In this document: one piece after another, positions 1 to 64,000 of the stretch
Numbering within the stretch: position 1 is the stretch's first letter
Layout: each line of letters starts with the position of its first letter
Sequence record: NC_028248.1
DNA: 64,000 nucleotides
DNA from: Escherichia phage slur16
Reading direction: 5' to 3' (one strand)
Position numbers and translations under genes: made by a program
Notes under the pieces: model-generated
What the model was told of the DNA's origin: nothing
The model's input: the letters and a program-made list of their open reading frames with translations, nothing else
Databases searched by the model: none

Positions 1-1820
1 ACCTTAGCGGTTGATTCTGTCTTGCTTGCCATCCATACGCTAAACCATATTAGATAAGCATCCCTATCTGCAATATAGAACTGCGGCAGCGTGTTTACGC
101 AGTACAGATCAAACAAGCCATTACCTATCTGCCTGTCGCTTAGGCTGAAATCTACAGAGGTGAGCCCCTTAGGATTAGCAAAGAAAGGTTTAATCTCTTC
201 TTCGGTGTGATGAGGTTGTGTCGGATCTAGTTTGAAATCTCCTAGAGTAAGAGTTTCTGTTATCCATTGTCCATTAGTGGCATATAGATCAGCATACCAT
301 AACCACCTATCTTTGTCAAGAAATTTGACCCTTACCATCTCATCATCTGATCGATAAGTTACTGAGTTTAAAGAAATCTCTCTCCCAAAATTGAAAGTTA
401 CTTTACCTCTTGCTATATTACAACGGGTGAAGTTGTCAGAGTGGTTGTAAATGTCGGTATCATACTGCATACTAACACTAGCGCCACCGCTTACGACAAT
501 GTTTTCCTCTTTAGGTAAGAGATACGGATTACCGTCTTTACCAACTACCTCTACGAAATCAGTAACCTTGGCAACTATTTCTGTTACCTCTGCCCCTCCA
601 AAAGGAACCCCTATCCTGTACTGTTTTTTGTTATTGTTGCCATCATTAAGGATGAAATGTGGCTGGAACAGAACCCCTTCTCCTCCGAAATTCATAACAA
701 TTTCAGCATCTCTGCCTATTTTGTATGTAGTCCCTTTTTGAATTATTTCGCAAGGCTGGCGTGCGTTCATTCTAAAATTGATATACCCGTCACTGTCCCT
801 GCTCATGGCAGGAACTGTTCCTGCAACAAGGCAAGTACCATCTGTAAACGGTGCCTTAATCAACGTGGTCTTCCTAAACAGTTTGTCGTAGGCGTTTATA
901 TCACTGAAATTAAGCAATTTGTTGTAAGACTGTTTAAACGCGGTGTAATACTTTTCCTCACCTGTCAAGGTGTAGAGTTGATAACAAGCGTCACACCACA
1001 TTTCTTCCCCGTCCAACTCTGGGGCCTGATTATCTGCAACCACGTTTATAGGATTTACAATTACAGGGGATCCTGCAGGTATCACCGATCCGCCCTGCTC
1101 TTGAGGTAATCTTACACAATAGGTCACCTTGTGGCTGCCTGTAACACCCTTATCTTGTAATTGGATTGTGCCGAACTCTACAGACGTATGACCACTGTCG
1201 GCTATGCTACCGTTAGCCCAATAGCGGTTACCATCCCATGCTATGTACCACTCAACCCACCAACTTAATCCGGATGTTGTCCAATCTGGGTTAGCATCTG
1301 TGCCACCGTAAACATCAGAGTCTACAGTGTTTCTTCCTAACACACCGTTATACGCTTGGAATGCCTTGTCAAGGTATTCTCCCCATGTCGGAGATCCAGC
1401 TGGGATTTTTCCTCTACCGTTGGTAAAAGACACCACCACATCTTTAAACCCACCATGTGATGGAACCCCATCTGTGGATAGGGGGTAGTGGGACAATCTT
1501 TGCATTTTACTTTCTACTGCATATGCACCCAGAAGATGGCTATTGTAAGCTTCCCAAGCATCTTTTGCCCTACCCAGATAGAAATCGCTTTTCGATGCCC
1601 TGTATGCTTCAATGTATCCCAGAATCAACACAGCTTGGGACTCATGCATTGCCCAATCATTATTTATCTTATTACCTGCCCACCCTGCAGCTATAAGACC
1701 ATCAGGGTTTACTAGCTTATTTTGTGTAGGGGTGTTGGTAATACCTGTGTTGTTATCGAGGCACTTCCTGTGCCCCTCAATCATCTGAAATACGTTATCA
1801 ATGTTATGTTGAATACGCAT
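1..1820 (-). CDS. tail fibre / receptor-binding structural protein (partial; N-terminal ~606 codons, continues past window start)
   Basis: Open minus-strand frame from ATG at 1820 (MRIQHNIDNVFQ...) with no stop to the window edge; distal end of the tail gene string; plus-strand ORFs 451-1715 look like antisense noise. Confidence 0.55.
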   Translation of the reverse strand, partial: MRIQHNIDNVFQMIEGHRKCLDNNTGITNTPTQNKLVNPDGLIAAGWAGNKINNDWAMHESQAVLILGYIEAYRASKSDFYLGRAKDAWEAYNSHLLGAYAVESKMQRLSHYPLSTDGVPSHGGFKDVVVSFTNGRGKIPAGSPTWGEYLDKAFQAYNGVLGRNTVDSDVYGGTDANPDWTTSGLSWWVEWYIAWDGNRYWANGSIADSGHTSVEFGTIQLQDKGVTGSHKVTYCVRLPQEQGGSVIPAGSPVIVNPINVVADNQAPELDGEEMWCDACYQLYTLTGEEKYYTAFKQSYNKLLNFSDINAYDKLFRKTTLIKAPFTDGTCLVAGTVPAMSRDSDGYINFRMNARQPCEIIQKGTTYKIGRDAEIVMNFGGEGVLFQPHFILNDGNNNKKQYRIGVPFGGAEVTEIVAKVTDFVEVVGKDGNPYLLPKEENIVVSGGASVSMQYDTDIYNHSDNFTRCNIARGKVTFNFGREISLNSVTYRSDDEMVRVKFLDKDRWLWYADLYATNGQWITETLTLGDFKLDPTQPHHTEEEIKPFFANPKGLTSVDFSLSDRQIGNGLFDLYCVNTLPQFYIADRDAYLIWFSVWMASKTESTAK

Positions 1821-1821
1821 C

Positions 1822-2490
1822 TTAGATAGCTCCTGCGATAATCAGTGCCCCGTACCAAGTTAACCCGTTGTCGTAGGTTTCCAACTTGAAAATATCTGTT
1901 GCACCAGCTGTAAATGTTAGGATAGGATCTCTTCCGTAGGACCATTTAACATTACCAGGCCAATAGACTTTGTTGCCGCCAGAGGTCTGAGTAATGCATA
2001 CGGTTATAGTTCTCGCCACTCCTTCAAGACCTTCTGTTTGATTTTCAAAAGAGATTGTGGTATTTGAAGTTAGTCGAACCTTAAAGGTATCCGCAACTTC
2101 AAGATCCATATCAAGCTGACCACCGATAGATCCGTAATCAACTATTCTGCCAGAAGAAGTTGCAGCAAGCTCACCAAAAACAGACCAGGCATTTGCAGAC
2201 ACACCCCCAGCACCCTCTACAGTGGAGTCTGGGAGGATTATTTTAGGATAATCCCCGTTCCACGTGTAGTAGCGCTTAGTTTCTGGGTCATAAGCAAAGT
2301 CCTTCTTGCTCTTAAGATAACCACCCTCTGTGAAATAGACTATCTTAGTAATGCTAAGATCGTTGACAACATCGTCAATCTTAGCCTTTCTTGTCCCATC
2401 AGTCTGGTTGACAACCAAGAAGTCATCACTCAAGACTGTTTCTGCATCTTCAAGATCTGGAATTGGTATTGTAGGATAAGCTACAGCCAT
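1822..2490 (-). CDS. tail fibre-associated / baseplate structural protein
   Basis: 222 aa ORF tightly packed between baseplate genes and the fibre gene; Gly/Thr-rich; position only. Confidence 0.4.
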   Translation of the reverse strand: MAVAYPTIPIPDLEDAETVLSDDFLVVNQTDGTRKAKIDDVVNDLSITKIVYFTEGGYLKSKKDFAYDPETKRYYTWNGDYPKIILPDSTVEGAGGVSANAWSVFGELAATSSGRIVDYGSIGGQLDMDLEVADTFKVRLTSNTTISFENQTEGLEGVARTITVCITQTSGGNKVYWPGNVKWSYGRDPILTFTAGATDIFKLETYDNGLTWYGALIIAGAI

Positions 2491-2499
2491 GATTTCTCC

Positions 2500-3216
2500 T
2501 TAGTTAACATCAATAGCACGACCAGACTGGTTGGCAATAGCCTCATCATTGGAGGTAGCAATAACACCAGAGTATTCGCGCTCATCTGGAGCAAGCGTCC
2601 AGGTATTGCGGTTAATGGTTTGTTCTGCCTCAGTCATCAGCAGATCTTTATCCTGAGTCAACAGAGAGCCTACAGGGATCGGGTTTTCCATCTCAGGGCC
2701 AGCATACTGGTTCCACCATGTGGCATCTCCTGTTCTAGGCAATCTGAAGTTGATCAGATAGTACAGTTTATTAGCCCACTTAATCCAACCCTCATCATCA
2801 CAGAGAGAGGTTGTCCCAGAATCAGGCTGTGGGTAGGTGAACTGATCAAGACCTACGAAAGCCAGCCTTACAATCTCGTTCTCTTTGGTAACAACCTCGA
2901 AGAACGCTTGGTATGTTCTCGATCTTCGGTCCATGGTAGACTGGAAGTTTATGATGTTTAGCACATCCGGCTCTTGTCTTGCCACTTCCATGATCTTGTT
3001 ATCAAGAACAGTCTTCATGACCTTCTTGCTGAGAAAGTCCATATAAGGGAAGCCAAACAGCTCGTCAAAGTACCAGCTCCCCTTCCACGTATTAAACCTC
3101 ATCCACAAGCGCTGGCGCAGACTTACCTGGTTTGAATCTATCAACTCAAGACCTTTGTCTATCGCCAAATCGCCTGTCTGTGGGTCCATCAATATATCAC
3201 TATAAAGCGTAGCCAT
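2500..3216 (-). CDS. baseplate structural protein
   Basis: 238 aa ORF in the post-tape-measure baseplate string; position only. Confidence 0.4.
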   Translation of the reverse strand: MATLYSDILMDPQTGDLAIDKGLELIDSNQVSLRQRLWMRFNTWKGSWYFDELFGFPYMDFLSKKVMKTVLDNKIMEVARQEPDVLNIINFQSTMDRRSRTYQAFFEVVTKENEIVRLAFVGLDQFTYPQPDSGTTSLCDDEGWIKWANKLYYLINFRLPRTGDATWWNQYAGPEMENPIPVGSLLTQDKDLLMTEAEQTINRNTWTLAPDEREYSGVIATSNDEAIANQSGRAIDVN

Positions 3217-3228
3217 GAAAGCCCTCTA

Positions 3229-3906
3229 TTAGTGCGGTCCACTTGTCTCGCCATCAGGGCAAGAGTGGGTATGACCTTTATATTCTGCATAGAATGAATC
3301 CAAATCCACGCCAGCAGCAGTTATAATTCTACCAGATGGGTCTATTGTAGCACCATTCATTCTGATATTCCCATCCACAGCAGCTCGCAAATTGGCAGCC
3401 CCGTTAGTGAAAGAAAACTCCCCGCTGCTGTCGCACCGTAATGTCCCACCAGGTGTTTGAAGCTCAAAATCGCCAGAAGGTGTCAGTTTAAAATAAACCC
3501 TATCATTCCATAACTCTACGTTATCAGGATCGATCTGTAAGGCGTTTGAGTCTGAATGAACAGAGGTGATTGCCCACCCCGGAAACAGGCCGTGAGTTTG
3601 TTGATCGTCGTTATTGTTTTCATTTCTCTCTGAAAACTGCAATCCTACAACATCTCCAGCCTTAATAGGGAGTGTTAACCTTGCCTTTCCGCTGTTTGCA
3701 GACATCACCTGAATTGGAACGTCATAGATAAGAGGGTATCTCTCCACATCTCCGTCATCAAACGTAGTTTCAGCTATTGGCTGCACGGCTGCAGAAGGTA
3801 TACTGTAGTCTACACTGACAACTCTGGCCCTGATACTGGTGTGGTAGTCCCTCATTATTTTTTCTATAAAAGATCTTACAGCAGCATCTTTCCTATTTAT
3901 TGCCAT
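3229..3906 (-). CDS. baseplate structural protein
   Basis: 225 aa ORF, stop/start abutting neighbours; position only. Confidence 0.4.
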   Translation of the reverse strand: MAINRKDAAVRSFIEKIMRDYHTSIRARVVSVDYSIPSAAVQPIAETTFDDGDVERYPLIYDVPIQVMSANSGKARLTLPIKAGDVVGLQFSERNENNNDDQQTHGLFPGWAITSVHSDSNALQIDPDNVELWNDRVYFKLTPSGDFELQTPGGTLRCDSSGEFSFTNGAANLRAAVDGNIRMNGATIDPSGRIITAAGVDLDSFYAEYKGHTHSCPDGETSGPH

Positions 3907-4910
3907 TATACCTCCTCAGTTTTGTCAACAACTCCACCCACTGTTTCCCCAAGGCCAAGCTCTGTAGTGTAATCACCACCTTCTATGGTGCCCTTATGAT
4001 GCACCGTGATCACCTTATAGAAGCCTGTATATTGCTTGCTTTTAAGATAAATAGTGGACTCTGGGAGGATAGCTCCGTTAAGGCATGTGGTTACAGTAAG
4101 GCCAACATCCTCTCTCGGGTTTTTCTTTTTCTTTTTAGATGTCGAACCACCTTTGGCAGCAGCTTTAGCTTTTCGTTTTTTAGCAGGTTCTGGGTTTTTA
4201 GGGGTAGGAGATCCGTGCATCCCAGACTCTGCACTTATTTCAAACACAGAGTCTTTGAACCTTTTTCCAACCTTGGTCCAATACAAAGCCCCATCCTGAA
4301 CGCTAAATGTTGAGTTGGTCAGCCTTGCAAACCTGCGGAGGTTCTCTGCAGTGTTTCCAGAGAAAGCCATAGAGTATTGCAAAGTCTGGTTTCCAAAACC
4401 AACAACCCTACCTTTTGGCAAGTTCATATCCTTCAGTAGGTCATTAAGCACAGAGTTCAGAGGTGTACCTTTCTGATAAGATCTTGTGCTTTGGCACTTA
4501 ATGATGTTCTCAGTGCCATCCCCAAAGATGAACTTAGTTTTTCTGGTCGGACCTTCCCACCTGTCTTCAACAAACTCCACAGTTCCGGAGAATATCAACT
4601 GGTTCTCATTATCATAGCCAGCTTCAAACATAACTGCAAGGGCATCAGCCTGATGCATATCCAGATAGTTAACTGTATCGTCAGACAGGTTGTAAACTGT
4701 CACATAACCTTTGTTTGGCTCTTTGGTATTGTCCTTTTGTATGTCAAACTCTATATTGGCAGCACCAGTGTCTGAGCTAACTTCATAAACTCCGGAATCA
4801 CTCTCCCCTTTCTTTTCAACAGATTTTGGGATATTGGTTTTTGATTTACCGCCATGTTCTACAGGACGACCAAACAATAATCGCCATGTTCTACGTCTGT
4901 ACTCTGCCAT
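3906..4910 (-). CDS. baseplate protein with Lys-rich low-complexity segment
   Basis: 334 aa ORF overlapping neighbours by 1-4 nt; contains PAKKRKAKAAAKGGSTSKKKKKNPRED. Confidence 0.4.
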   Translation of the reverse strand: MAEYRRRTWRLLFGRPVEHGGKSKTNIPKSVEKKGESDSGVYEVSSDTGAANIEFDIQKDNTKEPNKGYVTVYNLSDDTVNYLDMHQADALAVMFEAGYDNENQLIFSGTVEFVEDRWEGPTRKTKFIFGDGTENIIKCQSTRSYQKGTPLNSVLNDLLKDMNLPKGRVVGFGNQTLQYSMAFSGNTAENLRRFARLTNSTFSVQDGALYWTKVGKRFKDSVFEISAESGMHGSPTPKNPEPAKKRKAKAAAKGGSTSKKKKKNPREDVGLTVTTCLNGAILPESTIYLKSKQYTGFYKVITVHHKGTIEGGDYTTELGLGETVGGVVDKTEEV

Positions 4911-5290
4911 TATTCTAACCCTTGCTGTTCCTTGTAAAGATCAACCGGGGTGCCGTATACAAGTTGTAGCTCAGATCTCGCCCCAAGGTTATATCTTCCA
5001 ACCCTGCCCCAATATTGATCGTCTTTAAACGACAGCGCCATCAATCTACCTTTCGGTAAATCGTCTCTGTAATGCAGTCCGTCTAAAATATCTTGACAAG
5101 CTGTTACTTTTCTGGTTACTAAAGGGCTGTCACCTACCGGACCAAGAGATAACCACCAGGACTCATCCCTCTCATTCCATTGCATACGCATTTCATACGT
5201 CTCATTGTCTAAAACAACACGCATGGTTTGATCAGGAAAGCCGTCAATGTCCCACACAAAGGTGATTATGCACCAATCTTTAAGTTCCAT
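4910..5290 (-). CDS. small baseplate assembly protein (gpW-like size and position)
   Basis: 126 aa ORF coupled to downstream baseplate gene. Confidence 0.35.
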   Translation of the reverse strand: MELKDWCIITFVWDIDGFPDQTMRVVLDNETYEMRMQWNERDESWWLSLGPVGDSPLVTRKVTACQDILDGLHYRDDLPKGRLMALSFKDDQYWGRVGRYNLGARSELQLVYGTPVDLYKEQQGLE

Positions 5291-5302
5291 TACACGCTCC
5301 CC

Positions 5303-6214
5303 TTATTTTCCGTTAACTTTGTTGTAGTTTCCCTGCTCAGATGGGACTATGGTAGAAGGTCTTCCATATTCCTGATAATACCAATCCGCAGCAGATTGAG
5401 TAACACCGTTTTCATCCGTCCACATCATAGATTTGTAGGGCTGCCACTCTTCTGCGGCATTTGTTGATGCAGTGTCTGCAAATGCCCCTGTGTCCCTCTT
5501 GTTACCTACGTTACTGCCATTCTTACAGTCGTTGACAGCACCTTTTTGCTGGGTCTTGCCTACTTTCTTAGGGTTGCTGTATACAGTTGCATTAACAACC
5601 TTGTTCAAGTAGAATGTGCGGAACTCTGTAAGTTCTACATCAAACACCATCGCAGCACCTTCACCAACAGACTTGTTGGCAGAAAGGCTGGTTATGATGT
5701 AGTTCTCAAGGAGTCTCTCCTCGGTAACCAAAGAAACCAACTGGCGCTTATTAATGATCTCAGTCAAAGCCTCCAGTGCAGCGCCTGGTCGCATAGACGC
5801 TGCAGGGTTTTTAGAGTCAGTATTCCTGTCAATGTAGTTTTGCTCATAGATTATATGTGGTGATGTATTTACCCTACCAGTAAAAGAAAATACACCATCT
5901 TTAATTACAGCGTGGTCTGACAGGGTAGATTTATCTTCCACCGCAAACCCAGTCTTATCAACAGAATGTTTGAAAGAGTAATTCTCAACCTGATCGAAGA
6001 TGATGGCAAGATCGTTAGTAAAGTTTTTACCCTTCATCTCCGTATTGCGACCACCATAGTTAAGACCGCTGACAAACATAGTGTACTTTACATCGCTTTC
6101 AGTTTGCTGTTCTGCCTTTTCAGCCTTTGGAGATTTAACCTCTTGAGGCTTGTACAGGTCTTTTTCATCAACTATATTGCTTGGCATAACCTCTCCAGGA
6201 CACTCCGATACCAT
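5303..6214 (-). CDS. tail / baseplate hub protein
   Basis: 303 aa ORF immediately downstream of the tape measure gene. Confidence 0.4.
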   Translation of the reverse strand: MVSECPGEVMPSNIVDEKDLYKPQEVKSPKAEKAEQQTESDVKYTMFVSGLNYGGRNTEMKGKNFTNDLAIIFDQVENYSFKHSVDKTGFAVEDKSTLSDHAVIKDGVFSFTGRVNTSPHIIYEQNYIDRNTDSKNPAASMRPGAALEALTEIINKRQLVSLVTEERLLENYIITSLSANKSVGEGAAMVFDVELTEFRTFYLNKVVNATVYSNPKKVGKTQQKGAVNDCKNGSNVGNKRDTGAFADTASTNAAEEWQPYKSMMWTDENGVTQSAADWYYQEYGRPSTIVPSEQGNYNKVNGK

Positions 6215-6254
6215 CTAAATATTGTATCATAAAATAGCCGTTTTTACAACACCG

Positions 6255-6281
6255 ATAAAATAAAGGGGGCCGGAGCCCCCT
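6255..6281 (-). terminator. rho-independent terminator after tape measure gene
   Basis: Hairpin GGGGGC-CGGA-GCCCCC at 6265-6280; on the minus strand it is followed by a U-run (plus 6257-6264 AAAATAAA). Confidence 0.55.
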
Positions 6282-6293
6282 ATGTGCTGTTTA

Positions 6294-8630
6294 TTACCAA
6301 AGATCTGTTGACATAAAGTTAATATCTTTGTTATTCTCCCACTCAAGTTTTGCATCAAGTATTTTGCTAAACTCACCCTCATCTATTGAAATCGTGATTT
6401 TCCCATCACTAATCTCTAAAGGTAGCATTTCCATAGTTCTTAATTGAGAAGCAAAACCAGGGCCACCTGGCAACGGAAGAGTACCGCCCGGTAAGGTGTC
6501 CAAAGGATTAACAAATCCGTTACCTCCCGATATGATATCTTTGCGAATCATATCGCTGATAGTATCCAGCTGCTGATTTCTTTCACTTAGTGGGTTGTAA
6601 CGGTCATTAAATAATTCCCCGGCGCTTAGTATTGTACCGATAATACCCAGCTTACCGAGCAGACCAACTTTGCCACCAGGTGTCTTGAGGCCACCTCCCC
6701 CTTTTCCTGCCGGAGCGCCACCACCAGATCCTTCTGTAGTAGCGGCACCTGCTACTCCAGCTGCACCCCTTAGAGAGCTAAGGAATTTAAAGGTTTTTAC
6801 AAGCATAGATGCCATGACAAAACCTTTTGTTAGGGCGTTGACGACCAGCATGATGGCAGCAGCAAACCCTGCCCATTTAGCATAGCTAAAGGTGTCATGG
6901 AGCTCTTCAGAATATTCCTTCGTCTTAGCTGTTATGAACCCCCATTTAATCCCCCATTCAAGGAAAAACATGCGGATCTTGACTATAGTGTTGTTCAGTT
7001 CACCAACTACCCAGTTAAGGCCTCTCACAAACCCGCTAACAAAATCACCAGAGGCATCCCACACAAATTGCAGAGTCTCACCAGTGCGGATTAGTGTATA
7101 ATAGAACTCTGTTAGTTCGTCAGACCAACGGGTGAACAGTTTCTGACGAGTCAGTTCGATAAAGGTTTTCAGTCTGTTTTCTGCCAGCACGTTAGACTTC
7201 TGCATTCTTTCATAACCAGCTGCAGATGCCTCGTTCATGTACTTAGCCACATACTTCATGATCTTGGCTGTTTTAACCTCACCTTTCTTCATCATGTCCA
7301 TGAACTGATCCATGGAGAGTTCAGAAAGACCAAAAGCCTCTTTGGTGGCCTTGATAAAAGGTTCGTATGCACCAGGCAATGCTTCAGCAAGTTGTTGCTT
7401 CAGTTCTTCGGACATTACCTGTCCTTTCCCGAGCATCTGTTGGATTGCCATAATACCGCGCTGGTATTTTACCTCATCGGCACCATAAGCAGCAGCATAC
7501 TGGGAGTATGCAGAAAACAGCTCATGCACTTCCTGATTTGTCATCTGGTTTTTGGCGTTTACCGACATCTGGGCGTAACCTTGAAGACCAGATTTGAGAT
7601 CAAAACCAAGACGCATAGCCTCTTGCTGGACAAACGCAACCTCACTGTTGGCTTTGTTTGGATCTCCAGTAACAGCAGTAAGAGCAGCACTTGCCCCCTC
7701 CATCATGTGACCGGATCTGTTAACCGCAGCAAATCCAGAAAAAGCTGTATACGCAGCTGTTGCATTAATAACAGATCTACGTAAGTCTCTCATGGCATCG
7801 CCTAGTGTAAGCGTTTGGCTGGTGGCGCTTTTAAACCCAGACTGCAGCGCTGACAGGTGGGCGTTAAAGGTTGACTTCTTCATCTCCCCGCGAGCAAACC
7901 TGGACTCTAACTCTGAGTATCCTGGCAAGCTTCCACGGAATCCGGCCCCATACTTGGCAGAAAGTCTTATCGCGGAGTTGTAGAGGTGGGTTCTCCTTGC
8001 CTCACGATCCGACATAAGCCTATTATCCATACCAGCTTTACTGTCTCTTCTTAGCTGTCTATGATAACGATTCATAGCGGCTGTCTGAGCTTTCACAAGG
8101 TTAGGGTCGGAAGCCACACCACCCATATTAGGGTTACCGGGGATATATTTGAAAGATTTGGCATTAGCCAAAACTCTTGCCTTAGGTGCCTTATAACCAC
8201 CGTAAGACACTGGTGCAGATTTGGCAGCCTTTTTGGCCTCTTTAGCTTGCTGCTGGTAGAACTTACGCATCCTAGCCATTTCTGGATTTTTAGCGGTAAG
8301 ATTACCTACAGCTTGTTTACGTCTCGCATTCTCCCTACGTTCTATTGCAGCCCTTACTGCAGCCTCTTTCTTGGCCTGTGCTACGCTCTCTCTGTGCAGT
8401 TTAGCATTTGCCTGAGATTGCTGTCTGGCAACCCTCTGCATTGTCTGCTGGGTTTTAACAGCTACCGCCTGCCATCTACTCATTGGGTTGGCTGAGTTAA
8501 AATCCTCGCCCAGTTTCCTGAACTCCCTCCCAATACTGCGAATTTTCTCTACAGCTTTTTTGTAGGAGGAGTTCTCTATCTCAAAGCCAATCTTGTTGAC
8601 TGTTGTGGCAACTATTTTGTTTGTAGCCAT
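6294..8630 (-). CDS. tail tape measure protein
   Basis: 778 aa, longest ORF in the tail module; alpha-helical Ala/Lys/Gln-rich with Gly-rich segment (GGGAPAGKGGGGLKTPGGKVG); follows chaperone pair; GAGGAA RBS. Confidence 0.75.
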   Translation of the reverse strand: MATNKIVATTVNKIGFEIENSSYKKAVEKIRSIGREFRKLGEDFNSANPMSRWQAVAVKTQQTMQRVARQQSQANAKLHRESVAQAKKEAAVRAAIERRENARRKQAVGNLTAKNPEMARMRKFYQQQAKEAKKAAKSAPVSYGGYKAPKARVLANAKSFKYIPGNPNMGGVASDPNLVKAQTAAMNRYHRQLRRDSKAGMDNRLMSDREARRTHLYNSAIRLSAKYGAGFRGSLPGYSELESRFARGEMKKSTFNAHLSALQSGFKSATSQTLTLGDAMRDLRRSVINATAAYTAFSGFAAVNRSGHMMEGASAALTAVTGDPNKANSEVAFVQQEAMRLGFDLKSGLQGYAQMSVNAKNQMTNQEVHELFSAYSQYAAAYGADEVKYQRGIMAIQQMLGKGQVMSEELKQQLAEALPGAYEPFIKATKEAFGLSELSMDQFMDMMKKGEVKTAKIMKYVAKYMNEASAAGYERMQKSNVLAENRLKTFIELTRQKLFTRWSDELTEFYYTLIRTGETLQFVWDASGDFVSGFVRGLNWVVGELNNTIVKIRMFFLEWGIKWGFITAKTKEYSEELHDTFSYAKWAGFAAAIMLVVNALTKGFVMASMLVKTFKFLSSLRGAAGVAGAATTEGSGGGAPAGKGGGGLKTPGGKVGLLGKLGIIGTILSAGELFNDRYNPLSERNQQLDTISDMIRKDIISGGNGFVNPLDTLPGGTLPLPGGPGFASQLRTMEMLPLEISDGKITISIDEGEFSKILDAKLEWENNKDINFMSTDLW

Positions 8631-8684
8631 GGTTTCCTCATAATAAAAAGGGCCAGATCCCAGAAAAGGAATCCGGCCCTTAGA

Positions 8685-8933
8685 TTATCCTCTCCTGCGC
8701 TTAGCTTTCGCAGCAGCTGCGGCAGCCTTCTGCTCCCGCTCCATTTCCCTGTTTTGGACGGTATCTAGGAATTCTTCGATATCAAGATACTCACAGAGCT
8801 TCAGGAAATACGCCATATCTGCAAGATTTAGCGATTCAAAATTTTCCCCTTTGAAATTCTTGAGCACCCTGCACCAAAGAAAGTCGAACCAATTGAGTGA
8901 ACTGTTCTTGGCTGCCCACTCACTGGCCCTCAC
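8685..8933 (-). CDS. tail assembly chaperone, downstream ORF (possible frameshift partner)
   Basis: 82 aa ORF starting with GTG directly after the 157 aa chaperone ORF and before the tape measure gene. Confidence 0.35.
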   Translation of the reverse strand: MRASEWAAKNSSLNWFDFLWCRVLKNFKGENFESLNLADMAYFLKLCEYLDIEEFLDTVQNREMEREQKAAAAAAKAKRRRG

Positions 8934-8944
8934 AACAACCTTGC

Positions 8945-9418
8945 TTATTCCTGCTCTTCCGGAGTCTGATCCAGATTGTTCACCTGCTGAATCATACCCA
9001 TCTGCTGTAACATCTCCAGAAGGCTTCCTAAACCGTCTTGTGTGAAAAAACAGCCGTAGTTAACCTCCAGAACCTTACCTGCCAGCTTAATCATCTCCAG
9101 CAGATGCCCTGCAAACACAACATCCGGGTTAAGCCTATCCACACCATCTACGGTAATATCTTCGAACAAGATTTTAAATAGCTCTTCAATGGAGTTATCA
9201 TCAAGTTCTTGGAACAGGTAAGCCAGGGCTGTAGGAAGGACCTCTGCCATATTCTGACCACCTGAGAGAATAGATCCACCGATAGCACCTAGCGGGACAG
9301 CCACAATCTTACCGATTTTAGGCATGTTTTTCATTGCTTTCATCGGCCCCCAGTGGGTGATCACAAAGTTGTGCCCTGCTAAATCAATCTCTGTTGTAGG
9401 TCTAAAGTTTACAGCCAT
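8945..9418 (-). CDS. tail assembly chaperone
   Basis: 157 aa acidic ORF between tail tube and tape measure genes (canonical chaperone position). Confidence 0.45.
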   Translation of the reverse strand: MAVNFRPTTEIDLAGHNFVITHWGPMKAMKNMPKIGKIVAVPLGAIGGSILSGGQNMAEVLPTALAYLFQELDDNSIEELFKILFEDITVDGVDRLNPDVVFAGHLLEMIKLAGKVLEVNYGCFFTQDGLGSLLEMLQQMGMIQQVNNLDQTPEEQE

Positions 9419-9530
9419 TTTATAGCATCCTTATTAGTCATGTTGTGCACCATATTTGTGTATTTTACCATGATTATGGTGCATTGTCAATTTAACCTTT
9501 CAAGCAATTCAAGAACGTGTGTCAAAACCA

Positions 9531-9563
9531 TAAAAGCAAAAAGCCCCACCCGAAGGTGAGGCT
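9531..9563 (-). terminator. rho-independent terminator after tail tube gene
   Basis: Minus-sense hairpin GCCUCACC-UUCG-GGUGGGGC followed by UUUUUGCUUUU. Confidence 0.6.
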
Positions 9564-9580
9564 TATGCTAAAGTGTGCCC

Positions 9581-10054
9581 TTAGATAATACCTGCAAGAC
9601 CTGCGAGGCCAGTAAGAGCACCAGTGATGTTATCACGGTTGAGCCATGCATCCAGAATACCGATATCCCAGTCCAGCTGACCTACTTCGGTTCCGTAAGT
9701 CAGGTCAGGCTGTTTCTGGATCCAACCAATTGTGGAAATACCAGGGCCCTGGCTACCTTCCAGCAGAACCGGGAAGAATACCAGGCCAGTAATCGATGCC
9801 TGTTTCTGCCAGTCAGAAAGGTAAGCGTTCCATACAGAAGTGTTCTGCAAAGATACAGTCATAACACCAGATTGGTTACGAGACAGGGCAGCAGACATTT
9901 CGCCATCCACACCAACGTGAGGGTAGATGTTGTCTTCGTTTCTTGAAACAACGATCTTGGTGTCAGCAGCGAAGCCAGTGACACGCTGCTGCATCAGATA
10001 CAGTTTGACCTTTTTAGGATCATAAGCATAAGGAGTTAAAATTTGAGTTTCCAT
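9581..10054 (-). CDS. tail tube protein
   Basis: 157 aa ORF immediately downstream of the sheath gene. Confidence 0.55.
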   Translation of the reverse strand: METQILTPYAYDPKKVKLYLMQQRVTGFAADTKIVVSRNEDNIYPHVGVDGEMSAALSRNQSGVMTVSLQNTSVWNAYLSDWQKQASITGLVFFPVLLEGSQGPGISTIGWIQKQPDLTYGTEVGQLDWDIGILDAWLNRDNITGALTGLAGLAGII

Positions 10055-10064
10055 CTAGTCTTCC

Positions 10065-11441
10065 TTATTCAGTCATTGCAACAGCATTGGTGGATTTAGA
10101 ACCAACTTTGTCCAGAAGGACGTTGATCCGGATACGAACGAAGTGCAGGGCGTTGTTATACACCAGTTCTACTTTCACACCTTCCAGAACACGAGCAGCC
10201 AACTGATTGGTTGGAATCTCTGCACGTTTAGGAACTGTGATGATCGGGTCGTAGAACACATTGTTGTCTTCGTCAAAACCTGTCAGGATCGCACCATTCT
10301 TAATGCCAGTGTTGATTGGGTTGTTCATCAGGACAGACTTGATAACCGGAAGATCATCATCAGACATCTTCATGCTTAAACCCATGTTGGAGCGACGATG
10401 CATGTACCCAAACATAGATTCTTCAGATCTGAACTTGATCCAGTGTGCAAAACGAATAGCGTCTGCATACTGACCTGAAGCACACTTACCTTCCCAGAAA
10501 GCGCCAACACCGTTAATCATTCTGTAGAAGTTAACGTGGTTTTCCCAAATAGCCATACGCTGAGTTAAAGTCAGAGACGGTGCAATCACACCTGGCATCT
10601 GTTTTAAGTGCAAGCTGTCGCCGTAGGACGGATCGTTGGATGCCATAGCACCTATGATACCACCCTCCGGGAAGTCCTTATCTGCACGAGGATCGTACAT
10701 GCCAACACTGTCATATTGTGCAGCTTTCAGTTTGGTAGCGATGTTACTATCTTTGCCAGTCACATCTTCTGCAGTAGAGTAGACGTGCAGCTTGTAGTTG
10801 GCCTGAGCCCACTTAGCACATGCTTCAATGTCGGTGTGGTCTTCATGGCACAGGAAGTACCAATTGTCCCGCTCAGCATTGATCTTATCAACTACTGTAG
10901 AAGGTTTTTCAGCATTGGCGATATTTTTAATTGTATAGTTACCAGTATGATAACCTACAGTGCAGTCACCAGTGATGGTGATAACACCGTCTTCAGCCGC
11001 TACAGTGATATCGTCCAAGTTATCATCTGCTTCGATTTTAGTCTTCATGGACTCTGCGATCTGAGTTGCAGCTGTCCCACCAGAGATAGGAACTATCAAA
11101 GAGGTATTGTAGCCACCTTTTGCAATAGTCATTACTACATCGGTATCAGCTGCGGCAGCAATACCTTTAAAATCTACAGTGGTTTTTTCTTTGGCCTGTC
11201 TGCCGATCATAACATATTGTGGAGGGAATACACCACCAAAAGCTTTTGCTGCAAACTCATACGCTGCAGAGCCTTGTGCGAAACCATCTTCCACCATCTG
11301 ATCCAGCTCCGCATATACGCGAGCTCGCTCAGTAAAGTTGTTGTGGATAGCGATGAACAGGGGAGTTTCGAAACCTACAGTGTCAATAGGTTGGGTTCCG
11401 AGGTTAACTGTAACATCTACCACTTTATCTAAATATGGCAT
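10065..11441 (-). CDS. contractile tail sheath protein
   Basis: 458 aa ORF preceding the tube gene; size and order typical of myovirus sheath. Confidence 0.7.
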   Translation of the reverse strand: MPYLDKVVDVTVNLGTQPIDTVGFETPLFIAIHNNFTERARVYAELDQMVEDGFAQGSAAYEFAAKAFGGVFPPQYVMIGRQAKEKTTVDFKGIAAAADTDVVMTIAKGGYNTSLIVPISGGTAATQIAESMKTKIEADDNLDDITVAAEDGVITITGDCTVGYHTGNYTIKNIANAEKPSTVVDKINAERDNWYFLCHEDHTDIEACAKWAQANYKLHVYSTAEDVTGKDSNIATKLKAAQYDSVGMYDPRADKDFPEGGIIGAMASNDPSYGDSLHLKQMPGVIAPSLTLTQRMAIWENHVNFYRMINGVGAFWEGKCASGQYADAIRFAHWIKFRSEESMFGYMHRRSNMGLSMKMSDDDLPVIKSVLMNNPINTGIKNGAILTGFDEDNNVFYDPIITVPKRAEIPTNQLAARVLEGVKVELVYNNALHFVRIRINVLLDKVGSKSTNAVAMTE

Positions 11442-11513
11442 TTGTTTCCTCTTAATATCTGTGCACGGATATCAAACACGCAGTGTAATCATTACACTAC
11501 ACAATTATAACGA

Positions 11514-12065
11514 TTACTGACCACTGTCTGTAACCGATTTATCAGAATTGGGTGAAGGGAAGTGTGTGGTTATTTCAGCCTTAATTCCCTGAAGATCCTC
11601 AAAAGCCCCAATGTCTGTCTCAACAAACCTTACGTTAAATGTCAGCATTACCGTGGCTCTATTTTCATACGTCTGCTTATTCAACGGCACTCTTTGAGGT
11701 GAGATTGTTGAATTGTTAGAGTAGGCAAAGCACGATCCCAGAGGGAAATACTTGTCATAAAACATTGGAAGGTTTATTGCTTGCAATACTCTGCTAAGTG
11801 CAGCATATGCCCTGCCGCGATAAGCTGTTAACAGATAAGTAACAGTGTAACTGTGGGTGACGTAAGCATTACCTTCCGCATCTTGAAACTCATTATCTTC
11901 CCAAGTGGTGGGATTGATCGCCAGGGTTTGCAAAAGTACAAACTCACCTTCCGGCTTCGGTATGGTAGAGCTTTCTGCCAGAACTACAGTTCTTCCTGTG
12001 GCAACCTTGACAAGCTTAGCGATGGTTGTTTCAAGATCAGAAAAAACTTTTTCGAAAGCTTCCAT
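11514..12065 (-). CDS. tail completion / neck protein
   Basis: 183 aa ORF between head and tail modules; position only. Confidence 0.35.
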   Translation of the reverse strand: MEAFEKVFSDLETTIAKLVKVATGRTVVLAESSTIPKPEGEFVLLQTLAINPTTWEDNEFQDAEGNAYVTHSYTVTYLLTAYRGRAYAALSRVLQAINLPMFYDKYFPLGSCFAYSNNSTISPQRVPLNKQTYENRATVMLTFNVRFVETDIGAFEDLQGIKAEITTHFPSPNSDKSVTDSGQ

Positions 12066-12490
12066 CAGTTTTCTCCTTCAGGCTCTTCTACCACAAAAAA
12101 TCTATATCTTCCACCACCAGACGTGACATAAGCATCACATTTTAAAACGGTAAACCACTTCAGGTCACCACGGATGTCAGGCAGTTGAATTTGATCAGCC
12201 ATTGCATATGTTCCTTCGTCTGGACTATACAACTTGGTTGAGGAGTAAACTGTAAAAGCCTCGTACTGTCTGTCACCCTCAGGATTTATCTGGGAGGAGT
12301 AATCTTTAGCTGCCCTTCCTGTCAACGGCTGCACAACACACTCTAAGACATCAAACTCTTCATACTCAAGTTCTAACCCCTCGTTGGCAAAAGGGCCACC
12401 AACTGTTTTGTTATACACTCTGTGGCGACCTTTGAATGTTTTACGAGGTATTAGTCTGTTCTTTCCTATCAGCTTATAACCTGCTGCCAC
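12065..12490 (-). CDS. neck / tail terminator-like protein
   Basis: 141 aa ORF, start overlaps downstream gene. Confidence 0.35.
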   Translation of the reverse strand: MAAGYKLIGKNRLIPRKTFKGRHRVYNKTVGGPFANEGLELEYEEFDVLECVVQPLTGRAAKDYSSQINPEGDRQYEAFTVYSSTKLYSPDEGTYAMADQIQLPDIRGDLKWFTVLKCDAYVTSGGGRYRFFVVEEPEGEN

Positions 12491-12506
12491 TCAACCCCCC
12501 TTATTT

Positions 12507-12977
12507 TTACTGTCCGATTTTAAAGGTTGCAGATTCAAGCAGCACATCGTAATGCCGCATAGCCTCGTTGAAGCCTTTCTCTTGTGCCCACTGCTCGCTA
12601 ACAGTAGGATTACTAAACTGCCCAGCCTCAATAACAAACTGGATAGCTTTGGCCCCTGTGTCCCCCATCTGCTTAAGAATAGCCTCTGCACTCGATCCCC
12701 TAGCCATAGCTCTCAACAATTTTTCTGTCAAGGTCTGTAGTTGAGTACTATGAAATGCAAAAGCTGTCTCCATGAAATTGCGAACAGGCAGCCCGTTCCA
12801 ACCGAAGTTGTGAATGGCTGCCAATGTTGCCATATTTAAGCCTGACGGGTGAGGTTCGTCATAAAAGCCGTAGGTTATTGTTTTACTTTCAAGTCTCACA
12901 AGCTCTTTGTAGAAGCGATCTAAACGCTTTAGGTTGAACCTTGTTTGACATTTAACCTTTAGCATTATATCCCTCAC
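12507..12977 (-). CDS. head-tail joining protein
   Basis: 156 aa ORF in the head-tail connector region. Confidence 0.35.
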   Translation of the reverse strand: MRDIMLKVKCQTRFNLKRLDRFYKELVRLESKTITYGFYDEPHPSGLNMATLAAIHNFGWNGLPVRNFMETAFAFHSTQLQTLTEKLLRAMARGSSAEAILKQMGDTGAKAIQFVIEAGQFSNPTVSEQWAQEKGFNEAMRHYDVLLESATFKIGQ

Positions 12978-13018
12978 TAATGTATTTTACCACAAAGATG
13001 CATCAAAAGCAACAATTT

Positions 13019-13696
13019 TTAAAAACTGCGTTTGCGTCTTGGGTGGCGAGGAGGTTGGTTATTTAGACCACTGATAGGTGTAATCCCCTGGACATCGAAC
13101 GGTCCGTTGCTGTTTTCATTAAATTTAACCCGAATTCCTTCGTCTACACGAACACCACCAATGATAATCATTCTGCTGTAAGCATCTAACTCAGAATCTA
13201 CATAGTCTGGGTGTGCCAGCAGCCAATCAAGAAAATCCTTCCATTGGGCGTAGGAAGATCCACCACGAATCTCTATGGTCTCATCACCTATTTTTTCCAG
13301 ACGGGAAGTTATACTTGCATTACCACTGGACACTTCCTGCATCATCAGCCACCGCACAAGTTGCACAAGAACATTGTACTTAAGCAGCGGTAGCTTATCA
13401 GGATCTGCCGGATAATTTAGTTTCAACTTCTCCATGTCAAGGAATGTTTTAATTACCTCATCAGGGAGAGTTTCCTCATCAACATTGCCAAGCAATAACC
13501 TCATAATATCAATAAGAGGTTGGTCTGGATCAGGTTCCGGAGGCACAGGATCTTCTTTTGGTGGTTCTTCTGGGGTATCGACTACACCATCATGGTTAGG
13601 CGGTGACGGGATAATCTCTTCATCTTCATACCATGCCATTTGAAAATACCTCGTAAAAATAAAGCCCCATTCCTGATTTGGAAGGGGCCTTAACAA
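13019..13696 (-). CDS. head completion / connector protein
   Basis: 225 aa ORF with Pro/Glu/Asp-rich N-terminal segment. Confidence 0.35.
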   Translation of the reverse strand: MLRPLPNQEWGFIFTRYFQMAWYEDEEIIPSPPNHDGVVDTPEEPPKEDPVPPEPDPDQPLIDIMRLLLGNVDEETLPDEVIKTFLDMEKLKLNYPADPDKLPLLKYNVLVQLVRWLMMQEVSSGNASITSRLEKIGDETIEIRGGSSYAQWKDFLDWLLAHPDYVDSELDAYSRMIIIGGVRVDEGIRVKFNENSNGPFDVQGITPISGLNNQPPRHPRRKRSF

Positions 13697-13698
13697 AA

Positions 13699-14526
13699 TT
13701 ATGCCAGTGCAGCCTCAAAATCTTTCATCATATTTTGGAAAGTTTTTGCCTTACTTAAGGTAACACCGTACTCTTTAGCGAAGGTTTGGAGTGCATCTTT
13801 TGAACCACTTTTGTCATCTTCGTTGTTAAGAGCTGCGGCCTGTTTAAGGATTTCATCCTTATTCTCAACGGCTACAAATGAGGAAGAGGATACAGTCACA
13901 TCTTGCGGATCTGCTACAGTAACTTCACCGTCACCACCAGGTTCAGTAGGACCTACAGGTGGCTCCGGCTCTGGTTCAGGCGGTGGAGCTATCGTAGAGA
14001 CCAGTCCAAGATTTACAACCTGAGAACGTTTCTTAGGCCACTCAATGGTGAAAGTTTGGGTATCTTCTTCATAAACAATGTTGCATTGCTCATCGTTTAT
14101 GGTCACTTTTTTAGGCATCCCTACAGGGTCCCATAGATGGCCCTCTGCCACGGAAACTTGGAAAGCCGCATCTACCTCTTTAAACACTGACGGGGTGAGT
14201 GTGATATTGACATCCCCGCTTTGCAGTGTTAAAGTGCTTTCATCAAGGTTCTCTGTGAAGAACAGAAGAATAACACCCATACGGATAGTTGAAATACCAG
14301 TATCAATTGGCAGGCCTGTGTGTTTTGCAATCTTCTCGAAGAAGTCTACAATCGTTCTGCACGGATAGTGAACACTGCCAATAACGAATTCTGTTGGTGG
14401 CAGCAGGGCTGATAAACCAACATTGATTTCTGGATTGTATTGTGATAAAAATTGATAAAAACTTAACTGATTGTTGAAAACTCTTAATAGAGGATCATAC
14501 TCGACTGGATATACAGCTCTCTTCAC
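13699..14526 (-). CDS. head-associated structural protein
   Basis: 275 aa ORF directly downstream of capsid gene and terminator; PEPEPEPP linker. Confidence 0.35.
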   Translation of the reverse strand: MKRAVYPVEYDPLLRVFNNQLSFYQFLSQYNPEINVGLSALLPPTEFVIGSVHYPCRTIVDFFEKIAKHTGLPIDTGISTIRMGVILLFFTENLDESTLTLQSGDVNITLTPSVFKEVDAAFQVSVAEGHLWDPVGMPKKVTINDEQCNIVYEEDTQTFTIEWPKKRSQVVNLGLVSTIAPPPEPEPEPPVGPTEPGGDGEVTVADPQDVTVSSSSFVAVENKDEILKQAAALNNEDDKSGSKDALQTFAKEYGVTLSKAKTFQNMMKDFEAALA

Positions 14527-14550
14527 GGGACACTCCTGTTAAACCCTAAT

Positions 14551-14582
14551 AAATAAAAAGGGGAGGGGAGAACCCCCTCCCC
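14551..14582 (-). terminator. rho-independent terminator after major capsid gene
   Basis: Perfect hairpin GGGGAGGGG-AGAA-CCCCTCCCC; minus-sense U-run from plus 14551-14559. Confidence 0.7.
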
Positions 14583-14606
14583 ATATGGGATGAATCACCT
14601 TAGTGA

Positions 14607-15614
14607 TTATTCACTTTTCAGAGTTACTTTAACAACCAGCTCTGGACGGGTGTTAACTGCCAGCATAGAAGTTTCAGATTCAATCTTCTCTTCACGCAGG
14701 TATGCAGAGTGTTTATACCACATGTACAGTTCCTGTGCTGGAGTGTTTGCTTCGTTAACATCGTCTGCCGGAGCAAAGTGCAGCTGGAACATCTGATCAA
14801 TACCCATCGGCAGAATGCGAGCTTCTTTCTTAGGAATATTGCCAGAGATATCTTCGATAAAGGTGATACCTTTATGCTCAAACACACGGTATACGCTGTC
14901 TTGACCGCCAGCACCCAGACGGCGACGCAGAGGTTCCTGAGCAGAGCCGTAATAGGTGTATGCCAGTTCTACCAGCGGGTGATGAGTAACAGCACTGAAG
15001 AACTCCGGTGAGCACAGGGCTACAATGCGATAGCCAGCTGCGTTATCACCAGCTTGCAGTGCGATGTGCAGACGAGCTTCTTCCAGAACCTCCATAGGAT
15101 CCTGATCTGCTTTTGCAGGGTCGATCTCAACAGACTTCTGAGACACACCCCACAGAGTGTAGTAATCATACTGGCAGGTAGCGTCACCAGGTGCATAGGA
15201 TTTACCCAGAATAGCCTGGAACAGCGCTTTCTCACGCAGTGCTTCATGGGAAACACGGATACGGCGAACAACGCGGGTCACTACGTCCTGAACAGTTTTC
15301 GGAGCATCAGGGGTGAAGTAACGACGGAAGTTCTGGACATCTGCAGCAGTGATGCCTTTATCCAGAGGGAAGAACGGGATGTTCAGGTTTTTAACCTGAG
15401 CACGTTCATTACCAACGTAGTTACGCTCACCACCACGACGGCGTGCTGGAATGTCGGTTACAACTTCATCAACACGCTCAATCTGAGCAATTGTTGAGGT
15501 GCCGAGACGAGTTTCGAACAGATCCATACCGGTAATCAGGCGAAATTGACGCGGAACAAGGTCCAGAGTAGCACCTAAATCGACAATGCCAAATTCATCT
15601 TTACGAGTAATCAT
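14607..15614 (-). CDS. major capsid protein (lambda E-like)
   Basis: 335 aa ORF after decoration and scaffold genes, followed by strong terminator; composition resembles lambda gpE-type capsid proteins. Confidence 0.7.
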   Translation of the reverse strand: MITRKDEFGIVDLGATLDLVPRQFRLITGMDLFETRLGTSTIAQIERVDEVVTDIPARRRGGERNYVGNERAQVKNLNIPFFPLDKGITAADVQNFRRYFTPDAPKTVQDVVTRVVRRIRVSHEALREKALFQAILGKSYAPGDATCQYDYYTLWGVSQKSVEIDPAKADQDPMEVLEEARLHIALQAGDNAAGYRIVALCSPEFFSAVTHHPLVELAYTYYGSAQEPLRRRLGAGGQDSVYRVFEHKGITFIEDISGNIPKKEARILPMGIDQMFQLHFAPADDVNEANTPAQELYMWYKHSAYLREEKIESETSMLAVNTRPELVVKVTLKSE

Positions 15615-15666
15615 TTATTTCTCCAAAGTAAAACTTAAATATTTTTCCCGAACAATTTAGGGCTTA

Positions 15667-16053
15667 TTATTCACCAATAGTCTGGACGTGAACTTTGTTA
15701 CCTAAAGCTTCCAACTTATCCAGAATTCTTTGGTCTGCTTTAGCTCCATCTGCACCTAACAGCATGTCTTTTGCAAAGGTGACACCATGGACGGCAACAA
15801 CCAGGTTATAGGATTGTCCTACTTCTAACGGTTTTGCAAGATGAACCGTACCAGCATCTTTGACAAGAGCACGGTCAACAAGAACGCCGTACACATCAGA
15901 ACCGTCTGCGTTAGCGATGGTCCCGGTTTTTGTTACAACAGTGCCAGCGTGGTGATGCTCTGTCAGTGTTACCTTAATCTCTTTAAAATTGTAGCCAGCA
16001 TCGCTAGAATCAACTTTGCCGAGCACGATATCAGAATATTGAGCGGTAATCAT
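15667..16053 (-). CDS. head decoration protein (lambda D-like position)
   Basis: 128 aa Gly/Val/Ala-rich ORF immediately upstream of capsid gene. Confidence 0.5.
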   Translation of the reverse strand: MITAQYSDIVLGKVDSSDAGYNFKEIKVTLTEHHHAGTVVTKTGTIANADGSDVYGVLVDRALVKDAGTVHLAKPLEVGQSYNLVVAVHGVTFAKDMLLGADGAKADQRILDKLEALGNKVHVQTIGE

Positions 16054-16073
16054 TTATTTCCCCCGTTAATGTC

Positions 16074-17051
16074 TTATTTGTTAGATTCTGCACGTGCACG
16101 AGCAAGTGCTTTTGCAACGTTTTCAGCAAGAATTTCTTCTGCGGATTTTGCAATATCATCCACAACAGGTTCGCCATCATTACCATGTTCAGTGGTGGCA
16201 AACTCTTCTTTGGTTTTATGCACCTCTGCTTCCAGCTCTTCAATTTTTGCTTGAGCTTTCTCCAGCATAGCTACGATAGGTTCGTTAGCTTTTTCCAGCA
16301 TGAAGTCAACTAGGGTTGCATGATCTTCTTCACCAACAAAGCTTAAAGCTTGAGCCTTAGTCAGCATTTTAGCTTTTTCAACTTCAACCTGGGCCTTGAT
16401 GATTTCTTCAGCTTTACTCTGGGTTGCTTTCAGCTCTTCTACTTGCTTCAGCAGATCCAGATACTCTTTAGTTTTGGTTACGTCCACCGGATTCTCCTCG
16501 GTATTTGCGGATTTTGCAACATCATCCACCTCGGCAGTTTTATCCACCTCAGCAGGTTCCTGTACCGCCTTGATCAGGTTCCCTTCTTTATCGAAGAGAT
16601 CAGCGGTTACTTGTTCAAAAATCTGTTGTGTTTTTAACAGGCTGTACTGATCTACCACGCTAAGCTGCTTACCTTCTTTTGCAGCTTTATGAATGGTCAC
16701 GTTATCACAACGCTCTTCCAGCCATGCAATACAAGACTCTGCGTCAGCTTGCGCCCATTCCCAATCAGGATGCTCTTTGGCCCAAGCCTCCTCTTCAATC
16801 TCAAAACCAAGCATGTGTGCAAGTGCTTTAGCATCATCATACCACATATCGAAGAAACGACGCAGGTATTCTTCAAAACTAAGCTCCACAGTAACTTGGC
16901 GAAGTGCCTTAACAATATCGTCTGTTAACTGCTCAGGCTTAAGATCACTCTTCATCAAAAGAGATACAGGTCTGTTGTTAGCGCTATAGCCTTGCGCCTT
17001 ATGGCACAGGGCAATCCCCTTCTCTTTAATAGTAATCGTTTTTTCAGACAT
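16074..17051 (-). CDS. scaffolding protein
   Basis: 325 aa, acidic, C-terminal half is coiled-coil-like (EELKATQSKAEEIIKAQVEVEKAK...); between portal and capsid genes. Confidence 0.5.
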   Translation of the reverse strand: MSEKTITIKEKGIALCHKAQGYSANNRPVSLLMKSDLKPEQLTDDIVKALRQVTVELSFEEYLRRFFDMWYDDAKALAHMLGFEIEEEAWAKEHPDWEWAQADAESCIAWLEERCDNVTIHKAAKEGKQLSVVDQYSLLKTQQIFEQVTADLFDKEGNLIKAVQEPAEVDKTAEVDDVAKSANTEENPVDVTKTKEYLDLLKQVEELKATQSKAEEIIKAQVEVEKAKMLTKAQALSFVGEEDHATLVDFMLEKANEPIVAMLEKAQAKIEELEAEVHKTKEEFATTEHGNDGEPVVDDIAKSAEEILAENVAKALARARAESNK

Positions 17052-17470
17052 TATTCATTGCCCTCTTCTACAACACTGATCCCGAAGTTTACGTTGGTAA
17101 TTTCACCAGTTTCTTCATCAACATTACCTGTTGCCTGAATGCTTAGGCCACCAACAATGCCAGCCTTCTTAGCTTCCCATAATTCAGGATTATTGTATTT
17201 AACTTTAGCAACCCAAGAGCCAGCCTTGATGACCTGCTCAGTGCCAATTACTACAACATCAAACTCTTCTTGAATCCACGTCTTTTCAATAGTGAAAGCA
17301 TCTGTAGAGGTCAAGTGAAAAAGGTTTTCAGAAACTAGGCCTGCGGCGTATGCTGCGTCCCAGTTATCTTTAGCCTTTTTGATGGTGTCTTTACTCATCC
17401 ACTCACCGTGAGCATCTTTAGTGTCAGGCTCGTAGATGATTTCGTAGGAAATCATTTCTTCCTGTGGCAT
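17051..17470 (-). CDS. head morphogenesis protein (possible prohead protease)
   Basis: ORF between portal and scaffold; start placed at internal ATG 17470 to avoid 88 nt overlap with portal gene. Confidence 0.3.
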   Translation of the reverse strand: MPQEEMISYEIIYEPDTKDAHGEWMSKDTIKKAKDNWDAAYAAGLVSENLFHLTSTDAFTIEKTWIQEEFDVVVIGTEQVIKAGSWVAKVKYNNPELWEAKKAGIVGGLSIQATGNVDEETGEITNVNFGISVVEEGNE

Positions 17471-17537
17471 CTTATTCCCCATGTGGATTATTTTATCACG
17501 CCAAAGGAGGTTTTGCAACCCCCTGTGTTGATAATTT

Positions 17538-19094
17538 TTAATTTTCCATGTTGGATATGGAATTATCTCTGGTTGATGACATCTTAGAAGTGCCGTTGCC
17601 AGTGGATCCTGCAGCCATTCCATCACCAGCCCTACTAATGTCCTGGCCCAAGAGCTTCATCAGCTCTTCCTGATCCATGTCCTCGTCAAATCTTTCATCA
17701 AACCCGCCTACTTCAAGAATCTTATTAATTACTGCAGGAGTTTTTGGCAAGTAACCTACAGCACCGATCCTCTGGACAAACTTGGAGAAGCTCTCCATAT
17801 CCACTTCTTCAATCAGACCAGGTTTCAGTTTAGGCATATCATCATCTTCAAGGATGATACCATTCAATGCCAGAAGCTGCGGAATAAGATCTTTATTGAA
17901 GGCCTCAGTGATAATATCTATATCACGCTGAACAAAATGACCATGGATAGACTGTTTTGACTCAGACAGAGAGAAGGACCCAACGTTATCGTTACCGAGG
18001 TTAATAAAGCCAGCACCGAAACGGTCAAGAATCGCCTTCTTACGGGCATCAATCAAATCTTTAGTGGAATACTGCTTACCCATACCGTCAACCCCCTTCA
18101 GGGTCATGGAGTAAAGCTCTTTACCAGACTTATCTCTATCAGACGGAAGTATAAAGAAACTTTGCTCACCACTATGGGCGTTTGCTGCGTCAAGCATAAG
18201 GTCTGCAACCATTCTCCCTTCCATTGAATTCGGGTCAATGCTGGCCTTGTTCAAAATATTGGAAGGAATTTTCAGCTCAAGCACACCACCAAGGTCTTTG
18301 GAACAGCCAACAACCTCAAGGTTTTCAATCAGAACTTTCTCACGGAAAGATCTGTAGCAACCTATCATCGGTGACACACCTGCAGGGTTAGATTCTGTTC
18401 CTGACAGGGTCATGAGCATAAGCTTTTTAGCAGGGATGAAAATTTCAGGCTCATTAAAGCCTTTTGAAGGCATTGCAGCAAGAGGTCCAGCCCAGCGTGC
18501 ATTCTGAGTGTTTAGAAATGCATTAGGTGATTGATAAATACCTGTCAGTGTTCTACTATTCTTGTCAAAGACAAACGGCTCTGATCTGGACAAACTGGCC
18601 TGAGGTCGGAATGCAATTTTATCAATAAGAAGCATCCCGGCATATTTACCTTCTTTCTCTCTGCGGTATACTTTCTCAAACAGTGAAAAACCATACTCGT
18701 TAAAGGTAGCTGCACTTCTTGCAATATCTCGAAGAGTTTGTTGGTTTGCCAAATTACGCAAAGAATACTCTATAAGCTCGGCAGCTTTCTTAGAGTCTTC
18801 ACTTTTAACATTATAAAGGATCTTAAAATCATTAAATGCTTTCGTGATGAAAACATATTTTGTATCTAAGGCAGTAGCAACTGTGGAATCACATTTCATA
18901 GTCTCCACTGTAGCAATCAGCTGAGGCCAACGCAATTCCTCAACCATCATAGATTGCGATTCTGCCATAATTTGGGAAAGTGCGCCAGAACCGATCTCAC
19001 TCATACGAACATTATGAGTTGGTGCGCCTGCGTTCCCAGATTTATTCACAGTTTTGGCTGTGGCGTTGTGTTTCCTGCGGTTCTTTTTGGACAC
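17538..19094 (-). CDS. portal protein
   Basis: 518 aa ORF immediately downstream of terminase large subunit. Confidence 0.7.
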   Translation of the reverse strand: MSKKNRRKHNATAKTVNKSGNAGAPTHNVRMSEIGSGALSQIMAESQSMMVEELRWPQLIATVETMKCDSTVATALDTKYVFITKAFNDFKILYNVKSEDSKKAAELIEYSLRNLANQQTLRDIARSAATFNEYGFSLFEKVYRREKEGKYAGMLLIDKIAFRPQASLSRSEPFVFDKNSRTLTGIYQSPNAFLNTQNARWAGPLAAMPSKGFNEPEIFIPAKKLMLMTLSGTESNPAGVSPMIGCYRSFREKVLIENLEVVGCSKDLGGVLELKIPSNILNKASIDPNSMEGRMVADLMLDAANAHSGEQSFFILPSDRDKSGKELYSMTLKGVDGMGKQYSTKDLIDARKKAILDRFGAGFINLGNDNVGSFSLSESKQSIHGHFVQRDIDIITEAFNKDLIPQLLALNGIILEDDDMPKLKPGLIEEVDMESFSKFVQRIGAVGYLPKTPAVINKILEVGGFDERFDEDMDQEELMKLLGQDISRAGDGMAAGSTGNGTSKMSSTRDNSISNMEN

Positions 19095-19196
19095 AAGCTT
19101 TACCCCTCAAAACAGTATAACAAAATAGCCCTCGTGTTAGAGGGCTAGTATCTCCGATTACTCTATTCTACCACATCTAATTAAGATTGGCAACAC

Positions 19197-20318
19197 TTAG
19201 ATAAAACGCTTGAACATAGAAGGTGATGAGATTGATGGAATCACACAAGGAAGTGCTACTTCCTCTTTCTCCAGGAAATTAATAGCAGAAGCTACACAGT
19301 CAGCCCAGTCGTCTTTTCTGTTAAATGTTGATCTTTCCCCGTTGAATTTTTCAAGTTCAGTCAGAAATGCTTCCAGAGTATCAGGATGGAAACTGGATTT
19401 TACAATCCTCACCATTCCTTGTTGGGCAAGATTGGCAAAAGGTGAGAACCTTGTCAGTTTAGATTTGTTGGAAGGCATTGGGTCTTCTTCAACCCTAAAC
19501 CCTTCGGCAAGCAAGGATCTGGAGGAGGTTAAGAACTCACTCTTACCTGCCTGACCGGGGTCCACAGAGAATACGATTATACAATCATCACCATCAAACT
19601 GCGCCTGTTTCCTGATGATCACATCTCGTTCACCAGCCTTTTTACAGAACTTGCCTTCTAGACCTGTGGAATACCTCCCGTCATCCACGTTCTCAGGACA
19701 ATAATCACCGGACAGGTAATAAAAGCCGTCGCTATCTTTACTTACCTTAACACTGGCGGTAAAGTCAGGAAATTTATTACCGGAAGTTCTCTCGGTTCCT
19801 GCCTTATCCCATGCCCTGCAAGATACTGATCCAAGGGGTACTCTATCGGCATCACGAAGGAAAGATCTTTGAAAATAGTTTGCGCCCTCAGGCTTTGCAA
19901 ACCAGTTACCATGAAGAAGCTGAGCTTTTTCCAGTTCCGGCAGACCTTCAAGGAAAGCAAGGTATTCTGGGTTGTCTCTTAAGCAAACAGGATTATCGAA
20001 TATTGTTGCGCCTATAAACGAGAATGACAACGGTCTTGGCTTGATCTCCACACCAAGTCCGTTAACCGTGGTGTATTTCTCTATCAACTCTTCTTTAGAG
20101 TCCCCCCAGATAAATTCACCGTCGCGTCGGATAAAATATCTTTTCTTACCGCATTTCTCCGGATCTGGATACCCTTCATCGTCCAACCACCACCTAACCA
20201 GTTTGGCAAGCATGTGTTCTGAATCGGGGTTACAGCTGATAACCATTCTTGATGGATACTTTGACTGAGATCGCAGACGAGACATCAGATAGTCTATCTG
20301 CTCCCATTCGAATTGTGT
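19197..20318 (-). CDS. terL: terminase large subunit, exon 2 (nuclease domain)
   Basis: Contains ISCNP coupling motif and acidic nuclease-type C-terminal domain; frame stays open upstream of the ORF-track ATG to ~20321 (TTQFEWEQIDYLMSRL...); 3' splice site approximate. Confidence 0.75.
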   Translation of the reverse strand, partial: TQFEWEQIDYLMSRLRSQSKYPSRMVISCNPDSEHMLAKLVRWWLDDEGYPDPEKCGKKRYFIRRDGEFIWGDSKEELIEKYTTVNGLGVEIKPRPLSFSFIGATIFDNPVCLRDNPEYLAFLEGLPELEKAQLLHGNWFAKPEGANYFQRSFLRDADRVPLGSVSCRAWDKAGTERTSGNKFPDFTASVKVSKDSDGFYYLSGDYCPENVDDGRYSTGLEGKFCKKAGERDVIIRKQAQFDGDDCIIVFSVDPGQAGKSEFLTSSRSLLAEGFRVEEDPMPSNKSKLTRFSPFANLAQQGMVRIVKSSFHPDTLEAFLTELEKFNGERSTFNRKDDWADCVASAINFLEKEEVALPCVIPSISSPSMFKRFI

Positions 20319-20637
20319 CGTTTATGTTCGGGCAAGGTCGCTAGTCTTGCCCCGCCATTTTCAGGCAGCTGCATGTCTCCATGCAGACCAGACTATATCT
20401 TATAAGCGACAACAACCGCTTATCCTCCCGTTTCGAATCGCTTGATTCTACGTCTTTCGACTAGTCGTTGAACGTTCATCCTCTCGGATGCTTCGCTGCG
20501 GATTATCTAAATTAACACACTGTTACCATACCTTCGATCTCTCTTCGAAGCCTCTATCATGTTACCATGACAGGTTGGTGGTATTAATAGTAAAGATTTC
20601 CCCGCAATTAGGGAGGTTTTACGAGAGCTACAAATTA
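20319..20637 (-). mobile_element. group I self-splicing intron (ORF-less) in terL
   Basis: Minus-sense conserved elements in order: P AAUUGCGGGGAA (20609-20598), Q AAUCCGCAGC (20504-20495), R GUUCAACGACUAGUC (20473-20459), S AAGAUAUAGUCUGG (20401-20388); no ORF; splits Walker ATPase from nuclease domain. Confidence 0.8.
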
Positions 20638-21063
20638 ACCCTCATCGAAGCAAACCATGGTGTACTCAAGCCCTTGATGGTTAAGCTTATCTTGTACATA
20701 CTCCATGTGGCAGTATTTTACAACAGCTCCCTTTTTGCTTCTATCCCACTTGCCAGTGTTCGGATCAAACCGTGGAAAAATGAACTTATGATCCTTCTCT
20801 CTGAACTTTGGCTTAATGTTTTCAGGCAGATCACTATAAATAGCTACCGCTTTAGGCCATAGTCCACCCTCACCTTCCAACTGCGGGGTTGTTCTTCGGA
20901 ACATAACCACAGAGCTGTGGGGGTCATCAATAATTTTAAGTGGCATCAATTGCAAGAGGAACGACTTGCCAGACCCTGCGGCACCGCCGATTACCAAAAT
21001 ATCTGCATCGTTTTCGAGGATCATCTTCTGCTTTTCAGAACACGGTCCGTAAATCTTAGACAT
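20638..21063 (-). CDS. terL: terminase large subunit, exon 1 (ATPase domain)
   Basis: Walker A GGAAGSGKS and Walker B-like VCFDE; ORF-track stop at 20635 lies in intron sequence. Confidence 0.8.
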
Positions 21064-21350
21064 TAACCGCTCTCCTTTGGAAACAGTGTTCTAATATAGT
21101 CTTGCAAAATGATCAATTTAGCTCTATCATTGCTACAAGACAGATTATTATCCCTCATAATGCCAGAATTCACTGCATCTGGCGCACCTTTCTTCAAAGG
21201 CATAGCTTTAGCAGGTGGTTTCATGGCACCTTCCGGGGGTTTAACAATCAACCTTCCTACATCCGGAGGGTCAATCTTGTATTCTCTCTCAACGTTGGTT
21301 GCACACCCACATAATAACAAGCACACAATAAACAGTGTAGCAACTCTCAT
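21063..21350 (-). CDS. o-spanin (outer-membrane lipoprotein, Rz1-like)
   Basis: 95 aa; signal peptide with lipobox LLLCGC; Pro-rich mature region; coupled to upstream i-spanin. Confidence 0.65.
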   Translation of the reverse strand: MRVATLFIVCLLLCGCATNVEREYKIDPPDVGRLIVKPPEGAMKPPAKAMPLKKGAPDAVNSGIMRDNNLSCSNDRAKLIILQDYIRTLFPKESG

Positions 21351-21745
21351 CGATCCTCCTGATTGATACTCTCATTATAAATATCTATAAGCTGATCAGG
21401 GAGTGTTGACTTCTTGCCTTCAGGTGACTGGAGGTAGATAATCTGCTTTTCTTTACCTGCCTTCTCAGCCATATTTAATTTATCCTGCAGATCAGAAAGG
21501 GATTTTTCAAGGTTTTTAACCTCCTCTGCGTGGCCCATTTTAATTTTGTCGGCCTGCTTTTGTTGCTGATCAAGGATCCGTTCCCACTTTAACTCTGTTG
21601 CTGACACACCCTCTTGGTAGGCTTCATTAAGCTTAAAGTTAAACCAATATACGGCTCCAAGATAAGCTGTACCTAGCGCAGCTGCAAAAACTAAACCTTT
21701 TATGATCCCTCTATACCTACTCAGCCATGTTAAAACTGAAATCAT
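21347..21745 (-). CDS. i-spanin (Rz-like)
   Basis: 132 aa; N-terminal transmembrane segment (LVFAAALGTAYLGAVYWF) then charged coiled-coil-like periplasmic domain; overlaps o-spanin start. Confidence 0.65.
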   Translation of the reverse strand: MISVLTWLSRYRGIIKGLVFAAALGTAYLGAVYWFNFKLNEAYQEGVSATELKWERILDQQQKQADKIKMGHAEEVKNLEKSLSDLQDKLNMAEKAGKEKQIIYLQSPEGKKSTLPDQLIDIYNESINQEDR

Positions 21746-21850
21746 TTTAAGGCTCCAGAAACGAAAAAACCCCGCAGCTATACAGCTAACGGGGCGGGTT
21801 AAAATTGAGTAACCTAAATAGATCGAAACTAACTAAAAGGAGACTAATAC

Positions 21851-22120
21851 TTATCGAGGCACTCGGTGGATGATTCTAACAGTAACTGCATTTTCATTCA
21901 TCAAGTATGCATCTACATCTCTGTAAATATAAAACTTCTGCTCACTATCAACAACACAAGCTACCGCCCCTTCAGAGTTGTCTTCAAAAAAGACCACCAC
22001 TGCATCGCAGCTGAGTTCATGATATGACTCTCGAAGATTTACAGCCAGAGGATTGAAATCGTCACGAAAATCTACGGTATGGGTTGGATTTACACGCTCT
22101 ACAATTTTAAGTGTATACAT
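21851..22120 (-). CDS. hypothetical protein
   Basis: Start moved to internal ATG 22120 (AGGAA RBS 8 nt upstream) so it does not overlap tRNA-Pro. Confidence 0.45.
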   Translation of the reverse strand: MYTLKIVERVNPTHTVDFRDDFNPLAVNLRESYHELSCDAVVVFFEDNSEGAVACVVDSEQKFYIYRDVDAYLMNENAVTVRIIHRVPR

Positions 22121-22166
22121 TTTAAAGGTTCCTTTTGTTTGTATATGTTTAAAGTATAACTGAAAG

Positions 22167-22243
22167 TGGTCTCCACGGAGTGATTCGAACACTCGACCTC
22201 CTGATCCCAAATCAGGCGCTCTACCAAGCTGAGCTACGCGGAG
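22167..22243 (-). tRNA. tRNA-Pro (anticodon UGG)
   Basis: Cloverleaf with C1:G72, anticodon loop UUUGGGA, T-arm GAGUG-UUCGAAU-CACUC, CCA encoded. Confidence 0.85.
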
Positions 22244-22254
22244 TATTTATTATT

Positions 22255-22329
22255 TGGTGGCCCTGGGTGGAATTGAACCACCGTCTGGCGATTATGAGTC
22301 GCTTGCTTGAACCTTCCAGCTACAGGGCC
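22255..22329 (-). tRNA. tRNA-Met (anticodon CAU; elongator, initiator or Ile-lysidine type not resolved)
   Basis: Acceptor GGCCCUG/CAGGGCC, anticodon loop CUCAUAA, T-arm GGUGG-UUCAAUU-CCACC, CCA encoded. Confidence 0.8.
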
Positions 22330-22330
22330 A

Positions 22331-22406
22331 TGGTGCTGATGGCAGGACTTGAACCTGCAACCTATTGATTACAAATCAATTGCACTACCAATTGTGCTAC
22401 ATCAGC
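22331..22406 (-). tRNA. tRNA-Thr (anticodon UGU)
   Basis: Acceptor GCUGAUG/CAUCAGC, anticodon stem AUUGA/UCAAU with loop UUUGUAA, T-arm GCAGG-UUCAAGU-CCUGC, CCA encoded. Confidence 0.85.
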
Positions 22407-22412
22407 AAAAAA

Positions 22413-22511
22413 GGTGCTAGGTGATGGAATCGAACCACCTATGTATTCAACGACTACCTCGTCTATTTTCAGGATTAAAAATCCTCGCCCTTGCCAAAGG
22501 GCTTACCTAGC
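22413..22511 (-). tRNA. aberrant tRNA-like gene (possible pseudo-tRNA; Lys-UUU-like anticodon loop but oversized variable region)
   Basis: Perfect 7 bp acceptor GCUAGGU/ACCUAGC, D-arm GCCC-UUUGGCAA-GGGC and T-arm GGUGG-UUCGAUU-CCAUC, but ~47 nt between D- and T-arms; only CC encoded at 3' end. Confidence 0.3.
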
Positions 22512-22609
22512 TCAGTATGTTGACCATGTTGCTAGTCGGCGATGACGACTGTAACATTTGATAATCCGGTTCTGCTTCCGGCTTTCGCTTAATTACAAGG
22601 TCAACAATA

Positions 22610-22700
22610 TGGCTGAGGGTAATGGAATCGAACCATCATCGAGTCATCCTCAACGGGACGGTTTTCAAGACCGCTTGAGCACCATTGCTCCCTACCCTCA
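22610..22700 (-). tRNA. tRNA-Ser (anticodon UGA), type II with long variable arm
   Basis: Anticodon arm GCGGUCUUGAAAACCGU nearly identical to E. coli tRNA-Ser(UGA); T-arm GAUGG-UUCGAUU-CCAUU; discriminator G; CCA encoded; position 1 is U. Confidence 0.8.
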
Positions 22701-22814
22701 TTTATAAACAATACTGATAATGACACTGATTTTCGAGCAGTTAGTGACTAGTATAAACGACGATAAATATCAATGCCATTATCTGTATGATTTATGCATT
22801 TAAAACTATAAATT

Positions 22815-22901
22815 TGGTGGGGAGTGGTGGAGTCGAACCACCCGAGTCGTAATGACAATAGATTTACAGTCTACACCGCTACCTCTACGGGATAACTCCC
22901 C
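22815..22901 (-). tRNA. tRNA-Tyr (anticodon GUA), type II
   Basis: Acceptor GGGGAGU/ACUCCCC; anticodon region AGACUGUAAAUCU as in E. coli tRNA-Tyr; long variable arm; T-arm GGUGG-UUCGACU-CCACC; CCA encoded. Confidence 0.85.
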
Positions 22902-22905
22902 AATT

Positions 22906-22980
22906 TGGCACCCCGTACTGGACTCGAACCAGTGTCAACGGCTTAGAAGGCCGCTGCTTTATCCACTAAGCTAACAGGGC
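22906..22980 (-). tRNA. tRNA-Arg (anticodon UCU)
   Basis: D-arm GCUU-AGUGGAUA-AAGC, anticodon stem GCGGC/GCCGU with loop CUUCUAA, T-arm ACUGG-UUCGAGU-CCAGU, CCA encoded. Confidence 0.8.
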
Positions 22981-23076
22981 ACTGGGTGGCTTTCTTTTAC
23001 ACCTTAGCCGCCAGAAAAGGTGGGAGACCATGTTTACAATATTACACTGTTAAGCAAAGTTTGTCAAGAAAATATT

Positions 23077-23415
23077 TTAGCTATTGCTAACAGGTTGTAT
23101 TTCTGTGGTAAATGGCATAAAAGGTGCTGGTTTTTCAGCCTCTTCTACTACCACCTCTTCCTCTTCACCAAACATCTCATCATATTCTTCCTGCATTCGG
23201 TCTGCCTTATCAAGAACATACTCTGCAATGCTTTGACGAATATTTTGTTTGGTTTTCGGGTCCAACATCAGCTCTCTTAGAACTTTGTGAGCTTCTGGAA
23301 CCATCGCTATAAAAGATTCCTTCATATCGAGGATGTTCTTCTCTAGCTGAATGGCGTTGGACTCCTCTTTCAGAGGTCTGCCTCTACGGCGACGCTTTTT
23401 AGTTGTATCCGCCAT
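23077..23415 (-). CDS. small basic protein with AT-hook-like RGRP motif
   Basis: Start at ATG 23415 with GGAGGA RBS; N-terminal KKRRRRGRP, acidic C-terminus; ORF-track upstream extension has no RBS. Confidence 0.45.
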   Translation of the reverse strand: MADTTKKRRRRGRPLKEESNAIQLEKNILDMKESFIAMVPEAHKVLRELMLDPKTKQNIRQSIAEYVLDKADRMQEEYDEMFGEEEEVVVEEAEKPAPFMPFTTEIQPVSNS

Positions 23416-23763
23416 GTTTCCTCCATTATCACGTGATAGGTGGATTTTATCATAGCAAATACTGATTGTCAAGTTCGCCGCAGGGTGGTATTCCCTGCGA
23501 CTTGTCCAGCGTCCTGGACCAGCAAGACCCAACAAGTGGGTTTTCCAGCTATACCCATTACCGCGCACAGGCTCGACCTTATTACAGGTTGGCTGGGGTC
23601 ACATCGTCATGTGCTGGCTGCCCCTACCATTTTAAGTGTGGTGCACTATCAAGCCCTCTAAGGGGAACTCAGCTTTCTCCGAACCCTGTTTCAAAGCATC
23701 CGGAGATAAAGCCATCAAATTCATCTTTAAATTGGATATTCATCATGATACACGAAAACAACC

Positions 23764-24006
23764 TCATTGTAAAGCACAAATAAATAAAACATACTTGATT
23801 TGTTTGTTATCGGGCTCAGGGTAGAAGTAGAAGATCTTGCTATCACCGATCTGAACACCACCATCCCAACAGCATAGCCCATAACCCGTATTCATACAAG
23901 CTAAGTCGTTGGCAAAATCTATTGCATCATCCAGTGCACGAAATTCACCTTCATCTTCTAAATAATCCTCATTCATGGAACGAAAAACGAGCTTAACCTT
24001 AAACAT
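23764..24006 (-). CDS. hypothetical protein
   Basis: 80 aa ORF in minus-strand gene string. Confidence 0.35.
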   Translation of the reverse strand: MFKVKLVFRSMNEDYLEDEGEFRALDDAIDFANDLACMNTGYGLCCWDGGVQIGDSKIFYFYPEPDNKQIKYVLFICALQ

Positions 24007-24082
24007 AGCATTACCTGTAGACCTCGTAAGTTAAAATTGTATCACATCATATTGCAGATCTTATCAGGTAACATTATTTTTG

Positions 24083-24292
24083 TCAACAGATTCCGGCCTT
24101 ATCCCTCCTGTCTGCGTATTCTTTAATCGCAACCTCATCTGCATTGGTGACTAAATCTTCAAAGTAACTCTCAAGCTCCTCGTCAATGTCAGGAAACCAA
24201 CTCTTTTTCCTGTCAGTGTGAATCGCAGACTTGTTGAATTTATTACAGTTCTTTGCTACCGGATTGTTCATTAATCGCCCCTCAGCGTTCAT
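24083..24292 (-). CDS. hypothetical protein
   Basis: 69 aa ORF overlapping upstream gene end by 11 nt. Confidence 0.35.
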   Translation of the reverse strand: MNAEGRLMNNPVAKNCNKFNKSAIHTDRKKSWFPDIDEELESYFEDLVTNADEVAIKEYADRRDKAGIC

Positions 24293-24860
24293 AGTAAATC
24301 TTATTTAACATTACCTCATCCTTTGCAGAAAGAATACCGAGATATGCATCACCGAACCTACCTGCAACAACCTCTACATGATACATAACTTCGTTAATAT
24401 CGTCAAGAGTGATAACTGGATGACCGTACCTCTCTGAGTATTGTCTCAGAGTGCGATGTAGGGAATCATCATCGTAGGCAGACTTTTTAATATCACAAAC
24501 ACGACGAATAGCCTTGATGTCGAAAAACCCTGTGCGATACCAACCAAGAAAAAGGTTTCGTACAGTGTCAACACCTACATCAACACCGTCAAGAACCTTA
24601 TCTACAAGATAGCTGTCATCCTTTGGACCTGCTTCCTTAGTTCGAATGTAGTTGCCATCTTTTCCTGGTGACAGCTCCTTCTCATCACCAACCTGAATGC
24701 CATCATTTGGCGGTGTTAACCACTTATCCGGATGCTTACGATCACGAGCGTTAGAATGATTACGCTGGAAACCTGGCTTCCACTTGAAAGTTTTCTCCAT
24801 CTGTTCTTCATTCTGATAACGTTTTGCAATCTTTTCACGGTCATCTTTGCGTGGACTCAT
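24282..24860 (-). CDS. hypothetical protein
   Basis: 192 aa ORF with strong RBS (GAGGAGG 5 nt before ATG at 24860). Confidence 0.5.
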   Translation of the reverse strand: MSPRKDDREKIAKRYQNEEQMEKTFKWKPGFQRNHSNARDRKHPDKWLTPPNDGIQVGDEKELSPGKDGNYIRTKEAGPKDDSYLVDKVLDGVDVGVDTVRNLFLGWYRTGFFDIKAIRRVCDIKKSAYDDDSLHRTLRQYSERYGHPVITLDDINEVMYHVEVVAGRFGDAYLGILSAKDEVMLNKIYYER

Positions 24861-25365
24861 AGCTGCCTCCTCTTCAAGTTATAGAAAAACTCACTGTATC
24901 GCTTTGTAACGAGCTTTTCTATCAAACTGGTGCGATTGCCTTACCTGGTATAGTTTATATAGCTGTGGAGCGATTTAGGGGCCTTCTTGTCCGTTTCCAC
25001 ACATAAACTTCATCCAAGCTCGCGCGGGAGACTCTCAACCGACTCCTTACGGCGCTGGCAAGCTTTCGTCGGTGGTCCACATCAGTGCTCGGCCTTTGGC
25101 CTGCGCTATCGCTTCGCTCCCACACATGTTAACAGACCTTCATGTATGCACTTCTGTTATTGTGTGCACCAAGGAGGCCCGGCATCTCGCCCCTCGTAGG
25201 CGAGTGCCAATGAAGGGCCGACACTACCTATAGTAAGTAATAAATTTAAAACATGGTACTTAGGATCTAGTATATTCTACATAAGTTAAGTATATGTATT
25301 TAGTACCATAAGTACTAGATCTTTTATTTTTTTTATTATTTAGTTATTTTAGTTATATTCTTTAT

Positions 25366-25448
25366 GTGTCCGTATCACGGACAGTTAGTGTCCGTATTAC
25401 GGACAGATGTGTCCGCGTGACGGACAGTAGTGTCCGTATCACGGACAG
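25366..25448. repeat. four tandem palindromic sites (core TGTCCGT-NNN-ACGGACA), spacing 21-22 bp
   Basis: Copies at 25366-25384, 25388-25406, 25409-25427, 25430-25448; copies 1 and 4 identical; flanked by AT-rich DNA (25321-25365). Confidence 0.9.
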
Positions 25449-25522
25449 TTACTAACCTCTGTTCCAGAGTGAACATAAAACATACGAATCCTTATAGTAC
25501 AGATATTTAAGTTTTTACTGGT

Positions 25523-25873
25523 CTAACCAGTTGTTGACATTCGAATAACTTCTTCTGGTGGCAAAACTTTGGAAAATGTGCATCTTTTACCTCTCCCTTG
25601 TGTGGATATTTCAACCACTCCTGCACATTCTAAAGTTTTAACGCACGCTGCTGCTTTTGTTTTCTTTATCCCAATATCTGCTGCAATTTTCCTTGTGCTG
25701 GGCGTGAAGCGTGAATTTCCTCCAAGCTTATACCAGTTGTGCAGGTAGCAGTATACGATCTTGTCATATAAGTCAAGAACAACAACCTCACCAGTTGTGT
25801 CATTCAAAACTTTTGACATAGACAGTATTTCAAGGGGGACTTTAAGATATAGCAGCTTATCCCCATCTTTCAT
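25523..25873 (-). CDS. winged-helix / HTH DNA-binding protein
   Basis: 116 aa; segment FTPSTRKIAADIGIKKTKAAACVKTLECAGVVEI resembles a winged-helix recognition unit; ends ~75 bp from the palindrome array. Confidence 0.45.
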   Translation of the reverse strand: MKDGDKLLYLKVPLEILSMSKVLNDTTGEVVVLDLYDKIVYCYLHNWYKLGGNSRFTPSTRKIAADIGIKKTKAAACVKTLECAGVVEISTQGRGKRCTFSKVLPPEEVIRMSTTG

Positions 25874-25920
25874 ATCTCCTGATTCTCCTTGTGTGGCAAT
25901 TTTCTTTAAAATAGCAGGGA

Positions 25921-26475
25921 TTACTCCACGCTGTCAATAGCAAGACTCATTGCAATACGGTATGCCTCTTCTAATGGTAAGAGTCTCCCCCACACATCCC
26001 AACCGACATCAAACTGCCTGCCAAACAACTGCTGTGTGGTTCCGTGAGCATGACCGAACAGTTGGACCGATCCGTGAGGCTTTCTGTTCCACTTTGCAAA
26101 CTGGTAATGGCTCATACAGATCAAATTCTTGTTGTGGCGAAGCTCGTAATAATCTACAACCTCATGACCGAACTCTTTCATAATTCTGACAGTCGTCCTT
26201 GTGTCATGGTTACCACGAACAAGAATAATATGTCCGTTCAACATATTTAGAACATCTGGGAGCAATTTGTTAATATTCTTATCATTAGTGCACGCAATAT
26301 CTCCTAAGTGAAACACAGTGTCTGCAGGTGACACAACAGAGTTCCACTTGGTGATGATCCCCGCATTCATACTGTCAAGATTGTGATCATACTGAGATCT
26401 GTGTTTTTGACATGAGTCAAACTCCATGACCCGCTGGTGGAGAAAGTGTGTGTCGCTTGTTACAAAGTATTTCAT
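25921..26475 (-). CDS. calcineurin-like metallophosphoesterase (candidate RNA-repair phosphatase)
   Basis: Motifs DTHF, GDIACTND, GNHD, GHAHG; start set to ATG 26475 (GAGGAA RBS) just after the kinase stop. Confidence 0.65.
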   Translation of the reverse strand: MKYFVTSDTHFLHQRVMEFDSCQKHRSQYDHNLDSMNAGIITKWNSVVSPADTVFHLGDIACTNDKNINKLLPDVLNMLNGHIILVRGNHDTRTTVRIMKEFGHEVVDYYELRHNKNLICMSHYQFAKWNRKPHGSVQLFGHAHGTTQQLFGRQFDVGWDVWGRLLPLEEAYRIAMSLAIDSVE

Positions 26476-26482
26476 ACATTCC

Positions 26483-26950
26483 TCATTTAAGTTTAATGCA
26501 GTTTTTAAGCTGGCGTTCCATACGATCCACAACCCTGTCTGGAACATCATGAATGCTTTTACTACCATGGCGGTTTTCAACCACGATTACGGTATAACTA
26601 TACCTATGACTGATCGCCATGTCAATATATTCTTGCACATATTTTTCTTTTGTAAATGTATTACTTACCACGATACGGTCGTATCCCATACGCATCATAT
26701 CTTCTACGTTATCTTTGCACCATTTTGCTGCAAGTGTTACTTTACTTGCATCCCAGTTGTAATTTCCATCATCGTCGTACCAGAACATGTCGTTCTCAAA
26801 ATGTGGATACAGACCTTCTAAAGATAGCGCACTTGCCAGTGTTGATTTGCCAGACCCTGGTAGACCACGCACGATATATAGCATTTTAGACATAGTAATC
26901 CTCCGTTTTAATTTCAACGATAGTATACCTAACTGTTTTGTTAATTTCAA
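26483..26950 (-). CDS. polynucleotide 5'-kinase, P-loop (T4 Pnk kinase-domain-like)
   Basis: Walker A GLPGSGKST near N-terminus; ~150 aa kinase-only size; adjacent to phosphoesterase and RNA ligase. Confidence 0.6.
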   Translation of the reverse strand: MKLTKQLGILSLKLKRRITMSKMLYIVRGLPGSGKSTLASALSLEGLYPHFENDMFWYDDDGNYNWDASKVTLAAKWCKDNVEDMMRMGYDRIVVSNTFTKEKYVQEYIDMAISHRYSYTVIVVENRHGSKSIHDVPDRVVDRMERQLKNCIKLK

Positions 26951-27011
26951 GTGTTGACACTAGGTTATTTGTGTGGCAGGATAGACTGACAAAATGACAA
27001 ATGAGGAACGT

Positions 27012-27929
27012 ATGATGAAGTATTTTAATGCAGACGACCTAGTTGACAAAGGTCTTGTAACCAGCAGATATCACCCAGACCTTGGGTTAAAGATCTATAA
27101 ATATGCCAGAAAAGTATTCTACAACAACTTATGGCATTTGTCTCCTCGATTACTGGAGTGCCGAGGCATTGTTGTCGGTAATGAAGGAAATGTTGTGGCA
27201 TGGCCCTTTACAAAAGTGTTTAACTTGGGAGAAAACTCCACCAACCTGCCTGACAATAAGCTTGTGACGGCGGTAGAGAAAAAGAACGGATTCCTTGGTG
27301 TGGTGTCATCTCATAAAGGTGAACTATTGTTCTCAACAACCGGGTCTCTTGATTCTCCATATTGTAACCTTGCAAAGGAAACCATCCAGGAGCAATGTGG
27401 TAATTTAGATCTTATCAAGAAGGTTATGGGCAATGAAAATATGACATTCATGTTTGAAATTTGTCACCCCTCAGATCCGCATATTGTTCAGGAAGATCAT
27501 GGCGCATATTTGATAGGTTGCAGATATAATGATTCTGGAATAATGCTACCAGAAGCAGCTTTAGATGGGATTGCCAAATACCTTGGTGCAAAACGTCCTC
27601 ACACTGTGCGTGAAATTCCGTTCAGTTATGCAAAAGAATTAGCTGCAGAAACAAGAGGTGAAGGGTATATGATTCGTAAGCCTTACTACCCTTATGATCT
27701 GCAGCTGAAGATTAAGTCTCCATACTATCTGGCACGGAAGGCCGTAATGAGGGGTAAAGCTTGGAAGATTTGGGATGATGATATCTTTAAACGTGTTGAC
27801 GAAGAGTTTTACGGCATGGTAAACTTCATTCGTAACAACTACACAGAGGATGTATGGAACTGCCTCCTGGAGCAGGAACGCCGTGAGATACTCGATTACT
27901 ATTTCCACAACGAGAACTATATGCAATGA
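27012..27929 (+). CDS. rnlA: RNA ligase 1 (T4 RnlA-like)
   Basis: LLECRGIVV, KVFNLGEN and motif I KKNG match T4 Rnl1 ALECRGIMF, KFFNLNEN, KEDG; start at ATG 27012 with GAGGA RBS (ORF-track ATG 26994 also possible). Confidence 0.75.
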   Translation: MMKYFNADDLVDKGLVTSRYHPDLGLKIYKYARKVFYNNLWHLSPRLLECRGIVVGNEGNVVAWPFTKVFNLGENSTNLPDNKLVTAVEKKNGFLGVVSSHKGELLFSTTGSLDSPYCNLAKETIQEQCGNLDLIKKVMGNENMTFMFEICHPSDPHIVQEDHGAYLIGCRYNDSGIMLPEAALDGIAKYLGAKRPHTVREIPFSYAKELAAETRGEGYMIRKPYYPYDLQLKIKSPYYLARKAVMRGKAWKIWDDDIFKRVDEEFYGMVNFIRNNYTEDVWNCLLEQERREILDYYFHNENYMQ

Positions 27930-28276
27930 AGAAGTTGATTGTGTGGCTAGATGACTTGAGAGATCCGTCAAAGTACGGGCTCCAAGACGCTGTTTGGCTA
28001 AAGAATTCCTCCGAGTTTATAGATTTTATTAACGATAATAGAAAGCTCTACAGACGCGTTTCTGAGTGGCATATGGACAACGACCTTGGAGAGGTATTCG
28101 AAGGGTACGATTGCCTATCTATGTTGGAGGAAAAATTTGTATTTGGTAAGCCTCCTGTAGTTGACAACGTGAAGATTTTCGTGCATACTTCTAACCCATC
28201 AGCGGCTCGTAAATTCATGCTTGCAGCTGACTCGTTTAAAAAGTTTGGAATAGAGATTAAACAAAACATCTACTGA
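27926..28276 (+). CDS. hypothetical protein
   Basis: 116 aa ORF, ATGA-coupled to upstream gene, immediately upstream of Sir2 gene. Confidence 0.45.
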   Translation: MKKLIVWLDDLRDPSKYGLQDAVWLKNSSEFIDFINDNRKLYRRVSEWHMDNDLGEVFEGYDCLSMLEEKFVFGKPPVVDNVKIFVHTSNPSAARKFMLAADSFKKFGIEIKQNIY

Positions 28277-28284
28277 GGACACTT

Positions 28285-29046
28285 ATGCGACGACTGATTA
28301 TTATCTCCGGTGCTGGTTTGAGCGCTGAATCTGGTATTCCCACTTTCCGATCTGGTAGCACTGCAATGTGGGAGAATTTCAGCATCGATGAGGTGTGCAA
28401 CATCCACACCTTTGCCAAGAACTACTATAAGGTGCATGACTTTTACAATGCACGTCGTGTAGCTTTAGGCAGTGTTGAGCCTAACCTTGCACATCTTCGG
28501 ATCGCTGAGTGGTATTCCCGCTGGTCTGGTCGTGTGATCAACCTTACCACCAATGTAGATGATTTGCTGGAGCGTGCTGGTGTAAAACATGAAGATATTT
28601 TACATGTCCACGGGTATTTGCCAGAAATAGTCTATGAGGACGATGAAGGAAGTGACGTCATTAAGGACATTGGATACTCTGAGGTAGACGCAGGAAAGTA
28701 TACCTGGGTTAAGCCTAATGTGGTGTTCTTCGGAGAAGTAGCTCCGAAGTATACAGACATGTATGACCTGTTGACTTCTCTTACGAGCAATGATATGGTT
28801 ATCCTTGTAGGGTGCTCCAACACAGTTATCAATTTTAACTGGGAGCTATTCCCTGCCTGCAATAAGGGAACCAAACTACTGATCGTTAATAAATACGACT
28901 CACAGCATCTAGAGGAGAATGGCATTTCACGTAGTGATATTTACCAGTATGAGGATCGTGGCATCCCAGTTTGGTTTAACGGTGCGGTTGATGCCTTCTC
29001 TGATAAAACATTCATTGAGACTGTAGAAAACTTTATGGAACTTTAA
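28285..29046 (+). CDS. Sir2-family (sirtuin-like) NAD-dependent enzyme lacking zinc ribbon
   Basis: GAGLSAESGIPTFRS (Sir2 Rossmann/NAD motif), TTNVDDLLERAG, catalytic HG in LHVHGY; no CxxC pairs. Confidence 0.75.
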   Translation: MRRLIIISGAGLSAESGIPTFRSGSTAMWENFSIDEVCNIHTFAKNYYKVHDFYNARRVALGSVEPNLAHLRIAEWYSRWSGRVINLTTNVDDLLERAGVKHEDILHVHGYLPEIVYEDDEGSDVIKDIGYSEVDAGKYTWVKPNVVFFGEVAPKYTDMYDLLTSLTSNDMVILVGCSNTVINFNWELFPACNKGTKLLIVNKYDSQHLEENGISRSDIYQYEDRGIPVWFNGAVDAFSDKTFIETVENFMEL

Positions 29047-29059
29047 AAGGAGACCTTTA

Positions 29060-29773
29060 ATGCTGAATACTAAACTGATCGACAACCTGGAAAAACTGTC
29101 TCAGCCTGAAAACTACCTTTGGTCTGCCAACTGGGTGGAAAACTGGAACCGTGTGGCAGCTAAAGTGAAAAAATCATACACACCATTCGAATTACAGCTT
29201 AGCTTCATTGAGGAAGAGTTCAATGAGGTTTTGGAAGAGCTGGAGAAAGGTGATGGTGGAGATCACCTGCTAAAAGAGGCCTGCGATCTTCACGTTGTCA
29301 CAAGTTATGCCGCTTATCTTGTTAATGATAATCACGAAAAGTGGTCAAACCTGTTTGATAATCCACGAGGTCTTAAGTTCAAGATCGGTGAGTTCTATGA
29401 TACACTGATCGCTGCGAAAAACACATCCAAGCAAAGAGCGTCAGCTTACCGTTTAGCTGAGTTGTCAACAGCTTTGCTGTTCCAGCTTCGCGGCGATGTG
29501 TGCGGGATGATGCGTAAGGTTCTCAAATCGAATGACAGCAAGTTTGCACGGGTCAACCATCTACGGTATTCACACGGTGCCAGTGCAGATATGCCTGCTG
29601 AACAACTCATAGAGTTGGAGATTAAAGATCTTGAGCGACGCTTTGATGGTCGATATGAAGGTTTTGTTGCTAAGGAAGAATTCTACAACGGTAATAAAGT
29701 TATCATATTCCTTGACAGTAAAGGTAAGATCATGAAGCCTTCGAGCTTCAAGGATGTAGCAGAGTATATTTAA
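29060..29773 (+). CDS. hypothetical protein (possible MazG-like NTP pyrophosphohydrolase fold)
   Basis: 237 aa; EEEFNEVLEELEKGDGGDHLLKEACDLH resembles MazG-type E-x-x-E ... E-x-x-D; weak. Confidence 0.3.
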   Translation: MLNTKLIDNLEKLSQPENYLWSANWVENWNRVAAKVKKSYTPFELQLSFIEEEFNEVLEELEKGDGGDHLLKEACDLHVVTSYAAYLVNDNHEKWSNLFDNPRGLKFKIGEFYDTLIAAKNTSKQRASAYRLAELSTALLFQLRGDVCGMMRKVLKSNDSKFARVNHLRYSHGASADMPAEQLIELEIKDLERRFDGRYEGFVAKEEFYNGNKVIIFLDSKGKIMKPSSFKDVAEYI

Positions 29774-29806
29774 CAACATGGCCGGGATTACCCGGCTTTA
29801 CTTGTT

Positions 29807-30145
29807 GTGGAAAGTATGCAAGTGAGGCAGATAGTTATGTACAAGCACTCTAGAGATCTTGAAAACGATGCTGTGTTTGGGGATCAGATGAAAGAGTTGG
29901 TTAAACTTATAGGCAGGATAGAGGATAAGTTTGACACTAAGATCTACATCGACAGCAAAGTATTCAACCACAAAATATGGACAAATCTGTGTGTTGGACT
30001 ACATGGAGATAAAGATGTGGTAAATTTAGTTGTAATTAAGTTCATAGTGTGGCAGAATAAAACTATAAATTATTACGATCCACACCTGCTTGTTTACCCA
30101 ATAAAAGATCTATTAGATAAGGAGGACTGCAATGCCGTTATTTAA
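29807..30145 (+). CDS. hypothetical protein
   Basis: 112 aa ORF. Confidence 0.4.
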   Translation: MESMQVRQIVMYKHSRDLENDAVFGDQMKELVKLIGRIEDKFDTKIYIDSKVFNHKIWTNLCVGLHGDKDVVNLVVIKFIVWQNKTINYYDPHLLVYPIKDLLDKEDCNAVI

Positions 30146-30401
30146 TCTTGCTAAACCTGTAGAAGCACACCAGTTTGACGGAAGCTCTTCATCAGTATCT
30201 GATCTGCAACGGTGGATTGATACAGGTGTGTTTACATCGTCACCTGTTCGGACCAGAGATCTTCGTCGCATGTGTGAGCTTGTAGAGCCGTTTGGTAACC
30301 TAGTCTTGTACCAGGGTGATTGGCTTGTTGATTTTATGGGGGACTGGTTGGTAATGAGTAAAGAAGAGATGTTTAAAATTTTTAAGGAAGAGGCCGAGTA
30401 A
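30132..30401 (+). CDS. hypothetical protein
   Basis: 89 aa ORF, stop overlaps ligase start. Confidence 0.4.
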   Translation: MPLFNLAKPVEAHQFDGSSSSVSDLQRWIDTGVFTSSPVRTRDLRRMCELVEPFGNLVLYQGDWLVDFMGDWLVMSKEEMFKIFKEEAE

Positions 30402-31684
30402 TGCATCAAATCAAAACAACACTGTACGCACTGAACAAAGATGGCAGCTACCAACAGTGGAAAGTATTCACGGATGGTGATAAGGTTATCGTAGAGTTTG
30501 GCAAGCTTGATGGTAAACTGCAATACAAAGAGACGATCTGCACACCTAAGAACGTGGGTCGCGCCAATGAAACTACAGCTGAGCAACAGGCCGAGCTGGA
30601 AGCGATCAGTAAGTGGGAAAAACAGGTCCGACTCGGGTACGTGGAGAGTATGGAAGATTGTGAGCAAGGTGTTGATCTTTTACCCATGTTGGTGCATGAC
30701 TACCTGAAGCGTGGCAAGGCACTTAAATTACCTTGCTGGATCTTGCGTAAGTTAGATGGCCTTCGTCTACTTGTTGTTTTCCAGAATGGTGAGCCTAAAT
30801 TTATTTCCCGTGGTAATAAGTCCTACCCTATTCAAGGAAAGCTTCTGGAGCAACTTCGCTCTTTCCACCTAACCACCGGGATTAAACAGCTCGACGGAGA
30901 GCTCTATATTCATGGTCTACCTCTGCAGAAAATAGTGTCTCTTGCTAAACGGTGGCGCACACAGGAAGAAATTCAGGCCGAGATCGATAAAGACTACAAG
31001 GCAGATAAAAAACGCCGTCAGGCTGCGATTAAAGCAGGTTTAGCAACATACAAAAACTTCAACAAGGTGGACATTCCTGTTGATGTTGAGCCTGTTCGTG
31101 ATGATTTGCGTTACGGAGGGTACTGCAGCTACGACTTAGAGTATCATATTTTCGATATTCCTAGCGATAAGGTGTGGTGGGATCCTGAAACAGAGTCTGG
31201 TCGCTGTAAGGATCTTATGGAGGCAAACGGTGCTATTACTTCTTTGATGCTTGATCATATTAAGGTTGTTGATGCAGAGCTTGCATATACGGTTGATCGG
31301 TGCGAAGAGTCTGTTGGTATATTTATGTCTGAAGGATATGAAGGTACCATTATGCGTAACTTCTGTGGTAAATATGAGTATGGTCAGCGAACATCTGAAG
31401 CATTGAAATGGAAAAAGTTCAACGACGCAGAGGTGAAAGTTATTGACGTTGAGAAAGATAAGAATGATGAAGGTGTTCTTATCTGTGTTGACAAGGAAGG
31501 TGTTGTTGTTAAAATGAAGATGAAAGGCACGCACGAGGAGCGTAGCTATGACAGGATGCAGGAAATGATCGGCAAGTTTGTCACCTTCAAATATCAAGCA
31601 AGGACAGAAGACAACAACTACCAATTCCCTGTCGGTATCTGCGTCCGAAATGTTAACCCAGATACTTGGGAGGTTCTGGAATGA
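30401..31684 (+). CDS. ATP-dependent DNA ligase
   Basis: Nucleotidyltransferase motif I KLDGLR (KxDGxR) in WILRKLDGLRLLVV; 427 aa. Confidence 0.7.
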   Translation: MHQIKTTLYALNKDGSYQQWKVFTDGDKVIVEFGKLDGKLQYKETICTPKNVGRANETTAEQQAELEAISKWEKQVRLGYVESMEDCEQGVDLLPMLVHDYLKRGKALKLPCWILRKLDGLRLLVVFQNGEPKFISRGNKSYPIQGKLLEQLRSFHLTTGIKQLDGELYIHGLPLQKIVSLAKRWRTQEEIQAEIDKDYKADKKRRQAAIKAGLATYKNFNKVDIPVDVEPVRDDLRYGGYCSYDLEYHIFDIPSDKVWWDPETESGRCKDLMEANGAITSLMLDHIKVVDAELAYTVDRCEESVGIFMSEGYEGTIMRNFCGKYEYGQRTSEALKWKKFNDAEVKVIDVEKDKNDEGVLICVDKEGVVVKMKMKGTHEERSYDRMQEMIGKFVTFKYQARTEDNNYQFPVGICVRNVNPDTWEVLE

Positions 31685-31808
31685 TGTAGGATGGTTTAGT
31701 AGGTAACGGTAGCCAATTGAATGATGGTTTTTCAATTGGCACCTACATAACCACACTATGCAGTGTTGTTGATCGGGTTAGTTATGAGCAAACTGGAGAG
31801 TATGAAAA

Positions 31809-32279
31809 ATGAAACTTGATAAAAATGTTCAACGAAAAGCTTTCTTGGATATGATCGCATATTCGGAAGGAACAGATAATGGTAGACAACCTACCAAGGA
31901 TCGGGGGTACGATGTCATAGTCGGCGGCAAGCTGTTCAGCGATTACAGCAAGCATCCAGGTGTTTACGTTAAGCTAAATGCTAAACTTACCTCCTCCGCT
32001 GCTGGTCGTTACCAGGTTTTGGAGAAGTTTGCTAAACACTACATGAAACAGTTAGGATTACCAGATTTTGGCCCTGCCAGTCAGGACAAGATTGCGTTGC
32101 AACTGATCCGTGAGTGCAAGGCTCTCGCCGACATTGACGAAGGGCGTATCCACGAAGCTATCCGCAAATGCCGTTCCCGCTGGGCTTCGTTACCCGGCGC
32201 TGGATATGGTCAGCATGAACAGAAGATCGAGAAGTTGATCGAGGTGTTTAAAAAGGCAGGCGGCATTGTCCTGGATTGA
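31809..32279 (+). CDS. endolysin (lambda R-like lytic transglycosylase)
   Basis: Close match to lambda R: NVQRKAFLDMIAYSEGTDNGRQ, GYDVIVGG, AAGRYQ, WASLPGAGYGQ. Confidence 0.85.
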   Translation: MKLDKNVQRKAFLDMIAYSEGTDNGRQPTKDRGYDVIVGGKLFSDYSKHPGVYVKLNAKLTSSAAGRYQVLEKFAKHYMKQLGLPDFGPASQDKIALQLIRECKALADIDEGRIHEAIRKCRSRWASLPGAGYGQHEQKIEKLIEVFKKAGGIVLD

Positions 32280-32342
32280 TCATTGACATAACCACACGGA
32301 CGTGGTATTGTTACCTCATAAAATGTTATGGAGTGTTTAACC

Positions 32343-32549
32343 ATGAAAGATTTTCTGTTGGCAATTTTGTTCATGGCAGCATGTCTGGCCTGTGGTGTCG
32401 TGTTTGCAGGTGAAACAGCGTATCTTGTCGATGTGTATCGGGACAATGGTAAACGTATTTGCCTTTATGAGACAAGCCAAGGTGAGCTCTACGAGCTTGT
32501 GAAACAAGGTGAGGCAGGTTCCTGCCCTCGCACCCATTTCTTTGAATAA
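32343..32549 (+). CDS. small secreted protein / putative lipoprotein
   Basis: N-terminal signal-like MKDFLLAILFMAACLACGVVFA; start at ATG 32343 (GGAG 9 nt upstream). Confidence 0.4.
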   Translation: MKDFLLAILFMAACLACGVVFAGETAYLVDVYRDNGKRICLYETSQGELYELVKQGEAGSCPRTHFFE

Positions 32550-32558
32550 GGGGGATAC

Positions 32559-33023
32559 GTGGAAGACGGACGTTTAATGAGGTCTGAACGCAGGCTTATT
32601 GTGCAACTGATCCCAGAAACAGCTTGGTATAATAACCTCCGAAACGCTGTGAAGAAGAGTGAGTGGGATAAGATCCGTAAGAAGTGCTACAGAGAGGCAA
32701 ACTACACTTGCGAGGTGTGCGGCGGTAAAGGCAGCAAACATCCAGTGGAGTGTCATGAACTTTACACTTTCGAAGAGGGAGTGATCCGGCTTGTCGGACT
32801 GATAGCGTTGTGCCCAGATTGTCACACATCGGTACATCCTGGATTAGCAAATATCCGTGGAAAGTATGCTCAGGCAGTTAATCAGTTGGCTAAGGTGAAT
32901 AAGATCACCAGAGGTATGGCAGAGGCGTATTACCGAGACTGCTTTGCAGAGTGGCGCGAGCTTAGTAAAGTTCCAGAATGGAAGACTGACTTTTCGTGGA
33001 TAGAGGGTTACCTTGATGGCTAA
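32559..33023 (+). CDS. HNH-type zinc-finger nuclease (free-standing)
   Basis: CEVCGG...HPVECHELY...CPDCHTSVH cysteine/histidine pattern; GTG start with GGGGGA RBS. Confidence 0.45.
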   Translation: MEDGRLMRSERRLIVQLIPETAWYNNLRNAVKKSEWDKIRKKCYREANYTCEVCGGKGSKHPVECHELYTFEEGVIRLVGLIALCPDCHTSVHPGLANIRGKYAQAVNQLAKVNKITRGMAEAYYRDCFAEWRELSKVPEWKTDFSWIEGYLDG

Positions 33024-33306
33024 GAGATCTGTAAAAGAGAAATTCGATAAGACAGCTTTTGTATTCGATACACCTCTGGACGATATCATCAGGGGTATGC
33101 AAGCCTTGTATCGGAAGGCTGAATCTGAGCAGTTGTCTGAATCAGAACTTTACTGGCTTGGTTGGTGGGAGTTAAACCTGCCTAAAGCTGAAAGCTCTTG
33201 TCTGAGAACTGTTAAAACGTGCGCCCAAGAAAACGCTGCACTTGGAATCTACCACAAAAGGAAAAGATCAACAAAAAGCTCTCCAAGAAAGACTAAAAAG
33301 TCTTGA
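33013..33306 (+). CDS. hypothetical protein with basic C-terminal tail
   Basis: 97 aa; C-terminus HKRKRSTKSSPRKTKKS. Confidence 0.4.
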   Translation: MMAKRSVKEKFDKTAFVFDTPLDDIIRGMQALYRKAESEQLSESELYWLGWWELNLPKAESSCLRTVKTCAQENAALGIYHKRKRSTKSSPRKTKKS

Positions 33307-33332
33307 CAAAAGTGTTATTAATCTGATATTAT
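33303..33332 (+). promoter_or_regulatory. sigma70-like promoter
   Basis: TTGACA (33303-33308), 18 nt spacer, TATTAT (33327-33332); AGGAG RBS and ATG 33366 downstream. Confidence 0.55.
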
Positions 33333-33365
33333 CGGTCAGATATCTATAAACTAGGAGAACTAGGT

Positions 33366-33674
33366 ATGCTTAAAATTTTTATTGTTGAAGATAAAGATAT
33401 TGTCCAGTTGTATGCAAACGAGAATCATAAAGGTATGATTCTGAAGAAGGCAAGCAACCTTCATGAAAACACAATTCAACCTGGCGATGTAATTAAGATC
33501 TGTGGTTATATGATACCAGACTCCTTGATGAAAATAACCCACCACTGGGGGTCTAATCCGTTCCTTTTTGAAAAGTATTGGGATGTTGAGTCACTTATTG
33601 CAGAGAGTGATGATGCATTCCATTACAGCATCCAACCATCTTGCAGAATAACTAACAGGAGGGTCTTTGAGTAG
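33366..33674 (+). CDS. hypothetical protein
   Basis: 102 aa ORF behind promoter and RBS. Confidence 0.45.
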   Translation: MLKIFIVEDKDIVQLYANENHKGMILKKASNLHENTIQPGDVIKICGYMIPDSLMKITHHWGSNPFLFEKYWDVESLIAESDDAFHYSIQPSCRITNRRVFE

Positions 33675-34806
33675 AGAATATCCACTTATTGAGTCCATAG
33701 ATTGTCTGGCTGATCTTCTTGAACCTGACGCTATAGTTTATTATGACTTCGATCAGGTTGCATATCAAGCTGCAGCAAGTTGTGAAAAAAGGACAATTGA
33801 GGTAACACACAAAGCCTCCGGACGTAAGAAGATGTTTAAAACACGAACAGAGTTCTGGGGGCGGCAGAAGAACACCGTTGGTGGTTGGCTAAAAGCTGAG
33901 AATACCAACCGTGAAGCCGCATGTAAAAAGTCTGGTAAGGAGTTTATTCCGTGGACACGTGAAGATTTTGATGTCTTGGATATCCAAACACCTGACCCTG
34001 TAGAGAACTGCTTGCACACAATAAAATGTAAGGCAAATGCAGTTCTTAACTATCTTGGTATTCCGGAAGAGCGATGTGTCGGGGTGTTGGGAGGCACAGG
34101 TAACTTCAGACTAGATCTTCCAATGCCGGAAAGATACAAAGCCAACCGTAACAATACTCTTCGACCACTGCTGCTTGGAGATGCAAGACAGTATCTCCAA
34201 AAGCAGTATAATGCTCAAGTGATCAACGGTATCGAGGCTGATGACTGGTTAGCTATCCAGCAATTTGAAGGTTGGAACCACTACCAAAAAACAGGTAAGT
34301 TCAACAAGTTTATTATCTCTATTGATAAGGACCAAAGAACACTACCGGGGCTTGTGTTCGATCCCATGCGAAACGATAAGGGAGATTTTGTAAGGGAAAC
34401 CCCTATGCTGATCGATAACGGTATGGGGAACATCTTCATGAAGCCTAATGGAGAGGTTGGTGGTTACGGAATGCTGTTCTTCGGATACCAAATGCTGTGT
34501 GGTGACTCTGCTGACAACATCAAGCCGTATCAAGGACTTATCGGTAAGGGTAAGTTCGGAGATGCCTCAGCATTCTACCTACTGTCTCAGTGCAGCACTC
34601 CAAAGGAGATGTGGGTGGCTATTATTGATCAGTACAAGAAGTGGTTCCCGAAAGGTGTTGTTAAGTATACTGACTTCAATGGTATTGATCGTAGAATCTC
34701 CGTAGGTCAATGGATGAGTATAATTTTTGACTGTTTGTATATGAAGCGAACATTCAATGATCAAACAAAACTTGTTAACGTTCTTAGAAATGTTGGAGCA
34801 ATTTGA
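33667..34806 (+). CDS. 5'-3' exonuclease / flap endonuclease (T5 D15 / T4 RNase H family)
   Basis: Signature GIEADDWLA (FEN-family G-x-EADD metal site); 379 aa. Confidence 0.65.
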   Translation: MSREYPLIESIDCLADLLEPDAIVYYDFDQVAYQAAASCEKRTIEVTHKASGRKKMFKTRTEFWGRQKNTVGGWLKAENTNREAACKKSGKEFIPWTREDFDVLDIQTPDPVENCLHTIKCKANAVLNYLGIPEERCVGVLGGTGNFRLDLPMPERYKANRNNTLRPLLLGDARQYLQKQYNAQVINGIEADDWLAIQQFEGWNHYQKTGKFNKFIISIDKDQRTLPGLVFDPMRNDKGDFVRETPMLIDNGMGNIFMKPNGEVGGYGMLFFGYQMLCGDSADNIKPYQGLIGKGKFGDASAFYLLSQCSTPKEMWVAIIDQYKKWFPKGVVKYTDFNGIDRRISVGQWMSIIFDCLYMKRTFNDQTKLVNVLRNVGAI

Positions 34807-35138
34807 TGACTAAAAATTCTGTAGATAACGCAATTATGGAAGCTGTTTTTGAGGATGATCACACAACAGGGACACTTAAAACAAAAAATACATTCGTTGT
34901 TGCCACAGGTATGTGGCGGTTGTATGAAGATGACACCATTTCATACATCCTGTACACGGATGATTACGCAGATGACCGTGTATGGTCTGCTGTTTTAAAA
35001 GAGGATTGTGAGCTGATTGAGGGCGAGCGGTTATGCATGTTCACCAGTGTGGAAACAGATGTTAAGCTTTGCTCTCTCGTATTGTTCAAAGATAAGGCTT
35101 ATGCTCCTGATGAAGGAGAGGAGGATGAGGAAGCATGA
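34803..35138 (+). CDS. hypothetical acidic protein
   Basis: 111 aa; ATGA coupling both sides; C-terminus EGEEDEEA. Confidence 0.4.
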   Translation: MMTKNSVDNAIMEAVFEDDHTTGTLKTKNTFVVATGMWRLYEDDTISYILYTDDYADDRVWSAVLKEDCELIEGERLCMFTSVETDVKLCSLVLFKDKAYAPDEGEEDEEA

Positions 35139-35764
35139 GAGAGCGTCTATTATCCATAGACCAGTCGTTGACACACACAGCTTGCGTTGTATGGGACGAT
35201 GGAAAGCCTGTTCATAAGGTTGTGTTACGAACTCAAAGCTCATCTGCAAAAGAGAAGAAACCAGGGACGGTTTCTTTTGCAACAGCTGCTGAGCGTATTG
35301 ACTGGATCTGCAAACAGGTCAGATATTATATCCACACGCACGGCGTTGACACTGTAGTTATGGAAGGGCTTTCCTTTGGATCACGCGGGGATGCCACACG
35401 TGAACTGGCTGGGTTGTTTTACGGTCTTGAAGTTATGCTTTGGGATGCCTTAGCTGATTGTGAAAATGACGGCCTGTTTAAGGTCCACACAGTGACACCA
35501 ACAACTGCCAAAAAGTTTGCTCGTGGTCATCTTCCTGAGGAACTTGCTTTCGAGGAGAAGAAAAAGCTTGACAAAAAGACAGGTAAAGAGCATACTGTGA
35601 AGAAACCTGTTACGATGGATAAAAAGTTGATGGTTAAGGCCTGCGAAGTATCTGAACCTGGGTTCCTAGATGGGATCAATTTGGTACAAGGTAAGGCCGA
35701 TCTCGCAGATGCTTATTGGATAGGCAGGGCGCATCTGGAGGGATTATCGCAAAGCGTAAAATAA
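35135..35764 (+). CDS. RuvC-like Holliday junction resolvase
   Basis: LSIDQSLTHTACVV (Asp motif), VVMEGLSFG (Glu), DLADAYWIGRAHL (C-terminal Asp pair). Confidence 0.5.
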   Translation: MRERLLSIDQSLTHTACVVWDDGKPVHKVVLRTQSSSAKEKKPGTVSFATAAERIDWICKQVRYYIHTHGVDTVVMEGLSFGSRGDATRELAGLFYGLEVMLWDALADCENDGLFKVHTVTPTTAKKFARGHLPEELAFEEKKKLDKKTGKEHTVKKPVTMDKKLMVKACEVSEPGFLDGINLVQGKADLADAYWIGRAHLEGLSQSVK

Positions 35765-36321
35765 GAAAGAAAGCTGTCAAAGCCCCCGTTCATAACGGGT
35801 GGTTAAAAGATTCTAAGGACATAGCCAACTTTCGAAAAGAATTGTCAGAGGAGCAGGATGGTCTTGATCCTATCTTGTGCGAGCCACTTCGTAAGCCTTG
35901 TTTGGATCATGACCATCTGACTGGTCGTTGCAGGGGTGTTTTGTCCCAATGCACTAATACCTTTGAGGGGTATGTGCTTAAATACTGGATGAAATACTGT
36001 AACGAGTATACAGATTGCAGTTTATCAGAGGCGTTGCGCCGGATGGCTGACTATTTGGAGAAAGACTACAGCGACTTCCCGCTCCACAAAAACTACAGAG
36101 ATGATATGACAAAGTTCTTGAGGAGATGCTCTAAAGCTACGATCATTGCACGAGCAGAATCAGATCTCAATCTTGTCATTAATCCGGAGTGCACCAAGCA
36201 TGAGGCTATTGAGTTCTACATGCAGGAGTTTATAAAGAAAACTGAGGAGAGAGATTTCTATGGGGATGAAAAAGGTATTCAATCCTTGCGATTCAGTTCT
36301 GATCAGGATGAAATACCGTAA
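35716..36321 (+). CDS. His-Me finger endonuclease (T4 endonuclease VII-like)
   Basis: CLDHDHLTGRCRGVLSQCTN matches endonuclease VII core. Confidence 0.6.
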   Translation: MDRQGASGGIIAKRKIRKKAVKAPVHNGWLKDSKDIANFRKELSEEQDGLDPILCEPLRKPCLDHDHLTGRCRGVLSQCTNTFEGYVLKYWMKYCNEYTDCSLSEALRRMADYLEKDYSDFPLHKNYRDDMTKFLRRCSKATIIARAESDLNLVINPECTKHEAIEFYMQEFIKKTEERDFYGDEKGIQSLRFSSDQDEIP

Positions 36322-36481
36322 CTGGAAAGGTGTTGTTGCAGATCGCTGCGTTACTGAGCCTAATTTATGGTTTGGCTCTACAGAGTATCATAAAGAAGAG
36401 CAGTGGTTGATGCGTGCCTTCGATGTAGACAAGGGCGAATATCGTGACTTCGCTTTAAAAGACATTCTTCAGTTTTACTAA
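36260..36481 (+). CDS. hypothetical protein
   Basis: 73 aa ORF; start may be the ATG at 36266. Confidence 0.35.
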   Translation: MGMKKVFNPCDSVLIRMKYRNWKGVVADRCVTEPNLWFGSTEYHKEEQWLMRAFDVDKGEYRDFALKDILQFY

Positions 36482-36493
36482 GGAATCTTAACG

Positions 36494-37477
36494 ATGATGA
36501 CAAAGTTAACTCTTGAGCAAATTTTAACACTAAAGCAACAGGGATACACTAATAGACAAATTGCTCGTGAATTTTTAGGCCGTGAGTCACGTGAGAGCTG
36601 GATCCGACTACAGCTTAAACGTGCACAAGAGAATATGTCAGAGATTGTAGGAGAAGCAACGGAGCGCTTCCTTGAAGAGCACAAAGGTGCTAAAGTTTGG
36701 GTGTATGATACAGAGACATCTCCAACAAACGGCTGGTTCTTTGGGCACTATAAGACCAACATTCAAACCTGCGGTATTGAAATTATGCCCTACATGCTAA
36801 CTTTCGCAGGTAAGTGGTTAGACAGTCCTAGTGTGGTTGACTGCGCTCTTCCTGATTACAAAATGTGGGATGAGGATATTCACAATGATCTCGAATTGAT
36901 TCAGGATTTGTGGTATTATCTGGATAAATGTGATGTCGCAGTAGCCCACAATTCAGGTTTTGACTGTGGGTGGGCCAACCAACGATTTGCATTTCACGGA
37001 TTGCCTCCAACAAGCCCCTACAAAGAGGTTGACACCCTTAAAATGATCAAGAAGGCATTCCGTTTGAATGCAAACACTTTGGAGTATGCATGCAAATACT
37101 TCCAACTTGCCCGACAGAAACTGATTGACCACACATTTGAAATGTGGATCAAGTGTGTTCACGGTGATCTTGAGGCGTTTAAACAGATGCGGGAGTACAA
37201 TGTTGGCGATATCCTATCTCTGGAAGGCCTGTATTTGCTGGCTCGCCCGTTTGCTAAGCAGCACCCCAACATGTCATTGTACTACCAGGATGAGGAGCCA
37301 AAAGTTCGTTGCCCACGCTGTGGTGGAGAACACCTTCACGAGGAAGAAGCTTTGGCGTATACTCAACTGAGTGCATTTAAAACATACCGCTGCGAAGGTT
37401 GTGGATCTGTTGTTCGTGACCGTAACAACATCCGCACCAGAGAAGAAATGAAAAATACCCTGATTCAGATAATCTAA
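36494..37477 (+). CDS. DnaQ-like 3'-5' exonuclease with C-terminal zinc ribbon
   Basis: Exo I VWVYDTETS, Exo II AHNSGFDCGW; C-terminal CPRCGG...CEGCGS. Confidence 0.6.
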   Translation: MMTKLTLEQILTLKQQGYTNRQIAREFLGRESRESWIRLQLKRAQENMSEIVGEATERFLEEHKGAKVWVYDTETSPTNGWFFGHYKTNIQTCGIEIMPYMLTFAGKWLDSPSVVDCALPDYKMWDEDIHNDLELIQDLWYYLDKCDVAVAHNSGFDCGWANQRFAFHGLPPTSPYKEVDTLKMIKKAFRLNANTLEYACKYFQLARQKLIDHTFEMWIKCVHGDLEAFKQMREYNVGDILSLEGLYLLARPFAKQHPNMSLYYQDEEPKVRCPRCGGEHLHEEEALAYTQLSAFKTYRCEGCGSVVRDRNNIRTREEMKNTLIQII

Positions 37478-37492
37478 CAATTATAGGGAGGC

Positions 37493-38341
37493 TTGCGCCT
37501 CCCTTTTCCTTTTGGAGGCACTTTGAGCAAGAAAGAGTCCAACGACAAATACTACACAAACCCTGAGTATGCAGAATATCTTGTTGGTAAAGTAAAAGAT
37601 AAGTATGGGAATTGTGCATACGTTGAGCCTTCTGCTGGAAGGGGTTCTTTTTCAAAACTATTTTCAGAGATACTGTCGTACGATTTAGTACCAGATCCTG
37701 AATTTGAAGGACCAACACCGTGCATTCAGGCAAACTTCTTGGAGGTGCATCCCAAGGCAGATGTCTTCATAGGTAACCCACCATTTGGCAAGAATTCATC
37801 CTTAGCTTGCAAATTCTTTAACCATTGTGCATCATTGCTAGAGCTTGGAGGGGCTATAGCCTTCATCTTGCCACGGACATTTGAAAAAATATTTTTTGCA
37901 AACAAACTGGACATGTCGATGCACCTTGTCTACAGCGAAAGGTGCCCTAAGAATTCGTTTTTACTTAATGGCAAACCTTATGACGTGCCATGTGTTTTCC
38001 AAATTTGGGAGAAAAAGGCGTGCAATAGGGATCCTGTAGAGATTGGAGAGAATAAGTTATTTTCTTTTAGCACACCAGATGACTACGACTTCTGTGTAAG
38101 ACGTGTTGGGTATAATGCTGGAAAAGTATTGGGGGATGATGACCCAAAATCTGAAGAATCAACATATTTCATAAAATCTTTAGTTAACGGTGTTGACAGA
38201 GTGTTTGCTGAATGCTATTCTTCTTTTCAAGAAGAAGCAGGTAAGACTGCTGGAATGAAGAGTATAGGTAAGAAAGAACTACAATACATTTTGGAGACCA
38301 GGTATGATCAAAAGCATAGACTTGACCAAAGAACTTACTGA
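37493..38341 (+). CDS. DNA N6-adenine methyltransferase
   Basis: Motif I VEPSAGRG and motif IV NPPFG; non-ATG start in ORF track, start uncertain. Confidence 0.55.
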   Translation: MRLPFPFGGTLSKKESNDKYYTNPEYAEYLVGKVKDKYGNCAYVEPSAGRGSFSKLFSEILSYDLVPDPEFEGPTPCIQANFLEVHPKADVFIGNPPFGKNSSLACKFFNHCASLLELGGAIAFILPRTFEKIFFANKLDMSMHLVYSERCPKNSFLLNGKPYDVPCVFQIWEKKACNRDPVEIGENKLFSFSTPDDYDFCVRRVGYNAGKVLGDDDPKSEESTYFIKSLVNGVDRVFAECYSSFQEEAGKTAGMKSIGKKELQYILETRYDQKHRLDQRTY

Positions 38342-38762
38342 TGCAAAAGCTTTTGGTGAGACAGCGGTACAAAGAGGACAGGCGATGGGACTGGCACTAC
38401 CTTTTGTCTTAAAAGAGCACTTTACAGATTTTCAACTTATCAAAGGTGATAAGGGAATGCTTATCCTGGAGCATAAGTTGAGTAAGAAACGCTATAAAGT
38501 CGTTTTTAATTCTAAAGCTCCAACAAAACTGGGATTCAGAACTTACAATCTTAACCCATCCTACACTAAGGGTGTTGGAAGGGTAGAACAACAGCATTTC
38601 AGTGCCAGAGCTTCTTTAGCCCCTTTGATGCTAAATTTCTCAGGGGTGGCTTTAGGATACCTTGATAAGAAAAGGGTTCTTCATGTTCGTTTCACAGACT
38701 TTGTAACGCTTTTAGCTAACAACGAGGTTGATGAGAAGGGACGTGTAAAAACAAACTTCTAA
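38304..38762 (+). CDS. hypothetical protein
   Basis: 152 aa ORF. Confidence 0.4.
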   Translation: MIKSIDLTKELTDAKAFGETAVQRGQAMGLALPFVLKEHFTDFQLIKGDKGMLILEHKLSKKRYKVVFNSKAPTKLGFRTYNLNPSYTKGVGRVEQQHFSARASLAPLMLNFSGVALGYLDKKRVLHVRFTDFVTLLANNEVDEKGRVKTNF

Positions 38763-38777
38763 TAACGCATAGTATGA

Positions 38778-38981
38778 TTGGAGACCGAAATGACACTAGA
38801 GTTAACAATTCCAGACAGCTTTTCAGAAAACTTTATCCCAGAAATGATGAGTAAGATGCGATCATTGCTTGATCAGATTGAGGAGGCTGTTTGGGAAGAC
38901 GATGCTGTAGTGGCTAACGAGCTGGTAGATAAGTGTAAAAGTATTATTGATGCAGTTGAAGAATACCACGGAGGTTTTTAA
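38778..38981 (+). CDS. hypothetical acidic protein
   Basis: 67 aa, ATGA-coupled to next gene. Confidence 0.4.
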   Translation: METEMTLELTIPDSFSENFIPEMMSKMRSLLDQIEEAVWEDDAVVANELVDKCKSIIDAVEEYHGGF

Positions 38982-39595
38982 TGGATATTATTGTTCTTAA
39001 CGCCCCACCCAGCAGTGGTAAGGATCACATTGCAGATCTCTTGTTGGAAGCTATTCCTAACTCACACCACCGTGAGGTTAAGGAAATGCTCTTCAGTGTG
39101 GCAATTAAGGCAGCTGGTGTAACTCCTCAACTCTGGAATGCACTTTATGACCGCCACTACAAAGAAGAGCCTTGCCCTTTCTTAATGATAGACGGCAAGC
39201 ATGTTTCTCCGCGAGAATGGATGATCCATTGTAGTGAAAATCTGATTAAACCTATCTTTGGTGAAGATGCTTTCGGTAAAGCCGCAGTCGCATCTTTGAA
39301 GAAAGATTTCCCTGAAGGTAAAGGGGTTATTGTTTACTCCGATGGGGGATTCAAAGAGGAGCTGGCATGCCTTAGCGAGTACGCATACAGCACAGGTGGA
39401 GATCTGTTGTTGTTCCGTATTCACCGTGTAGGATATGACTGGGGAAATGATTCCAGAACCTATCTAAGTCTGGAAAAGAACGGAATAAAAGGGGTTGAGT
39501 TTGATGTTGTAAACCCTGAAGGCGCACCTTGGGAGTGTGCATCGGAGATTGTGTGCAAGTATATTGATGCTAAAGAGGCCCAAGAAGAATGTTAA
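38981..39595 (+). CDS. deoxynucleoside monophosphate kinase-like P-loop protein
   Basis: N-terminal P-loop NAPPSSGKD resembles T4 gp1 dNMP kinase GVKRSGKD. Confidence 0.5.
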   Translation: MDIIVLNAPPSSGKDHIADLLLEAIPNSHHREVKEMLFSVAIKAAGVTPQLWNALYDRHYKEEPCPFLMIDGKHVSPREWMIHCSENLIKPIFGEDAFGKAAVASLKKDFPEGKGVIVYSDGGFKEELACLSEYAYSTGGDLLLFRIHRVGYDWGNDSRTYLSLEKNGIKGVEFDVVNPEGAPWECASEIVCKYIDAKEAQEEC

Positions 39596-40182
39596 TCGGA
39601 ATTGATGTAGATCTGACACTGGTAGATTCAGGAACAGCATGGTGGGAGTGGTTGGAGCGTTTGTATGGTCCAGCCAGTAAGACAGTAGCTAAACCTTCTA
39701 ATGGGCTAATGTATTACGATCTGTCAAAGTATTGGCCTGATCGTCCCAAAGAAAACATCATAGGACCTTTTGATTTCTGGAGTGATCCGTTCCTCTACGA
39801 CTTCCTTAAGCCTGAAGAGGGGGCTATTGAGGTTATGAAAGATTTGGTGGCTCGTGGTCACAAGCTTGCATTTATCTCGGTATGCAAGAAAGGTCACCTT
39901 GCATCTAAATCAAGGTTCTTAAAGCGTTGGACCAGTGATTTTATGGATCTGGACGATCACACCCAGGGCCACGGCTTCTACGCCACACATTTCAAAGGGA
40001 ATGTGGCTGTAGATGTTATAATTGACGACAGGCATGAATACCTGAACCAATTCGCTTCACGACCTGAAGTTATTAAAATCCTAAAAGATACACCTTATGA
40101 GCAATTCGAGGAGTTAAAGGTCAGTGTTGACTATACCGCTAATAGCTGGTATAAAATAGGAAAATTTTTAGAAGGTATTTGA
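39589..40182 (+). CDS. HAD-superfamily hydrolase (possible 5'-deoxynucleotidase)
   Basis: N-terminal HAD motif I in LIGIDVDLTL (DxDxT). Confidence 0.45.
   Translation: MLIGIDVDLTLVDSGTAWWEWLERLYGPASKTVAKPSNGLMYYDLSKYWPDRPKENIIGPFDFWSDPFLYDFLKPEEGAIEVMKDLVARGHKLAFISVCKKGHLASKSRFLKRWTSDFMDLDDHTQGHGFYATHFKGNVAVDVIIDDRHEYLNQFASRPEVIKILKDTPYEQFEELKVSVDYTANSWYKIGKFLEGI
40127..40155 (+). promoter_or_regulatory. sigma70-like promoter
   Basis: TTGACT (40127-40132), 17 nt spacer, TATAAA (40150-40155). Confidence 0.45.
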
Positions 40183-40183
40183 A

Positions 40184-40384
40184 ATGGGCAGATGTTCTAA
40201 AGGTGGCGATCCTGTAGTCAGATACGGTGACTGGCTAGAGGTGTATGATCTAGGAGGTAAGCTAGTGTATGCCTCTAGGATCACCCAAGATATGTGCTCT
40301 GACATGTTCAACAGATACCTTGCATTTAAGGCCAACATAAACCCAGACGAAATTTCCAAAATTAAAACAAGGAGAGCTAAATAA
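40184..40384 (+). CDS. hypothetical protein
   Basis: 66 aa, ATGA-coupled to thyX. Confidence 0.4.
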   Translation: MGRCSKGGDPVVRYGDWLEVYDLGGKLVYASRITQDMCSDMFNRYLAFKANINPDEISKIKTRRAK

Positions 40385-41367
40385 TGCTAAAACTGTGCAC
40401 TGCAAAGATTATTGCTGACAGCATTTCCGAGAAAGGTAAGCGTATCACCACTTTTGAACTAGAGTATCCTCGAATTATTCACTCAGAGCTTATGACGCAC
40501 CGAGTGTTCAGCCGAAACGCCATGTCTTCCCGTGCAGTACCTGTCGGCAAGATGCTGCAACAGATTGTGGAGAATCCGGCAATGCCAGTTCGCTTCGGTG
40601 TAAATAAGCGAGGAATGGAAGATGGTGGGGAACACGATCAAAAGATCCGTGTAGAGTACACTGACATGGAGCTAACTCCTGAAGAGTTTTGGAAAGAAGC
40701 TGCAAAAAACGCCGCTTGGCATGCAGAGAAGTTCGCCCTTGCTGGTTACCATAAGCAAGTATGTAACCGCTTAGTGGAGCCGTTCCAGCGCATGAAAACA
40801 GTTGTAACAAGCACCGAGTGGAATAATTTTTTCCACCTCCGTTGCTGGCACGATGCGGATCCTACGATTCAGATGTTAGCTAATTGTATGTGGGAGGCTC
40901 TTGAGAATAGCACTCCTGAAATCCTTAAACCGGGTCAATGGCACACCCCATATGTAGAGCACGTTTATTTGGACGGAGAGTTTAACTACGCTGTACGTGA
41001 CACAGAAGGAAAGCTCTGCATTCTCGATACTAAAGAAGCTCTGTCTATCAGTGCTAGTTGCTGTGCACAAGTATCTTATCGAAATATTGACAGCACGTTT
41101 GAAAAGGCAGATAGTGTGGCTAAAAAATTGATTGGTGGGGATCGTATTCATGCAAGCCCTTACGAGCACCAGGCAACACCTATGGATCACGATAACGCAA
41201 TGGAACGTTTAAACTACTACCTGTCTTCATGTGAAATCACACAAGACATCAGTACTTGGCAGGAAGGTGTAACCCATCAAGACCGTGATGGTAAATTCTG
41301 GTCTGCCAACTTTTGTGGGTGGGTTCAGCACAGACAACTGCTTAATAACCACTTCGTGAAAGGTTAA
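40384..41367 (+). CDS. thyX: flavin-dependent thymidylate synthase ThyX
   Basis: ThyX-like motif THRVFSRNAMSSRA (cf. RHRxxSxxxxSSRY); ~327 aa. Confidence 0.7.
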   Translation: MLKLCTAKIIADSISEKGKRITTFELEYPRIIHSELMTHRVFSRNAMSSRAVPVGKMLQQIVENPAMPVRFGVNKRGMEDGGEHDQKIRVEYTDMELTPEEFWKEAAKNAAWHAEKFALAGYHKQVCNRLVEPFQRMKTVVTSTEWNNFFHLRCWHDADPTIQMLANCMWEALENSTPEILKPGQWHTPYVEHVYLDGEFNYAVRDTEGKLCILDTKEALSISASCCAQVSYRNIDSTFEKADSVAKKLIGGDRIHASPYEHQATPMDHDNAMERLNYYLSSCEITQDISTWQEGVTHQDRDGKFWSANFCGWVQHRQLLNNHFVKG

Positions 41368-41396
41368 TCCTATCACAGCGATAGGTAACTTTTGTG

Positions 41397-41425
41397 TTGA
41401 CTAATAGTATTAGATAATCTATAAT
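41397..41425 (+). promoter_or_regulatory. sigma70-like promoter (near consensus)
   Basis: TTGACT (41397-41402), 17 nt spacer, TATAAT (41420-41425). Confidence 0.6.
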
Positions 41426-41465
41426 AATGGCTCACTTTGTTGGTGAGCCAGAAATGGAGACAGAT

Positions 41466-41927
41466 ATGAGTAATGTTATGATTCCTAAAAAGACATTTAT
41501 TTCAGTTACTTTAGATTTTCTATCTACCGTCCCTGGGTTTAACGTTCGCACACGAAACGGTCTCCGAGCTGCACTCTTTGCCGTAGGGTTTGATTTAAAA
41601 AGTATTGATGTTCTTCGTGGAAAAAACGTTCGATGCAAAAATAAGCCAACACATTATCGAAAGGCAGATGTATTTGCTGGTGTCATGCGTGCAGACTTTA
41701 GATACCCACAAATGTATAACGGTGTAGATATTTTAGATGTAGATAAAGCACCTGGTGAGGCAATGCTTGTTCAAGATCTCCCGTATGATATCCCTGTAGA
41801 GGATCGTGTTAATGTAAGAAAGTATACAAAACAATCTGAAAAGGCTGAAGATATTCATATTGTTGATGAACCTTTCAATTTTGAAGATCTGCATCGCCTG
41901 GAAAAATTATTCGGTATTGAAAGCTAA
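41466..41927 (+). CDS. hypothetical protein
   Basis: ORF-track ATG 41427 sits 2 nt after the -10 box; start moved to ATG 41466 with GGAGA RBS. Confidence 0.4.
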   Translation: MSNVMIPKKTFISVTLDFLSTVPGFNVRTRNGLRAALFAVGFDLKSIDVLRGKNVRCKNKPTHYRKADVFAGVMRADFRYPQMYNGVDILDVDKAPGEAMLVQDLPYDIPVEDRVNVRKYTKQSEKAEDIHIVDEPFNFEDLHRLEKLFGIES

Positions 41928-41937
41928 GGTGGTGAAG

Positions 41938-42168
41938 ATGAGTCATAACTCCAAGTGGAAGGATCTTGGTTTTGCAAGTCGGGCAGAGTATGTTGGTTGG
42001 CTTTGGTTCAATGGCCTGACAAACGATATTAAAATGTATGATGATGTCTATTATGACGAGTATACAGGTAAAATTATAAATATCTCTGTAGAAGAGGATA
42101 CTTTTATCCAGCAAGATACTGATACCTGTCTTGATAAATACGTTAGTGAAGTGGAGGAAGCAAATTGA
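41938..42168 (+). CDS. hypothetical protein
   Basis: Start at ATG 41938 (AAGGTGGTGAAG RBS); ATGA-coupled to nrdA. Confidence 0.4.
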   Translation: MSHNSKWKDLGFASRAEYVGWLWFNGLTNDIKMYDDVYYDEYTGKIINISVEEDTFIQQDTDTCLDKYVSEVEEAN

Positions 42169-44480
42169 TCACCAAGGTAATTAAAAGCAACGGATGTGAA
42201 GTGGCATTCGATCCAGAACGTTTAAATAAGGCAGCTATTTTCGGTGACGATGGTAACGGCAATTGGTCACATATTGCACTGGATGCCTACAAGCGGTTGT
42301 ATGATGGATGTACAACCAAAGAAGTTAACCAAGCTATTATAGACTCTTGTGTTAGCCGTAAAGACGAAGCACATTCCCGTATGGCTGGTCGTGTTCTCAT
42401 TGGTCAGATCTATAAAGAGGCTTTTGGAGGGTTTACAAAGATCCCTTCCTTACCATTATTTTACAATGACATGGTTGAGAAAGGTTATTGGGAGGATATG
42501 GGTTATAGCTTTACCGAGCTAAACACTTTAGACGCTGTTATTGACCACAGTAAAGATCTCGGTTATGGCTATGCAGTCCTTAAACAGTTTCGCGACAAAT
42601 ACGGGATCAAGGATACTCTTAAAGACACCTTGTTTGAATCTCCCCAGATGATGTTTATGGGGATAGCAATGGCTGTCATGAAGAATATGCCGAAAGAACG
42701 TCGTATCAACGATGTTGTAAAATTATACACTTATCTGTCCGACTTAAAGATCAATGCCCCAACACCGTACTTAAACGGGCTGCGCACAGGTAAGACAGGG
42801 TATGCATCTTGTTGTGTAATAAAAGCTGACGATACAGCAAAATCTATTGGTGTGGCACGTGAAGTTGCGTACACAATGACGGTTAACCAGGCAGGTATCG
42901 GCTACTATTTATCCTCAAGATCTGCAGGCGATGGTGTTCGTGGTAACACTATTAAACATATGGGTAAGATTCCATATTATCGAGGTATTGATGCTGGGGT
43001 TAAGGAGAACAGACAACAATCACGTGGCGGTTCTGCAACAGTATCATTCCTTGCACTGGATCCGCAGATTGATGAGCTAATCCGTTTGAGAAACCCTATG
43101 ACTGTTGCTTCAAAAAGAATCAACACCATGGACTACTCTATAGGTATTAACAGGTCGTTTATCAACCGTGTGGCTAAGAATTTAGATTGGATGCTTGTTT
43201 CTTATAAGCACGCGCCTCAACTGCATGAGGGTATCTTCACCATGTCTATGGAGGAGTTTGATGCAGAGGTTGATCGTATCGCTAAAGATGACAGTATTCC
43301 TAAAACATGGATCCGAGCTAGAGATCTTGCTGTTGAACTGCTCACGCAGCGTACTGAGGTTGGAAGGCTGTTCGTATACTGGACAGACGAGATGAATAGA
43401 CATACACCTTTTAAAGATGTGATCTATTCAAGTAACCTGTGTGCAGAAATAGCCCTCCCGACAAAAGGCTATTCAGATATGCGTAATATCTTCAAGCACG
43501 ATGTTGATGATGGCGAAGTTGCATTGTGCTTCCTGTCATCCCTTGTAGCTGGAAGGGTTACCCCAGAGGAGTATGAGGATGTTGCATATTACACTGTGCT
43601 TATGATTGACAATGTTATGGAAATCATGACATATCCGTATGAAAATATGGAGAGCACTGTTAAAAAACGCAGATCCATCGGAGTTGGCCTTACCAATGTT
43701 GCACATTTTATTGCCAGCCACAAGGTTACTTACGGATCTCCTGAAAGTAAACAGCTTGTTCACGATCTTGCAGAACTTCACAGCTACAGTTTGCATAAGG
43801 CAAGTTTACGATTGGCAAAAGAGCGTGGTGTCTGTGAGTGGATGCATAAAACAAAATACCCGGAGGGTTGGTTACCAATCGACACCTATAACAAAGAGGT
43901 CGATAGCGTGGTGAAAGATCCTTCTCTTAAACAGGATTGGGAAGGGTTACGTAAAGAAATCATTGAAAATGGTGGGCTACGTAATAGCGTTCTTGAAGCA
44001 TATATGCCTAATGAAAGCTCTTCGCTGGCAACAAACACCACTAACGGGGTTTATCCTGTCCGTGAGCACATTATCTTTAAAAAGTCGCCACAAGGGCAGG
44101 TGCTGTTTATCGTTCCTGACTATGATGAGTTGAAAGAGTATTACACTTCGGCTTGGGACGTTGATACTAACGACATGATCGATATGTATGCTGTGATTCA
44201 AAAATTCACAGGTCAGGCAATCAGCGCGGATTTATACATAGACTACACCAAGTTGAAAGATGGTAAAATTTCAATGAAGGAGCAGCTAGGGTACCTTATC
44301 CGTGCCACTAAATTCGGGATGAAGACATGGTATTATTTAAACTCTAGGGTTGGTGCTGGTGACTCCTTGGCAGAGGAACTTCATGCCAAGAAACAGGCTG
44401 AAGATGAAACCAGAAAGAACTACCCTTTGATTGCAGATAGTTCAGTTGAAGATCCGTATTGCGAAAGCTGTGCACTATAA
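42165..44480 (+). CDS. nrdA: ribonucleotide reductase class Ia large subunit
   Basis: 771 aa; catalytic NLCAEIALPT; C-terminal CESCAL; followed by nrdB. Confidence 0.9.
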   Translation: MITKVIKSNGCEVAFDPERLNKAAIFGDDGNGNWSHIALDAYKRLYDGCTTKEVNQAIIDSCVSRKDEAHSRMAGRVLIGQIYKEAFGGFTKIPSLPLFYNDMVEKGYWEDMGYSFTELNTLDAVIDHSKDLGYGYAVLKQFRDKYGIKDTLKDTLFESPQMMFMGIAMAVMKNMPKERRINDVVKLYTYLSDLKINAPTPYLNGLRTGKTGYASCCVIKADDTAKSIGVAREVAYTMTVNQAGIGYYLSSRSAGDGVRGNTIKHMGKIPYYRGIDAGVKENRQQSRGGSATVSFLALDPQIDELIRLRNPMTVASKRINTMDYSIGINRSFINRVAKNLDWMLVSYKHAPQLHEGIFTMSMEEFDAEVDRIAKDDSIPKTWIRARDLAVELLTQRTEVGRLFVYWTDEMNRHTPFKDVIYSSNLCAEIALPTKGYSDMRNIFKHDVDDGEVALCFLSSLVAGRVTPEEYEDVAYYTVLMIDNVMEIMTYPYENMESTVKKRRSIGVGLTNVAHFIASHKVTYGSPESKQLVHDLAELHSYSLHKASLRLAKERGVCEWMHKTKYPEGWLPIDTYNKEVDSVVKDPSLKQDWEGLRKEIIENGGLRNSVLEAYMPNESSSLATNTTNGVYPVREHIIFKKSPQGQVLFIVPDYDELKEYYTSAWDVDTNDMIDMYAVIQKFTGQAISADLYIDYTKLKDGKISMKEQLGYLIRATKFGMKTWYYLNSRVGAGDSLAEELHAKKQAEDETRKNYPLIADSSVEDPYCESCAL

Positions 44481-44484
44481 TTTT

Positions 44485-44506
44485 AAAGGGGCTTCGGCCC
44501 CATTTT
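44485..44506 (+). terminator. rho-independent terminator / attenuator between nrdA and nrdB
   Basis: GGGGC-TTCG-GCCCC hairpin then ATTTT. Confidence 0.55.
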
Positions 44507-44518
44507 AGAGGTAGAATA

Positions 44519-45607
44519 ATGGCTGTATTTAATGCTGAGAACACCGCTCATAAAACTGGTGACTATCCGCTGTTTCTGGGACAGCAAATGGGTATGTACG
44601 ACTCTATCAACAAAAAATATCCACAACTGTTCGAACTGTACAAAAAACAAAAAGAACAAGACTGGGCAGAGGATGAAGTGGATTTGTCGCAATCTATTTC
44701 AGATTTTGTAACATGCTCCAAGTCAACTTATGATGTGATGGTGCAGACCTTGATGTGGCAATGGGAGGCTGATAGCGTTGCGGCAAGATCGATCATCTGC
44801 CTCTTTTCACCATTCATCACTAATAGTGAGCTTTTCACTCTATTGATGAAACAGTCAGAGATTGAAGTTCTTCACGCACTAACTTACTCAGAGATTGTTA
44901 GACAATGCCTCCCCAATGCCCGTGAGATTATAGAAGAGATTCAGGAAAACCAAAACGTTCTGAGCAGATCTGGCGTTATTGTCAAATACATGCAAGAGCT
45001 TGAGGTTATTGGTGCAAAATACCGACTGGATCCTTCTAGTGTTGAAGAGGATATTGTGCGGAAATGCATTCTTAGAGCGCTTTTTGCACTTTTAGCCCTG
45101 GAAAGTATTGAGTTTATTGCAAGTTTTGCATGCACTTTCGCAGTAGCTGAACAGGGTATTTTTGTTCAGGTGGCGCAGCTTGTTCAAAAAATCATGCTTG
45201 ACGAAATGCTACATTCGAAAGGTGATTTTGCCATCATTGATATCCTGCTTAATGATCCGGCATGGGAGAAAAGCTTCCTTGAGATAAAAGGGGAGTTAAA
45301 AGAGATTCTTGATGAAGTACGAACCAAAGAGTACGGTTGGAGTGACTATATTTTCAGCGAAGGAAGAGCGATTATAGGTCTTAACTCACCGTTGCTTAAA
45401 GAATGGGTTGACTATAACTGCTCACCGATTTATGATTACTACGGCATCGACAAAGACTTTGTGCCGCCAACAAAGGACCCTCTACCGTTTATGCAGGTGT
45501 GGATGAAACCTTCATTGCAACAGACGGCGAACCAAGAAATGTCGAACACTGACTACCGCGTCAACACAACTGTTAATGACGCTGAAGAAGAAATTTGGGA
45601 GTTTTAA
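44519..45607 (+). CDS. nrdB: ribonucleotide reductase class Ia small subunit
   Basis: Di-iron ferritin-like helices; start at ATG 44519 (AGAGG RBS), ORF-track extension overlaps nrdA. Confidence 0.85.
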   Translation: MAVFNAENTAHKTGDYPLFLGQQMGMYDSINKKYPQLFELYKKQKEQDWAEDEVDLSQSISDFVTCSKSTYDVMVQTLMWQWEADSVAARSIICLFSPFITNSELFTLLMKQSEIEVLHALTYSEIVRQCLPNAREIIEEIQENQNVLSRSGVIVKYMQELEVIGAKYRLDPSSVEEDIVRKCILRALFALLALESIEFIASFACTFAVAEQGIFVQVAQLVQKIMLDEMLHSKGDFAIIDILLNDPAWEKSFLEIKGELKEILDEVRTKEYGWSDYIFSEGRAIIGLNSPLLKEWVDYNCSPIYDYYGIDKDFVPPTKDPLPFMQVWMKPSLQQTANQEMSNTDYRVNTTVNDAEEEIWEF

Positions 45608-45610
45608 TAC

Positions 45611-45889
45611 ATGAGCTGTGAAAAATCTTTTTTCTTTATTATTTACGGTAAAGATAACTGCCCACATTGTGTAAGAGCAAAAGAATTTGCAGTCAGTAAA
45701 GGTCTGCCTTTTGTATATAAGACACTTGGCGAGGGTTACACAAAAGAAGAGCTTATTGAGAAGTGCAGTCCAATCGTACCCAGAACGTTGCCGCAGATCT
45801 TCTTAGAAAGCAATCTTGAAAGTGTCCATATAGGCGGTGCCGACGATTTCATCTCTTTTGTTAAGAATGGTTTTGGAGAGAAAAAGTGA
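45611..45889 (+). CDS. glutaredoxin / NrdH-like redoxin
   Basis: 92 aa with CPHC active site (YGKDNCPHCVRAKEF); between nrdB and nrdD. Confidence 0.7.
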   Translation: MSCEKSFFFIIYGKDNCPHCVRAKEFAVSKGLPFVYKTLGEGYTKEELIEKCSPIVPRTLPQIFLESNLESVHIGGADDFISFVKNGFGEKK

Positions 45890-46746
45890 AAGTTGTAAAA
45901 CGGGACGGTAGAGAAGAGGTCTATAACGGAATTAAGGTGATCAAGGCGGCAGAGTCCGCCTTACTTGAGTCTGGACATACTGAAGAAGAAGCTTACCGGA
46001 TCGCCTGTGCGGTTAATGAAGTTGTTGCTAACAATCTACCAACCGATCAGTGCACGATCTCTGTAAAAAATATCCATATCCTTGTTGAAGATGCTCTTAT
46101 GGATATGGGTTTAAAATGTGCAGCCAGAGAATACATCCAGTATAGGCAGACAAGAGATAATAACAGAGAGGCAGGTGGAAAACTGCTTGCAGATATTAGT
46201 GGCTTCTTGGATCGCACTTGTGATGAATTTACAAAAGAAAACGCAAATAAGCCTACCAATCATGTACACACTCATCGTGACCTGCTTGCAGGCATCCTTA
46301 GCAAACACCTTGCATCAACACAGATCCTGCCAGACCGTGTCTCAGAAGAGCACAATAAAGGCTTCATCCATGTGCATGATCTTGACTACTTGATCAGTCC
46401 GTTAACAAACTGTTGTTTGGTAAATTATCCAGATATGTTGGAAAACGGATTCAACATTGGCAACGCCCATGTCAGTAAGCCGAAGTCAATAGGGGTTGCA
46501 ACAACAATCCTTAGCCAAATCTCTAGTGCGGTAGCTAGTGCTCAATATGGTGGTCAGACTATGAGCCATATTGATCATTATCTGGCACAGTATGCTGAAG
46601 CAACCTATGAGAAGAACCTTAAATTTTGCCAGGAACATTGGTTGCCGGATGCTGAAACTGTTGCAATGCAAATGACAGATAAAGACGTATTTGACAGCAT
46701 GCAGACTTTGCTCTATCAAATCAATACGTTAACTTCTGTCAACGGT
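45886..46746 (+). CDS. nrdD: anaerobic ribonucleotide reductase, exon 1
   Basis: N-terminal ATP-cone-like start (MKVVKRDGREEVYNGIKV); frame ends in intron; 5' splice site approximate. Confidence 0.8.
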
Positions 46747-46749
46747 TAA

Positions 46750-47560
46750 CAAACTGGCCGTTGTAAAACTCTCCTAACCTCATAAGAGGGGTCGGTAAAT
46801 CCGGCTAACGGGGAACGCTAAGGCGAAAGCTATGCCAATCCCGTGACTAGTTCTTACAGGAGTTGGAACGGTTGTAACGACTAACGAAAGGCAGAGATGC
46901 TTGACAAACATTTCTGAACCAAGTAGTGTAGGGGTTAGTTGAAATACTAACTTCGAAATGGAGAGGCTCTATGAAAAAGATCATTCTTAATGGTGAAGAA
47001 TCAAACTATGTGATTGATGAAGTTGGAAACGTATACGGAAAACGTGGAATGCTGCACCCAATATTGTGGGGAGGTTATGGAAAAGGTAATAAGCATGTTA
47101 AACGCCGTTATATGTACTCTTTCAACCACAAAGGTAAAAAGATTCGAATCCAAACCTCAAGGGTTGTTGCCTTGTATTGTTTGCCAGATGTCCCAGAAGA
47201 CCCTGAAAACTGGGAAGTGAATCATAAAGATGGCAATACATTGAATGATCATCCGTCTAACCTAGAGTGGGTTTTGCCGGAAGATAATAAGAGACATGCT
47301 TTCCGAACAGGACTTTGTCCAGGTAAGTGCTATAGGAAAGTGCAGGCATACAAAGGGAAAATCTTGGTGGGTGAATATCCTTCACTCTACGCCTGTGCAA
47401 AAGCCTTAAATTTGAACGTAGGTAACGTTCACAGGGCTATCGAAGGAAATGCCGAAGGTAAGCATCTCACAATAAAGGGTTATTATCTTATTGAAGTAGA
47501 GTAAGAGATAGTCTGGCCCTGTGGAAACACAGGGAGGAGACAGCAGACTCCATTCATCAC
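46750..47560 (+). mobile_element. group I intron in nrdD carrying HNH homing endonuclease
   Basis: Q-like AATCCCGTGAC (46848-46858), R-like GTTGTAACGACTAACG (46871-46886), S-like AAGAGATAGTCTGG (47503-47516) flanking the HNH ORF; splits one nrdD reading frame. Confidence 0.8.
46971..47504 (+). CDS. HNH homing endonuclease (intron-encoded)
   Basis: 177 aa; HNH core EVNHKDGNTLNDHPSNLEWV; lies inside nrdD intron. Confidence 0.8.
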   Translation: MKKIILNGEESNYVIDEVGNVYGKRGMLHPILWGGYGKGNKHVKRRYMYSFNHKGKKIRIQTSRVVALYCLPDVPEDPENWEVNHKDGNTLNDHPSNLEWVLPEDNKRHAFRTGLCPGKCYRKVQAYKGKILVGEYPSLYACAKALNLNVGNVHRAIEGNAEGKHLTIKGYYLIEVE

Positions 47561-47561
47561 A

Positions 47562-48806
47562 TTGAGTTTAGGACTGGATACCTCGGTCTTTGGTAGAATG
47601 ATTACCAAAAACTACCTGAAAGTCCACAAAATGGGTCTTGGTGAAGAACGTATCACACCTGTGTTCCCTAAAGTGCTGTTCTTCCTGGAAGAGGGTGTCA
47701 ACATGAACCCTGGGGATCCTAACTATGATTTGAAACGATTAGCTCTGGAATGCTGTGCAGAACGTATCTATCCTGACTTCGTATCTGTACCACTAAATAG
47801 AAAAGTGACAGGCTCGACAGATGGCAAAGTAACTAGCATGGGTTGCAGGAGTTTTCTTAGCAAATACAATGACTTGGAAACAGGCGAGGAGAAATACCTT
47901 GGCAGATTTAACTTAGGCGTTGTTAGCCTTAACCTGCCAATGATTGCGGCAAAAGCCAAGACGGAAGGTGTTGATTTCTTTGCAGTTCTTGACGAATACT
48001 TGGATCTTGCATACGAGGCTCACCTTGTAAGGGTTAATCGTCTAAAAGGAACAAAGGCAGGGCAGAACCCCATCATGTGGTGTGAAGGCGCTCTTGCTCG
48101 CCTGGATCCTGAAGAGAGTATTGATAAACTCTTCTATGACGGGTACGCTTCCATCAGTATTGGGTATATCGGTGTGTATGAAACCTGTCAGATTTTGGGC
48201 AGAGAGGGTGACAAGGCTTTAGCTCTTGGAATCCTTCAGCACATGAGAGATGCTTGTGAGCGATACAAGAAGGAAAGTAGACTAGCATTTAGCTTGTACG
48301 GCACTCCTTCTGAGAGTCTATGCTATAAAGCTGCAACCTGTCTGGATCGTGAATATCCGGAAGTGTTGAAGCACGAGCATGAATATCTCACCAACAGTTT
48401 CCATCAGCCAGTATGGATAAATAGCTCTCCTTTTGATAAGTGGGAGTATGAGGAAGGTTTTGCTATAATCTCCTCTGGTGGCAACATCGGATACGTAGAA
48501 ACACCTAACCTGAAAAACAACCTGGATGCTTTAGAGGCTCTTGTTGACTTCGGGTATAAACACATTATGTATTTTGGTATTAACCAACCTGTGGATAAAT
48601 GTCTCAAGTGTGGTTTCTCTGGTGAGTTCAGTGCAACAGCTAAAGGCTTTGTATGCCCAGAGTGTGGAAACCATGAAGAGGGAACGATCAGTGTAATTCG
48701 ACGTGTGTCTGGATACCTTTCCAGTCCTAACTCCCGTCCTTACAATAAAGGTAAGCAAGCGGAAGTTATCGAGCGAGTTAAGCACTACGGAAGTTGTGGT
48801 TGCTGA
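47562..48806 (+). CDS. nrdD: anaerobic ribonucleotide reductase, exon 2
   Basis: GRFNLGVVSLNLP; C-terminal zinc ribbon CLKCGF...CPECG and glycyl-radical motif RRVSGYL; exon probably begins 10-40 nt upstream of the ORF-track TTG. Confidence 0.8.
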   Translation: MSLGLDTSVFGRMITKNYLKVHKMGLGEERITPVFPKVLFFLEEGVNMNPGDPNYDLKRLALECCAERIYPDFVSVPLNRKVTGSTDGKVTSMGCRSFLSKYNDLETGEEKYLGRFNLGVVSLNLPMIAAKAKTEGVDFFAVLDEYLDLAYEAHLVRVNRLKGTKAGQNPIMWCEGALARLDPEESIDKLFYDGYASISIGYIGVYETCQILGREGDKALALGILQHMRDACERYKKESRLAFSLYGTPSESLCYKAATCLDREYPEVLKHEHEYLTNSFHQPVWINSSPFDKWEYEEGFAIISSGGNIGYVETPNLKNNLDALEALVDFGYKHIMYFGINQPVDKCLKCGFSGEFSATAKGFVCPECGNHEEGTISVIRRVSGYLSSPNSRPYNKGKQAEVIERVKHYGSCGC

Positions 48807-48869
48807 TTCTTGACAAAAGCCACAAGGATGTGGCATATTATTGACACACAGTGAGCTAGGAGGTGCAGT

Positions 48870-48986
48870 ATGTCATCAGGTATTTATAAAATTTGCAAGT
48901 GCGGCTGTAGTTGTAATCTTCGTTGGTGCAAGGCACTAGACGATTTTATTTGGCATTGCCCTAAATGTGATGCGGAGTATCTATGA
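48870..48986 (+). CDS. small Cys-rich zinc-ribbon protein (38 aa)
   Basis: MSSGIYKICKCGCSCNLRWCKALDDFIWHCPKCDAEYL; AGGAGG RBS 7 nt upstream; stop overlaps nrdG start; below ORF-track size cutoff. Confidence 0.4.
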   Translation: MSSGIYKICKCGCSCNLRWCKALDDFIWHCPKCDAEYL

Positions 48987-49456
48987 ACATTGCTGGATAC
49001 ACAGAAATATCTTACACCGAAGGACCAGGTATTAGAACTGCCTTGTGGGTATCTGGGTGCCCACACGCTTGCCCTGGTTGCTTTAATCAGGCATTTTGGT
49101 CAAAAGATAAGGGGAGGAAGTTCACTGAAGAAGACTTGCAAAAAATCTTGTCAGATTTAGATAACCCGTCTGTGTGCGGTATCTCTCTACTGGGTGGAGA
49201 ACCCTTAGCATACTATAATGAGCCAGATATTATTAGCCTGATGGAGAAAATTAAGGAAAAATTTGGTGACAAGAAAACTATTCTTGTATATACTGGGTTC
49301 ACATTTGACCATATCTCTAGTGATGTTCTTAAACTGGCTGATATCATCATTGACGGTAAGTATGTAAAAGATTTACCAACCAAGAAACCGTTCCGAGGCA
49401 GTGATAACCAAAGAATGTTTAAAAAAGTATCAGGCGGTTGGGTTCAGGTAGACTAG
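48983..49456 (+). CDS. nrdG: anaerobic ribonucleotide reductase activating protein (radical SAM)
   Basis: Cysteine cluster CPHACPGC near N-terminus; ~157 aa; follows nrdD. Confidence 0.8.
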   Translation: MNIAGYTEISYTEGPGIRTALWVSGCPHACPGCFNQAFWSKDKGRKFTEEDLQKILSDLDNPSVCGISLLGGEPLAYYNEPDIISLMEKIKEKFGDKKTILVYTGFTFDHISSDVLKLADIIIDGKYVKDLPTKKPFRGSDNQRMFKKVSGGWVQVD

Positions 49457-49459
49457 TTG

Positions 49460-49489
49460 TTGACAAAGCTTTGTTGAGTTGGTTATAAT
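49460..49489 (+). promoter_or_regulatory. sigma70-like promoter (near consensus)
   Basis: TTGACA (49460-49465), 18 nt spacer, TATAAT (49484-49489). Confidence 0.6.
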
Positions 49490-49518
49490 TGCCGTAATGA
49501 AAGCAGAGGAGGTGCCAA

Positions 49519-49632
49519 ATGGCTAAAAAAGCCTTGAAGAAGGCGTACAAGAAAGAGATTGCGCTTGAGCTTAAGAAAAAACACAAGCGTGAAAAGAAAC
49601 ATCATGAAGATGAAGAGGGGGTGCAACAGTGA
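49519..49632 (+). CDS. small highly basic protein (37 aa)
   Basis: MAKKALKKAYKKEIALELKKKHKREKKHHEDEEGVQQ; strong RBS GAGGAGG; overlaps next ORF start. Confidence 0.35.
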   Translation: MAKKALKKAYKKEIALELKKKHKREKKHHEDEEGVQQ

Positions 49633-49979
49633 CACAAGAACGTATCGATTTGGCTAATAAGTTTGTAGATCTCATTTTGCCACGGTTAGTTACTCAACAT
49701 GCAGATGCTATTTCTACTAATCTTGATGGCTTACGCCTAATGCTGAATCGCACAGATGACCCTCGTATTCGGGCTGATTTAGAAGCCTCTGCCAACAAAC
49801 TGGAAAAGTTCTTGCAAGTAGACACGCAAGAAGCCTTGCACAAGATTATGGTGGAAGGTTTCTCTAAAGAATTTACCATTAAAGAGCTTAAGGAGCTGAT
49901 CCACCAAGAAGAGATGAATATCCGAGTTCAGGCTGTTGCAAGCAGCATGGAAGCGGCTATTGAAAAACTGTTGCAGTAA
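49629..49979 (+). CDS. hypothetical protein
   Basis: 116 aa helical ORF, GTG start. Confidence 0.4.
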   Translation: MTQERIDLANKFVDLILPRLVTQHADAISTNLDGLRLMLNRTDDPRIRADLEASANKLEKFLQVDTQEALHKIMVEGFSKEFTIKELKELIHQEEMNIRVQAVASSMEAAIEKLLQ

Positions 49980-50017
49980 AAGTACTTGGCACATCTCAAT
50001 CTGAAAGGAGTCCCAAC

Positions 50018-50806
50018 ATGGGTCGAGCTAAAGAAACAAAACGCATGCGTGATGAAGCTAGAGAGGCTCGCAAATCTGATCGCCTGCGTAAGGCTGCTGA
50101 GAAATTTGCTGACGAAAGAGAGCACACCGCTCCAGCTCTCCGACCAATGAATAAGAAGCAGCAAAAGTATCTTGATTATCTAGGGTCACGTAAGATTATT
50201 ATTGTAAACGGTGTGTTTGGATCCGGTAAGACATTCATGGCATCTGCATATGCAGGTGATCTTCTGCGTAAGAACGAGATTGATAAGATTATTGTTGCAC
50301 GTCCTTACGTTCAGACAGGAAAGACTTCAGGATTTAAACCTGGAAATGCAATGCAGAAACTGTGGCCCTATCTTCGAAGCATGATGGACACGATTTGTCG
50401 TCGTGTTGGCAAAGGTGCTTTTGCCGCAATGCTGGGAGACGGTCAGAACAGCCGTATCGAGATTTGTGAAGTTGAAAGCATTCGTGGTCGTAGTTTCGAT
50501 GAGCGATGCTTTGTCCTGATTGACGAGGCACAGCAAACTAACCCTGAAGAAATGTTGTCAATTATCACAAGGATCTCTGATCAAGCCACCCTTGTAATTA
50601 TGGGTGATAATAGCCAACGTGACATCCCTGGTAAATCTGGCCTTGCATGGGTGACGGATTTCTTTACTCGTCATCCAGATCCTGAGGTTGGAATGATCAG
50701 CTTTGATAGTCCAGACGATGTCGTTCGTTCTGGGTTGGGTCGTCAGATCGCACTCAATCTTATTGAGGATCGTGCAAATCATATTTGGACCCCTGTTTCC
50801 GAGTAA
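50018..50806 (+). CDS. phoH: PhoH-like ATPase
   Basis: Walker A GVFGSGKTFMA and Walker B-like VLIDEAQQ; ~262 aa. Confidence 0.8.
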   Translation: MGRAKETKRMRDEAREARKSDRLRKAAEKFADEREHTAPALRPMNKKQQKYLDYLGSRKIIIVNGVFGSGKTFMASAYAGDLLRKNEIDKIIVARPYVQTGKTSGFKPGNAMQKLWPYLRSMMDTICRRVGKGAFAAMLGDGQNSRIEICEVESIRGRSFDERCFVLIDEAQQTNPEEMLSIITRISDQATLVIMGDNSQRDIPGKSGLAWVTDFFTRHPDPEVGMISFDSPDDVVRSGLGRQIALNLIEDRANHIWTPVSE

Positions 50807-50850
50807 TACAGAAGGGTGGTTATTCCACCCTTAAATATCTAAAACAGTTG

Positions 50851-50879
50851 TTGACAAATAGGTAAGCTTTAGATATTAT
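50851..50879 (+). promoter_or_regulatory. sigma70-like promoter
   Basis: TTGACA (50851-50856), 17 nt spacer, TATTAT (50874-50879); same TATTATCGG downstream motif as promoter at 33327. Confidence 0.55.
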
Positions 50880-50907
50880 TATCGGACAAAACAGAGAGAA
50901 GGACAGT

Positions 50908-51219
50908 ATGGCTACAATACAAGAGAAACTGAATAAAATATACTGCCTGTTTGTCTATAACGGCGAGACAATTTTGGCAAATAAGGGATCCAAGAATGTG
51001 TGGACCAAGGACAGCGGTGGTAATATAATTAACTTAGCGTTGCTACGTGAGCGCCGACACAGATTCTTTATCGAGTCTCGAATTATTGAAAGCAGCACTT
51101 GCTACAGAACAGGCGATAAAGTAATTGTTGACAATGATACGTGGTATGTGGTAGACTGGCAATCATTGAGCTGTGATGCTTCTGACAATCGTAAGTATTC
51201 CATAGTGATTGCTAAATAA
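50908..51219 (+). CDS. hypothetical protein
   Basis: 103 aa ORF behind promoter. Confidence 0.4.
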   Translation: MATIQEKLNKIYCLFVYNGETILANKGSKNVWTKDSGGNIINLALLRERRHRFFIESRIIESSTCYRTGDKVIVDNDTWYVVDWQSLSCDASDNRKYSIVIAK

Positions 51220-51279
51220 AGGTAAATGTGAATCAGGTTTAAATAAATAGCTTTCAACTTCCAATATTAAGGATTTCTC

Positions 51280-52329
51280 ATGAATTTAACACCTCGCAGA
51301 ACCATGGTACACGGCATGAAAGAAAAACAGAACGGTTTCGAACCTATGAGTAATAAAATGTTTGGTATGCCGGGCGGTATCATGGAAACATACAGCTACC
51401 CAACACCTGTTGTTGACCACGTTCTTTATATCGACGATTTGGAAGACTTACAAGATCATATGTCTCGTCTGCAGACGATCCGTATGGCTCAGCCGGAAGA
51501 AAGCATTCGGGTGATCATCAATAGCCCTGGGGGTTGCGTGCACATTGCAATGGCTTATCTGCAGGCATTCCGAGAGTCTCAGGCAAGCGTTGTTGCACAT
51601 GCTGAAGGGATGTGCTGCTCTGCTGGAACAATCTTATGGCTTGGTTGTAAAGAACGTACTGTGGCTCCGGACACAGAGTTTATGTTCCACTACTATCAAG
51701 GTGGCACTTATGGTAACGGTGTGAACATGAATACTCAGGTCAGCTACTGGAAAAAACGTTTTGAACGCCTGATCGAAAAATACTACGGTGGGGTGCTGAC
51801 AGAAGATGAGATCGCATCCATCACAGCTGGTGGCGAAGTGTGGTTGGACGGAGAAGAGCTGGCAGCACGCACTGGAGCTATTATTCTGGATGAAGGCAAC
51901 ATACAACGCATCCAGAACGGACAAAAACCGAAAAAGCTTCTGGCAAAAGGTGATGAAGAAGGCGTGTTAGGTGAAGCAGGTCTTCCGGAGATTCACCAGT
52001 GCACATCTTTAGATGAGTTAGTTCATGCTGTTGAATCTGCAAAAGCGGGTGGTTCGAAAGGTGATGTTCACACTGTGTTCCTGAATCTGCAGATGGAAAG
52101 TGGCGAGACCGTCAGAATTGCCCTGAGTGAGATTACTTCAGAAGATCTGCAGAGATTCTCTGTCGTTGAACTTCAGGATATTCTGTCTCAATTGAAGACT
52201 ACTCTGAACGGCGGTGAAGAGGTTAAGGTGAAAGATAAGACTCGCAAGCGTCTGGTGGACAATATTATTAAAACAGCAAAAGAGCTCAATGAAAAAATCC
52301 TGGGTGCAGGAATTGTCGAAGAAGCTTAA
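51280..52329 (+). CDS. ClpP-like serine protease with ~150 aa C-terminal extension
   Basis: ClpP motifs INSPGG, Ser-site-like EGMCCSAGT, His-site-like MFHYY; located in early region, not head module. Confidence 0.65.
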   Translation: MNLTPRRTMVHGMKEKQNGFEPMSNKMFGMPGGIMETYSYPTPVVDHVLYIDDLEDLQDHMSRLQTIRMAQPEESIRVIINSPGGCVHIAMAYLQAFRESQASVVAHAEGMCCSAGTILWLGCKERTVAPDTEFMFHYYQGGTYGNGVNMNTQVSYWKKRFERLIEKYYGGVLTEDEIASITAGGEVWLDGEELAARTGAIILDEGNIQRIQNGQKPKKLLAKGDEEGVLGEAGLPEIHQCTSLDELVHAVESAKAGGSKGDVHTVFLNLQMESGETVRIALSEITSEDLQRFSVVELQDILSQLKTTLNGGEEVKVKDKTRKRLVDNIIKTAKELNEKILGAGIVEEA

Positions 52330-52341
52330 ACATTAATTCTA

Positions 52342-52364
52342 AAGCCCTCTTCGGAGGGCTTTTA
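52342..52364 (+). terminator. rho-independent terminator after ClpP-like gene
   Basis: GCCCTC-TTCG-GAGGGC hairpin then TTTT. Confidence 0.6.
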
Positions 52365-52380
52365 TGATCTGGAGATTTGC

Positions 52381-52914
52381 ATGACTTGTGCTAGAAAACC
52401 TGATGAACAACGTAACGCCTACGATGAGTATGTGACACCGGAGTGGTGTGCAGAAGGGCTGTATGACCTTATTCCGTTCCCAGAAGACTGGACCTACTTA
52501 GAGCCTTGCAGGAATAGTGCCTCAGGTGTGTTCTACTCCCGTATGCCGTTAGGATCTGCATGGGGAGAAATACAAGAAGGTGTTGACTATCTGAATACAG
52601 AATACAACCATGTTGACTGTATTATCACCAACCCACCATACAGCCTGGCTCGTGAGTTTGTAGACAAGGCGTTGAAAGATGCTGACGTAGTTATTATGCT
52701 TTTGCGTCTTAATTTTCTGGAAAGCAAAGCCAGATTTGAATGGTGGCTTGATAATGCACCTACTACTGTGATCACAATATCTAAGCGTCCATCATTTCAA
52801 TCAAACGGCAGAACTGACGGGCAAGCATATGCATATTTTGTGTGGGATAAGAAAAACCGTTTAGACTTGCCGCCGTTTATGTGGTTGGCACCCCCAGAGG
52901 TAGACCTGAAATGA
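52381..52914 (+). CDS. small DNA methyltransferase (NPPY motif)
   Basis: IITNPPYS catalytic motif; 177 aa. Confidence 0.5.
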   Translation: MTCARKPDEQRNAYDEYVTPEWCAEGLYDLIPFPEDWTYLEPCRNSASGVFYSRMPLGSAWGEIQEGVDYLNTEYNHVDCIITNPPYSLAREFVDKALKDADVVIMLLRLNFLESKARFEWWLDNAPTTVITISKRPSFQSNGRTDGQAYAYFVWDKKNRLDLPPFMWLAPPEVDLK

Positions 52915-53195
52915 AAATGAGTGCTAAGGACAAATTACACCAGCTAGCGCTAAAACGCCCTGTAACGCTCCCTGACGAGCTTAACTCCATTTATGATGCG
53001 ATTGTAGGGGAGATACAAAATAAAGCGTTAGCAGGCTTTCTGGGGTGCGGATTTTCGATAAATCTACCCTCGCATCTCTCAGATTACTTCCCGCACATTG
53101 TTGGAGATTTAAGGGCAGGAGGTCTGCAGGTAGATGTTGTTGGCATCTCCCCAGAGAAAAATAATACGGTTGCCTACTTGACAGTAACCTGGTAG
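52911..53195 (+). CDS. hypothetical protein
   Basis: Start at ATG 52911 overlapping upstream stop (ATGA). Confidence 0.4.
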   Translation: MKMSAKDKLHQLALKRPVTLPDELNSIYDAIVGEIQNKALAGFLGCGFSINLPSHLSDYFPHIVGDLRAGGLQVDVVGISPEKNNTVAYLTVTW

Positions 53196-53471
53196 TTGTG
53201 TATTGTTGTTTTCAACAAGAGGGGGTCATTTATGTACAAGTCATTTTCAATCTACTCAAGACAGGCGAAACACTACACAGAGATCCTGATCACTCAGAAA
53301 AAATCTGTGGAAGGTGAGTGGGAATATCACCATAAAATGTTGCGTCCAGACTGGGTTTTTGATAGACTTATTGCTATGATCCCTCTCGGAGAAGTATACC
53401 CTCTGACAGCCCATCGCGATGCTTGGGATTTAATTGATTACATAGATTCATTTAAGGAGCCTAGATTATGA
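53196..53471 (+). CDS. hypothetical protein
   Basis: 91 aa ORF, coupled. Confidence 0.4.
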   Translation: MCIVVFNKRGSFMYKSFSIYSRQAKHYTEILITQKKSVEGEWEYHHKMLRPDWVFDRLIAMIPLGEVYPLTAHRDAWDLIDYIDSFKEPRL

Positions 53472-53866
53472 AGATTGAGATTACTAAAGAAGGTAAGAAA
53501 GTGTCCGGCAACTATGCAACAGTAATTCGGGATTTAATGTTTGAAGCCACCAAGATCGGTACATCTAAAGTTGGTCAAACTGTTAGTGTGAAAAGTAATA
53601 TCTCCACAGGAGAGAAGGTATTCATTGTGGTCAAAGGGCAGGATCCCGTGGAAGGAACAGTGGGCCGAGGTGGCTACCTGTGCATTTCTGAAGAGCCGCG
53701 TATGTTAGTGGCTGACGCTACTATGGGTGGGAAACGTGTGTGCGAGGCGGATGAGGTAATGATTATCCAACCTGTTGATCCAGATGACCCAGCAACTTGG
53801 GTGGTAGGAAATGAAATCTTCTCTTTAGAAGAGTTATCCTTCCCAGCACCGCGCTCTGTTCAGTAA
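53468..53866 (+). CDS. hypothetical protein
   Basis: 132 aa ORF, ATGA-coupled. Confidence 0.4.
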   Translation: MKIEITKEGKKVSGNYATVIRDLMFEATKIGTSKVGQTVSVKSNISTGEKVFIVVKGQDPVEGTVGRGGYLCISEEPRMLVADATMGGKRVCEADEVMIIQPVDPDDPATWVVGNEIFSLEELSFPAPRSVQ

Positions 53867-53903
53867 TAATTTATCTTACCAGGGACGGTAGGTAGGAGGT
53901 AGC

Positions 53904-54137
53904 ATGAAAGTTAAATTTCTTACAGATTTAGGGTACCCTTCCTTGGTTGACTGTGTTGGTAAAATTGTGGAAGCAAAACGGCTATCTGCAAACGAGAATG
54001 TTGTCCTGGTTAAAGGGAAGGATTTACTAGCTGCAGGTGCAGAGTCTGGCAGGATCTCTCCTGATTATATGTATTACCTATCTTTAAGTAATCTGCCAGA
54101 GCGAGGCGGTAAAGGCCTTGAAGTTGTGGAGGAGTGA
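53904..54137 (+). CDS. small protein, paralog family A
   Basis: MKVKFL...LVKGKDLLAAGA...LEVVEE; shares N-terminus, KG-DL-AAGA core and VVEE-type end with 57463, 57680 and others. Confidence 0.5.
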   Translation: MKVKFLTDLGYPSLVDCVGKIVEAKRLSANENVVLVKGKDLLAAGAESGRISPDYMYYLSLSNLPERGGKGLEVVEE

Positions 54138-54667
54138 CAGGTATGCTTCTGATTAACTGGGAAGACCTCTATGGGGACAAAGACCCTGTTGCGTTTGTTG
54201 ATCGTAGGTGGAGATACACTGAAGAACAACTGGCGGCAAAAAATTTAACTGCAAAACGCAGAAAGATCATCCAGTGCAAGTACAAATACGCACAGTTTGC
54301 TGCAAAAGTGTCTCCACAAATCGAGAGCTTTGTGCTTAAATTGTATGACGAGTACCTCAAATTCAAATTGGATTTTGTGCAGGTGTACCGTGCACAGGTA
54401 CGACCAGATACCAACATATGTAGATGGAAGGTTGTTTGTGAAGGTAAAGATTTGCCGCTCAGCTTGACAATTGAGTGGCGTTATGGGTATCATGAGTGTG
54501 GTCTGTATGATATTTGGGATGTCATTGTAGATCCTGCTAAGCATCTGAACACAGAGGAGCTGGAATATATCAATAAGGTTATTCTCGATATGTTTTTCAG
54601 CTACACACATGAAAACTCTGAGAAAGAACGGGATAATTTTCTTGACACCCTCAGCGACCATTTGTAG
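54134..54667 (+). CDS. hypothetical protein
   Basis: 177 aa ORF. Confidence 0.4.
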   Translation: MTGMLLINWEDLYGDKDPVAFVDRRWRYTEEQLAAKNLTAKRRKIIQCKYKYAQFAAKVSPQIESFVLKLYDEYLKFKLDFVQVYRAQVRPDTNICRWKVVCEGKDLPLSLTIEWRYGYHECGLYDIWDVIVDPAKHLNTEELEYINKVILDMFFSYTHENSEKERDNFLDTLSDHL

Positions 54668-54697
54668 TATACAATTTAACCTACAAAGGGAGGACCA

Positions 54698-54925
54698 ATG
54701 AGTATAAATGTTGTGCTAATAGGTTACCTGGTAATGTCCGTTATAACAGCGGTATTCTTGACAGGTGTATGCATCGTGTCCAGACGAAGGGTGAAGTTTG
54801 ATGATTTTATCACCATCATCACTGCTGCACCTTTTTGGCCTGTTGTTATCTTCATCGTAATAATGTGCCTAGTTGATTACTACAAGAATATCAGGAAGGA
54901 GAGTAGGGATGGAGACCGCACCTAA
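54698..54925 (+). CDS. small membrane protein with two predicted TM helices (holin-like topology)
   Basis: Hydrophobic stretches VVLIGYLVMSVITAVFLTGVCIV and ITIITAAPFWPVVIFIVIMCLV, charged C-terminus. Confidence 0.4.
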   Translation: MSINVVLIGYLVMSVITAVFLTGVCIVSRRRVKFDDFITIITAAPFWPVVIFIVIMCLVDYYKNIRKESRDGDRT

Positions 54926-55061
54926 AACTATCTATACTGTTCTTAAAGAGATTGCGTTCTACGCAGATCTTAGCCAGGCACCTTTATGGGAAAAGAGCAT
55001 GTATTTAAAATGGTGCGTTAATTTAGGGAGACCTTCCAGTGTTTCAAGCCATGTTTATTGA
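54909..55061 (+). CDS. hypothetical small protein
   Basis: ATG 54909 with AGGAAGGAGAG RBS; overlaps upstream gene end. Confidence 0.3.
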   Translation: METAPKTIYTVLKEIAFYADLSQAPLWEKSMYLKWCVNLGRPSSVSSHVY

Positions 55062-55144
55062 GATGCTATCTGGGATATTGTTACTGGTAGCCATCTTAGG
55101 TGGTGCAGTTCTGATGTATAACTATCTTGAAAAAGGAGACAGCA

Positions 55145-55330
55145 ATGGTAAAAAATAAATCTTTAGAGCAGGCTGAAAACCTTCTCCACGAGCTGGTAAA
55201 GGAGTGGAAAGTTGAATACTCAGATTTTAATGCACGAGAGGGTGAAGATTATTGGCCTACGGAGCGCTCAGAGGGCGAATGGTATCAAGATTTTATAGAG
55301 TGGTTATATCAGACGTGCGATGAGGGGTGA
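55145..55330 (+). CDS. hypothetical acidic protein
   Basis: Start at ATG 55145 with AGGAG RBS. Confidence 0.4.
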   Translation: MVKNKSLEQAENLLHELVKEWKVEYSDFNAREGEDYWPTERSEGEWYQDFIEWLYQTCDEG

Positions 55331-55797
55331 CGATGTTTGTTAAATATGTAAAAACGTGCCTCAACAGTCTTGGCAGAGAGCATTGGTACACCTTGCTTGA
55401 AAAAGGGGAAATTTTAACAAAATCTGGAAAGATAACTTTGATACCTCTTGATAGTAAAGGTAAAGACCCGTCACGACTTGTTATAGATGATTACGTTACA
55501 GGTGTGACGTTCGAGGTCTCTGTGGAGAGGTTAATACGCAGAACTGGCGGCCCTTATGACCGAAGAGAGTATGTTTTCGATTCCGTTACAGAGATGGGGG
55601 AGCATCCGTCTTTAATGTTCAGGATGGTAATCAGAGATATGAGGTCATCTATAGATAGGATCGTAAAGGACATTAAGGAACCTTTTAGAGTAAAAGTTAA
55701 GAAGTTTTTCGATTCTAAGATTAACATACTCGCCGTTGCACTAGGTGTAGTTCAACTTCTGTTAATTTTGCACTATTTTGAACTACTATTTAAGTAG
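55327..55797 (+). CDS. hypothetical protein with C-terminal TM segment
   Basis: 156 aa; C-terminal hydrophobic ILAVALGVVQLLLILHYFELLF. Confidence 0.4.
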   Translation: MTMFVKYVKTCLNSLGREHWYTLLEKGEILTKSGKITLIPLDSKGKDPSRLVIDDYVTGVTFEVSVERLIRRTGGPYDRREYVFDSVTEMGEHPSLMFRMVIRDMRSSIDRIVKDIKEPFRVKVKKFFDSKINILAVALGVVQLLLILHYFELLFK

Positions 55798-55859
55798 TAG
55801 TTGAGATATGGCACAAAGGATGTGCCATAGTGAAATAAACTAAGAAAGAGGTAGAGAGA

Positions 55860-56207
55860 ATGCCAAAGATTAAAACGTTATTACTGTGGGTAGCTGTTTT
55901 AGCTTTTATAGGGTACTGGACTTGGGAAACTGAATTAAAAGATATCGGATATACCAGTCTTGAGAGCAAGGCGTGCATTGGCATAACCGATGCGTTCAGG
56001 CAAAATGCTATGGATCACGAATGTGTTGATGCAGATATAGATGAGAAACTGTCTAAGGACAAAGATTTTTACCATGGGCATGCTTTACTTGATAGTGGTG
56101 ACACTGTAGAGTTCTGGTCGTGGTTTCGTGAAGATGGAACAATAAAAACAGCAGTAAAGATCTCTAACAAAGAGTTAATGCTGTTGCAGCAAAAGGAGGC
56201 TCAATGA
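55860..56207 (+). CDS. hypothetical protein with N-terminal signal/anchor
   Basis: N-terminus MPKIKTLLLWVAVLAFIGYWTW. Confidence 0.4.
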   Translation: MPKIKTLLLWVAVLAFIGYWTWETELKDIGYTSLESKACIGITDAFRQNAMDHECVDADIDEKLSKDKDFYHGHALLDSGDTVEFWSWFREDGTIKTAVKISNKELMLLQQKEAQ

Positions 56208-56491
56208 TCTGGATATCCTATGCTGATGGCACCATGCTGTATACTGCAGGTACCAGATATGAAGTTCAGGAGAACGATAAAAAATTTATCGTAAAAACAT
56301 TTGACAAGGACGACAACCTTTTGCTAGAATTGACTTACAAAGTTGGAGAGGTATCCAATATCCAGTTGGATTGTGGTCATAAAGATAATCCACTCAAAAA
56401 ACCTGGAGTAGGTAAGGCTTCAGAAGAACGTCTGTCTCGTATTGCAGAAAGCGTTTCTCCCCAAAAATCTAAGAAGAGGACTAGAAAATGA
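56204..56491 (+). CDS. hypothetical protein
   Basis: 95 aa, ATGA-coupled. Confidence 0.4.
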   Translation: MIWISYADGTMLYTAGTRYEVQENDKKFIVKTFDKDDNLLLELTYKVGEVSNIQLDCGHKDNPLKKPGVGKASEERLSRIAESVSPQKSKKRTRK

Positions 56492-56682
56492 AAAACTTAC
56501 GTTTTAACACTTATTACTACAACACATTGAATGATTTGTATTATATTGTTCGAAGTAAAAGTCCTGAAACAGTCCTATTCTGCCGCGAACCTTTCAAAGG
56601 GGAGGAAGTAGAGTCTGAGATGAATGTTAGCCAGATCACCTCTTTGTTGCTCTCAGGCGCAATGGAAGAAGCAATATTCTAA
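56488..56682 (+). CDS. hypothetical protein
   Basis: 64 aa, coupled. Confidence 0.35.
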   Translation: MKNLRFNTYYYNTLNDLYYIVRSKSPETVLFCREPFKGEEVESEMNVSQITSLLLSGAMEEAIF

Positions 56683-56700
56683 ACCAGGCAGGAGGGTTTT

Positions 56701-56889
56701 ATGAAGCACTATTGCCTGTCTGGTAGAATGGGTGCAGATTGTGATTGGGTTTTCTTAAAACTTGTCAGCATTCGAGAGTTCATCCCAGAGGAAGAGCAAG
56801 AAAGCGAGCTGATGTCATGGATCAACCATTACGGTAACACTTTTCGGCATGTTAAGGTAGAAGAGTTGCCAAGCGAGGCTGAATTATGA
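56701..56889 (+). CDS. hypothetical protein
   Basis: 62 aa. Confidence 0.35.
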   Translation: MKHYCLSGRMGADCDWVFLKLVSIREFIPEEEQESELMSWINHYGNTFRHVKVEELPSEAEL

Positions 56890-57182
56890 AACTTTTTGAG
56901 TGGTTTAAAAAGTTTAAATATAAAGCTGTAGCCATCGTGCCGTGGTCCATTCAGTGGGTTGATGAAGGTGGTCTACCGATACCTGGTGACAAAGATACTG
57001 GGTACTGGATTATGATGGAGAACGGGTTTGGAAAGCGAAAGTATACGTGCACAAACTCTACTCGATCTGCACTTAATAGAGTGCCTGGTTACAAACTTAT
57101 GGTTGTGTGGAAAATGTCAGGCGTGCCTCCAGCCAATGCTCAATTTCTTACTGACAATCCGACCACGGTAGAGGGAGATTGA
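56886..57182 (+). CDS. hypothetical protein
   Basis: 98 aa, coupled. Confidence 0.4.
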   Translation: MKLFEWFKKFKYKAVAIVPWSIQWVDEGGLPIPGDKDTGYWIMMENGFGKRKYTCTNSTRSALNRVPGYKLMVVWKMSGVPPANAQFLTDNPTTVEGD

Positions 57183-57466
57183 TAATGAAAAAGATTAACA
57201 GTAGTGAAGTAGAGTTTAAACTTGTCGGAAAAGGCACTTACTGGGAAGTTCGTCAAAAGGTATATTTGTTCGGTCTTATTCCCTACTGGTCTAAATTCTA
57301 CTGGGGAGCTAACGAGTTGGGAAGATACGCCACCAAATCAATGGCACTTATTGGTATAGCAGAGTACATTGCAGCCCGAGACAGGGTTGGAACCACTTAT
57401 TACTACACTGCTGACGATATTCGTAACAGTGTTTACGTCCCACAACCACCTGATGGAGACCGTTGA
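57179..57466 (+). CDS. hypothetical protein
   Basis: 95 aa, coupled. Confidence 0.4.
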   Translation: MIMKKINSSEVEFKLVGKGTYWEVRQKVYLFGLIPYWSKFYWGANELGRYATKSMALIGIAEYIAARDRVGTTYYYTADDIRNSVYVPQPPDGDR

Positions 57467-57690
57467 TGAAAGTTAAAGTTTTAGATTCAAGCTTCTATAT
57501 TGGTCAGGAGCCTTTAGTAGGAAAAGTGTTTACTGCTGTCCCTAACGAAGATTACCCTGACCTTTTAAAAATAAAAGGAGCAGATCTTATTGCCGCTGGT
57601 GCATCTCAGGAATGCTTTGACAGTCAGTGGACCTATAACTTTGCCCTAGGTGAGGATGTAGAGGTAGTGGAGGACGATCATGAAGGTTAA
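57463..57690 (+). CDS. small protein, paralog family A
   Basis: MMKVKVLDSSFYIGQEPLVGKV...IKGADLIAAGA...VEVVEDD. Confidence 0.5.
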   Translation: MMKVKVLDSSFYIGQEPLVGKVFTAVPNEDYPDLLKIKGADLIAAGASQECFDSQWTYNFALGEDVEVVEDDHEG

Positions 57691-57934
57691 AATTCTTGAT
57701 TCTAACGTCTACTTGGGACAATCCTTCCTGAATGGAAAGGTCGTTCCTGCGGTATACTTTGAAGGGTTGCCGTGGGATGATCCTGTGCGGCAACATCACA
57801 GTTATGTAGGCCACAACGTGGTGTTTATCTTGGGATCAGACCTGATCACCGCTGGTGCACCTGAATATTATTTCGGGGAAGAGTCCTACTATGCCTTTGG
57901 GGTAGGGTCAGATGCAGATATTGTAGAGCTGTGA
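57680..57934 (+). CDS. small protein, paralog family A
   Basis: MKVKILDSNVYLGQSFLNGKV...ILGSDLITAGA...IVEL. Confidence 0.5.
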   Translation: MKVKILDSNVYLGQSFLNGKVVPAVYFEGLPWDDPVRQHHSYVGHNVVFILGSDLITAGAPEYYFGEESYYAFGVGSDADIVEL

Positions 57935-57946
57935 TGGGTAACCGTT

Positions 57947-58345
57947 GTGAAAAATAAACTGTTTAAAGTTACAATGAAAATTCGCGGGGCTTGGAGCGTA
58001 AAGCAAGGGCGTATTCCAGAATTTGAGAAAGACTTCTACGTAGTCTCCACCTCGGAGGAGGCTGCATGCTGGCAGGCTGGCTATGCCTATGCAAGAACCT
58101 GGTACGAAGGATACCAGACTGGGGGCTATGACGGAGAAATTATCAGCAAGGGTGTAGAAGAAATTAATGTGTTGACAAGTGAAAAAGTTTTTGTTATAGT
58201 GCATCCAGATTCCAGAGTGAAGCATTACTGGAATGCCAGAACAAAAACTTGGACACCGTTTGCAGATTCTGCTACGCCACTTTTAAACCAGAAAGCTCTT
58301 GACTCTGCCCCAAGTTATGGGGTTGTTGAAGAAAAGCTAAACTGA
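57947..58345 (+). CDS. protein, paralog family B
   Basis: Shares FYVVSTSEEAA...HP...YW...WTP...ATPLL pattern with ORF 60157-60552. Confidence 0.5.
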   Translation: MKNKLFKVTMKIRGAWSVKQGRIPEFEKDFYVVSTSEEAACWQAGYAYARTWYEGYQTGGYDGEIISKGVEEINVLTSEKVFVIVHPDSRVKHYWNARTKTWTPFADSATPLLNQKALDSAPSYGVVEEKLN

Positions 58346-58362
58346 AACAGTGAGGTGTCACC

Positions 58363-58653
58363 ATGATGGATTTAATTCTAAATATTGATAACGCAGGAGA
58401 GTTTAAAGACGATGGTGTAACAAGCATGGACAAACCCTGCTCTGCTAAGGTTGACTCAAAATGGACCTACAAGTTTGACGGAGAGATCTTCGCAAATGAT
58501 GAGAAGGTTGTAGATGCTGCAGCCATTTTAAACGCTCTAGGGTACGACCCTGTGAATTCTTTGATCAAGGATCCTGTTGAGTTTGCAGAGTATGTTCGAA
58601 AAATGGCAGATCTTGCTGTGGATATTTTAAAAACTATCGACAACAAGCTGTAA
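58363..58653 (+). CDS. hypothetical protein
   Basis: 96 aa. Confidence 0.4.
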   Translation: MMDLILNIDNAGEFKDDGVTSMDKPCSAKVDSKWTYKFDGEIFANDEKVVDAAAILNALGYDPVNSLIKDPVEFAEYVRKMADLAVDILKTIDNKL

Positions 58654-58659
58654 AAACTG

Positions 58660-58688
58660 TTGACACAACGCTTCAGATTTAGTATCAT
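58660..58688 (+). promoter_or_regulatory. sigma70-like promoter upstream of HPF-like gene
   Basis: TTGACA (58660-58665), 17 nt spacer, TATCAT (58683-58688). Confidence 0.5.
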
Positions 58689-58737
58689 TGTTTTCAAAGA
58701 GAGATAGTTATTCCCTCTTCCTTAAAAGGAACACGTT

Positions 58738-59058
58738 ATGCAAATTGAAATCACTGGCAACAATGTAGAAATCACAGAAGGTATGGTATCTTTTATTTCC
58801 CGCAAAATGTCCAAGCTGGAGCGTTTACATCCCTCTGTTAACTATGCACGTGTGAGTGTAAAAGTTGAAAATGATCACCAGGAAGTTATGGCGTTCATTT
58901 TTGACAATTCTGGAAAAGAAGTTATTGCCAAGGCTAAAGGCAGTGATGCTTACGAGGCAACTGACCGTATGGTAGATGTTGCAGCACGTCAGCTGGCTAA
59001 ATGCGGTGGAAAGAAAGGTAAGGGGAAAGGCAAAGTAAAGATTGACTTTGGAGAATGA
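58738..59058 (+). CDS. hpf: ribosome hibernation promoting factor homolog (RaiA/HPF family) with Lys/Gly-rich C-terminal tail
   Basis: MQIEITGNNVEITEGM...KLERL...VSVKVE...GSDAYEATDRMVDVAARQLAK aligns with E. coli HPF MQLNITGNNVEITEAL...KLEQY...VVLKVE...GQDMYAAIDGLIDKLARQLTK. Confidence 0.75.
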   Translation: MQIEITGNNVEITEGMVSFISRKMSKLERLHPSVNYARVSVKVENDHQEVMAFIFDNSGKEVIAKAKGSDAYEATDRMVDVAARQLAKCGGKKGKGKGKVKIDFGE

Positions 59059-59195
59059 GGTGCTACAATGGGTGTGATTAAGAAATTAGTCCCAAATGTA
59101 GAGATTGCATGCTTTGAAATTATGTTTGCAATCGCAGTTGTAGTTAATGTGTTAGGTTACGGCTATTAATATCAAATAATTGAGGAGACCTCTAA

Positions 59196-59465
59196 ATGAA
59201 AATTAAATTATTCCAAACTGAGCTGGCAGACAAAAATTGTGGACTGGTTGAAGGCATGATTGTTGAAGCACAACCAGTGGACTATATGAAGGTGGTTCGT
59301 GATGCCCTAGGTGAAGGTTTTGATCTGATGGAGCCAGCTCTGCGAGAAGATGTTATCGAGATGGCTAAAAAGCACACACCTGAAGGTTTGGTGGTGTTTG
59401 TTGCACCGGGTAACGGAGAAGAGTTGATTGTAACTCCTGATGTGTATGAGATTGTAGAGGAATAA
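59196..59465 (+). CDS. small protein, paralog family A (divergent)
   Basis: MKIKLF...LVVFVAPGNGEELIVTPDVYEIVEE. Confidence 0.45.
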   Translation: MKIKLFQTELADKNCGLVEGMIVEAQPVDYMKVVRDALGEGFDLMEPALREDVIEMAKKHTPEGLVVFVAPGNGEELIVTPDVYEIVEE

Positions 59466-59556
59466 TCCTGCTTGGATTAGCATACTTCCTCGCTAAGGAA
59501 GATTTGTAATTATTTGTGGGAAAGGAGTCCCAATCTCTTACCAGAGGTGATACTAT

Positions 59557-59820
59557 ATGATTGTTTATTTTAAAACTTCAGGTGGATACCCTGATTCTCA
59601 AAGCTTGATCGGAAAAACGTGCACAGCATACTCACCTCTTGATGAGGAGGTAAGCGATATTTTACGAAATATGTATCGGATTGACCCCCAAGAAGCCTTT
59701 GATCAAAACCTTGTATTTGTCAAGGGCTCAGATATGAAGTCTTTGGGAGCATTCCCTGAAGCAGATGATGATGCCGTTTATTCGTTCATGACTCCTTTTG
59801 AAGCTATGGTTGTTGGGTGA
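59557..59820 (+). CDS. small protein, paralog family A
   Basis: YFKTSGGYPDSQSLIGK...LVFVKGSDMKSLGAFPE...MVVG. Confidence 0.45.
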   Translation: MIVYFKTSGGYPDSQSLIGKTCTAYSPLDEEVSDILRNMYRIDPQEAFDQNLVFVKGSDMKSLGAFPEADDDAVYSFMTPFEAMVVG

Positions 59821-59824
59821 TAAT

Positions 59825-60157
59825 ATGAAAGTACGCTTTATTGGTGAAACAATTCCTGTGCATCTCCGGTCGCCTGAGGATTCTGCAGATCTTGCATCTA
59901 AAAAGGCGAGAGGTTATGATAAGAAAGTAACCTCAACCGATGTAGTGCTTGAGGCTACTAGTCTACCTGACCCTGCTGCATTCTTTAATCATTATGGGTA
60001 CTATTTCAGCAATCTGATGAATATCGGTGAGCTTGTGTTTATTAGTGGTGGAGAAATTGTTAGCAAGCTTGGCGGCGATCCGGATGTCTTTCATGAAACC
60101 TGTCCTTTTGCATTTGTGGTGGGTTCAGATGTGGAAGTTATTGAGGAGGTGCGGTAA
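59825..60157 (+). CDS. small protein, paralog family A
   Basis: Start at ATG 59825 (MKVRFIGE...); FAFVVGSDVEVIEEVR terminus. Confidence 0.45.
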   Translation: MKVRFIGETIPVHLRSPEDSADLASKKARGYDKKVTSTDVVLEATSLPDPAAFFNHYGYYFSNLMNIGELVFISGGEIVSKLGGDPDVFHETCPFAFVVGSDVEVIEEVR

Positions 60158-60552
60158 TGGTAAGCCTATACCGTGTTGAGTATAGCTCAGATACTGTATA
60201 CAACGTAAGAAGCAAAGATCGCAGCGACAGAGTGCAAGAAATGTATGTTCTTGCCGACAGTCCGTTATCTGCAGCGTTCAAGGCAGGGGCTCTTGCATCT
60301 CGTTGGAAATTTGAAGGCGGATCTTTCTATGAAGAAACCCTTGAAGATTCTGTTGTTATTTCTTCTGTAGAGGTTTCAGATGACTACGAAGGGAAAAAGT
60401 TCGTAATGCGGCACCCACACAGCAACATTGCGTACTACTGGGATGTTCTGAACAACGAGTGGACCCCAGATCTTCAGAAGGCTACTGTGCTAACACCGTT
60501 TTTGGCAGATAAGTTCCCACCAGAAGGTAATTTATCCGCACTGTTTCAGTAA
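60157..60552 (+). CDS. protein, paralog family B
   Basis: Paralog of 57947-58345 (YVLADSPLSAA...HPHS...YW...WTPDLQKATVLTP). Confidence 0.5.
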   Translation: MVSLYRVEYSSDTVYNVRSKDRSDRVQEMYVLADSPLSAAFKAGALASRWKFEGGSFYEETLEDSVVISSVEVSDDYEGKKFVMRHPHSNIAYYWDVLNNEWTPDLQKATVLTPFLADKFPPEGNLSALFQ

Positions 60553-60628
60553 TTTTCTTGCACACAGGTGTTGACAACACCAACCCTGTGTGAAATAATA
60601 CCTTCATCTTAACAAGACGGGAGACTGA

Positions 60629-60889
60629 TTGATGAAGATTAAACTGAAAAACCTTGAAATGGCAGAGATTCAGGATGGTGTTGATTTCCGCTCTAAAGAT
60701 GGTGACATCTTGGAGGTAAATCTTCCAACCTACGAGCTGATTAAAGGTTTTGGCAACGTTCAGGAAGAGGATATTCCAGAAACTCTTATGATGTTGATTC
60801 TTGACGGAACTGTGTTTGTAGGTGAAGGTGAGAACGCTATTGCAATCCCAGGCCATTTTTATGAAGTAGTTGACGAAGAGGTGCTGTAA
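60629..60889 (+). CDS. small protein, paralog family A (divergent)
   Basis: MMKIKLKNL...VFVGEGENAIAIPGHFYEVVDEEVL. Confidence 0.4.
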   Translation: MMKIKLKNLEMAEIQDGVDFRSKDGDILEVNLPTYELIKGFGNVQEEDIPETLMMLILDGTVFVGEGENAIAIPGHFYEVVDEEVL

Positions 60890-61240
60890 ATGAAAGTAGA
60901 AATTACTGGTTTTGATGTTAGTGTGGTTCCGGAAGATATTTTAGCTAACTTACCGGAAGGTTTTGGTAACGGTGTTGTGGTGGATGCTGTTCCTCCTACC
61001 AAAGACATTCTGCTGCAGTATGGTGTAGCAGAGGAAGATGTCGATAAAGTTCTTACAATGATGGCAATCGATCGTGTTGTCGTTGTTAAAGGTCTCGATA
61101 ATTTTGAGAGTGATCCTCTGATTATTCGCGGAGATGACTACAAAATCATCGATAATGAAGGCCAAGAGTTCTATGAGCCTTGTGCAGAAGATATTCTTAA
61201 CTTATTACTGGAAGCAGGCACCGAAGAGGAGGACGAATAA
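60890..61240 (+). CDS. small acidic protein (family A-like)
   Basis: MKVEITGFDV...VVVVKGLDNFESD; acidic C-terminus. Confidence 0.4.
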   Translation: MKVEITGFDVSVVPEDILANLPEGFGNGVVVDAVPPTKDILLQYGVAEEDVDKVLTMMAIDRVVVVKGLDNFESDPLIIRGDDYKIIDNEGQEFYEPCAEDILNLLLEAGTEEEDE

Positions 61241-61569
61241 TGAAGATTGACCCGTTACTGAAGGCTCGTGCAGAAAAAGCGTACACCATTAAGCTGACCA
61301 ACCTGGTTCCTACTTGTCATCCAGATGTAGGTTGGCCCGAAGGTTTGGTGGAGGGAACTGTAACAGCTGCATACCTTCCTAACATCAAATACCTTATGGA
61401 AATCTTGGAGCTGGATGAGGAAACGGCAGAAGAGTTACAGTTGGACATGAAACAAAGTGGGACTCTGGTTATTCACGGGTGGTATAATACTAAAGATGCA
61501 GAAGACCCTCTGGTAACTTCTAATCTGGCATATGAAATCTTAGGACCTTTGAACCTGGAGGAAGACTAA
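61240..61569 (+). CDS. hypothetical protein
   Basis: 109 aa, ATGA-coupled. Confidence 0.4.
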   Translation: MKIDPLLKARAEKAYTIKLTNLVPTCHPDVGWPEGLVEGTVTAAYLPNIKYLMEILELDEETAEELQLDMKQSGTLVIHGWYNTKDAEDPLVTSNLAYEILGPLNLEED

Positions 61570-61856
61570 TGAAAGATTTGGTTAAGATTAAGATTAAAGA
61601 TACCAATGGAGAACTCAGCCATTTTGGAATTAAGGATGGTGACGAGCTGATCGCACACTTGCCTACTAAGGAGGTTGTAAGCAAAGCAGTTGCCGGAGAA
61701 GAAGCTGCAATGCAGGCTGCAGGTGTGGATGAAAACTATGTAGCTATGTGCATGTGCCGAGATCAGGTTGTTCTGTATAAAGCGTATCGACCAAACGGAG
61801 CCACGGAGTGGCTTGTATTCCGACCCGAAGGATATGAAATCTTAGAGGCACTATGA
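61569..61856 (+). CDS. hypothetical protein
   Basis: 95 aa, coupled. Confidence 0.4.
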   Translation: MKDLVKIKIKDTNGELSHFGIKDGDELIAHLPTKEVVSKAVAGEEAAMQAAGVDENYVAMCMCRDQVVLYKAYRPNGATEWLVFRPEGYEILEAL

Positions 61857-61945
61857 TAAATCTTGCCAAGGTTGCAACGGCACTGTTAATTATTTGCTGG
61901 TCTGTAACCTTAACACTGTGTCTTGTATTTCAGTGAGGTGCTTGT

Positions 61946-62209
61946 ATGAACATCCTGATGTGGGTTATAGCAGTGGCGTTTGTTGCATGTTTTTGCTGCT
62001 GGGTTGCGGTGAGGATTTCTGTAGCTACCCTTCGGAAGTTGGGGTTCTCAGAATGGGATATTAATATCCTTTCTTTTCGCAATGAAACAATCTCAGCCGC
62101 CCTGCTTTGTAAGAAATTCAAGTGGGAACCTTGTGAGGTCATGAGCTATCTAAGAACAGGCGATATCCCTGAAAGATTTAAAAAAGTTCTTGACGGCAAG
62201 GATAAATGA
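61946..62209 (+). CDS. small membrane-anchored protein
   Basis: N-terminal hydrophobic NILMWVIAVAFVACFCCWVAV. Confidence 0.4.
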   Translation: MNILMWVIAVAFVACFCCWVAVRISVATLRKLGFSEWDINILSFRNETISAALLCKKFKWEPCEVMSYLRTGDIPERFKKVLDGKDK

Positions 62210-62364
62210 CAGTATAGTGACTAACAAGAGGTGAGGAGTGACTGATTTTACTGAAGCTTTAATGATGGCCTTGTCTGTTTTAGCGCTATCGGTGTGTTTT
62301 GGGGCGTTATTCACATCTCTGGTTAAAGTTTTACATACAGTATTATTACCCAAGGAGCGCAGTA

Positions 62365-62616
62365 ATGACGAAGATTGACTTGAATGCTGGTGATCATGTT
62401 GTTGTCAAATGCATTGGAGATTATCTTGGATTCACAATCGGCAATACTTACGAGGCGGTAGTGGCGAAGGTTTATCATGATAAAGTCCTCAGTCTTGTAT
62501 TTGACTGCGATGATGATGGGGATGACCGATACGTCTGTGAGGTGCTGGCACGAGACGATAGTGAAGACCAGAAATTCCTGGTTATTGAACTGAACGGTAT
62601 TTTTGTAGAACGTTAA
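62365..62616 (+). CDS. hypothetical acidic protein
   Basis: Start at ATG 62365 with AAGGAG RBS 7 nt upstream. Confidence 0.4.
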   Translation: MTKIDLNAGDHVVVKCIGDYLGFTIGNTYEAVVAKVYHDKVLSLVFDCDDDGDDRYVCEVLARDDSEDQKFLVIELNGIFVER

Positions 62617-62644
62617 TTTAAAACAACATAAGGAGACTCTTACT

Positions 62645-62950
62645 ATGGCTAAATCTAAAGTTGAACTGTTCACCTCTCTTCCTTCTGACACTGCAGAACG
62701 TGATCGCCTTCGCAAAACAATTGAAGAACTGGTGGAACTCCAGCTTCAGATTAAAGATTTGAAAGATGCCATCAAGGATATCATTCTTGTTGAGAAGCAG
62801 GATCATCTGTATTCTCCTAAATTCATCAAATCTCTGGTGGCTACCGAGTTCGATATTCGATATGAGGCTGAAAAACGTCGAGCTAAAATCGAAGAAGAGG
62901 TTGAGCACATGTCTGAGGCAGACATTCTGTTCAAACGCTCTGTAGAATAA
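62645..62950 (+). CDS. hypothetical coiled-coil protein
   Basis: 101 aa, charged helical; RBS AAGGAGA; followed by terminator. Confidence 0.45.
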   Translation: MAKSKVELFTSLPSDTAERDRLRKTIEELVELQLQIKDLKDAIKDIILVEKQDHLYSPKFIKSLVATEFDIRYEAEKRRAKIEEEVEHMSEADILFKRSVE

Positions 62951-62956
62951 TGACAA

Positions 62957-62982
62957 AGAGGGGGGCTTAGGCCCCTCTTTTT
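62957..62982 (+). terminator. rho-independent terminator
   Basis: AGAGGGG-loop-CCCCTCT hairpin then TTTTT. Confidence 0.6.
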
Positions 62983-63005
62983 ACTATCCATGAAGGAGAC
63001 TTGAG

Positions 63006-63338
63006 ATGGGTATACCGATCACTGTAAAAGAATTGAATGAACGTGATGCAGGTGGTCTATGGCCTGCACGAAAAATACGCTGCATCCGTATGAAAGAGAA
63101 CCTTCAGCATCTTGAGCAACAGAAACGGATTGAGGTTGGTGATATTTTCGAAGTATTTTATTCTGATCGCCGTAACTGGGAAACCATTCAACCTTCCGGT
63201 TTTGTTCTTGCTAAGCTTGACACTGGAGAAGTGATTGTTCCTGGGTTGGATATTGTCTTCGAAATTATACAGGAGTGGGATCCGGACAAGATTAGATACG
63301 AAGAGCTATTCGGTGAAGGTATTATCAAACCTGTGTGA
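63006..63338 (+). CDS. hypothetical protein
   Basis: 110 aa. Confidence 0.45.
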   Translation: MGIPITVKELNERDAGGLWPARKIRCIRMKENLQHLEQQKRIEVGDIFEVFYSDRRNWETIQPSGFVLAKLDTGEVIVPGLDIVFEIIQEWDPDKIRYEELFGEGIIKPV

Positions 63339-63646
63339 GGTGGATTATGTCTACAAAGGCGGCTAAATACTCCTATATGCCATCAACCTCTGCAGAGGTA
63401 GACTTTAGTTTCGATGTGTTTCCACTGTTTGAGGTGGTTCTGGCATACCCAACAATACTATCTACTCCTGAATCACTTGTGCCTGTTAAGTTGCAGAACG
63501 CTATGCATTCCATGCACTACAACAACAAATGTAGGCACAGATGGTGTCAGGACGAGGAAAAAGATTTGGATAGTTTGAGAGATTTTGACAGTCACCTTTT
63601 GACACCTTTCAGCTACTCCAACCTTGATAAGCCCTCGTGGGTATAG
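63335..63646 (+). CDS. hypothetical protein
   Basis: 103 aa, ATGA-coupled; followed by terminator. Confidence 0.4.
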   Translation: MRWIMSTKAAKYSYMPSTSAEVDFSFDVFPLFEVVLAYPTILSTPESLVPVKLQNAMHSMHYNNKCRHRWCQDEEKDLDSLRDFDSHLLTPFSYSNLDKPSWV

Positions 63647-63670
63647 CAAAATATCAAATTTAAGACACCT

Positions 63671-63697
63671 AGGACGCTCTGTGGCGTCCTTTTCTTT
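63671..63697 (+). terminator. rho-independent terminator
   Basis: AGGACGC-TCTGTG-GCGTCCT hairpin then TTTCTTT. Confidence 0.6.
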
Positions 63698-63859
63698 ATC
63701 TGGTGCACGATTGCATACCTTGGGTAGTTAATTTCATTACAGAGCGTTTAAGAGCTCCCTACAAACAACTCCATATTTCGAGCGTAGCGAGAACGCACGT
63801 CCGTTTTGACCCAAATCACCATACGCTCGGATTTTAACCAAACCCTCGCGGCGTTTCTG

Positions 63860-63888
63860 TTGACACATTACCGATCCAGTGATAGTAT
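63860..63888 (+). promoter_or_regulatory. sigma70-like promoter
   Basis: TTGACA (63860-63865), 17 nt spacer, TAGTAT (63883-63888). Confidence 0.5.
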
Positions 63889-63908
63889 CCACACATCGTT
63901 TGGAGAAT

Positions 63909-64000
63909 ATGGGATACACAATGAAAACATTGTCAGAGGTTTTGGTGGTGATCCTGATGATCATTACGTCCATAGTGGCTGTTGCCGGAATACTCACGGG
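63909..64000 (+). CDS. membrane protein (partial; runs off window end)
   Basis: ATG 63909 or 63921 after GGAG; hydrophobic LVVILMIITSIVAVAGIL; no stop before window end. Confidence 0.35.
   Translation, partial: MGYTMKTLSEVLVVILMIITSIVAVAGILT

Follow-up and report, generated by a model that had tools for sequence, protein, structure and literature searches.

A predicted zinc-ribbon mini-gene preceding nrdG in Vequintavirus phages and its recurrence upstream of DNA ligase in SP6-like phages

In Escherichia phage slur16, a short cysteine-rich reading frame separates the anaerobic ribonucleotide reductase (RNR) gene nrdD from nrdG, and its location raises the question of whether the frame is a gene and, if so, whether its product serves the enzyme system whose activase it precedes. 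As a matter of routine, small ORFs of phages are omitted or given wrong labels, and the ORF in question is left uncalled, termed 'hypothetical' or labelled by its position as 'ribonucleotide reductase' in different records. We have investigated its coding status, its predicted structure and its genomic surroundings, starting from a stretch of 64,000 nucleotides of sequence record NC_028248.1, which is referred to as the window and whose first letter defines position 1.

Position, signals and annotation of the reading frame

The small ORF extends over positions 48870..48986 on the plus strand, starts with ATG, ends with TGA and encodes the 38-residue peptide MSSGIYKICKCGCSCNLRWCKALDDFIWHCPKCDAEYL, which reproduces the coordinates and the translation given in a first-pass annotation of the window. 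The strong ribosome binding site described in the same annotation is found as a Shine-Dalgarno sequence AGGAGG (48858..48863, plus strand) located 6 nt before the ATG, and either AGGAGG or AGGAG is kept across the Vequintavirus loci. Equally, the stop codon (48984-48986) overlaps with the start codon of nrdG (48983-48985) in the sequence ATGA (48983-48986), as had been noted. The downstream gene (48983..49456, plus strand), which shares its start codon with the stop of the small ORF, codes for a class III RNR activase of 157 residues, which was assigned as NrdG-type radical-SAM protein by its matches to the Pfam families Fer4_12 (1e-42) and Radical_SAM (1.5e-9). The upstream neighbour is the part of the nrdD 3' exon that encodes the glycyl-radical domain and the C-terminal zinc ribbon (47562..48806, plus strand). 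The nrdD gene of the window is interrupted by an insert that resembles a group I intron and encloses an HNH ORF.

Several further signals surround or reside within the small ORF. Codons 35 and 36 (Ala-Glu) contain a GGAG (48974..48977, plus strand) that is placed 5 nt before the nrdG ATG and constitutes a built-in putative ribosome binding site for the next gene, and the sequence GGAGTA is unchanged in every copy of the small ORF, including those that are adjacent to DNA ligase genes in other phages. The spacer between nrdD and the small ORF contains a perfect 6-bp hairpin (GCCACA-AGGA-TGTGGC, 48819..48834), which is terminator-like on both strands, and a putative sigma-70 promoter-like site (48810..48839, plus strand; TTGACA, 18 nt, CATATT, with a TG upstream) that was assigned from a consensus scan with 10/12 matches only. 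Located directly past the nrdD stop, this site is kept in rV5, Aya and the locus L007, and replaced in A135, L014 and L009, as judged from the alignment. A search of Rfam gave no match at the small ORF.

The peptide contains seven cysteines at positions 9, 11, 13, 15, 20, 30 and 33 and a single histidine at position 29, and not the eight cysteines initially counted. It is the most cysteine-rich of the 185 ATG-initiated ORFs of 30-60 residues in the window. Since about 0.14 comparably cysteine-rich ORFs are expected per window from shuffled sequences, the composition by itself is only suggestive.

Over positions 48600-49500, the window matches Escherichia phages slur12, JohannBauhin, nomo and rV5_ev147 with 100% identity and many other Vequintavirus (rV5-like) genomes with 95-99%. 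In the first-pass annotation the small ORF had been considered as unannotated. This holds at most for the ORF track that was available there, because the identical ORF is carried in public records as hypothetical protein of slur12 (CUL03106.1), of JohannBauhin (QXV81303.1) and of many other phages, with ABI79179.1 as further GenBank entry of the same description for this gene, and a family member is found in BFVD/UniProt (A0A9E7SGM6, 'Uncharacterized protein'). In rV5, the gene was called as ORF 114 from an upstream start that overlaps with nrdD. In hmmscan, residues 1-38 of the peptide align to all 38 positions of the profile phrog_20137 with an E-value of 4.7e-30, and a homologue from the podophage ACG-C91 matches the same profile with an E-value of 5.5e-23. 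This PHROG is labelled 'ribonucleotide reductase', a name also used for the small ORF in the RefSeq records of V18 and FFH2. The label appears to originate from record annotations and not from an RNR domain, and, being based on the neighbours of the gene, it is probably wrong. The small ORF is thus already catalogued as a gene, whose uncharacterised product is a predicted zinc-ribbon mini-protein with an unusual signature of seven cysteines. Literature searches found no paper on it.

To define the extent of the family, a profile built from an alignment of four of its sequences was searched against 5.8 billion proteins, which returned 15 clusters; all of them stem from fragments or from contigs with sizes near 136-140 kb or 44-45 kb. 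When 1.84 billion representatives were scanned exhaustively with HMMER, the family alone was recovered, together with one spurious match to the low-complexity repeat protein P0016, which was rejected as a member. Among the same representatives no fusion of the small ORF to any RNR protein was found. No copy was detected in 185,579 bacterial and archaeal species, each represented by one genome, nor in 5,426 complete E. coli genomes, and there was no meaningful match in Pfam (E<=1) or NCBIfam. A metagenome search added five Vequintavirus-like loci, and a further match (L025), to a bacterial contig of high GC content, was discarded because its CGCRCNLRW string is fortuitous. Judged from these sequence collections, the family is tiny, orphan and confined to phages.

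Within the family, 19 residues are invariant (K7, C9, C11, G12, C13, C15, L17, R18, W19, C20, L23, D25, W28, C30, P31, C33, E36, Y37 and L38), and the seven cysteines are unchanged in 16 of 16 variants. Position 29 is occupied by His, Tyr or Cys, and the histidine found in the window is for that reason not a conserved ligand. The first cysteine pair has the form C-x-C in the window copy and in most members, and C-x-x-C only in longer variants of 41-54 residues, which also carry an N-terminal tail rich in Lys and Glu.

Selection on the reading frame

We then compared homologous DNA from ten distinct loci over the last 28 codons by the Nei-Gojobori method. In most pairs pN/pS ranges between 0.05 and 0.25, with values of up to 0.54 where the pair includes L011, the most divergent copy, and of 0.23-0.33 within the copies from Vectrevirus, the SP6-like podophages that include ACG-C91, while pS reaches 0.6-0.87. 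The variable sites are distributed over the first, second and third codon positions as 12, 6 and 19. Between the window and the copy in ACG-C91, the similarity of the DNA runs from the ATG to the ATGA and encompasses nine synonymous and five non-synonymous differences. The reading frame is open in the copies of both phage families, with the exception of Alma, where the tail is frameshifted, and the metagenomic variant P0015, where the C-terminal half is deleted; these defects may signify that the gene is dispensable, or they may be assembly errors.

Such a pattern, with changes concentrated at third positions and a low pN/pS, cannot be generated by a DNA or RNA element of purely regulatory function, and, as far as can be judged from the comparison of sequences, the small ORF is a genuine coding gene. 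Even a frame of 38 codons can in this way be recognized as a real gene by comparison alone. The opposing view, that the frame is fortuitous and owes its conservation to a promoter, a terminator or an attenuator for nrdG, could refer to the cysteine content, which might arise by chance at the frequency given above, and to a weak terminator-like hairpin followed by a T-rich run that is located within the small ORF at codons 18-23 (48923..48939, plus strand), where the annotation of phage Murica has placed a terminator and left the ORF uncalled. The SP6-like copies retain the protein but not the T-run of this putative terminator, and the hairpin is therefore probably a by-product of the codons for the sequence W-C-K-A-L. 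Together with the third-position substitutions and the frame that has stayed open in both phage families apart from the two defective copies, this leaves the non-coding alternative with hardly any credibility.

Predicted fold and metal coordination

The arrangement of the cysteines in ribbon-like pairs, which had been recognized at first pass, is confirmed in the form of CxC/CxxC and CPxC knuckles and is reflected in a zinc-ribbon-like predicted fold. An AlphaFold2 model of the 38-residue form, obtained with the family alignment, contains strands at residues 16-20, 25-30 and 35-37 with a mean pLDDT of 66. The same topology is found in the model of a 54-residue variant, where the tail is of low confidence and the core shows pLDDT values of 75-81; overall, the confidence of the predictions is moderate only. 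In Foldseek searches of the PDB with either model, the top matches are all zinc ribbons, which superimpose with a TM-score of about 0.7 (normalized to the query) and an rmsd of 1.0-1.5 Å over 32-34 residues, with E-values of 0.2-0.9 that are non-significant (all >0.1) because the domain is tiny. These matches include RPB9 (query TM-score 0.76, rmsd 1.0 Å), the N-terminal ribbon of the NUDIX hydrolase 3cng (30-35% identity), ZifS and topoisomerase I. Sequence searches of the PDB gave only weak matches, all of which are zinc ribbons.

A zinc ribbon defined by C9/C11 and C30/C33 is thus a reasonable reading of the predicted fold. The small-ORF protein resembles classical zinc ribbons, such as those of the RPB9/TFIIS type, 3cng and Thermus ZifS (8yoz), in having two cysteine knuckles with a spacing of about 18 residues, and its sheet is likewise predicted to be three-stranded and antiparallel. 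It differs from them in its three additional invariant cysteines, in a first knuckle that is mostly C-x-C and in its existence as a free-standing protein of 38 residues. The three cysteines that exceed the requirements of a plain ribbon (C13, C15 and C20) probably form a second metal site. In such an arrangement, the knuckles C9-x(1-2)-C11 and C30-P-x-C33 would hold one metal ion, to which C13, C15 and C20 would add the second site, with the seven thiolates fitting two tetrahedral ions if one cysteine acts as a bridge.

A kinship to bacterial metallothioneins and a descent from the zinc ribbon of NrdD were considered and rejected. The bacterial metallothioneins SmtA and BmtA contain an N-terminal zinc-finger-like fold with the pattern C-x-C-x2-C-x-C, and their likeness to the small-ORF protein concerns this pattern only, namely a run of alternating cysteines (CKCGCSC) that is followed about 15 residues on by an aromatic-C-x2-C element. 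There was no Pfam hit, hhalign against an SmtA sequence gave a probability of 1%, and the PDB searches did not return 1JJD. In a comparison with the C-terminal zinc ribbon of NrdD, hhalign aligns both knuckles with a probability of 9%, which corresponds to a generic ribbon likeness.

Genomic neighbourhoods and possible functions

The small ORF is found between nrdD and nrdG in 118 of 118 Vequintavirus records, a count for which a DNA search and tblastn agree by organism name. Conservation upstream of nrdG in related phages, which had been suggested as a check in the first-pass annotation, is thus observed together with conservation of the frame. The gene order in these phages is nrdA-nrdB-grx-nrdD-[slot]-nrdG-phoH, with the small ORF occupying the slot. 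The ATGA overlap with nrdG, as seen in the window, is shared by about 66 of the 118 records. It is lost in rV5-type genomes (rV5, A135, L021 and L022), in which the small ORF ends with TAA and is followed by a 34-residue ORF, a 78-residue ORF (phrog_3249) and another nrdG allele that is about 50% identical; the next ORF downstream has its own ribosome binding site. A TAA stop followed by a 34-residue ORF is also found in L014, where NrdG is 48% identical. In L009, the small ORF is represented by the 54-residue variant, with an HNH gene before it and a further nrdG allele coupled behind it, and in A135 a cysteine-rich ORF of 310 residues is located upstream of the small ORF. Both flanks of the gene thus vary among Vequintavirus and Vequintavirus-like contigs of 136-143 kb. 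The coupling to nrdG proposed at first pass therefore stands as a physical feature of the window and does not extend to rV5-type genomes, where two ORFs intervene. That every Vequintavirus keeps the gene between nrdD and nrdG may have a functional reason beyond the shared gene order of a narrow clade, which is an argument against the portable-gene reading given below.

Homologues of the small ORF are also found in SP6-like Vectrevirus podophages, which comprise ACG-C91 and the metagenomic contigs L011-L013. In these phages the gene order is phosphoesterase-nucleotide kinase-[slot]-ligase, and the small ORF is located between the genes for the nucleotide kinase (DUF3310) and an ATP-dependent DNA ligase, with its stop codon overlapping the ATG of the ligase gene, again as ATGA. 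The complete genome of ACG-C91 contains no homologue of NrdD or NrdG.

These two contexts bear on the proposal, already made at first pass, that the product is a metal-binding partner of the anaerobic RNR. As dedicated class III accessory, a Zn or Fe-S mini-protein would aid NrdG or NrdD, either as electron or metal donor to the [4Fe-4S] cluster of the activase or as chaperone of the C-terminal zinc ribbon of NrdD, with co-translation setting the stoichiometry. Besides the invariable placement in Vequintavirus and the overlap with nrdG, which in L009 is maintained with a divergent allele, such a role would account for the seven invariant cysteines, which are more than a plain ribbon requires. 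It would also find precedents in other RNR classes, where the flavodoxin NrdI, the redoxin NrdH and the 2Fe-2S ferredoxin YfaE act as small dedicated partners. The analogy relates to small redox- or metal-related proteins encoded in nrd operons. However, NrdI, NrdH and YfaE co-occur with their RNR class, whereas the small ORF occurs without a phage RNR and is missing at the nrdD-nrdG junction of phi92, where the stop of nrdD overlaps the start of nrdG. In SP6-like phages it is under purifying selection and coupled to the ligase gene, and in rV5-type genomes it is uncoupled from nrdG. Moreover, of 2,235 phage records with a NrdG homologue only the 118 from Vequintavirus carry it, co-variation is absent, as the small ORF is 87-95% identical across genomes in which NrdG is 48-56% identical, and the lack of any fusion to an RNR protein among the 1.84 billion representatives points in the same direction. 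We thus regard a dedicated partnership with the reductase as unlikely, and the link between the small ORF and nrdG as positional and not demonstrably functional. In a possible variant of this proposal, the protein would act on NrdD or NrdG of E. coli itself, which are also met by SP6-like phages.

The overlap and the invariant GGAGTA in the last codons, which are common to both contexts, could alternatively indicate that the small ORF serves to control the next gene, either in cis, with ribosomes at the end of the small ORF melting a weak hairpin over the GGAG and re-initiating at the ATGA, or in trans in a manner akin to Com of phage Mu. Com is a small zinc-finger protein, whose gene is located upstream of mom and overlaps with it, and which makes the start site of mom accessible by binding to the mRNA. 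The small ORF, set beside Com by description only, would resemble it in encoding a small zinc protein of the Cys4 type directly before, and overlapping with, the next gene, and small zinc ribbons of its predicted fold are found in known RNA-binding regulators. RNAalifold predicts a G.U-rich hairpin that includes the downstream GGAG (columns 60-72 paired to 80-92) and in which 96% of the cells are paired, but this does not stand out from background, as column shuffles pair in 94.3% compared to 95.8% observed and the prediction was made from the very sequences used to assess it. The pairing is also little informative because most of the synonymous changes are transitions, the only kind that two-fold codons permit. 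Neither 19 invariant residues nor a pN/pS near 0.1 would be required of a uORF that acts purely in cis. Finally, unlike in the case of Com, different phages have different genes downstream, and loss of the overlap does not entail loss of the protein: the ATGA is present in the window, in L009 and in all Vectrevirus copies, whereas rV5-type genomes preserve an intact protein without it. A regulatory role towards the next gene consequently appears improbable.

Since the small ORF is also found before the ligase gene in unrelated phages that lack the anaerobic reductase, we consider a portable accessory gene more probable than a dedicated partner of NrdG. With somewhat better than even confidence, we regard it as a genuine portable zinc-ribbon gene of lytic E. 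coli phages, whose product would be directed towards the host or a nucleic acid. Its product would be a mini-protein of 36-54 residues with a core of 32 residues that adopts a classical zinc ribbon with a three-stranded β-sheet. The gene would be organized as a cassette with its own ribosome binding site, whose last codons (GCG-GAG-TAY-YTA-TGA) bring along the GGAG and the ATGA, so that the downstream gene, either nrdG or the DNA ligase gene of SP6-like phages, would be translated by coupling. Because of this coupling, the cassette could be inserted right at the ATG of another gene without silencing it. Purifying selection keeps the gene in phages lacking both NrdD and NrdG, and the protein would thus be independent of the phage versions of these enzymes. 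Almost all core residues are conserved between lineages in which synonymous sites are saturated and only E. coli phages carry the gene, which suggests that a conserved partner would be bound through most of the surface of the protein.

The likeliest partner would be a host factor or a nucleic acid encountered during the nucleotide- and DNA-metabolism phase of infection, as both slots lie in nucleotide-metabolism modules. On the map of T7, the gene before the ligase is gene 1.2, and its product gp1.2 inhibits the host dGTPase. The equivalent position makes a host-directed role of the small ORF plausible. In a more specific version, the seven cysteines would together hold a binuclear centre, either of metal ions or of Fe-S type, and the 32-residue protein would be a portable effector of a new kind that manipulates the nucleotide supply of the host and that could target either the glycyl-radical/RNR activation machinery of E. 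coli or a defence enzyme that depletes dNTPs. If correct, this would explain the retention of the gene in both the nrd cluster of the myophages and the kinase/ligase region of the podophages, and we regard this version as quite unlikely. If a target were found, the small ORF would become one more characterised phage mini-protein, and the practical stakes are modest.

The transfer of the small ORF between two phage families might also be ascribed to selfish DNA. In this case, the small ORF would be a passenger or remnant of homing-endonuclease and intron traffic at nrd genes without benefit to the phage, either as detached zinc-finger module or as a small factor that helps the mobility of the cassette. 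Mobile DNA is indeed found nearby, in the form of the intron-like insert with its HNH ORF in nrdD, the HNH gene in L009, HNH genes near the slot in Vectrevirus and the 310-residue ORF of A135. Still, nuclease motifs such as HNH or GIY-YIG are missing from the peptide, which has no hit in Pfam either, and the small ORF is present with or without an adjacent endonuclease gene. A useful gene is a better fit than a remnant to the strong purifying selection across almost the entire peptide and to the presence in all 118 Vequintavirus records, and the selfish origin is in our view very unlikely.

The ligase slot of the podophages is occupied in different ways. It is empty in LL11, contains an unrelated 38-residue ribbon ORF of the type CPNC...CHSC in SHAK7163 and a cysteine-free ORF of 57 residues in vB_EcoP_B. 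K1E (KY435490) aligns across the slot with the same length as SHAK7163, an assignment that is based on the alignment only. With the mini-ribbon of the K1E/SHAK7163 type, the small ORF shares the size class, the predicted fold class, the slot and the ATGA overlap with the ligase gene; kinship between the two was rejected, as hhalign aligns just eight residues covering a single knuckle. Restriction alleviation proteins of the Lar family fall into the same size class and predicted fold class and show no detectable sequence relationship. All inserts found in the ligase slot have their start at a common ATG and terminate on the ATG of the ligase gene. The compact format of the small ORF, with its own ribosome binding site and the built-in GGAG and ATGA for the next gene, would allow mini-genes to slip before essential genes in two unrelated phage families.

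Probable recombination and insertion at nrdD and nrdG

Vequintavirus genomes carry at least two alleles of nrdG, whose mutual identity is only about 50%, as found when the gene of the window (48983-49456) is compared with those of rV5 (L010), A135 (L019), phage Alma (L006) and the locus L014. In genomes with the rV5-type allele, nrdD and the small ORF located between the two genes are near-identical to those of the window, and the allele is accompanied by an extra 34-aa ORF and a 78-aa ORF (phrog_3249). On the basis of these sequence comparisons, the low identity of nrdG next to near-identical upstream genes, together with the extra ORFs, points to a recombinational replacement, whose upstream boundary would be located exactly after the stop codon of the small ORF. 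Variation is also found on the 5' side, where the large ORF directly preceding the small ORF differs among some genomes. The one in A135 (15-947) encodes a protein of 310 aa in which CPEHG...C-P-x-C motifs recur, and the one in the Vequintavirus or Vequintavirus-like locus L009 (3399-3908) encodes a 169-aa HNH endonuclease. This diversity underlines the nrdD-nrdG interval as an insertion hot spot.

In the window, about 0.8 kb of inserted DNA (about 46750-47561) interrupts nrdD itself (45886-48806), leaving one ORF on either side (45886..46749 and 47562..48806). The insert contains an HNH/NUMOD-like endonuclease ORF (46971-47504) and a sub-threshold Rfam match to a group I intron (47247-47534, 28.8 bits, E=2e-4), and appears to be a mobile group I intron. 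slur12 shares this split, and the gene is unbroken in JohannBauhin, Murica and rV5.

Disrupted copies and host labels

In phage Alma (L006, 1501-2477), the small ORF has gained one nucleotide close to its 3' end and is thereby lengthened to 61 aa, and nrdG of the same record is broken into ORFs of 130 and 78 aa in different frames. These frameshifts could be sequencing errors or reflect genuine decay. The metagenomic variant P0015, encoded on an ENA contig of 1473 nt, is a 62-aa protein that joins residues 1-20 of the small ORF to the last 42 residues of the 78-aa phrog_3249 ORF. The ribbon is destroyed by this deletion, which either occurred naturally or arose in the assembly.

Eighteen UNVERIFIED records (MG0656xx) named Campylobacter phage share 95-100% identity with E. 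coli Vequintavirus in the region of the small ORF. Since their taxonomy line already reads Vequintavirus, the Campylobacter host label looks wrong.

Small ORFs at other junctions

In the Vectrevirus loci L015, L016, L017 and L004, the junction between the genes of a nucleotide kinase and DNA ligase constitutes a hypervariable 'mini-gene slot', which is empty before the ligase in LL11 and elsewhere holds one of three unrelated small ORFs: the seven-cysteine small ORF in a 36-aa form, a 38-aa CPNC...CHSC ribbon ORF or a 57-aa cysteine-free ORF (phrog_15259). All three share a common ATG start and end in ATGA on the ligase start.

Directly after nrdG, the window contains a perfect sigma-70 consensus match (49460-49489; TTGACA, 18 nt, TATAAT; 12/12 positions). 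Downstream of it and preceded by AGGAGG, a 37-aa lysine-rich ORF (49519..49632, phrog_7670), which shares its last nucleotides with the ORF that follows from a GTG start codon (49629..49979, phrog_7650), is a further conserved mini-ORF coupled to its neighbour.

Follow-up and report, generated by a model that had tools for sequence, protein, structure and literature searches.

A conserved basic microprotein gene and its adjoining acidic partner gene in Vequintavirinae-type phages

Results

Layout and annotation of the locus

In the window, that is, the whole stretch of 64,000 nucleotides of Escherichia phage slur16 (NC_028248.1) that was analysed, an open reading frame at 49519..49632 (+) encodes a basic microprotein of 37 aa, MAKKALKKAYKKEIALELKKKHKREKKHHEDEEGVQQ (gp113, or ORF 118, of phage rV5; PHROG 7670). 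Six nucleotides 5' of its ATG at 49519 lies a Shine-Dalgarno sequence, GAGGAGG (49506..49512, +), and farther upstream stands a sigma-70 consensus promoter (49460..49489, +), P118 of rV5, composed of TTGACA (49460-49465), an 18-nt spacer and TATAAT (49484-49489). The ORF, the promoter and GAGGAGG had been picked out by an earlier note on this DNA, and reading of the sequence placed all three where they had been reported. The TGA of the small ORF (49630-49632) overlaps, as GTGA, the GTG start codon (49629) of a partner gene (49629..49979, +; gp114, or ORF 119, of rV5; PHROG 7650), which encodes an acidic protein of 116 aa with a predicted four-helix structure. The earlier note makes no mention of this overlap. 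The Shine-Dalgarno sequence of the partner, GAGGGGG (49615..49621, +), falls inside the small-ORF codons Glu33-Gly34. The next gene after the partner encodes a PhoH-like ATPase (50018..50806, +), and the next promoter-like site, the near-consensus TTGACA-17-TATTAT (50851-50879, +; P121 of rV5), lies directly 3' of phoH. Because there is no terminator-like site between them, phoH is probably cotranscribed with the small ORF and gp114.

The small-ORF peptide contains 13 Lys and Arg, 7 Asp and Glu and 3 His residues, with a net charge of +6, and 54% of its residues are charged. Residues 1-28 carry net +10 and residues 29-37 net -4. Its parts are a helix (residues 1-19), a Lys/Arg/His patch (19-27) and an acidic patch (30-33), and codons 20-21 contain an A6 run (49576..49581, +).

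The 2 kb around the small ORF are 100% identical to slur12, rV5_ev147/156 and JohannBauhin, and 95-99.9% identical to about 120 further Vequintavirus (rV5-like) records; the window is that of a Vequintavirus, an rV5-like coliphage. In every annotated record opened, the small ORF is a CDS for a "hypothetical protein", including rv5_gp113 (= ORF 118, YP_002003615.1), Murica gp173, bas53_0178, slur12_00045 and magaca_43 (pVOG VOG7801). The Murica record annotates an RBS before the small ORF and another in the stretch equivalent to 49615..49621. The same peptide as in the window is encoded by slur12, JohannBauhin and Murica; relative to rV5, there is one difference, H28Y. Kropinski 2013 (PMC3606486) lists gene 118 of rV5 as 37 aa, 4482 Da and pI 9.8, without homologues (Tables S3 and S4), gene 119 as 116 aa and pI 5.1, and P118 in Table S4; the rV5 record labels the latter "Sigma70-type promoter; P118", and the window promoter differs from it by one spacer base. 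Thus, neither the gene nor its promoter is new: GenBank has carried both from the time of the rV5 annotation, and PHROG 7670 is the catalogue entry of the family. The remark in the earlier note that the ORF was missing from the ORF track owing to its size holds for that track alone, whereas the public records do annotate the gene. The exact 37-aa sequence had no match in a 15-billion-protein collection.

Several further observations concern the surroundings and the records. The nrdD region (46971-48806, +) appears to be split: 46971-47504 holds an ORF of 177 aa that carries an HNH motif (EVNHKDGNTLNDHPSNLEW...NKRHAF), and just 3' of it, at 47562-48806, lies a 414-aa C-terminal nrdD ORF. The layout is the same in slur12 ('nrdD_1'), nrdD is 1911 nt in JohannBauhin and 2124 nt in rV5, and in TH18 it is annotated in three pieces; the interruption is probably a homing-endonuclease insertion. 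A second microprotein gene (48870-48986, +) encodes a 38-aa Cys-rich peptide, MSSGIYKICKCGCSCNLRWCKALDDFIWHCPKCDAEYL, with a zinc-ribbon-like CxC...CxxC pattern. The gene ends with a stop codon that overlaps the start of nrdG. JohannBauhin and slur12 annotate it as hypothetical, and there is a call for it in the Logan lineage L014 as well. In a cluster of seven tRNA genes, ARAGORN called a tRNA of 99 nt whose anticodon has four bases, 'atcc' (22413-22511, -), at whose equivalent place JohannBauhin has a 97-nt tRNA-Lys (AAA); this tRNA may be intron-containing or otherwise atypical. In JohannBauhin, bas53_0151, about 9 kb beyond the P121-type promoter, is annotated as 'ribosome hibernation factor'.

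Product names in the nrdG-phoH block are shifted or mis-propagated in magaca, nimi and APECc02. The magaca record labels nrdG a 'putative minor capsid protein' and the 38-aa ORF an 'anaerobic ribonucleoside-triphosphate reductase', and it gives the name 'PhoH-like protein' to the ORF that follows phoH. In addition, nineteen 'Campylobacter phage' records (MG0656xx, host C. jejuni) show approximately 97-99.9% identity to window positions 48900-50900, which suggests that they are mislabelled or contaminating coliphages.

The promoter within and outside Vequintavirus

The pattern TTGACA-N16-18-TATAAT has one exact occurrence on the two strands of the 64-kb window, as compared with 0.05 expected from dinucleotide shuffles, and the P118 site was the sole 12/12 match in the 12 kb scanned. 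In 11 Vequintavirus sequences, the -35 and -10 hexamers were unchanged, and the spacer was variable at about 11 positions. Because the hexamers are invariant while the spacer varies, P118 is, as judged from the alignment, a selected element inside Vequintavirus. GAGGAGG was kept in nine of the 11 sequences and was near-identical in the remaining two.

P118 is not conserved outside Vequintavirus sensu stricto, being absent in L014, PVP-SE1 and TH18. In the 66%-diverged L014, a 32-nt gap with no promoter precedes the small ORF, and in PVP-SE1 and TH18 the small-ORF ATG comes directly after the nrdG stop. In KB57, GAP31 and 4MG, TTGACA is present in the upstream intergenic region. These comparisons indicate that the small ORF is the constant element and that its dedicated promoter is lineage-specific.

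In the same three phages, inspection by eye found a GC-rich hairpin-like stretch after the TTGACA (2411-2500 in loci L007 and L008, 2235-2324 in L004), for example GCCCATCC...TGGTGGGC, located 5' of the small-ORF RBS. The window has no such hairpin. The hairpin could be an attenuator or a processing site.

A literature search found no transcriptome or gene-fitness data for Vequintavirinae. The CRISPRi-ART paper used the near-identical phage EdH4 in single-gene, not genome-wide, tests.

Family distribution and selection on the small protein

ORFs of at least 25 aa number 78 in a 5.5-kb part of the window, and by length alone a 37-codon ORF is no evidence of a gene. The small ORF goes beyond chance because of the conservation of its promoter, the distribution of its changes over codon positions and the conservation of its peptide across genera.

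Residues 1-37 of the small ORF matched profile positions 1-37 of the 46 of PHROG 7670 with E 2e-20, and the KB57 homologue matched the same profile with 2.1e-27. Homologues in other genera were reached by walking from the partner gene. They were identified in KB57 (Mydovirus, 46 aa), in Hena1 and SNUABM01 (Henunavirus, 45-49 aa), in PVP-SE1, GAP31 and 4MG (Seunavirus, 46 aa), and in the unclassified TH18 (48 aa). When 5.8 billion proteins were searched with a profile, 38 homologue clusters of 32-52 aa were obtained, none of them fused to another domain, and the long contigs bearing these clusters are all about 135-150 kb, as are these phages. A search with the small-protein alignment gave 11 IMG/VR loci, to which a degenerate DNA pattern added one. 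The homologues fall in four named Vequintavirinae genera and unclassified relatives, and the distribution is limited to one phage subfamily, that of the Vequintavirinae-type phages.

The N-terminal residues 1-19 follow the consensus M-[SA]-K-[KR]-x-L-[RK]-K-A-Y-x-K-E-[LI]-A-[LM]-[EA]-L-[RK], which is nearly invariant across the subfamily. Next in order are a cluster of Lys and Arg residues, a patch of acidic residues and a tail that differs by lineage. Between genera, the first 19 codons showed pS of 0.8-1.0, that is, saturation, versus pN of 0.05-0.34; for PVP-SE1 and TH18, the values were 0.96 and 0.05, respectively. Exchanges between Lys and Arg among genera use unrelated codons (AAA/AAG versus CGT), and therefore the constraint acts on the protein rather than on the RNA. 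The small-ORF mRNA folded no better than its shuffles (z = -1.04), and Rfam gave no match for the region.

Within Vequintavirus, 11 of the 14 variable sites in the small ORF are third codon positions of its (+) frame. The 11 sequences contain four amino-acid changes (K7N, H28Y/R and V35A), three of them C-terminal. The conservation analysis that the earlier note had named as a check thus revealed clear conservation, both within the genus and across genera.

The identity of the 19-residue N-terminus between lineages is 47-89%, compared to 58-89% for PhoH and 24-66% for the partner. For the window versus PVP-SE1, these residues are 68% identical, PhoH 58%, NrdG 46% and the partner 28%; for PVP-SE1 versus Hena1, the N-terminal residues are 84% identical, PhoH 89% and the partner 34%. 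Taken together, the substitution patterns indicate that the small ORF is a genuine protein-coding gene under purifying selection.

The A6 run is a hot spot for insertions and deletions. A 1-nt deletion in it gives a frameshifted 45-aa variant (P0038), found in two sequence backgrounds and five contigs (loci L038 and L039), in which residues 1-20 are kept, the tail is replaced, and the ORF overlaps the partner start by 29 nt. Another variant (P0036) has an insertion of 6 nt at the run, which adds two Lys residues. These indels could be true polymorphism or homopolymer assembly error. Because assemblies hold frameshift variants that lack residues 21-37, the tail of the small protein may be dispensable.

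Pairing with the acidic partner gene

The partner matched PHROG 7650 with E 2.5e-57. The distance from the small-ORF stop to the partner start was between -8 and +8 nt in 12 of 12 lineages checked, and in L014, KB57 and Hena1 an equivalent purine-rich Shine-Dalgarno sequence also lies within the 3' end of the small ORF. For tblastn with the small protein, the KB57 and Hena1 homologues took the place of the window peptide owing to low-complexity masking; the small protein and the partner retrieved the same 69 non-Vequintavirus phage records, with equal genus counts.

An exhaustive HMMER search of 1.84 billion representatives found 16 partner clusters, all of 69-152 aa and free of fusions. Upstream of the most divergent of these (P0085, E 4e-8) lies an ORF that reads MSSKKFKKAYAKELALELRNKNKKKK..., and the order nrdG-small-partner-endolysin-PhoH is intact. 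The second most divergent partner (P0084) shows the same pattern, and the upstream ORFs of both keep the motif core KAYxKELALxxR.

The order small-partner-(endolysin)-PhoH was present in every lineage examined. The endolysin gene follows directly 3' of the pair in Seunavirus, Mydovirus, Henunavirus, TH18 and L036, whereas in Vequintavirus it is about 17 kb away and the pair still lies between nrdG and phoH. The charges of the two products are complementary in eight of eight lineages, with +6 to +9 for the small protein and -2 to -10 for the partner (pI 4.6-5.6). These comparisons suggest that the most informative feature of the small gene is an obligate acidic partner gene to which it appears translationally coupled.

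A programmed frameshift that would fuse both ORFs was considered and rejected: the frame offset of the partner is not constant between lineages, being +2 in the window, KB57 and PVP-SE1 but +1 in Hena1.

Predicted structures and searches for function

AF2 predicted a single helix for the small protein, with pLDDT of 88-89 over residues 1-20 and poor values afterwards. For the partner, it predicted four helices (residues 3-41, 45-62, 64-81 and 84-115) with a pLDDT of 92.9. By helical-wheel arithmetic, the invariant residues K3, L6, K8, A9, Y10, K12, E13, L14, A15 and L18 map to every face of the small-protein helix. The helix is not significantly amphipathic (muH 0.30, equalled by 30% of shuffles), and the mean hydrophobicity of the small protein is -0.26 to -0.44.

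The searches for known functions gave no significant match. Among 34 family members, no Pfam or NCBIfam family was found at E <= 0.001, and Pfam gave no recurrent signal; likewise, Pfam, NCBIfam and the PDB yielded no match to small ribosomal, RNA-binding or DNA-binding protein families. The best PDB match, the proteasome subunit PSMD4, which has ELALALR in common, was rejected as chance (E 0.36). QKELAL was also considered as a beta-clamp-binding motif and rejected, as position 11 varies (K, T, E, N, A, R, S). In the search for defence or counter-defence systems with PADLOC, the small protein had no match, and the best for the partner was Cas8g (E 0.016, 12 bits). The Foldseek search for the partner was uninformative in the PDB (best E 0.27; the secreted antigen BPSL2520 and a DUF2059 protein) and returned only its own family and two unnamed proteins in BFVD. 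A weak S30AE match of the partner (E 0.035) is below the cut-off and conflicts with the all-helical model.

The text and Table S5 of the rV5 virion proteomics (PMC3606486) contain neither gp113 nor gp114. This absence fits a non-structural role, although a Lys-rich peptide of 4.5 kDa would escape tryptic mass spectrometry in any case. The earlier note had proposed that such lysine-rich peptides may bind nucleic acid or ribosomes; for the small protein, this is plausible because its N-terminal half carries net +10.

Discussion

Proposed role of the pair

We tentatively favour, at somewhat less than an even chance, the reading that gp113 is a basic single-helix subunit that forms a complex with the acidic gp114 and engages a conserved polyanionic target. 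In Vequintavirus, the host sigma-70 RNA polymerase would transcribe gp113 from P118. The small protein would then be translated from its strong Shine-Dalgarno sequence, and translation of gp114 would be coupled to it via the GTGA overlap, the tail codons of gp113 doubling in part as the Shine-Dalgarno sequence of gp114. The small basic subunit (net +6 to +9) would pair with gp114 (net -2 to -10), and the invariant helix, joined by the basic patch, would act on a target that stays the same across enterobacterial hosts and phage genera. This target could be the neighbouring, equally conserved PhoH-like ATPase, a nucleoprotein machine of the host or nucleic acid, and the pair would presumably act in the early or middle, nucleotide-metabolism phase of infection.

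The constraint on the helix bears on the nature of the target. As the constraint extends all round the helix and is far above that of the partner, it suggests that the helix contacts something that barely changes. The hosts across the family comprise Escherichia, Salmonella, Klebsiella, Cronobacter, Erwinia and Proteus. In addition, the partner evolves far faster than the N-terminal helix of the small protein, which would be odd if the partner were the sole ligand of the helix.

Alternative explanations

In a related reading, which we consider rather unlikely, the helix would be a host-takeover microprotein that docks onto a component shared by all Enterobacterales, such as RNA polymerase, the nucleoid, the ribosome or the machinery of rRNA maturation, or else an obligate cofactor of PhoH, and gp114 would be its chaperone or regulator. 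If this were true, the pair would constitute a new two-component effector module of Vequintavirinae and possibly the first functional handle on phage PhoH.

It is improbable that the small ORF is a cis-acting leader whose translation delivers ribosomes to the weak GTG of gp114, or regulates gp114 by coupling or nascent-peptide arrest, with a peptide that is idle in trans. Such a leader would account for the stops and starts that overlap or lie no more than 8 nt apart in every lineage, for the position of the partner Shine-Dalgarno sequence within the last small-ORF codons, and for the GTG start of the partner in the window. However, the first 19 codons are under strong purifying selection at the amino-acid level with saturated synonymous sites, and coupling needs no such selection. 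In arrest peptides such as SecM and TnaC, the conserved residues adjoin the stall site. The conserved part of the small protein is N-terminal, 18-30 residues from the stop, and variability is highest in the tail that borders the stop. Furthermore, the Seunavirus partner has its own ATG and Shine-Dalgarno sequence beyond an 8-nt gap, and the mRNA fold is not significant.

The very basic composition would also suit a packaged internal peptide that either neutralises the charge of capsid DNA or is co-injected with it, and whose assembly chaperone would be the acidic partner. We regard this as very improbable. Its absence from the rV5 proteome is uninformative in this respect, since the peptide would be invisible in virion mass spectrometry after a tryptic digest, and a neighbouring small gene is annotated as a virion structural protein in Seunavirus and Mydovirus. 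Nevertheless, a sigma-70 promoter precedes the gene, which belongs to an early or middle metabolic block remote from the morphogenesis genes, and non-specific neutralisation would not need a 19-residue motif conserved on all faces of a helix. Neither protein has annotation or proteomic support as a packaged component.

A role as a lysis accessory at the end of infection, either as a cationic disruptin-like peptide of the kind of phiKT gp28 or as an endolysin-associated envelope factor, is highly improbable. The pair does adjoin the endolysin gene in Seunavirus, Mydovirus, Henunavirus, TH18 and L036, and the peptide shares with gp28 a small size, a positive charge and a helical structure; yet in Vequintavirus the pair stays between nrdG and phoH, about 17 kb from the endolysin gene, behind a sigma-70 consensus promoter amid nucleotide-metabolism genes rather than in a late lysis cassette. 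The peptide is also 54% charged, compared to 27% in gp28, and has no significant hydrophobic moment. As rV5, PVP-SE1, 4MG and GAP31 are listed with two-component spanins (PMC6139136), no spanin substitute is needed.

Finally, the view that the small ORF arose by chance, or is an artefact of annotation, in intergenic DNA rich in A, with the promoter alone functional and driving gp114 and phoH, could be entertained on the grounds that short ORFs are plentiful, that the exact sequence is missing from the large protein collection, and that tblastn with the 37-aa peptide came back empty (the low-complexity filter being the cause), but it is effectively refuted, as judged from the sequence comparisons, by the cross-genus protein conservation at saturated synonymous sites, the third-position bias within the genus, the PHROG profile match and the strong, ideally spaced Shine-Dalgarno sequence.

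Significance

In our judgement, the small ORF is a sound gene whose family is already catalogued and whose interest is modest. The present analysis adds that the N-terminal helix is near-invariant, that the gene is strictly coupled to PHROG 7650, that it is restricted to Vequintavirinae-type phages and that the A6 run is an indel hot spot; no mention of the first three points was found in the records or the literature. The 19-residue helix is approximately as conserved as PhoH, across genera that have otherwise diverged to about 25-30% protein identity. The subfamily that carries it is widely used in therapy and biocontrol collections, and the small protein is a cheap and well-defined target for peptide pull-downs or knock-down screens that could illuminate the role of phage PhoH-like ATPases. 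If it is merely a structural adaptor of gp114, its wider impact would be small.

Comparison with known systems

rV5 gp113, PHROG 7670 and VOG7801 are the same gene as the small ORF, with no structural difference, and their records read 'hypothetical protein' or 'unknown function'. As regards the neighbouring ATPase, the E. coli PhoH-like protein YbeZ is described in PMC5101352 as interacting with YbeY, a 16S rRNA maturation factor. In size and charge, the small protein is like bS21, Sra, RMF and the phage-encoded S21, but it has no sequence match to them in Pfam, NCBIfam or the PDB.

The N proteins of lambda and P22 are early phage gene products with a short basic N-terminal helix, and the small protein resembles these arginine-rich-motif peptides in both respects. 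In contrast to them, it is rich in Lys, K and R replace each other from lineage to lineage, and the whole protein is only 37-52 aa long, with no regions that bind NusA or RNAP. Nor was a conserved boxB-like hairpin observed, and there was no Rfam match. The SecM and TnaC leader peptides are likewise encoded by a short ORF directly 5' of, or overlapping, the next gene and have a conserved peptide sequence. The conserved segment of the small ORF, however, is N-terminal rather than next to the stop, and its mRNA structure is not significant.

The 'disruptin' gp28 of phiKT (bioRxiv 10.1101/515445) is likewise small, cationic and predicted to be alpha-helical, and its net charge of +7 is similar to the +6 of the window peptide; it is 56 aa long, and 15 of its 56 residues are charged. 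Compared to gp28, the window peptide has twice the charged fraction, no significant amphipathicity and an acidic tail. The gene adjoins the endolysin gene in several genera, but not in Vequintavirus. In addition, the small protein differs from gp28 in having what appears to be an obligate soluble acidic partner, and the phages that carry it have spanins.

Follow-up and report, generated by a model that had tools for sequence, protein, structure and literature searches.

A tailed ClpP-fold protein of Escherichia phage slur16, probably a non-structural peptidase, and its replacement by HslV-type peptidases in related phages

The DNA analysed here, a window of 64,000 nucleotides from Escherichia phage slur16 (NC_028248.1), shows 100% identity to Escherichia phage slur12, a Vequintavirus. 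An ATG-initiated open reading frame on its plus strand encodes a ClpP-like protein of 349 aa (Table 1). The motifs pointed out in the initial annotation of this DNA are present, with INSPGG at residues 80-85, Ser114 within GMCCSAGT and His137 within MFHYY. The C-terminal extension of about 150 aa also described there (residues ~200-349) is conserved in the family, as the match to PHROG 5410 reaches residue 345, and the gene does lie between phoH and a methyltransferase gene, with an ORF of 103 aa intervening. The presence of a ClpP-like gene at this position is not a new observation. The slur12 counterpart, a 100% identical protein, is named 'ATP-dependent Clp protease proteolytic subunit', most GenBank relatives of the slur16 gene carry a ClpP-type annotation, and the orthologous gp122 of phage rV5 had already been named 'ClpP (ATP-dependent) protease subunit' in 2013 (PMC3606486, Table S3). 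The protein matches PHROG 5410 'ATP-dependent protease', the Vequintavirinae-type long form, over nearly its whole length (E 2e-155), its residues 24-345 aligning with positions 4-322 of a profile of 323, and its 39 homologs are 40-99% identical to it. PADLOC detected no defence-system relative of either the protease or the upstream 103-aa ORF, and no experiments on a gp122-type gene were found in the literature on phage ClpP, rV5, ICP1 gp211 and EdH4 CRISPRi-ART.

Table 1. Features of the ClpP-like protease locus and of the head module in the slur16 window.
Feature	Position	Strand	Remarks
gpE-like major capsid protein	14607-15614	-	
Decoration protein	15667-16053	-	
Scaffold-like acidic protein, 325 aa	16074-17051	-	
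Remainder of head-assembly cassette	14607..17051	-	gpE-like major capsid, decoration and scaffold-like proteins
XkdF-type (Peptidase_S78_2) putative prohead protease, 139 aa	17051..17470	-	PF14550, PHROG 3017
PhoH-like ATPase	50018..50806	+	PHROG 170 at 3.8e-75
Sigma70-type promoter TTGACA-N17-TATTAT (11/12)	50851..50879	+	equivalent to rV5 P121 (rV5 Table S4); upstream of 103-aa ORF and protease gene
Co-transcribed 103-aa ORF	50908..51219	+	rV5 gp121 ortholog; PHROG 5456
ClpP-like protease gene	51280..52329	+	rV5 gp122 ortholog; PHROG 5410; ORF and translation, 349 aa
N-terminal region, residues 1-44	51280..51411	+	predicted disordered, pLDDT <50 for residues 1-40
ClpP-fold catalytic core, residues ~45-215, with handle helix 150-169	51412..51924	+	AlphaFold, Foldseek, PDB sequence matches
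Ser114 codon, predicted nucleophile	51619..51621	+	aligns with E. coli ClpP Ser97; invariant in 25 family members
His137 codon, predicted general base	51688..51690	+	aligns with E. coli ClpP His122; invariant in 25 homologs
Glu186 codon, at the site of ClpP catalytic Asp171	51835..51837	+	alignment
Lys/Glu/Gly-rich linker, residues 216-243	51925..52008	+	low confidence/disordered; pLDDT <50 for residues 223-239
C-terminal tail domain, residues 244-342	52009..52305	+	helix, beta-hairpin, then a possible helix-extended-helix (HeH/SAP/Rho_N-like) unit
Intrinsic terminator GCCCTCTTCGGAGGGC + TTTTAT	52344..52365	+	directly after protease gene; Murica annotation
Methyltransferase	52381-52914		downstream neighbour of protease gene

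In rV5, genes 121 and 122 are flanked by promoter P121 and terminator t122 (-14.9 kcal/mol; rV5 Table S4), the latter equivalent to the terminator found here. A late-promoter-like motif with one mismatch occurs inside the 103-aa ORF at 51018-51027, about 250 bp upstream of the protease gene; late transcription from this motif may occur, which is a point against early or middle expression. The ICP1 homolog is gp211; some of the genes in its block, gp176-gp211, have their expression peak at the middle time point, and the ICP1 capsid cluster is late (PMC7567579). Short homologs from PAK_P4, KIL4, an N4-like phage and a T5-like phage are all found among early or nucleotide-metabolism genes. Gene arrangement suggests that the ClpP-like protein is probably expressed in the early or middle phase, among nucleotide-metabolism genes. 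The 103-aa ORF was considered as a dedicated partner of the peptidase and rejected, as its PHROG assignment identifies gp207 of phage 4MG as the ortholog, and not the peptidase-adjacent gp206; with the ORFs that precede the peptidase gene in 4MG and ESCO5 it has in common only a weak motif of ~20 residues (E 5e-5 to 2e-3, probability 12-63%).

The catalytic core was modelled by AlphaFold with a pLDDT of ~85-95 (residues ~45-215), and the best 50 Foldseek matches of this model are all ClpP (E ~1e-10, target-normalised TM 0.63-0.72). Sequence matches of the core to ClpP in the PDB reach ~1e-7, and Pfam CLP_protease (PF00574) is matched at 2.1e-12 (47.7 bits, cutoff 20.2). Conservation of the ClpP motifs extends to the catalytic Ser and His, which align with their E. 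coli counterparts (mature numbering) and are invariant, but not to the third catalytic residue: the position of Asp171 holds Gln in 9 of the 12 aligned family members, Glu in slur16 and Asp only in ICP1 gp211. Residues 1-44 contain a conserved motif (F28, G29, Y40 and P41, in invariant or near-invariant columns) and gave no alignment with the axial loop or helix A of E. coli ClpP. On its sequence and predicted structure, the slur16 protein is a ClpP fold with an intact Ser114-His137 pair and handle helix.

The gene order in related myoviruses is NrdB/glutaredoxin, endolysin, PhoH, small ORFs, peptidase and methyltransferase/ligase, and linkage of PhoH to the peptidase is kept in phages 4MG, PBES02, ICP1, KIL4, ESCO5, JohannJBalmer and Shewanella phage 1/4. 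In KIL4, the gene for a ClpP-like protein of the short size class (205 aa) overlaps the PhoH gene. The identical slot is occupied in ESCO5, JohannJBalmer, Serratia phage KKP_3264 and Shewanella phage 1/4 by an HslV-like peptidase, identified by its matches to PHROG 1040 (1.6e-63) and to HslV in the PDB (4.9e-9) and by a retained N-terminal Thr and GSG motif. No ClpP-like gene is present across the whole 149 kb genome of ESCO5, and the head module of this phage is homologous to that of slur16, XkdF-type protease included. Records from Escherichia phages number 217 for the XkdF-like protein and 105 plus 107 for the ClpP-like and HslV-like proteins, counts which fit mutual exclusivity of the two peptidases. 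The 4.8 kb around the HslV-like gene of Aeromonas phiA009 showed no PhoH; the linkage is either not universal or not assessable there from this length. The finding that in related phages one PhoH-adjacent slot is occupied either by a ClpP-like protein or by a threonine peptidase of the unrelated HslV type is new.

The tail domain, in which F293, E297 and R322 are invariant, showed no significant match to Pfam or the PDB at the sequence level. A profile search of 1.84 billion representatives retrieved only five proteins, all of them members of the rV5-type family or fragments, so that HMMER by itself does not recognise the tail elsewhere. Comparisons of single tail sequences were equivocal, and profiles built from homologs were required. 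With hhalign, the tails of ICP1-type ClpP-like proteins matched the HslV tail of the Shewanella phage (98.2% probability, E 4.3e-14) and the Aeromonas-type HslV tails (96.7%, E 3.2e-10, 118 columns). The rV5-type tail matched the Aeromonas-type HslV tails as well (E 6.5e-5), with a score of 32.2 (z ~10) as compared to a maximum of 19.0 among column shuffles (0/200) and 11.2 for the reversed control. Its match to the ICP1-type tails was not significant (E 0.35), and E was 0.1 against a merged tail profile. Because these last two matches are weak, the link of the rV5-type tail to the common module rests on one profile pair. Profile comparison, also new here, thus argues strongly that the C-terminal tails of ClpP-like and HslV-like proteins are homologous in the case of the ICP1-type tails, and with moderate strength that the slur16 tail is probably homologous to HslV-type tails too. 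In the course of evolution the catalytic core was exchanged for that of an HslV-type peptidase, apparently with retention of the position beside PhoH and of a homologous tail. An exchanged core in a retained slot, with a homologous tail, suggests that function is to be understood from the tail and its partner.

Several defining features of ClpP are missing from the slur16 protein, so that the label 'ClpP' overstates its membership. The broad Pfam domain threshold is the only ClpP cutoff passed: the clpP equivalog TIGR00493 scored 33.2 bits against a cutoff of 308.6, and none of the remaining ClpP models, with cutoffs of 228-361, scored above 39 bits. The cleft in which ClpP docks the IGF/LGF loops of ClpX and ClpA, which we take to be formed by Y60, Y62, F82, I90, M92, F112, L114 and L189, was placed on the slur16 protein by alignment, not by structure. 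Five of these eight positions are changed to polar or charged residues that are invariant in the family (Y60 to R77, F82 to E99, I90 to H107, M92 to E109 and F112 to T127), and the others read I or V79 (Y62), A or S129 (L114) and I or L202 (L189). In addition, G184-G185 stand where ClpP has the pair E169-R170 of its inter-ring Arg/Asp sensor. As aligned, the slur16 protein lacks both the hydrophobic ClpX/ClpA docking cleft and the Arg/Asp inter-ring sensor, and is not a canonical ClpP. Genes labelled 'ATP-dependent Clp protease subunit' are common outside the head module of large lytic phages, and for the slur16-type family this label is misleading.

It appears unlikely, then, that the protein is a genuine ATP-dependent ClpP subunit, assembling into tetradecamers alone or with host ClpP and degrading specific host or phage proteins driven by host ClpX or ClpA. 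The retained fold, Ser/His pair and handle helix and the Pfam score above the gathering threshold would suit such a role, and the HslV swap could mean that each core, HslV being unfoldase-dependent too, co-opts its cognate host ATPase (ClpX/ClpA or HslU). The TIGR00493 score argues against it, as do the five polar or charged cleft residues, the Gly-Gly sensor, the unconserved catalytic Asp, and an axial-loop/helix-A region which is unalignable and predicted to be disordered; moreover, a tail common to ClpP-like and HslV-like cores suggests one partner, not two host ATPases. The protein might instead have little or no catalytic activity and serve as a decoy or inhibitor of ClpP fold, poisoning host ClpP rings, for instance, or sequestering a host factor with its tail; loss of the oligomerisation sensor and of the catalytic Asp, which most family members have exchanged for Gln, would suit such a role. 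Inactive or conditionally active ClpP paralogs such as Listeria ClpP1 (Asn) offer precedents. We nevertheless attach very little probability to this explanation, given that Ser114, His137 and their neighbouring motifs are invariant across sequences only 40% identical, and that the HslV-like protein found in place of the ClpP-like one keeps its catalytic Thr and GSG, which speaks for selection on proteolysis itself.

The head module had initially been described as having no obvious protease, which is incorrect: an XkdF-type protease is encoded between the portal gene and the scaffold-like gene (Table 1). Its 139-aa ORF matches PF14550 Peptidase_S78_2 (1.1e-17, 64.6 bits, cutoff 24) and PHROG 3017 'head maturation protease' (1.2e-13), with no sequence relative in the PDB and no NCBIfam match, and a late-promoter-like motif lies nearby at 17489-17498. 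Homologs are annotated as 'prohead protease' in BASEL phage EmilHeitz and as 'capsid protease' in ICP1 (gp125; PMC7567579). The gene order is the canonical one of portal, protease, scaffold, decoration and capsid, and is identical in ICP1, whose scaffold gp124 was validated experimentally (PMC10945586). HeH-like C-terminal motifs were also observed on the scaffold-like protein and on one neighbouring protein of the head module. The XkdF-type protein, assigned as a protease by its Pfam and PHROG matches and by the annotation of others, and often mislabelled 'DNA methyltransferase', is a more likely candidate for the capsid-maturation protease than the ClpP-like protein.

These data bear on the first of two roles initially offered for the ClpP-like protein, that of a prohead protease acting in trans. 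Such an enzyme would act on or enter procapsids by means of a tail serving as capsid- or scaffold-targeting domain, and would remove the scaffold or process head proteins. The best match of the ClpP-like protein among curated profiles is indeed NF045542 'head maturation protease, ClpP-related', whose 60.3 bits exceed the scores of the ClpP models, and further PHROG matches are to ClpP-related head-maturation proteases (PHROG 1684 at 8e-22, and PHROGs 94, 2976 and 133). Profile comparison thus placed the protein above the threshold of PF00574 but below the cutoffs of both TIGR00493 and NF045542, the latter being 120 bits; all early-region homologs likewise scored below it (54-80 bits). Head-maturation proteases typically carry a C-terminal extension that targets them or resembles a scaffold, as in lambda gpC/Nu3. 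The HeH-like motifs in the head module could be read in the same sense, and the XkdF-type protein is itself a putative protease. With NF045542 as closest profile, the ClpP-like protein may descend from a capsid protease or keep a residual function as one, which counts against the interpretation we prefer.

We still regard a trans-acting prohead protease as very unlikely. The canonical protease position is occupied by the XkdF-type protein. The ClpP-like gene, ~32 kb away from the gene for the portal and encoded on the other strand, lies in a sigma70 promoter/terminator unit of the early/middle region whose nucleotide-metabolism context is conserved in at least six lineages. In a published, shallow mass spectrometry analysis of rV5, which covered virions and detected 19 proteins, the N-terminus of the capsid protein was retained, with peptides beginning at K5/D6, and gp122 was not among the 19. 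The homologous head module of ESCO5 is accompanied by no ClpP-like gene, and the peptidase in its slot has the HslV fold, which is not known to play a part in capsid maturation; the capsid type that the ClpP-like gene travels with does not require it. The location of the ICP1 homolog in a block with middle-peaking genes, as opposed to the late capsid cluster, is a further argument. Very probably, then, the slur16 ClpP-like protein is not the capsid-maturation enzyme.

The second role, a regulatory protease aimed at host or phage proteins, fares better in its non-structural, host- or phage-directed part, which context and exclusion favour, than in its ClpP label. We consider it probable, though well short of certain, that the gene product is a cytoplasmic, non-structural serine peptidase of ClpP fold, expressed from a promoter for host RNA polymerase (sigma70), distinct from the prohead protease, and built as an interchangeable core directed by its tail, without canonical docking to ClpX or ClpA. 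The peptidase would be made from the sigma70 promoter together with early/middle nucleotide-metabolism genes. The phages would need a generic self-compartmentalising core that degrades peptides or unfolded or loosely folded proteins of host or phage in the infected cell, and the conserved tail, with its beta-hairpin and possible HeH/SAP-like helices, would bring whichever core is present to one partner, substrate or location common to both. Host ClpX/ClpA would probably not be engaged by canonical docking. Patchily distributed phage ClpP proteins have independently been suggested to target host proteins (Iyer et al. 2021, PMC7824862).

The tail could also recruit the neighbouring PhoH-like ATPase, or some other protein of the phage, to form a two-component degradative complex with an interchangeable core. 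A PhoH gene is found directly or closely upstream of the peptidase whichever the core, in Vequintavirinae, Stephanstirmvirinae, ICP1, KIL4 (where the genes overlap) and Shewanella phage 1/4; both cores carry a homologous tail, and the invariant polar patch that replaces the ClpX-docking cleft would fit an interface of another kind, likewise conserved. We consider a PhoH-coupled machine improbable nonetheless. These phages have a long syntenic backbone in common, so that adjacency is not independent evidence, and PAK_P4, AD45-P1 and a T5-like phage carry the peptidase without an adjacent PhoH, while the PhoH-overlapping protein of KIL4 has only the short size. PhoH-like proteins are helicase-like P-loop ATPases by their Pfam matches, present in many phages without such peptidases, and they are not known as unfoldases.

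It is tempting to extend the preferred interpretation, a tail-directed non-structural peptidase, to a tail-addressed chambered peptidase system operating early in infection, in which the tail would bring either core, ClpP-fold Ser or HslV-fold Thr, to one and the same partner. The PhoH-like ATPase might be that partner, or else a target bound to nucleic acid, and degradation would be either independent of an unfoldase or coupled to PhoH. It could also be to this peptidase that protease-activated CBASS responds during infections by Vequintavirinae. The extended proposal seems quite unlikely as it stands; if true, it would represent a previously undescribed proteolytic system of phages. The ClpP-like and XkdF-type proteins both come into consideration as the protease behind the protease-triggered CBASS response to Vequintavirinae that was recently reported.

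Compared to cellular ClpP (S14; PF00574; TIGR00493), the slur16 protein has the same alpha/beta fold with handle helix, aligned Ser and His motifs and a Pfam score above threshold. It differs in having ~150 additional residues of linker and tail domain, in lacking a recognisable N-terminal axial loop and helix A, and in presenting an invariant polar patch (R77, E99, H107, E109 and T127) where the docking cleft of ClpP is hydrophobic. After PHROG 5410, its closest profiles are those of the ClpP-related/S49-type head-maturation proteases (NF045542; PHROGs 1684, 94, 2976 and 133; lambda gpC type), which frequently carry C-terminal extensions as well and do not depend on an unfoldase docking cleft. 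Unlike theirs, the slur16 gene is located behind a sigma70 promoter in the early/middle nucleotide-metabolism region and not in the portal-capsid interval, and its product coexists with an XkdF-type head protease. This XkdF/Peptidase_S78_2 protein (PF14550) is the second serine-protease candidate of slur16, but a separate protein of the head module. The short early-region 'ATP-dependent protease' family (PHROG 1827, with the ICP1 gp211 core, PAK_P4, KIL4, AD45-P1 and T5-like Klebsiella phages) has a homologous core (2.6e-40; 36% identity between the slur16 protein and ICP1 gp211), a non-structural genomic context and the same pattern of NCBIfam classification, whereas most of its members are ~180-205 aa long without a long extension. 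ICP1 gp211 differs further in keeping Asp at the third catalytic position, and the tails of ICP1-type proteins are related clearly to HslV-type tails and weakly to the rV5-type tail. Finally, the phage HslV-family peptidases (PHROG 1040; ESCO5 gp077, Shewanella phage 1/4 S14_24 and Aeromonas phiA009_0005) resemble the slur16 protein in their PhoH-adjacent slot, in the identical type of head module, in C-terminal tails homologous to those of ClpP-like proteins, and in that their cellular forms are likewise self-compartmentalising protease cores. Their fold and mechanism are unrelated, those of an Ntn-hydrolase with an N-terminal Thr, and the likeness is one of analogy and of a common appended module rather than of homology between the enzymes.

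The ClpP-like gene of slur16 is the ortholog of rV5 gp122, which the rV5 genome paper of 2013 lists as 'ClpP (ATP-dependent) protease subunit' (PMC3606486, Table S3), and most of its GenBank relatives bear the same ClpP name. The observation made in the initial annotation is real, but already annotated. Over positions 50000-53000, the window matches Escherichia phage slur12 at 100% identity, and about a hundred rV5-like members of the genus Vequintavirus at >98%. About 19 'Campylobacter phage' records (MG0656xx; host C. jejuni) share 98.6-99.9% identity with E. coli rV5-like phages in this interval; their host labels seem doubtful, which suggests contamination or mislabelling.

The ClpP-like motifs by which the 349-aa protein had been recognized are present in its translation, and its gene is flanked, as claimed, by phoH and a methyltransferase gene, with a 103-aa ORF also in between. 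Pfam CLP_protease matches residues 59-168, and PDB sequence matches are all to ClpP (~1e-7). When the protein is aligned with 12 diverse homologs and E. coli ClpP, Ser114 coincides with the nucleophile of ClpP and His137 with its general base; motif conservation extends to these catalytic residues, both being invariant in 25 homologs with identities down to 40%. The AlphaFold model features a confident ClpP-like core (residues 45-215, pLDDT ~90) including the handle helix, a disordered N-terminus (1-40) and linker (223-239), and a separate C-terminal domain (244-342); Foldseek searches of the PDB returned ClpP only (E~1e-10). The long C-terminal extension was also borne out: with PHROG 5410 'ATP-dependent protease' covering residues 24-345 (2e-155), it is conserved within a phage family already known.

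It had been proposed that this protein acts in trans as the prohead protease, the head module showing no obvious protease. The latter claim is wrong. The head cassette reads TerL, portal, 139-aa ORF, scaffold-like, decoration and capsid on the minus strand, and the 139-aa product matches Pfam Peptidase_S78_2, 'putative phage serine protease XkdF' (1.1e-17, 64.6 bits, cutoff 24), as well as the PHROG family 'head maturation protease'. The homolog in BASEL phage EmilHeitz is named 'prohead protease', and that in Vibrio phage ICP1 (gp125) 'capsid protease'; the gene order in ICP1 is the same (coat gp122, decoration gp123, experimentally validated scaffold gp124, protease gp125; PMC7567579, PMC10945586). 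In many GenBank/RefSeq records the relatives are called 'DNA methyltransferase', 'DNA-binding protein' or 'hypothetical'; the first label appears to derive from PHROG 1530, whose profile takes in a fused methyltransferase. Such mis-annotation spreads through records and hides the head protease.

Published MudPIT data on rV5 virions bear on capsid processing. Peptide coverage of the capsid protein gp60 begins at residue 5/6 (R.KDEFGIVDL..., K.DEFGIVDL...), so there is no removal of an N-terminal delta domain; the scaffold-like gp62 is present with two peptides. Neither gp122 nor the XkdF-type gp63 is among the 19 proteins identified, which is weak evidence since the data set is shallow. In lambda-like heads, the protease removes the scaffold and leaves the capsid protein untrimmed, and the rV5 proteomics agrees with a head of this kind. 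Given a head module with its own XkdF-type protease, a trans-acting prohead protease is a very improbable reading of the ClpP-like gene, and the other alternative proposed, a regulatory or host-directed protease, is favoured.

Further differences were noted within the head region. Compared with phage Murica, TerL is interrupted by an insertion of ~326 bp, identified as a group I intron; introns in TerL were already described for rV5 (PMC3606486). Just downstream of the capsid gene the window (~13000-14600) is ~1.15 kb shorter than Murica (L001, ~13000-15760), and gene content between capsid and neck genes differs. Short PHROG profiles (phrog_35194; phrog_1051 'minor head protein inhibitor of protease') match the C-termini of the scaffold-like protein (residues 281-320) and of a 275-aa head-module protein (residues 231-274). 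Both may represent short helical modules at the protein ends, similar to that of the protease tail, with a possible common interaction theme.

Location of features in the window and in other phage records (L005, ICP1; L011, ESCO5; L012-L014, further records with HslV-family genes).
Feature	Location	Strand	Profile match
TerL ORFs	20635-21063; 19197-20285	-	
Group I intron	20369-20647	-	Rfam RF00028, 84.3 bits, E 6e-22
Late-promoter motif, 1 mismatch, 5' of portal gene	19164-19173	-	
Portal	17538-19094	-	
Late-promoter motif, 1 mismatch, 5' of XkdF-like gene	17489-17498	-	
139-aa ORF, XkdF-type putative prohead protease	17051-17470	-	PF14550 Peptidase_S78_2, PHROG 3017
Acidic 325-aa scaffold-like protein	16074-17051	-	
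Decoration protein	15667-16053	-	
gpE-like major capsid protein	14607-15614	-	
275-aa head-module protein	13699-14526	-	
Sigma70 consensus, rV5 P118	49460-49489	+	
Near-consensus sigma70 promoter	50851-50879		
ClpP-like protease	51280-52329	+	
GC-rich hairpin and T-run	52344-52365		
HNH homing endonuclease, ICP1 gp209	L005:3038-3667		PHROG 953, 9e-75
HslV-family peptidase, ESCO5 gp077	L011:27546-28238	-	PHROG 1040, 1.6e-63
HslV-family peptidases	L012:2501-3154; L013:1673-2548; L014:2501-3223		

The protease gene features early-type signals. A near-consensus promoter (TTGACA-N17-TATTAT) precedes the 103-aa ORF and a hairpin with T-run lies 3' of the protease gene; the rV5 authors predicted the equivalent pair, P121 and t122 (PMC3606486). 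The late-promoter motif proposed by these authors, TGGTAAAATA, is enriched in the window (18 matches vs 6.4 expected), with exact copies in the structural region only and one-mismatch copies directly 5' of the XkdF-like and portal genes. Another one-mismatch copy, within the 103-aa ORF, may be functional. A perfect 12/12 consensus (TTGACA-N18-TATAAT) was also noted upstream of the small-ORF/PhoH block.

The non-structural context is conserved as well. The order PhoH, 1-4 small ORFs, ClpP-like gene and methyltransferase recurs in two other Vequintavirinae genera, in 4MG (Seunavirus) and PBES02 (Certrevirus), and in Pseudomonas phage KIL4 phoH and the protease gene overlap. In ICP1, PhoH (gp208) is followed by gp209, gp210 and the ClpP-like gp211 (326 aa), the looser spacing being due to the HNH insertion gp209. 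Some nucleotide-metabolism genes within gp176-gp211 of ICP1 peak at the middle time point, and the capsid cluster gp122-126 is late (PMC7567579). Homologs of ~180-205 aa in PAK_P4, the N4-like Alteromonas phage AD45-P1 and a T5-like Klebsiella phage lie among early/nucleotide-metabolism genes, and never in the head module.

Whether the same type of head can lack the ClpP-like gene was asked with ESCO5 (Phapecoctavirus, Stephanstirmvirinae), whose head module is collinear with that of the window, including the XkdF-like gene (39% identity). Its syntenic early locus reads glutaredoxin, lysozyme, PhoH, small ORF, X, small ORF and methyltransferase, where X is an HslV-family peptidase (Pfam Proteasome above threshold; PDB HslV chains down to 4.9e-9) keeping the N-terminal Thr ('TTII') and the GSG motif. 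No ClpP-like gene was found in the complete ESCO5 genome by tblastn and family HMMs (best E-values 7 and 0.26, the latter being the HslV-like ORF itself). JohannJBalmer and Serratia phage KKP_3264 (Justusliebigvirus) share this arrangement, and the order NrdB, endolysin, PhoH, HslV-like, ligase in Shewanella phage 1/4 mirrors the ClpP-like locus of ICP1. Record counts in Escherichia phages (XkdF-like, 217; ClpP-like, 105 and HslV-like, 107) fit mutual exclusion of the two peptidases, a non-orthologous displacement at one slot.

Besides retaining the catalytic Thr at the N-terminus, the HslV-family peptidases of phages have C-terminal tails of 60-135 aa, which by eye resemble the ClpP-like tails. 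Single-sequence tests were equivocal, so homologs of ICP1 gp211 and of an Aeromonas HslV-like protein (~235 relatives in metagenomes; 69-100% identity to the query among the 120 matches listed) were gathered, and profiles of their excised tails compared by hhalign against column-shuffled nulls. ICP1-type ClpP tails matched the Shewanella HslV tail (98.2% probability, E 4.3e-14, 81 columns, 0/100 shuffles) and Aeromonas-type HslV tails over the whole tail (96.7%, E 3.2e-10, 118 columns). The rV5-type tail matched Aeromonas-type HslV tails (64%, E 6.5e-5) with a score of 32.2, against a null of 11.3±2.0 (maximum 19.0, 0/200) and a reversed control of 11.2; its match to the merged tail profile was weak (E 0.1), and that to ICP1-type tails not significant (E 0.35). 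The module has four parts: a 'P(L/F)(T/S)RExLxxLSK(D/E)ELIxxxFGE' motif, an acidic linker, a beta-hairpin and an HeH-like unit, 'LKxIADxLgIKYaHNIgxEKLxxKI'. Examples are the ends of ClpP-like P0181 (IADDMEIKYPHNIGIEKLRQKILDCL) and of the Shewanella HslV-like protein (IADQLDIKYAHNIGIEKLRIKIIDSL). The profile matches firmly establish that two unrelated protease cores carry homologous tails. The tail of the window's protein probably belongs to this module, on the strength of a single profile pair.

These phages would then require a chambered peptidase core, whether ClpP-like or HslV-like, to carry out a non-structural task in the early or middle phase of infection, and its tail might direct it to a partner, substrate or location common to both. 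Candidate roles are bulk peptide/protein turnover feeding phage synthesis, a PhoH-coupled machine, or removal of specific host proteins, host-protein targeting having been proposed for jumbo-phage ClpP by Iyer et al. (PMC7824862). According to a 2026 preprint, a CBASS CD-NTase protecting against Vequintavirinae is switched on by phage-protease cleavage, with a specificity different from that of T4 gp21; the responsible protease was not named, and this group has two candidates, gp63-like and gp122-like.

Profile comparison gave a mixed answer on ClpP and head-protease families: positive for Pfam CLP_protease (2.1e-12), negative for the NCBIfam clpP equivalog (33.2 bits vs cutoff 308.6) and for the best curated NCBIfam match, 'head maturation protease, ClpP-related' (60.3 bits, under the 120-bit cutoff). 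All early-region homologs from other phages follow the same NCBIfam pattern. E. coli ClpP features were transferred through the gap-free core alignment. Residues that we take to form the hydrophobic ClpX/ClpA docking cleft (Y60/F82/I90/M92/F112) align with R77/E99/H107/E109/T127, all invariant in the family, which suggests a conserved yet different interface. The Glu-Arg pair before the catalytic Asp becomes Gly184-Gly185, and Asp171 becomes Glu186 (Gln in most relatives). What is added to the existing annotation is that the family, judged by its sequence, falls outside canonical ClpP, and that its tail is probably part of a module also present on the HslV-type peptidases in the same slot; we found no such account in the literature. 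Fold, Ser and His are common to cellular ClpP and the phage protein, whereas several defining features of ClpP are absent from the latter.
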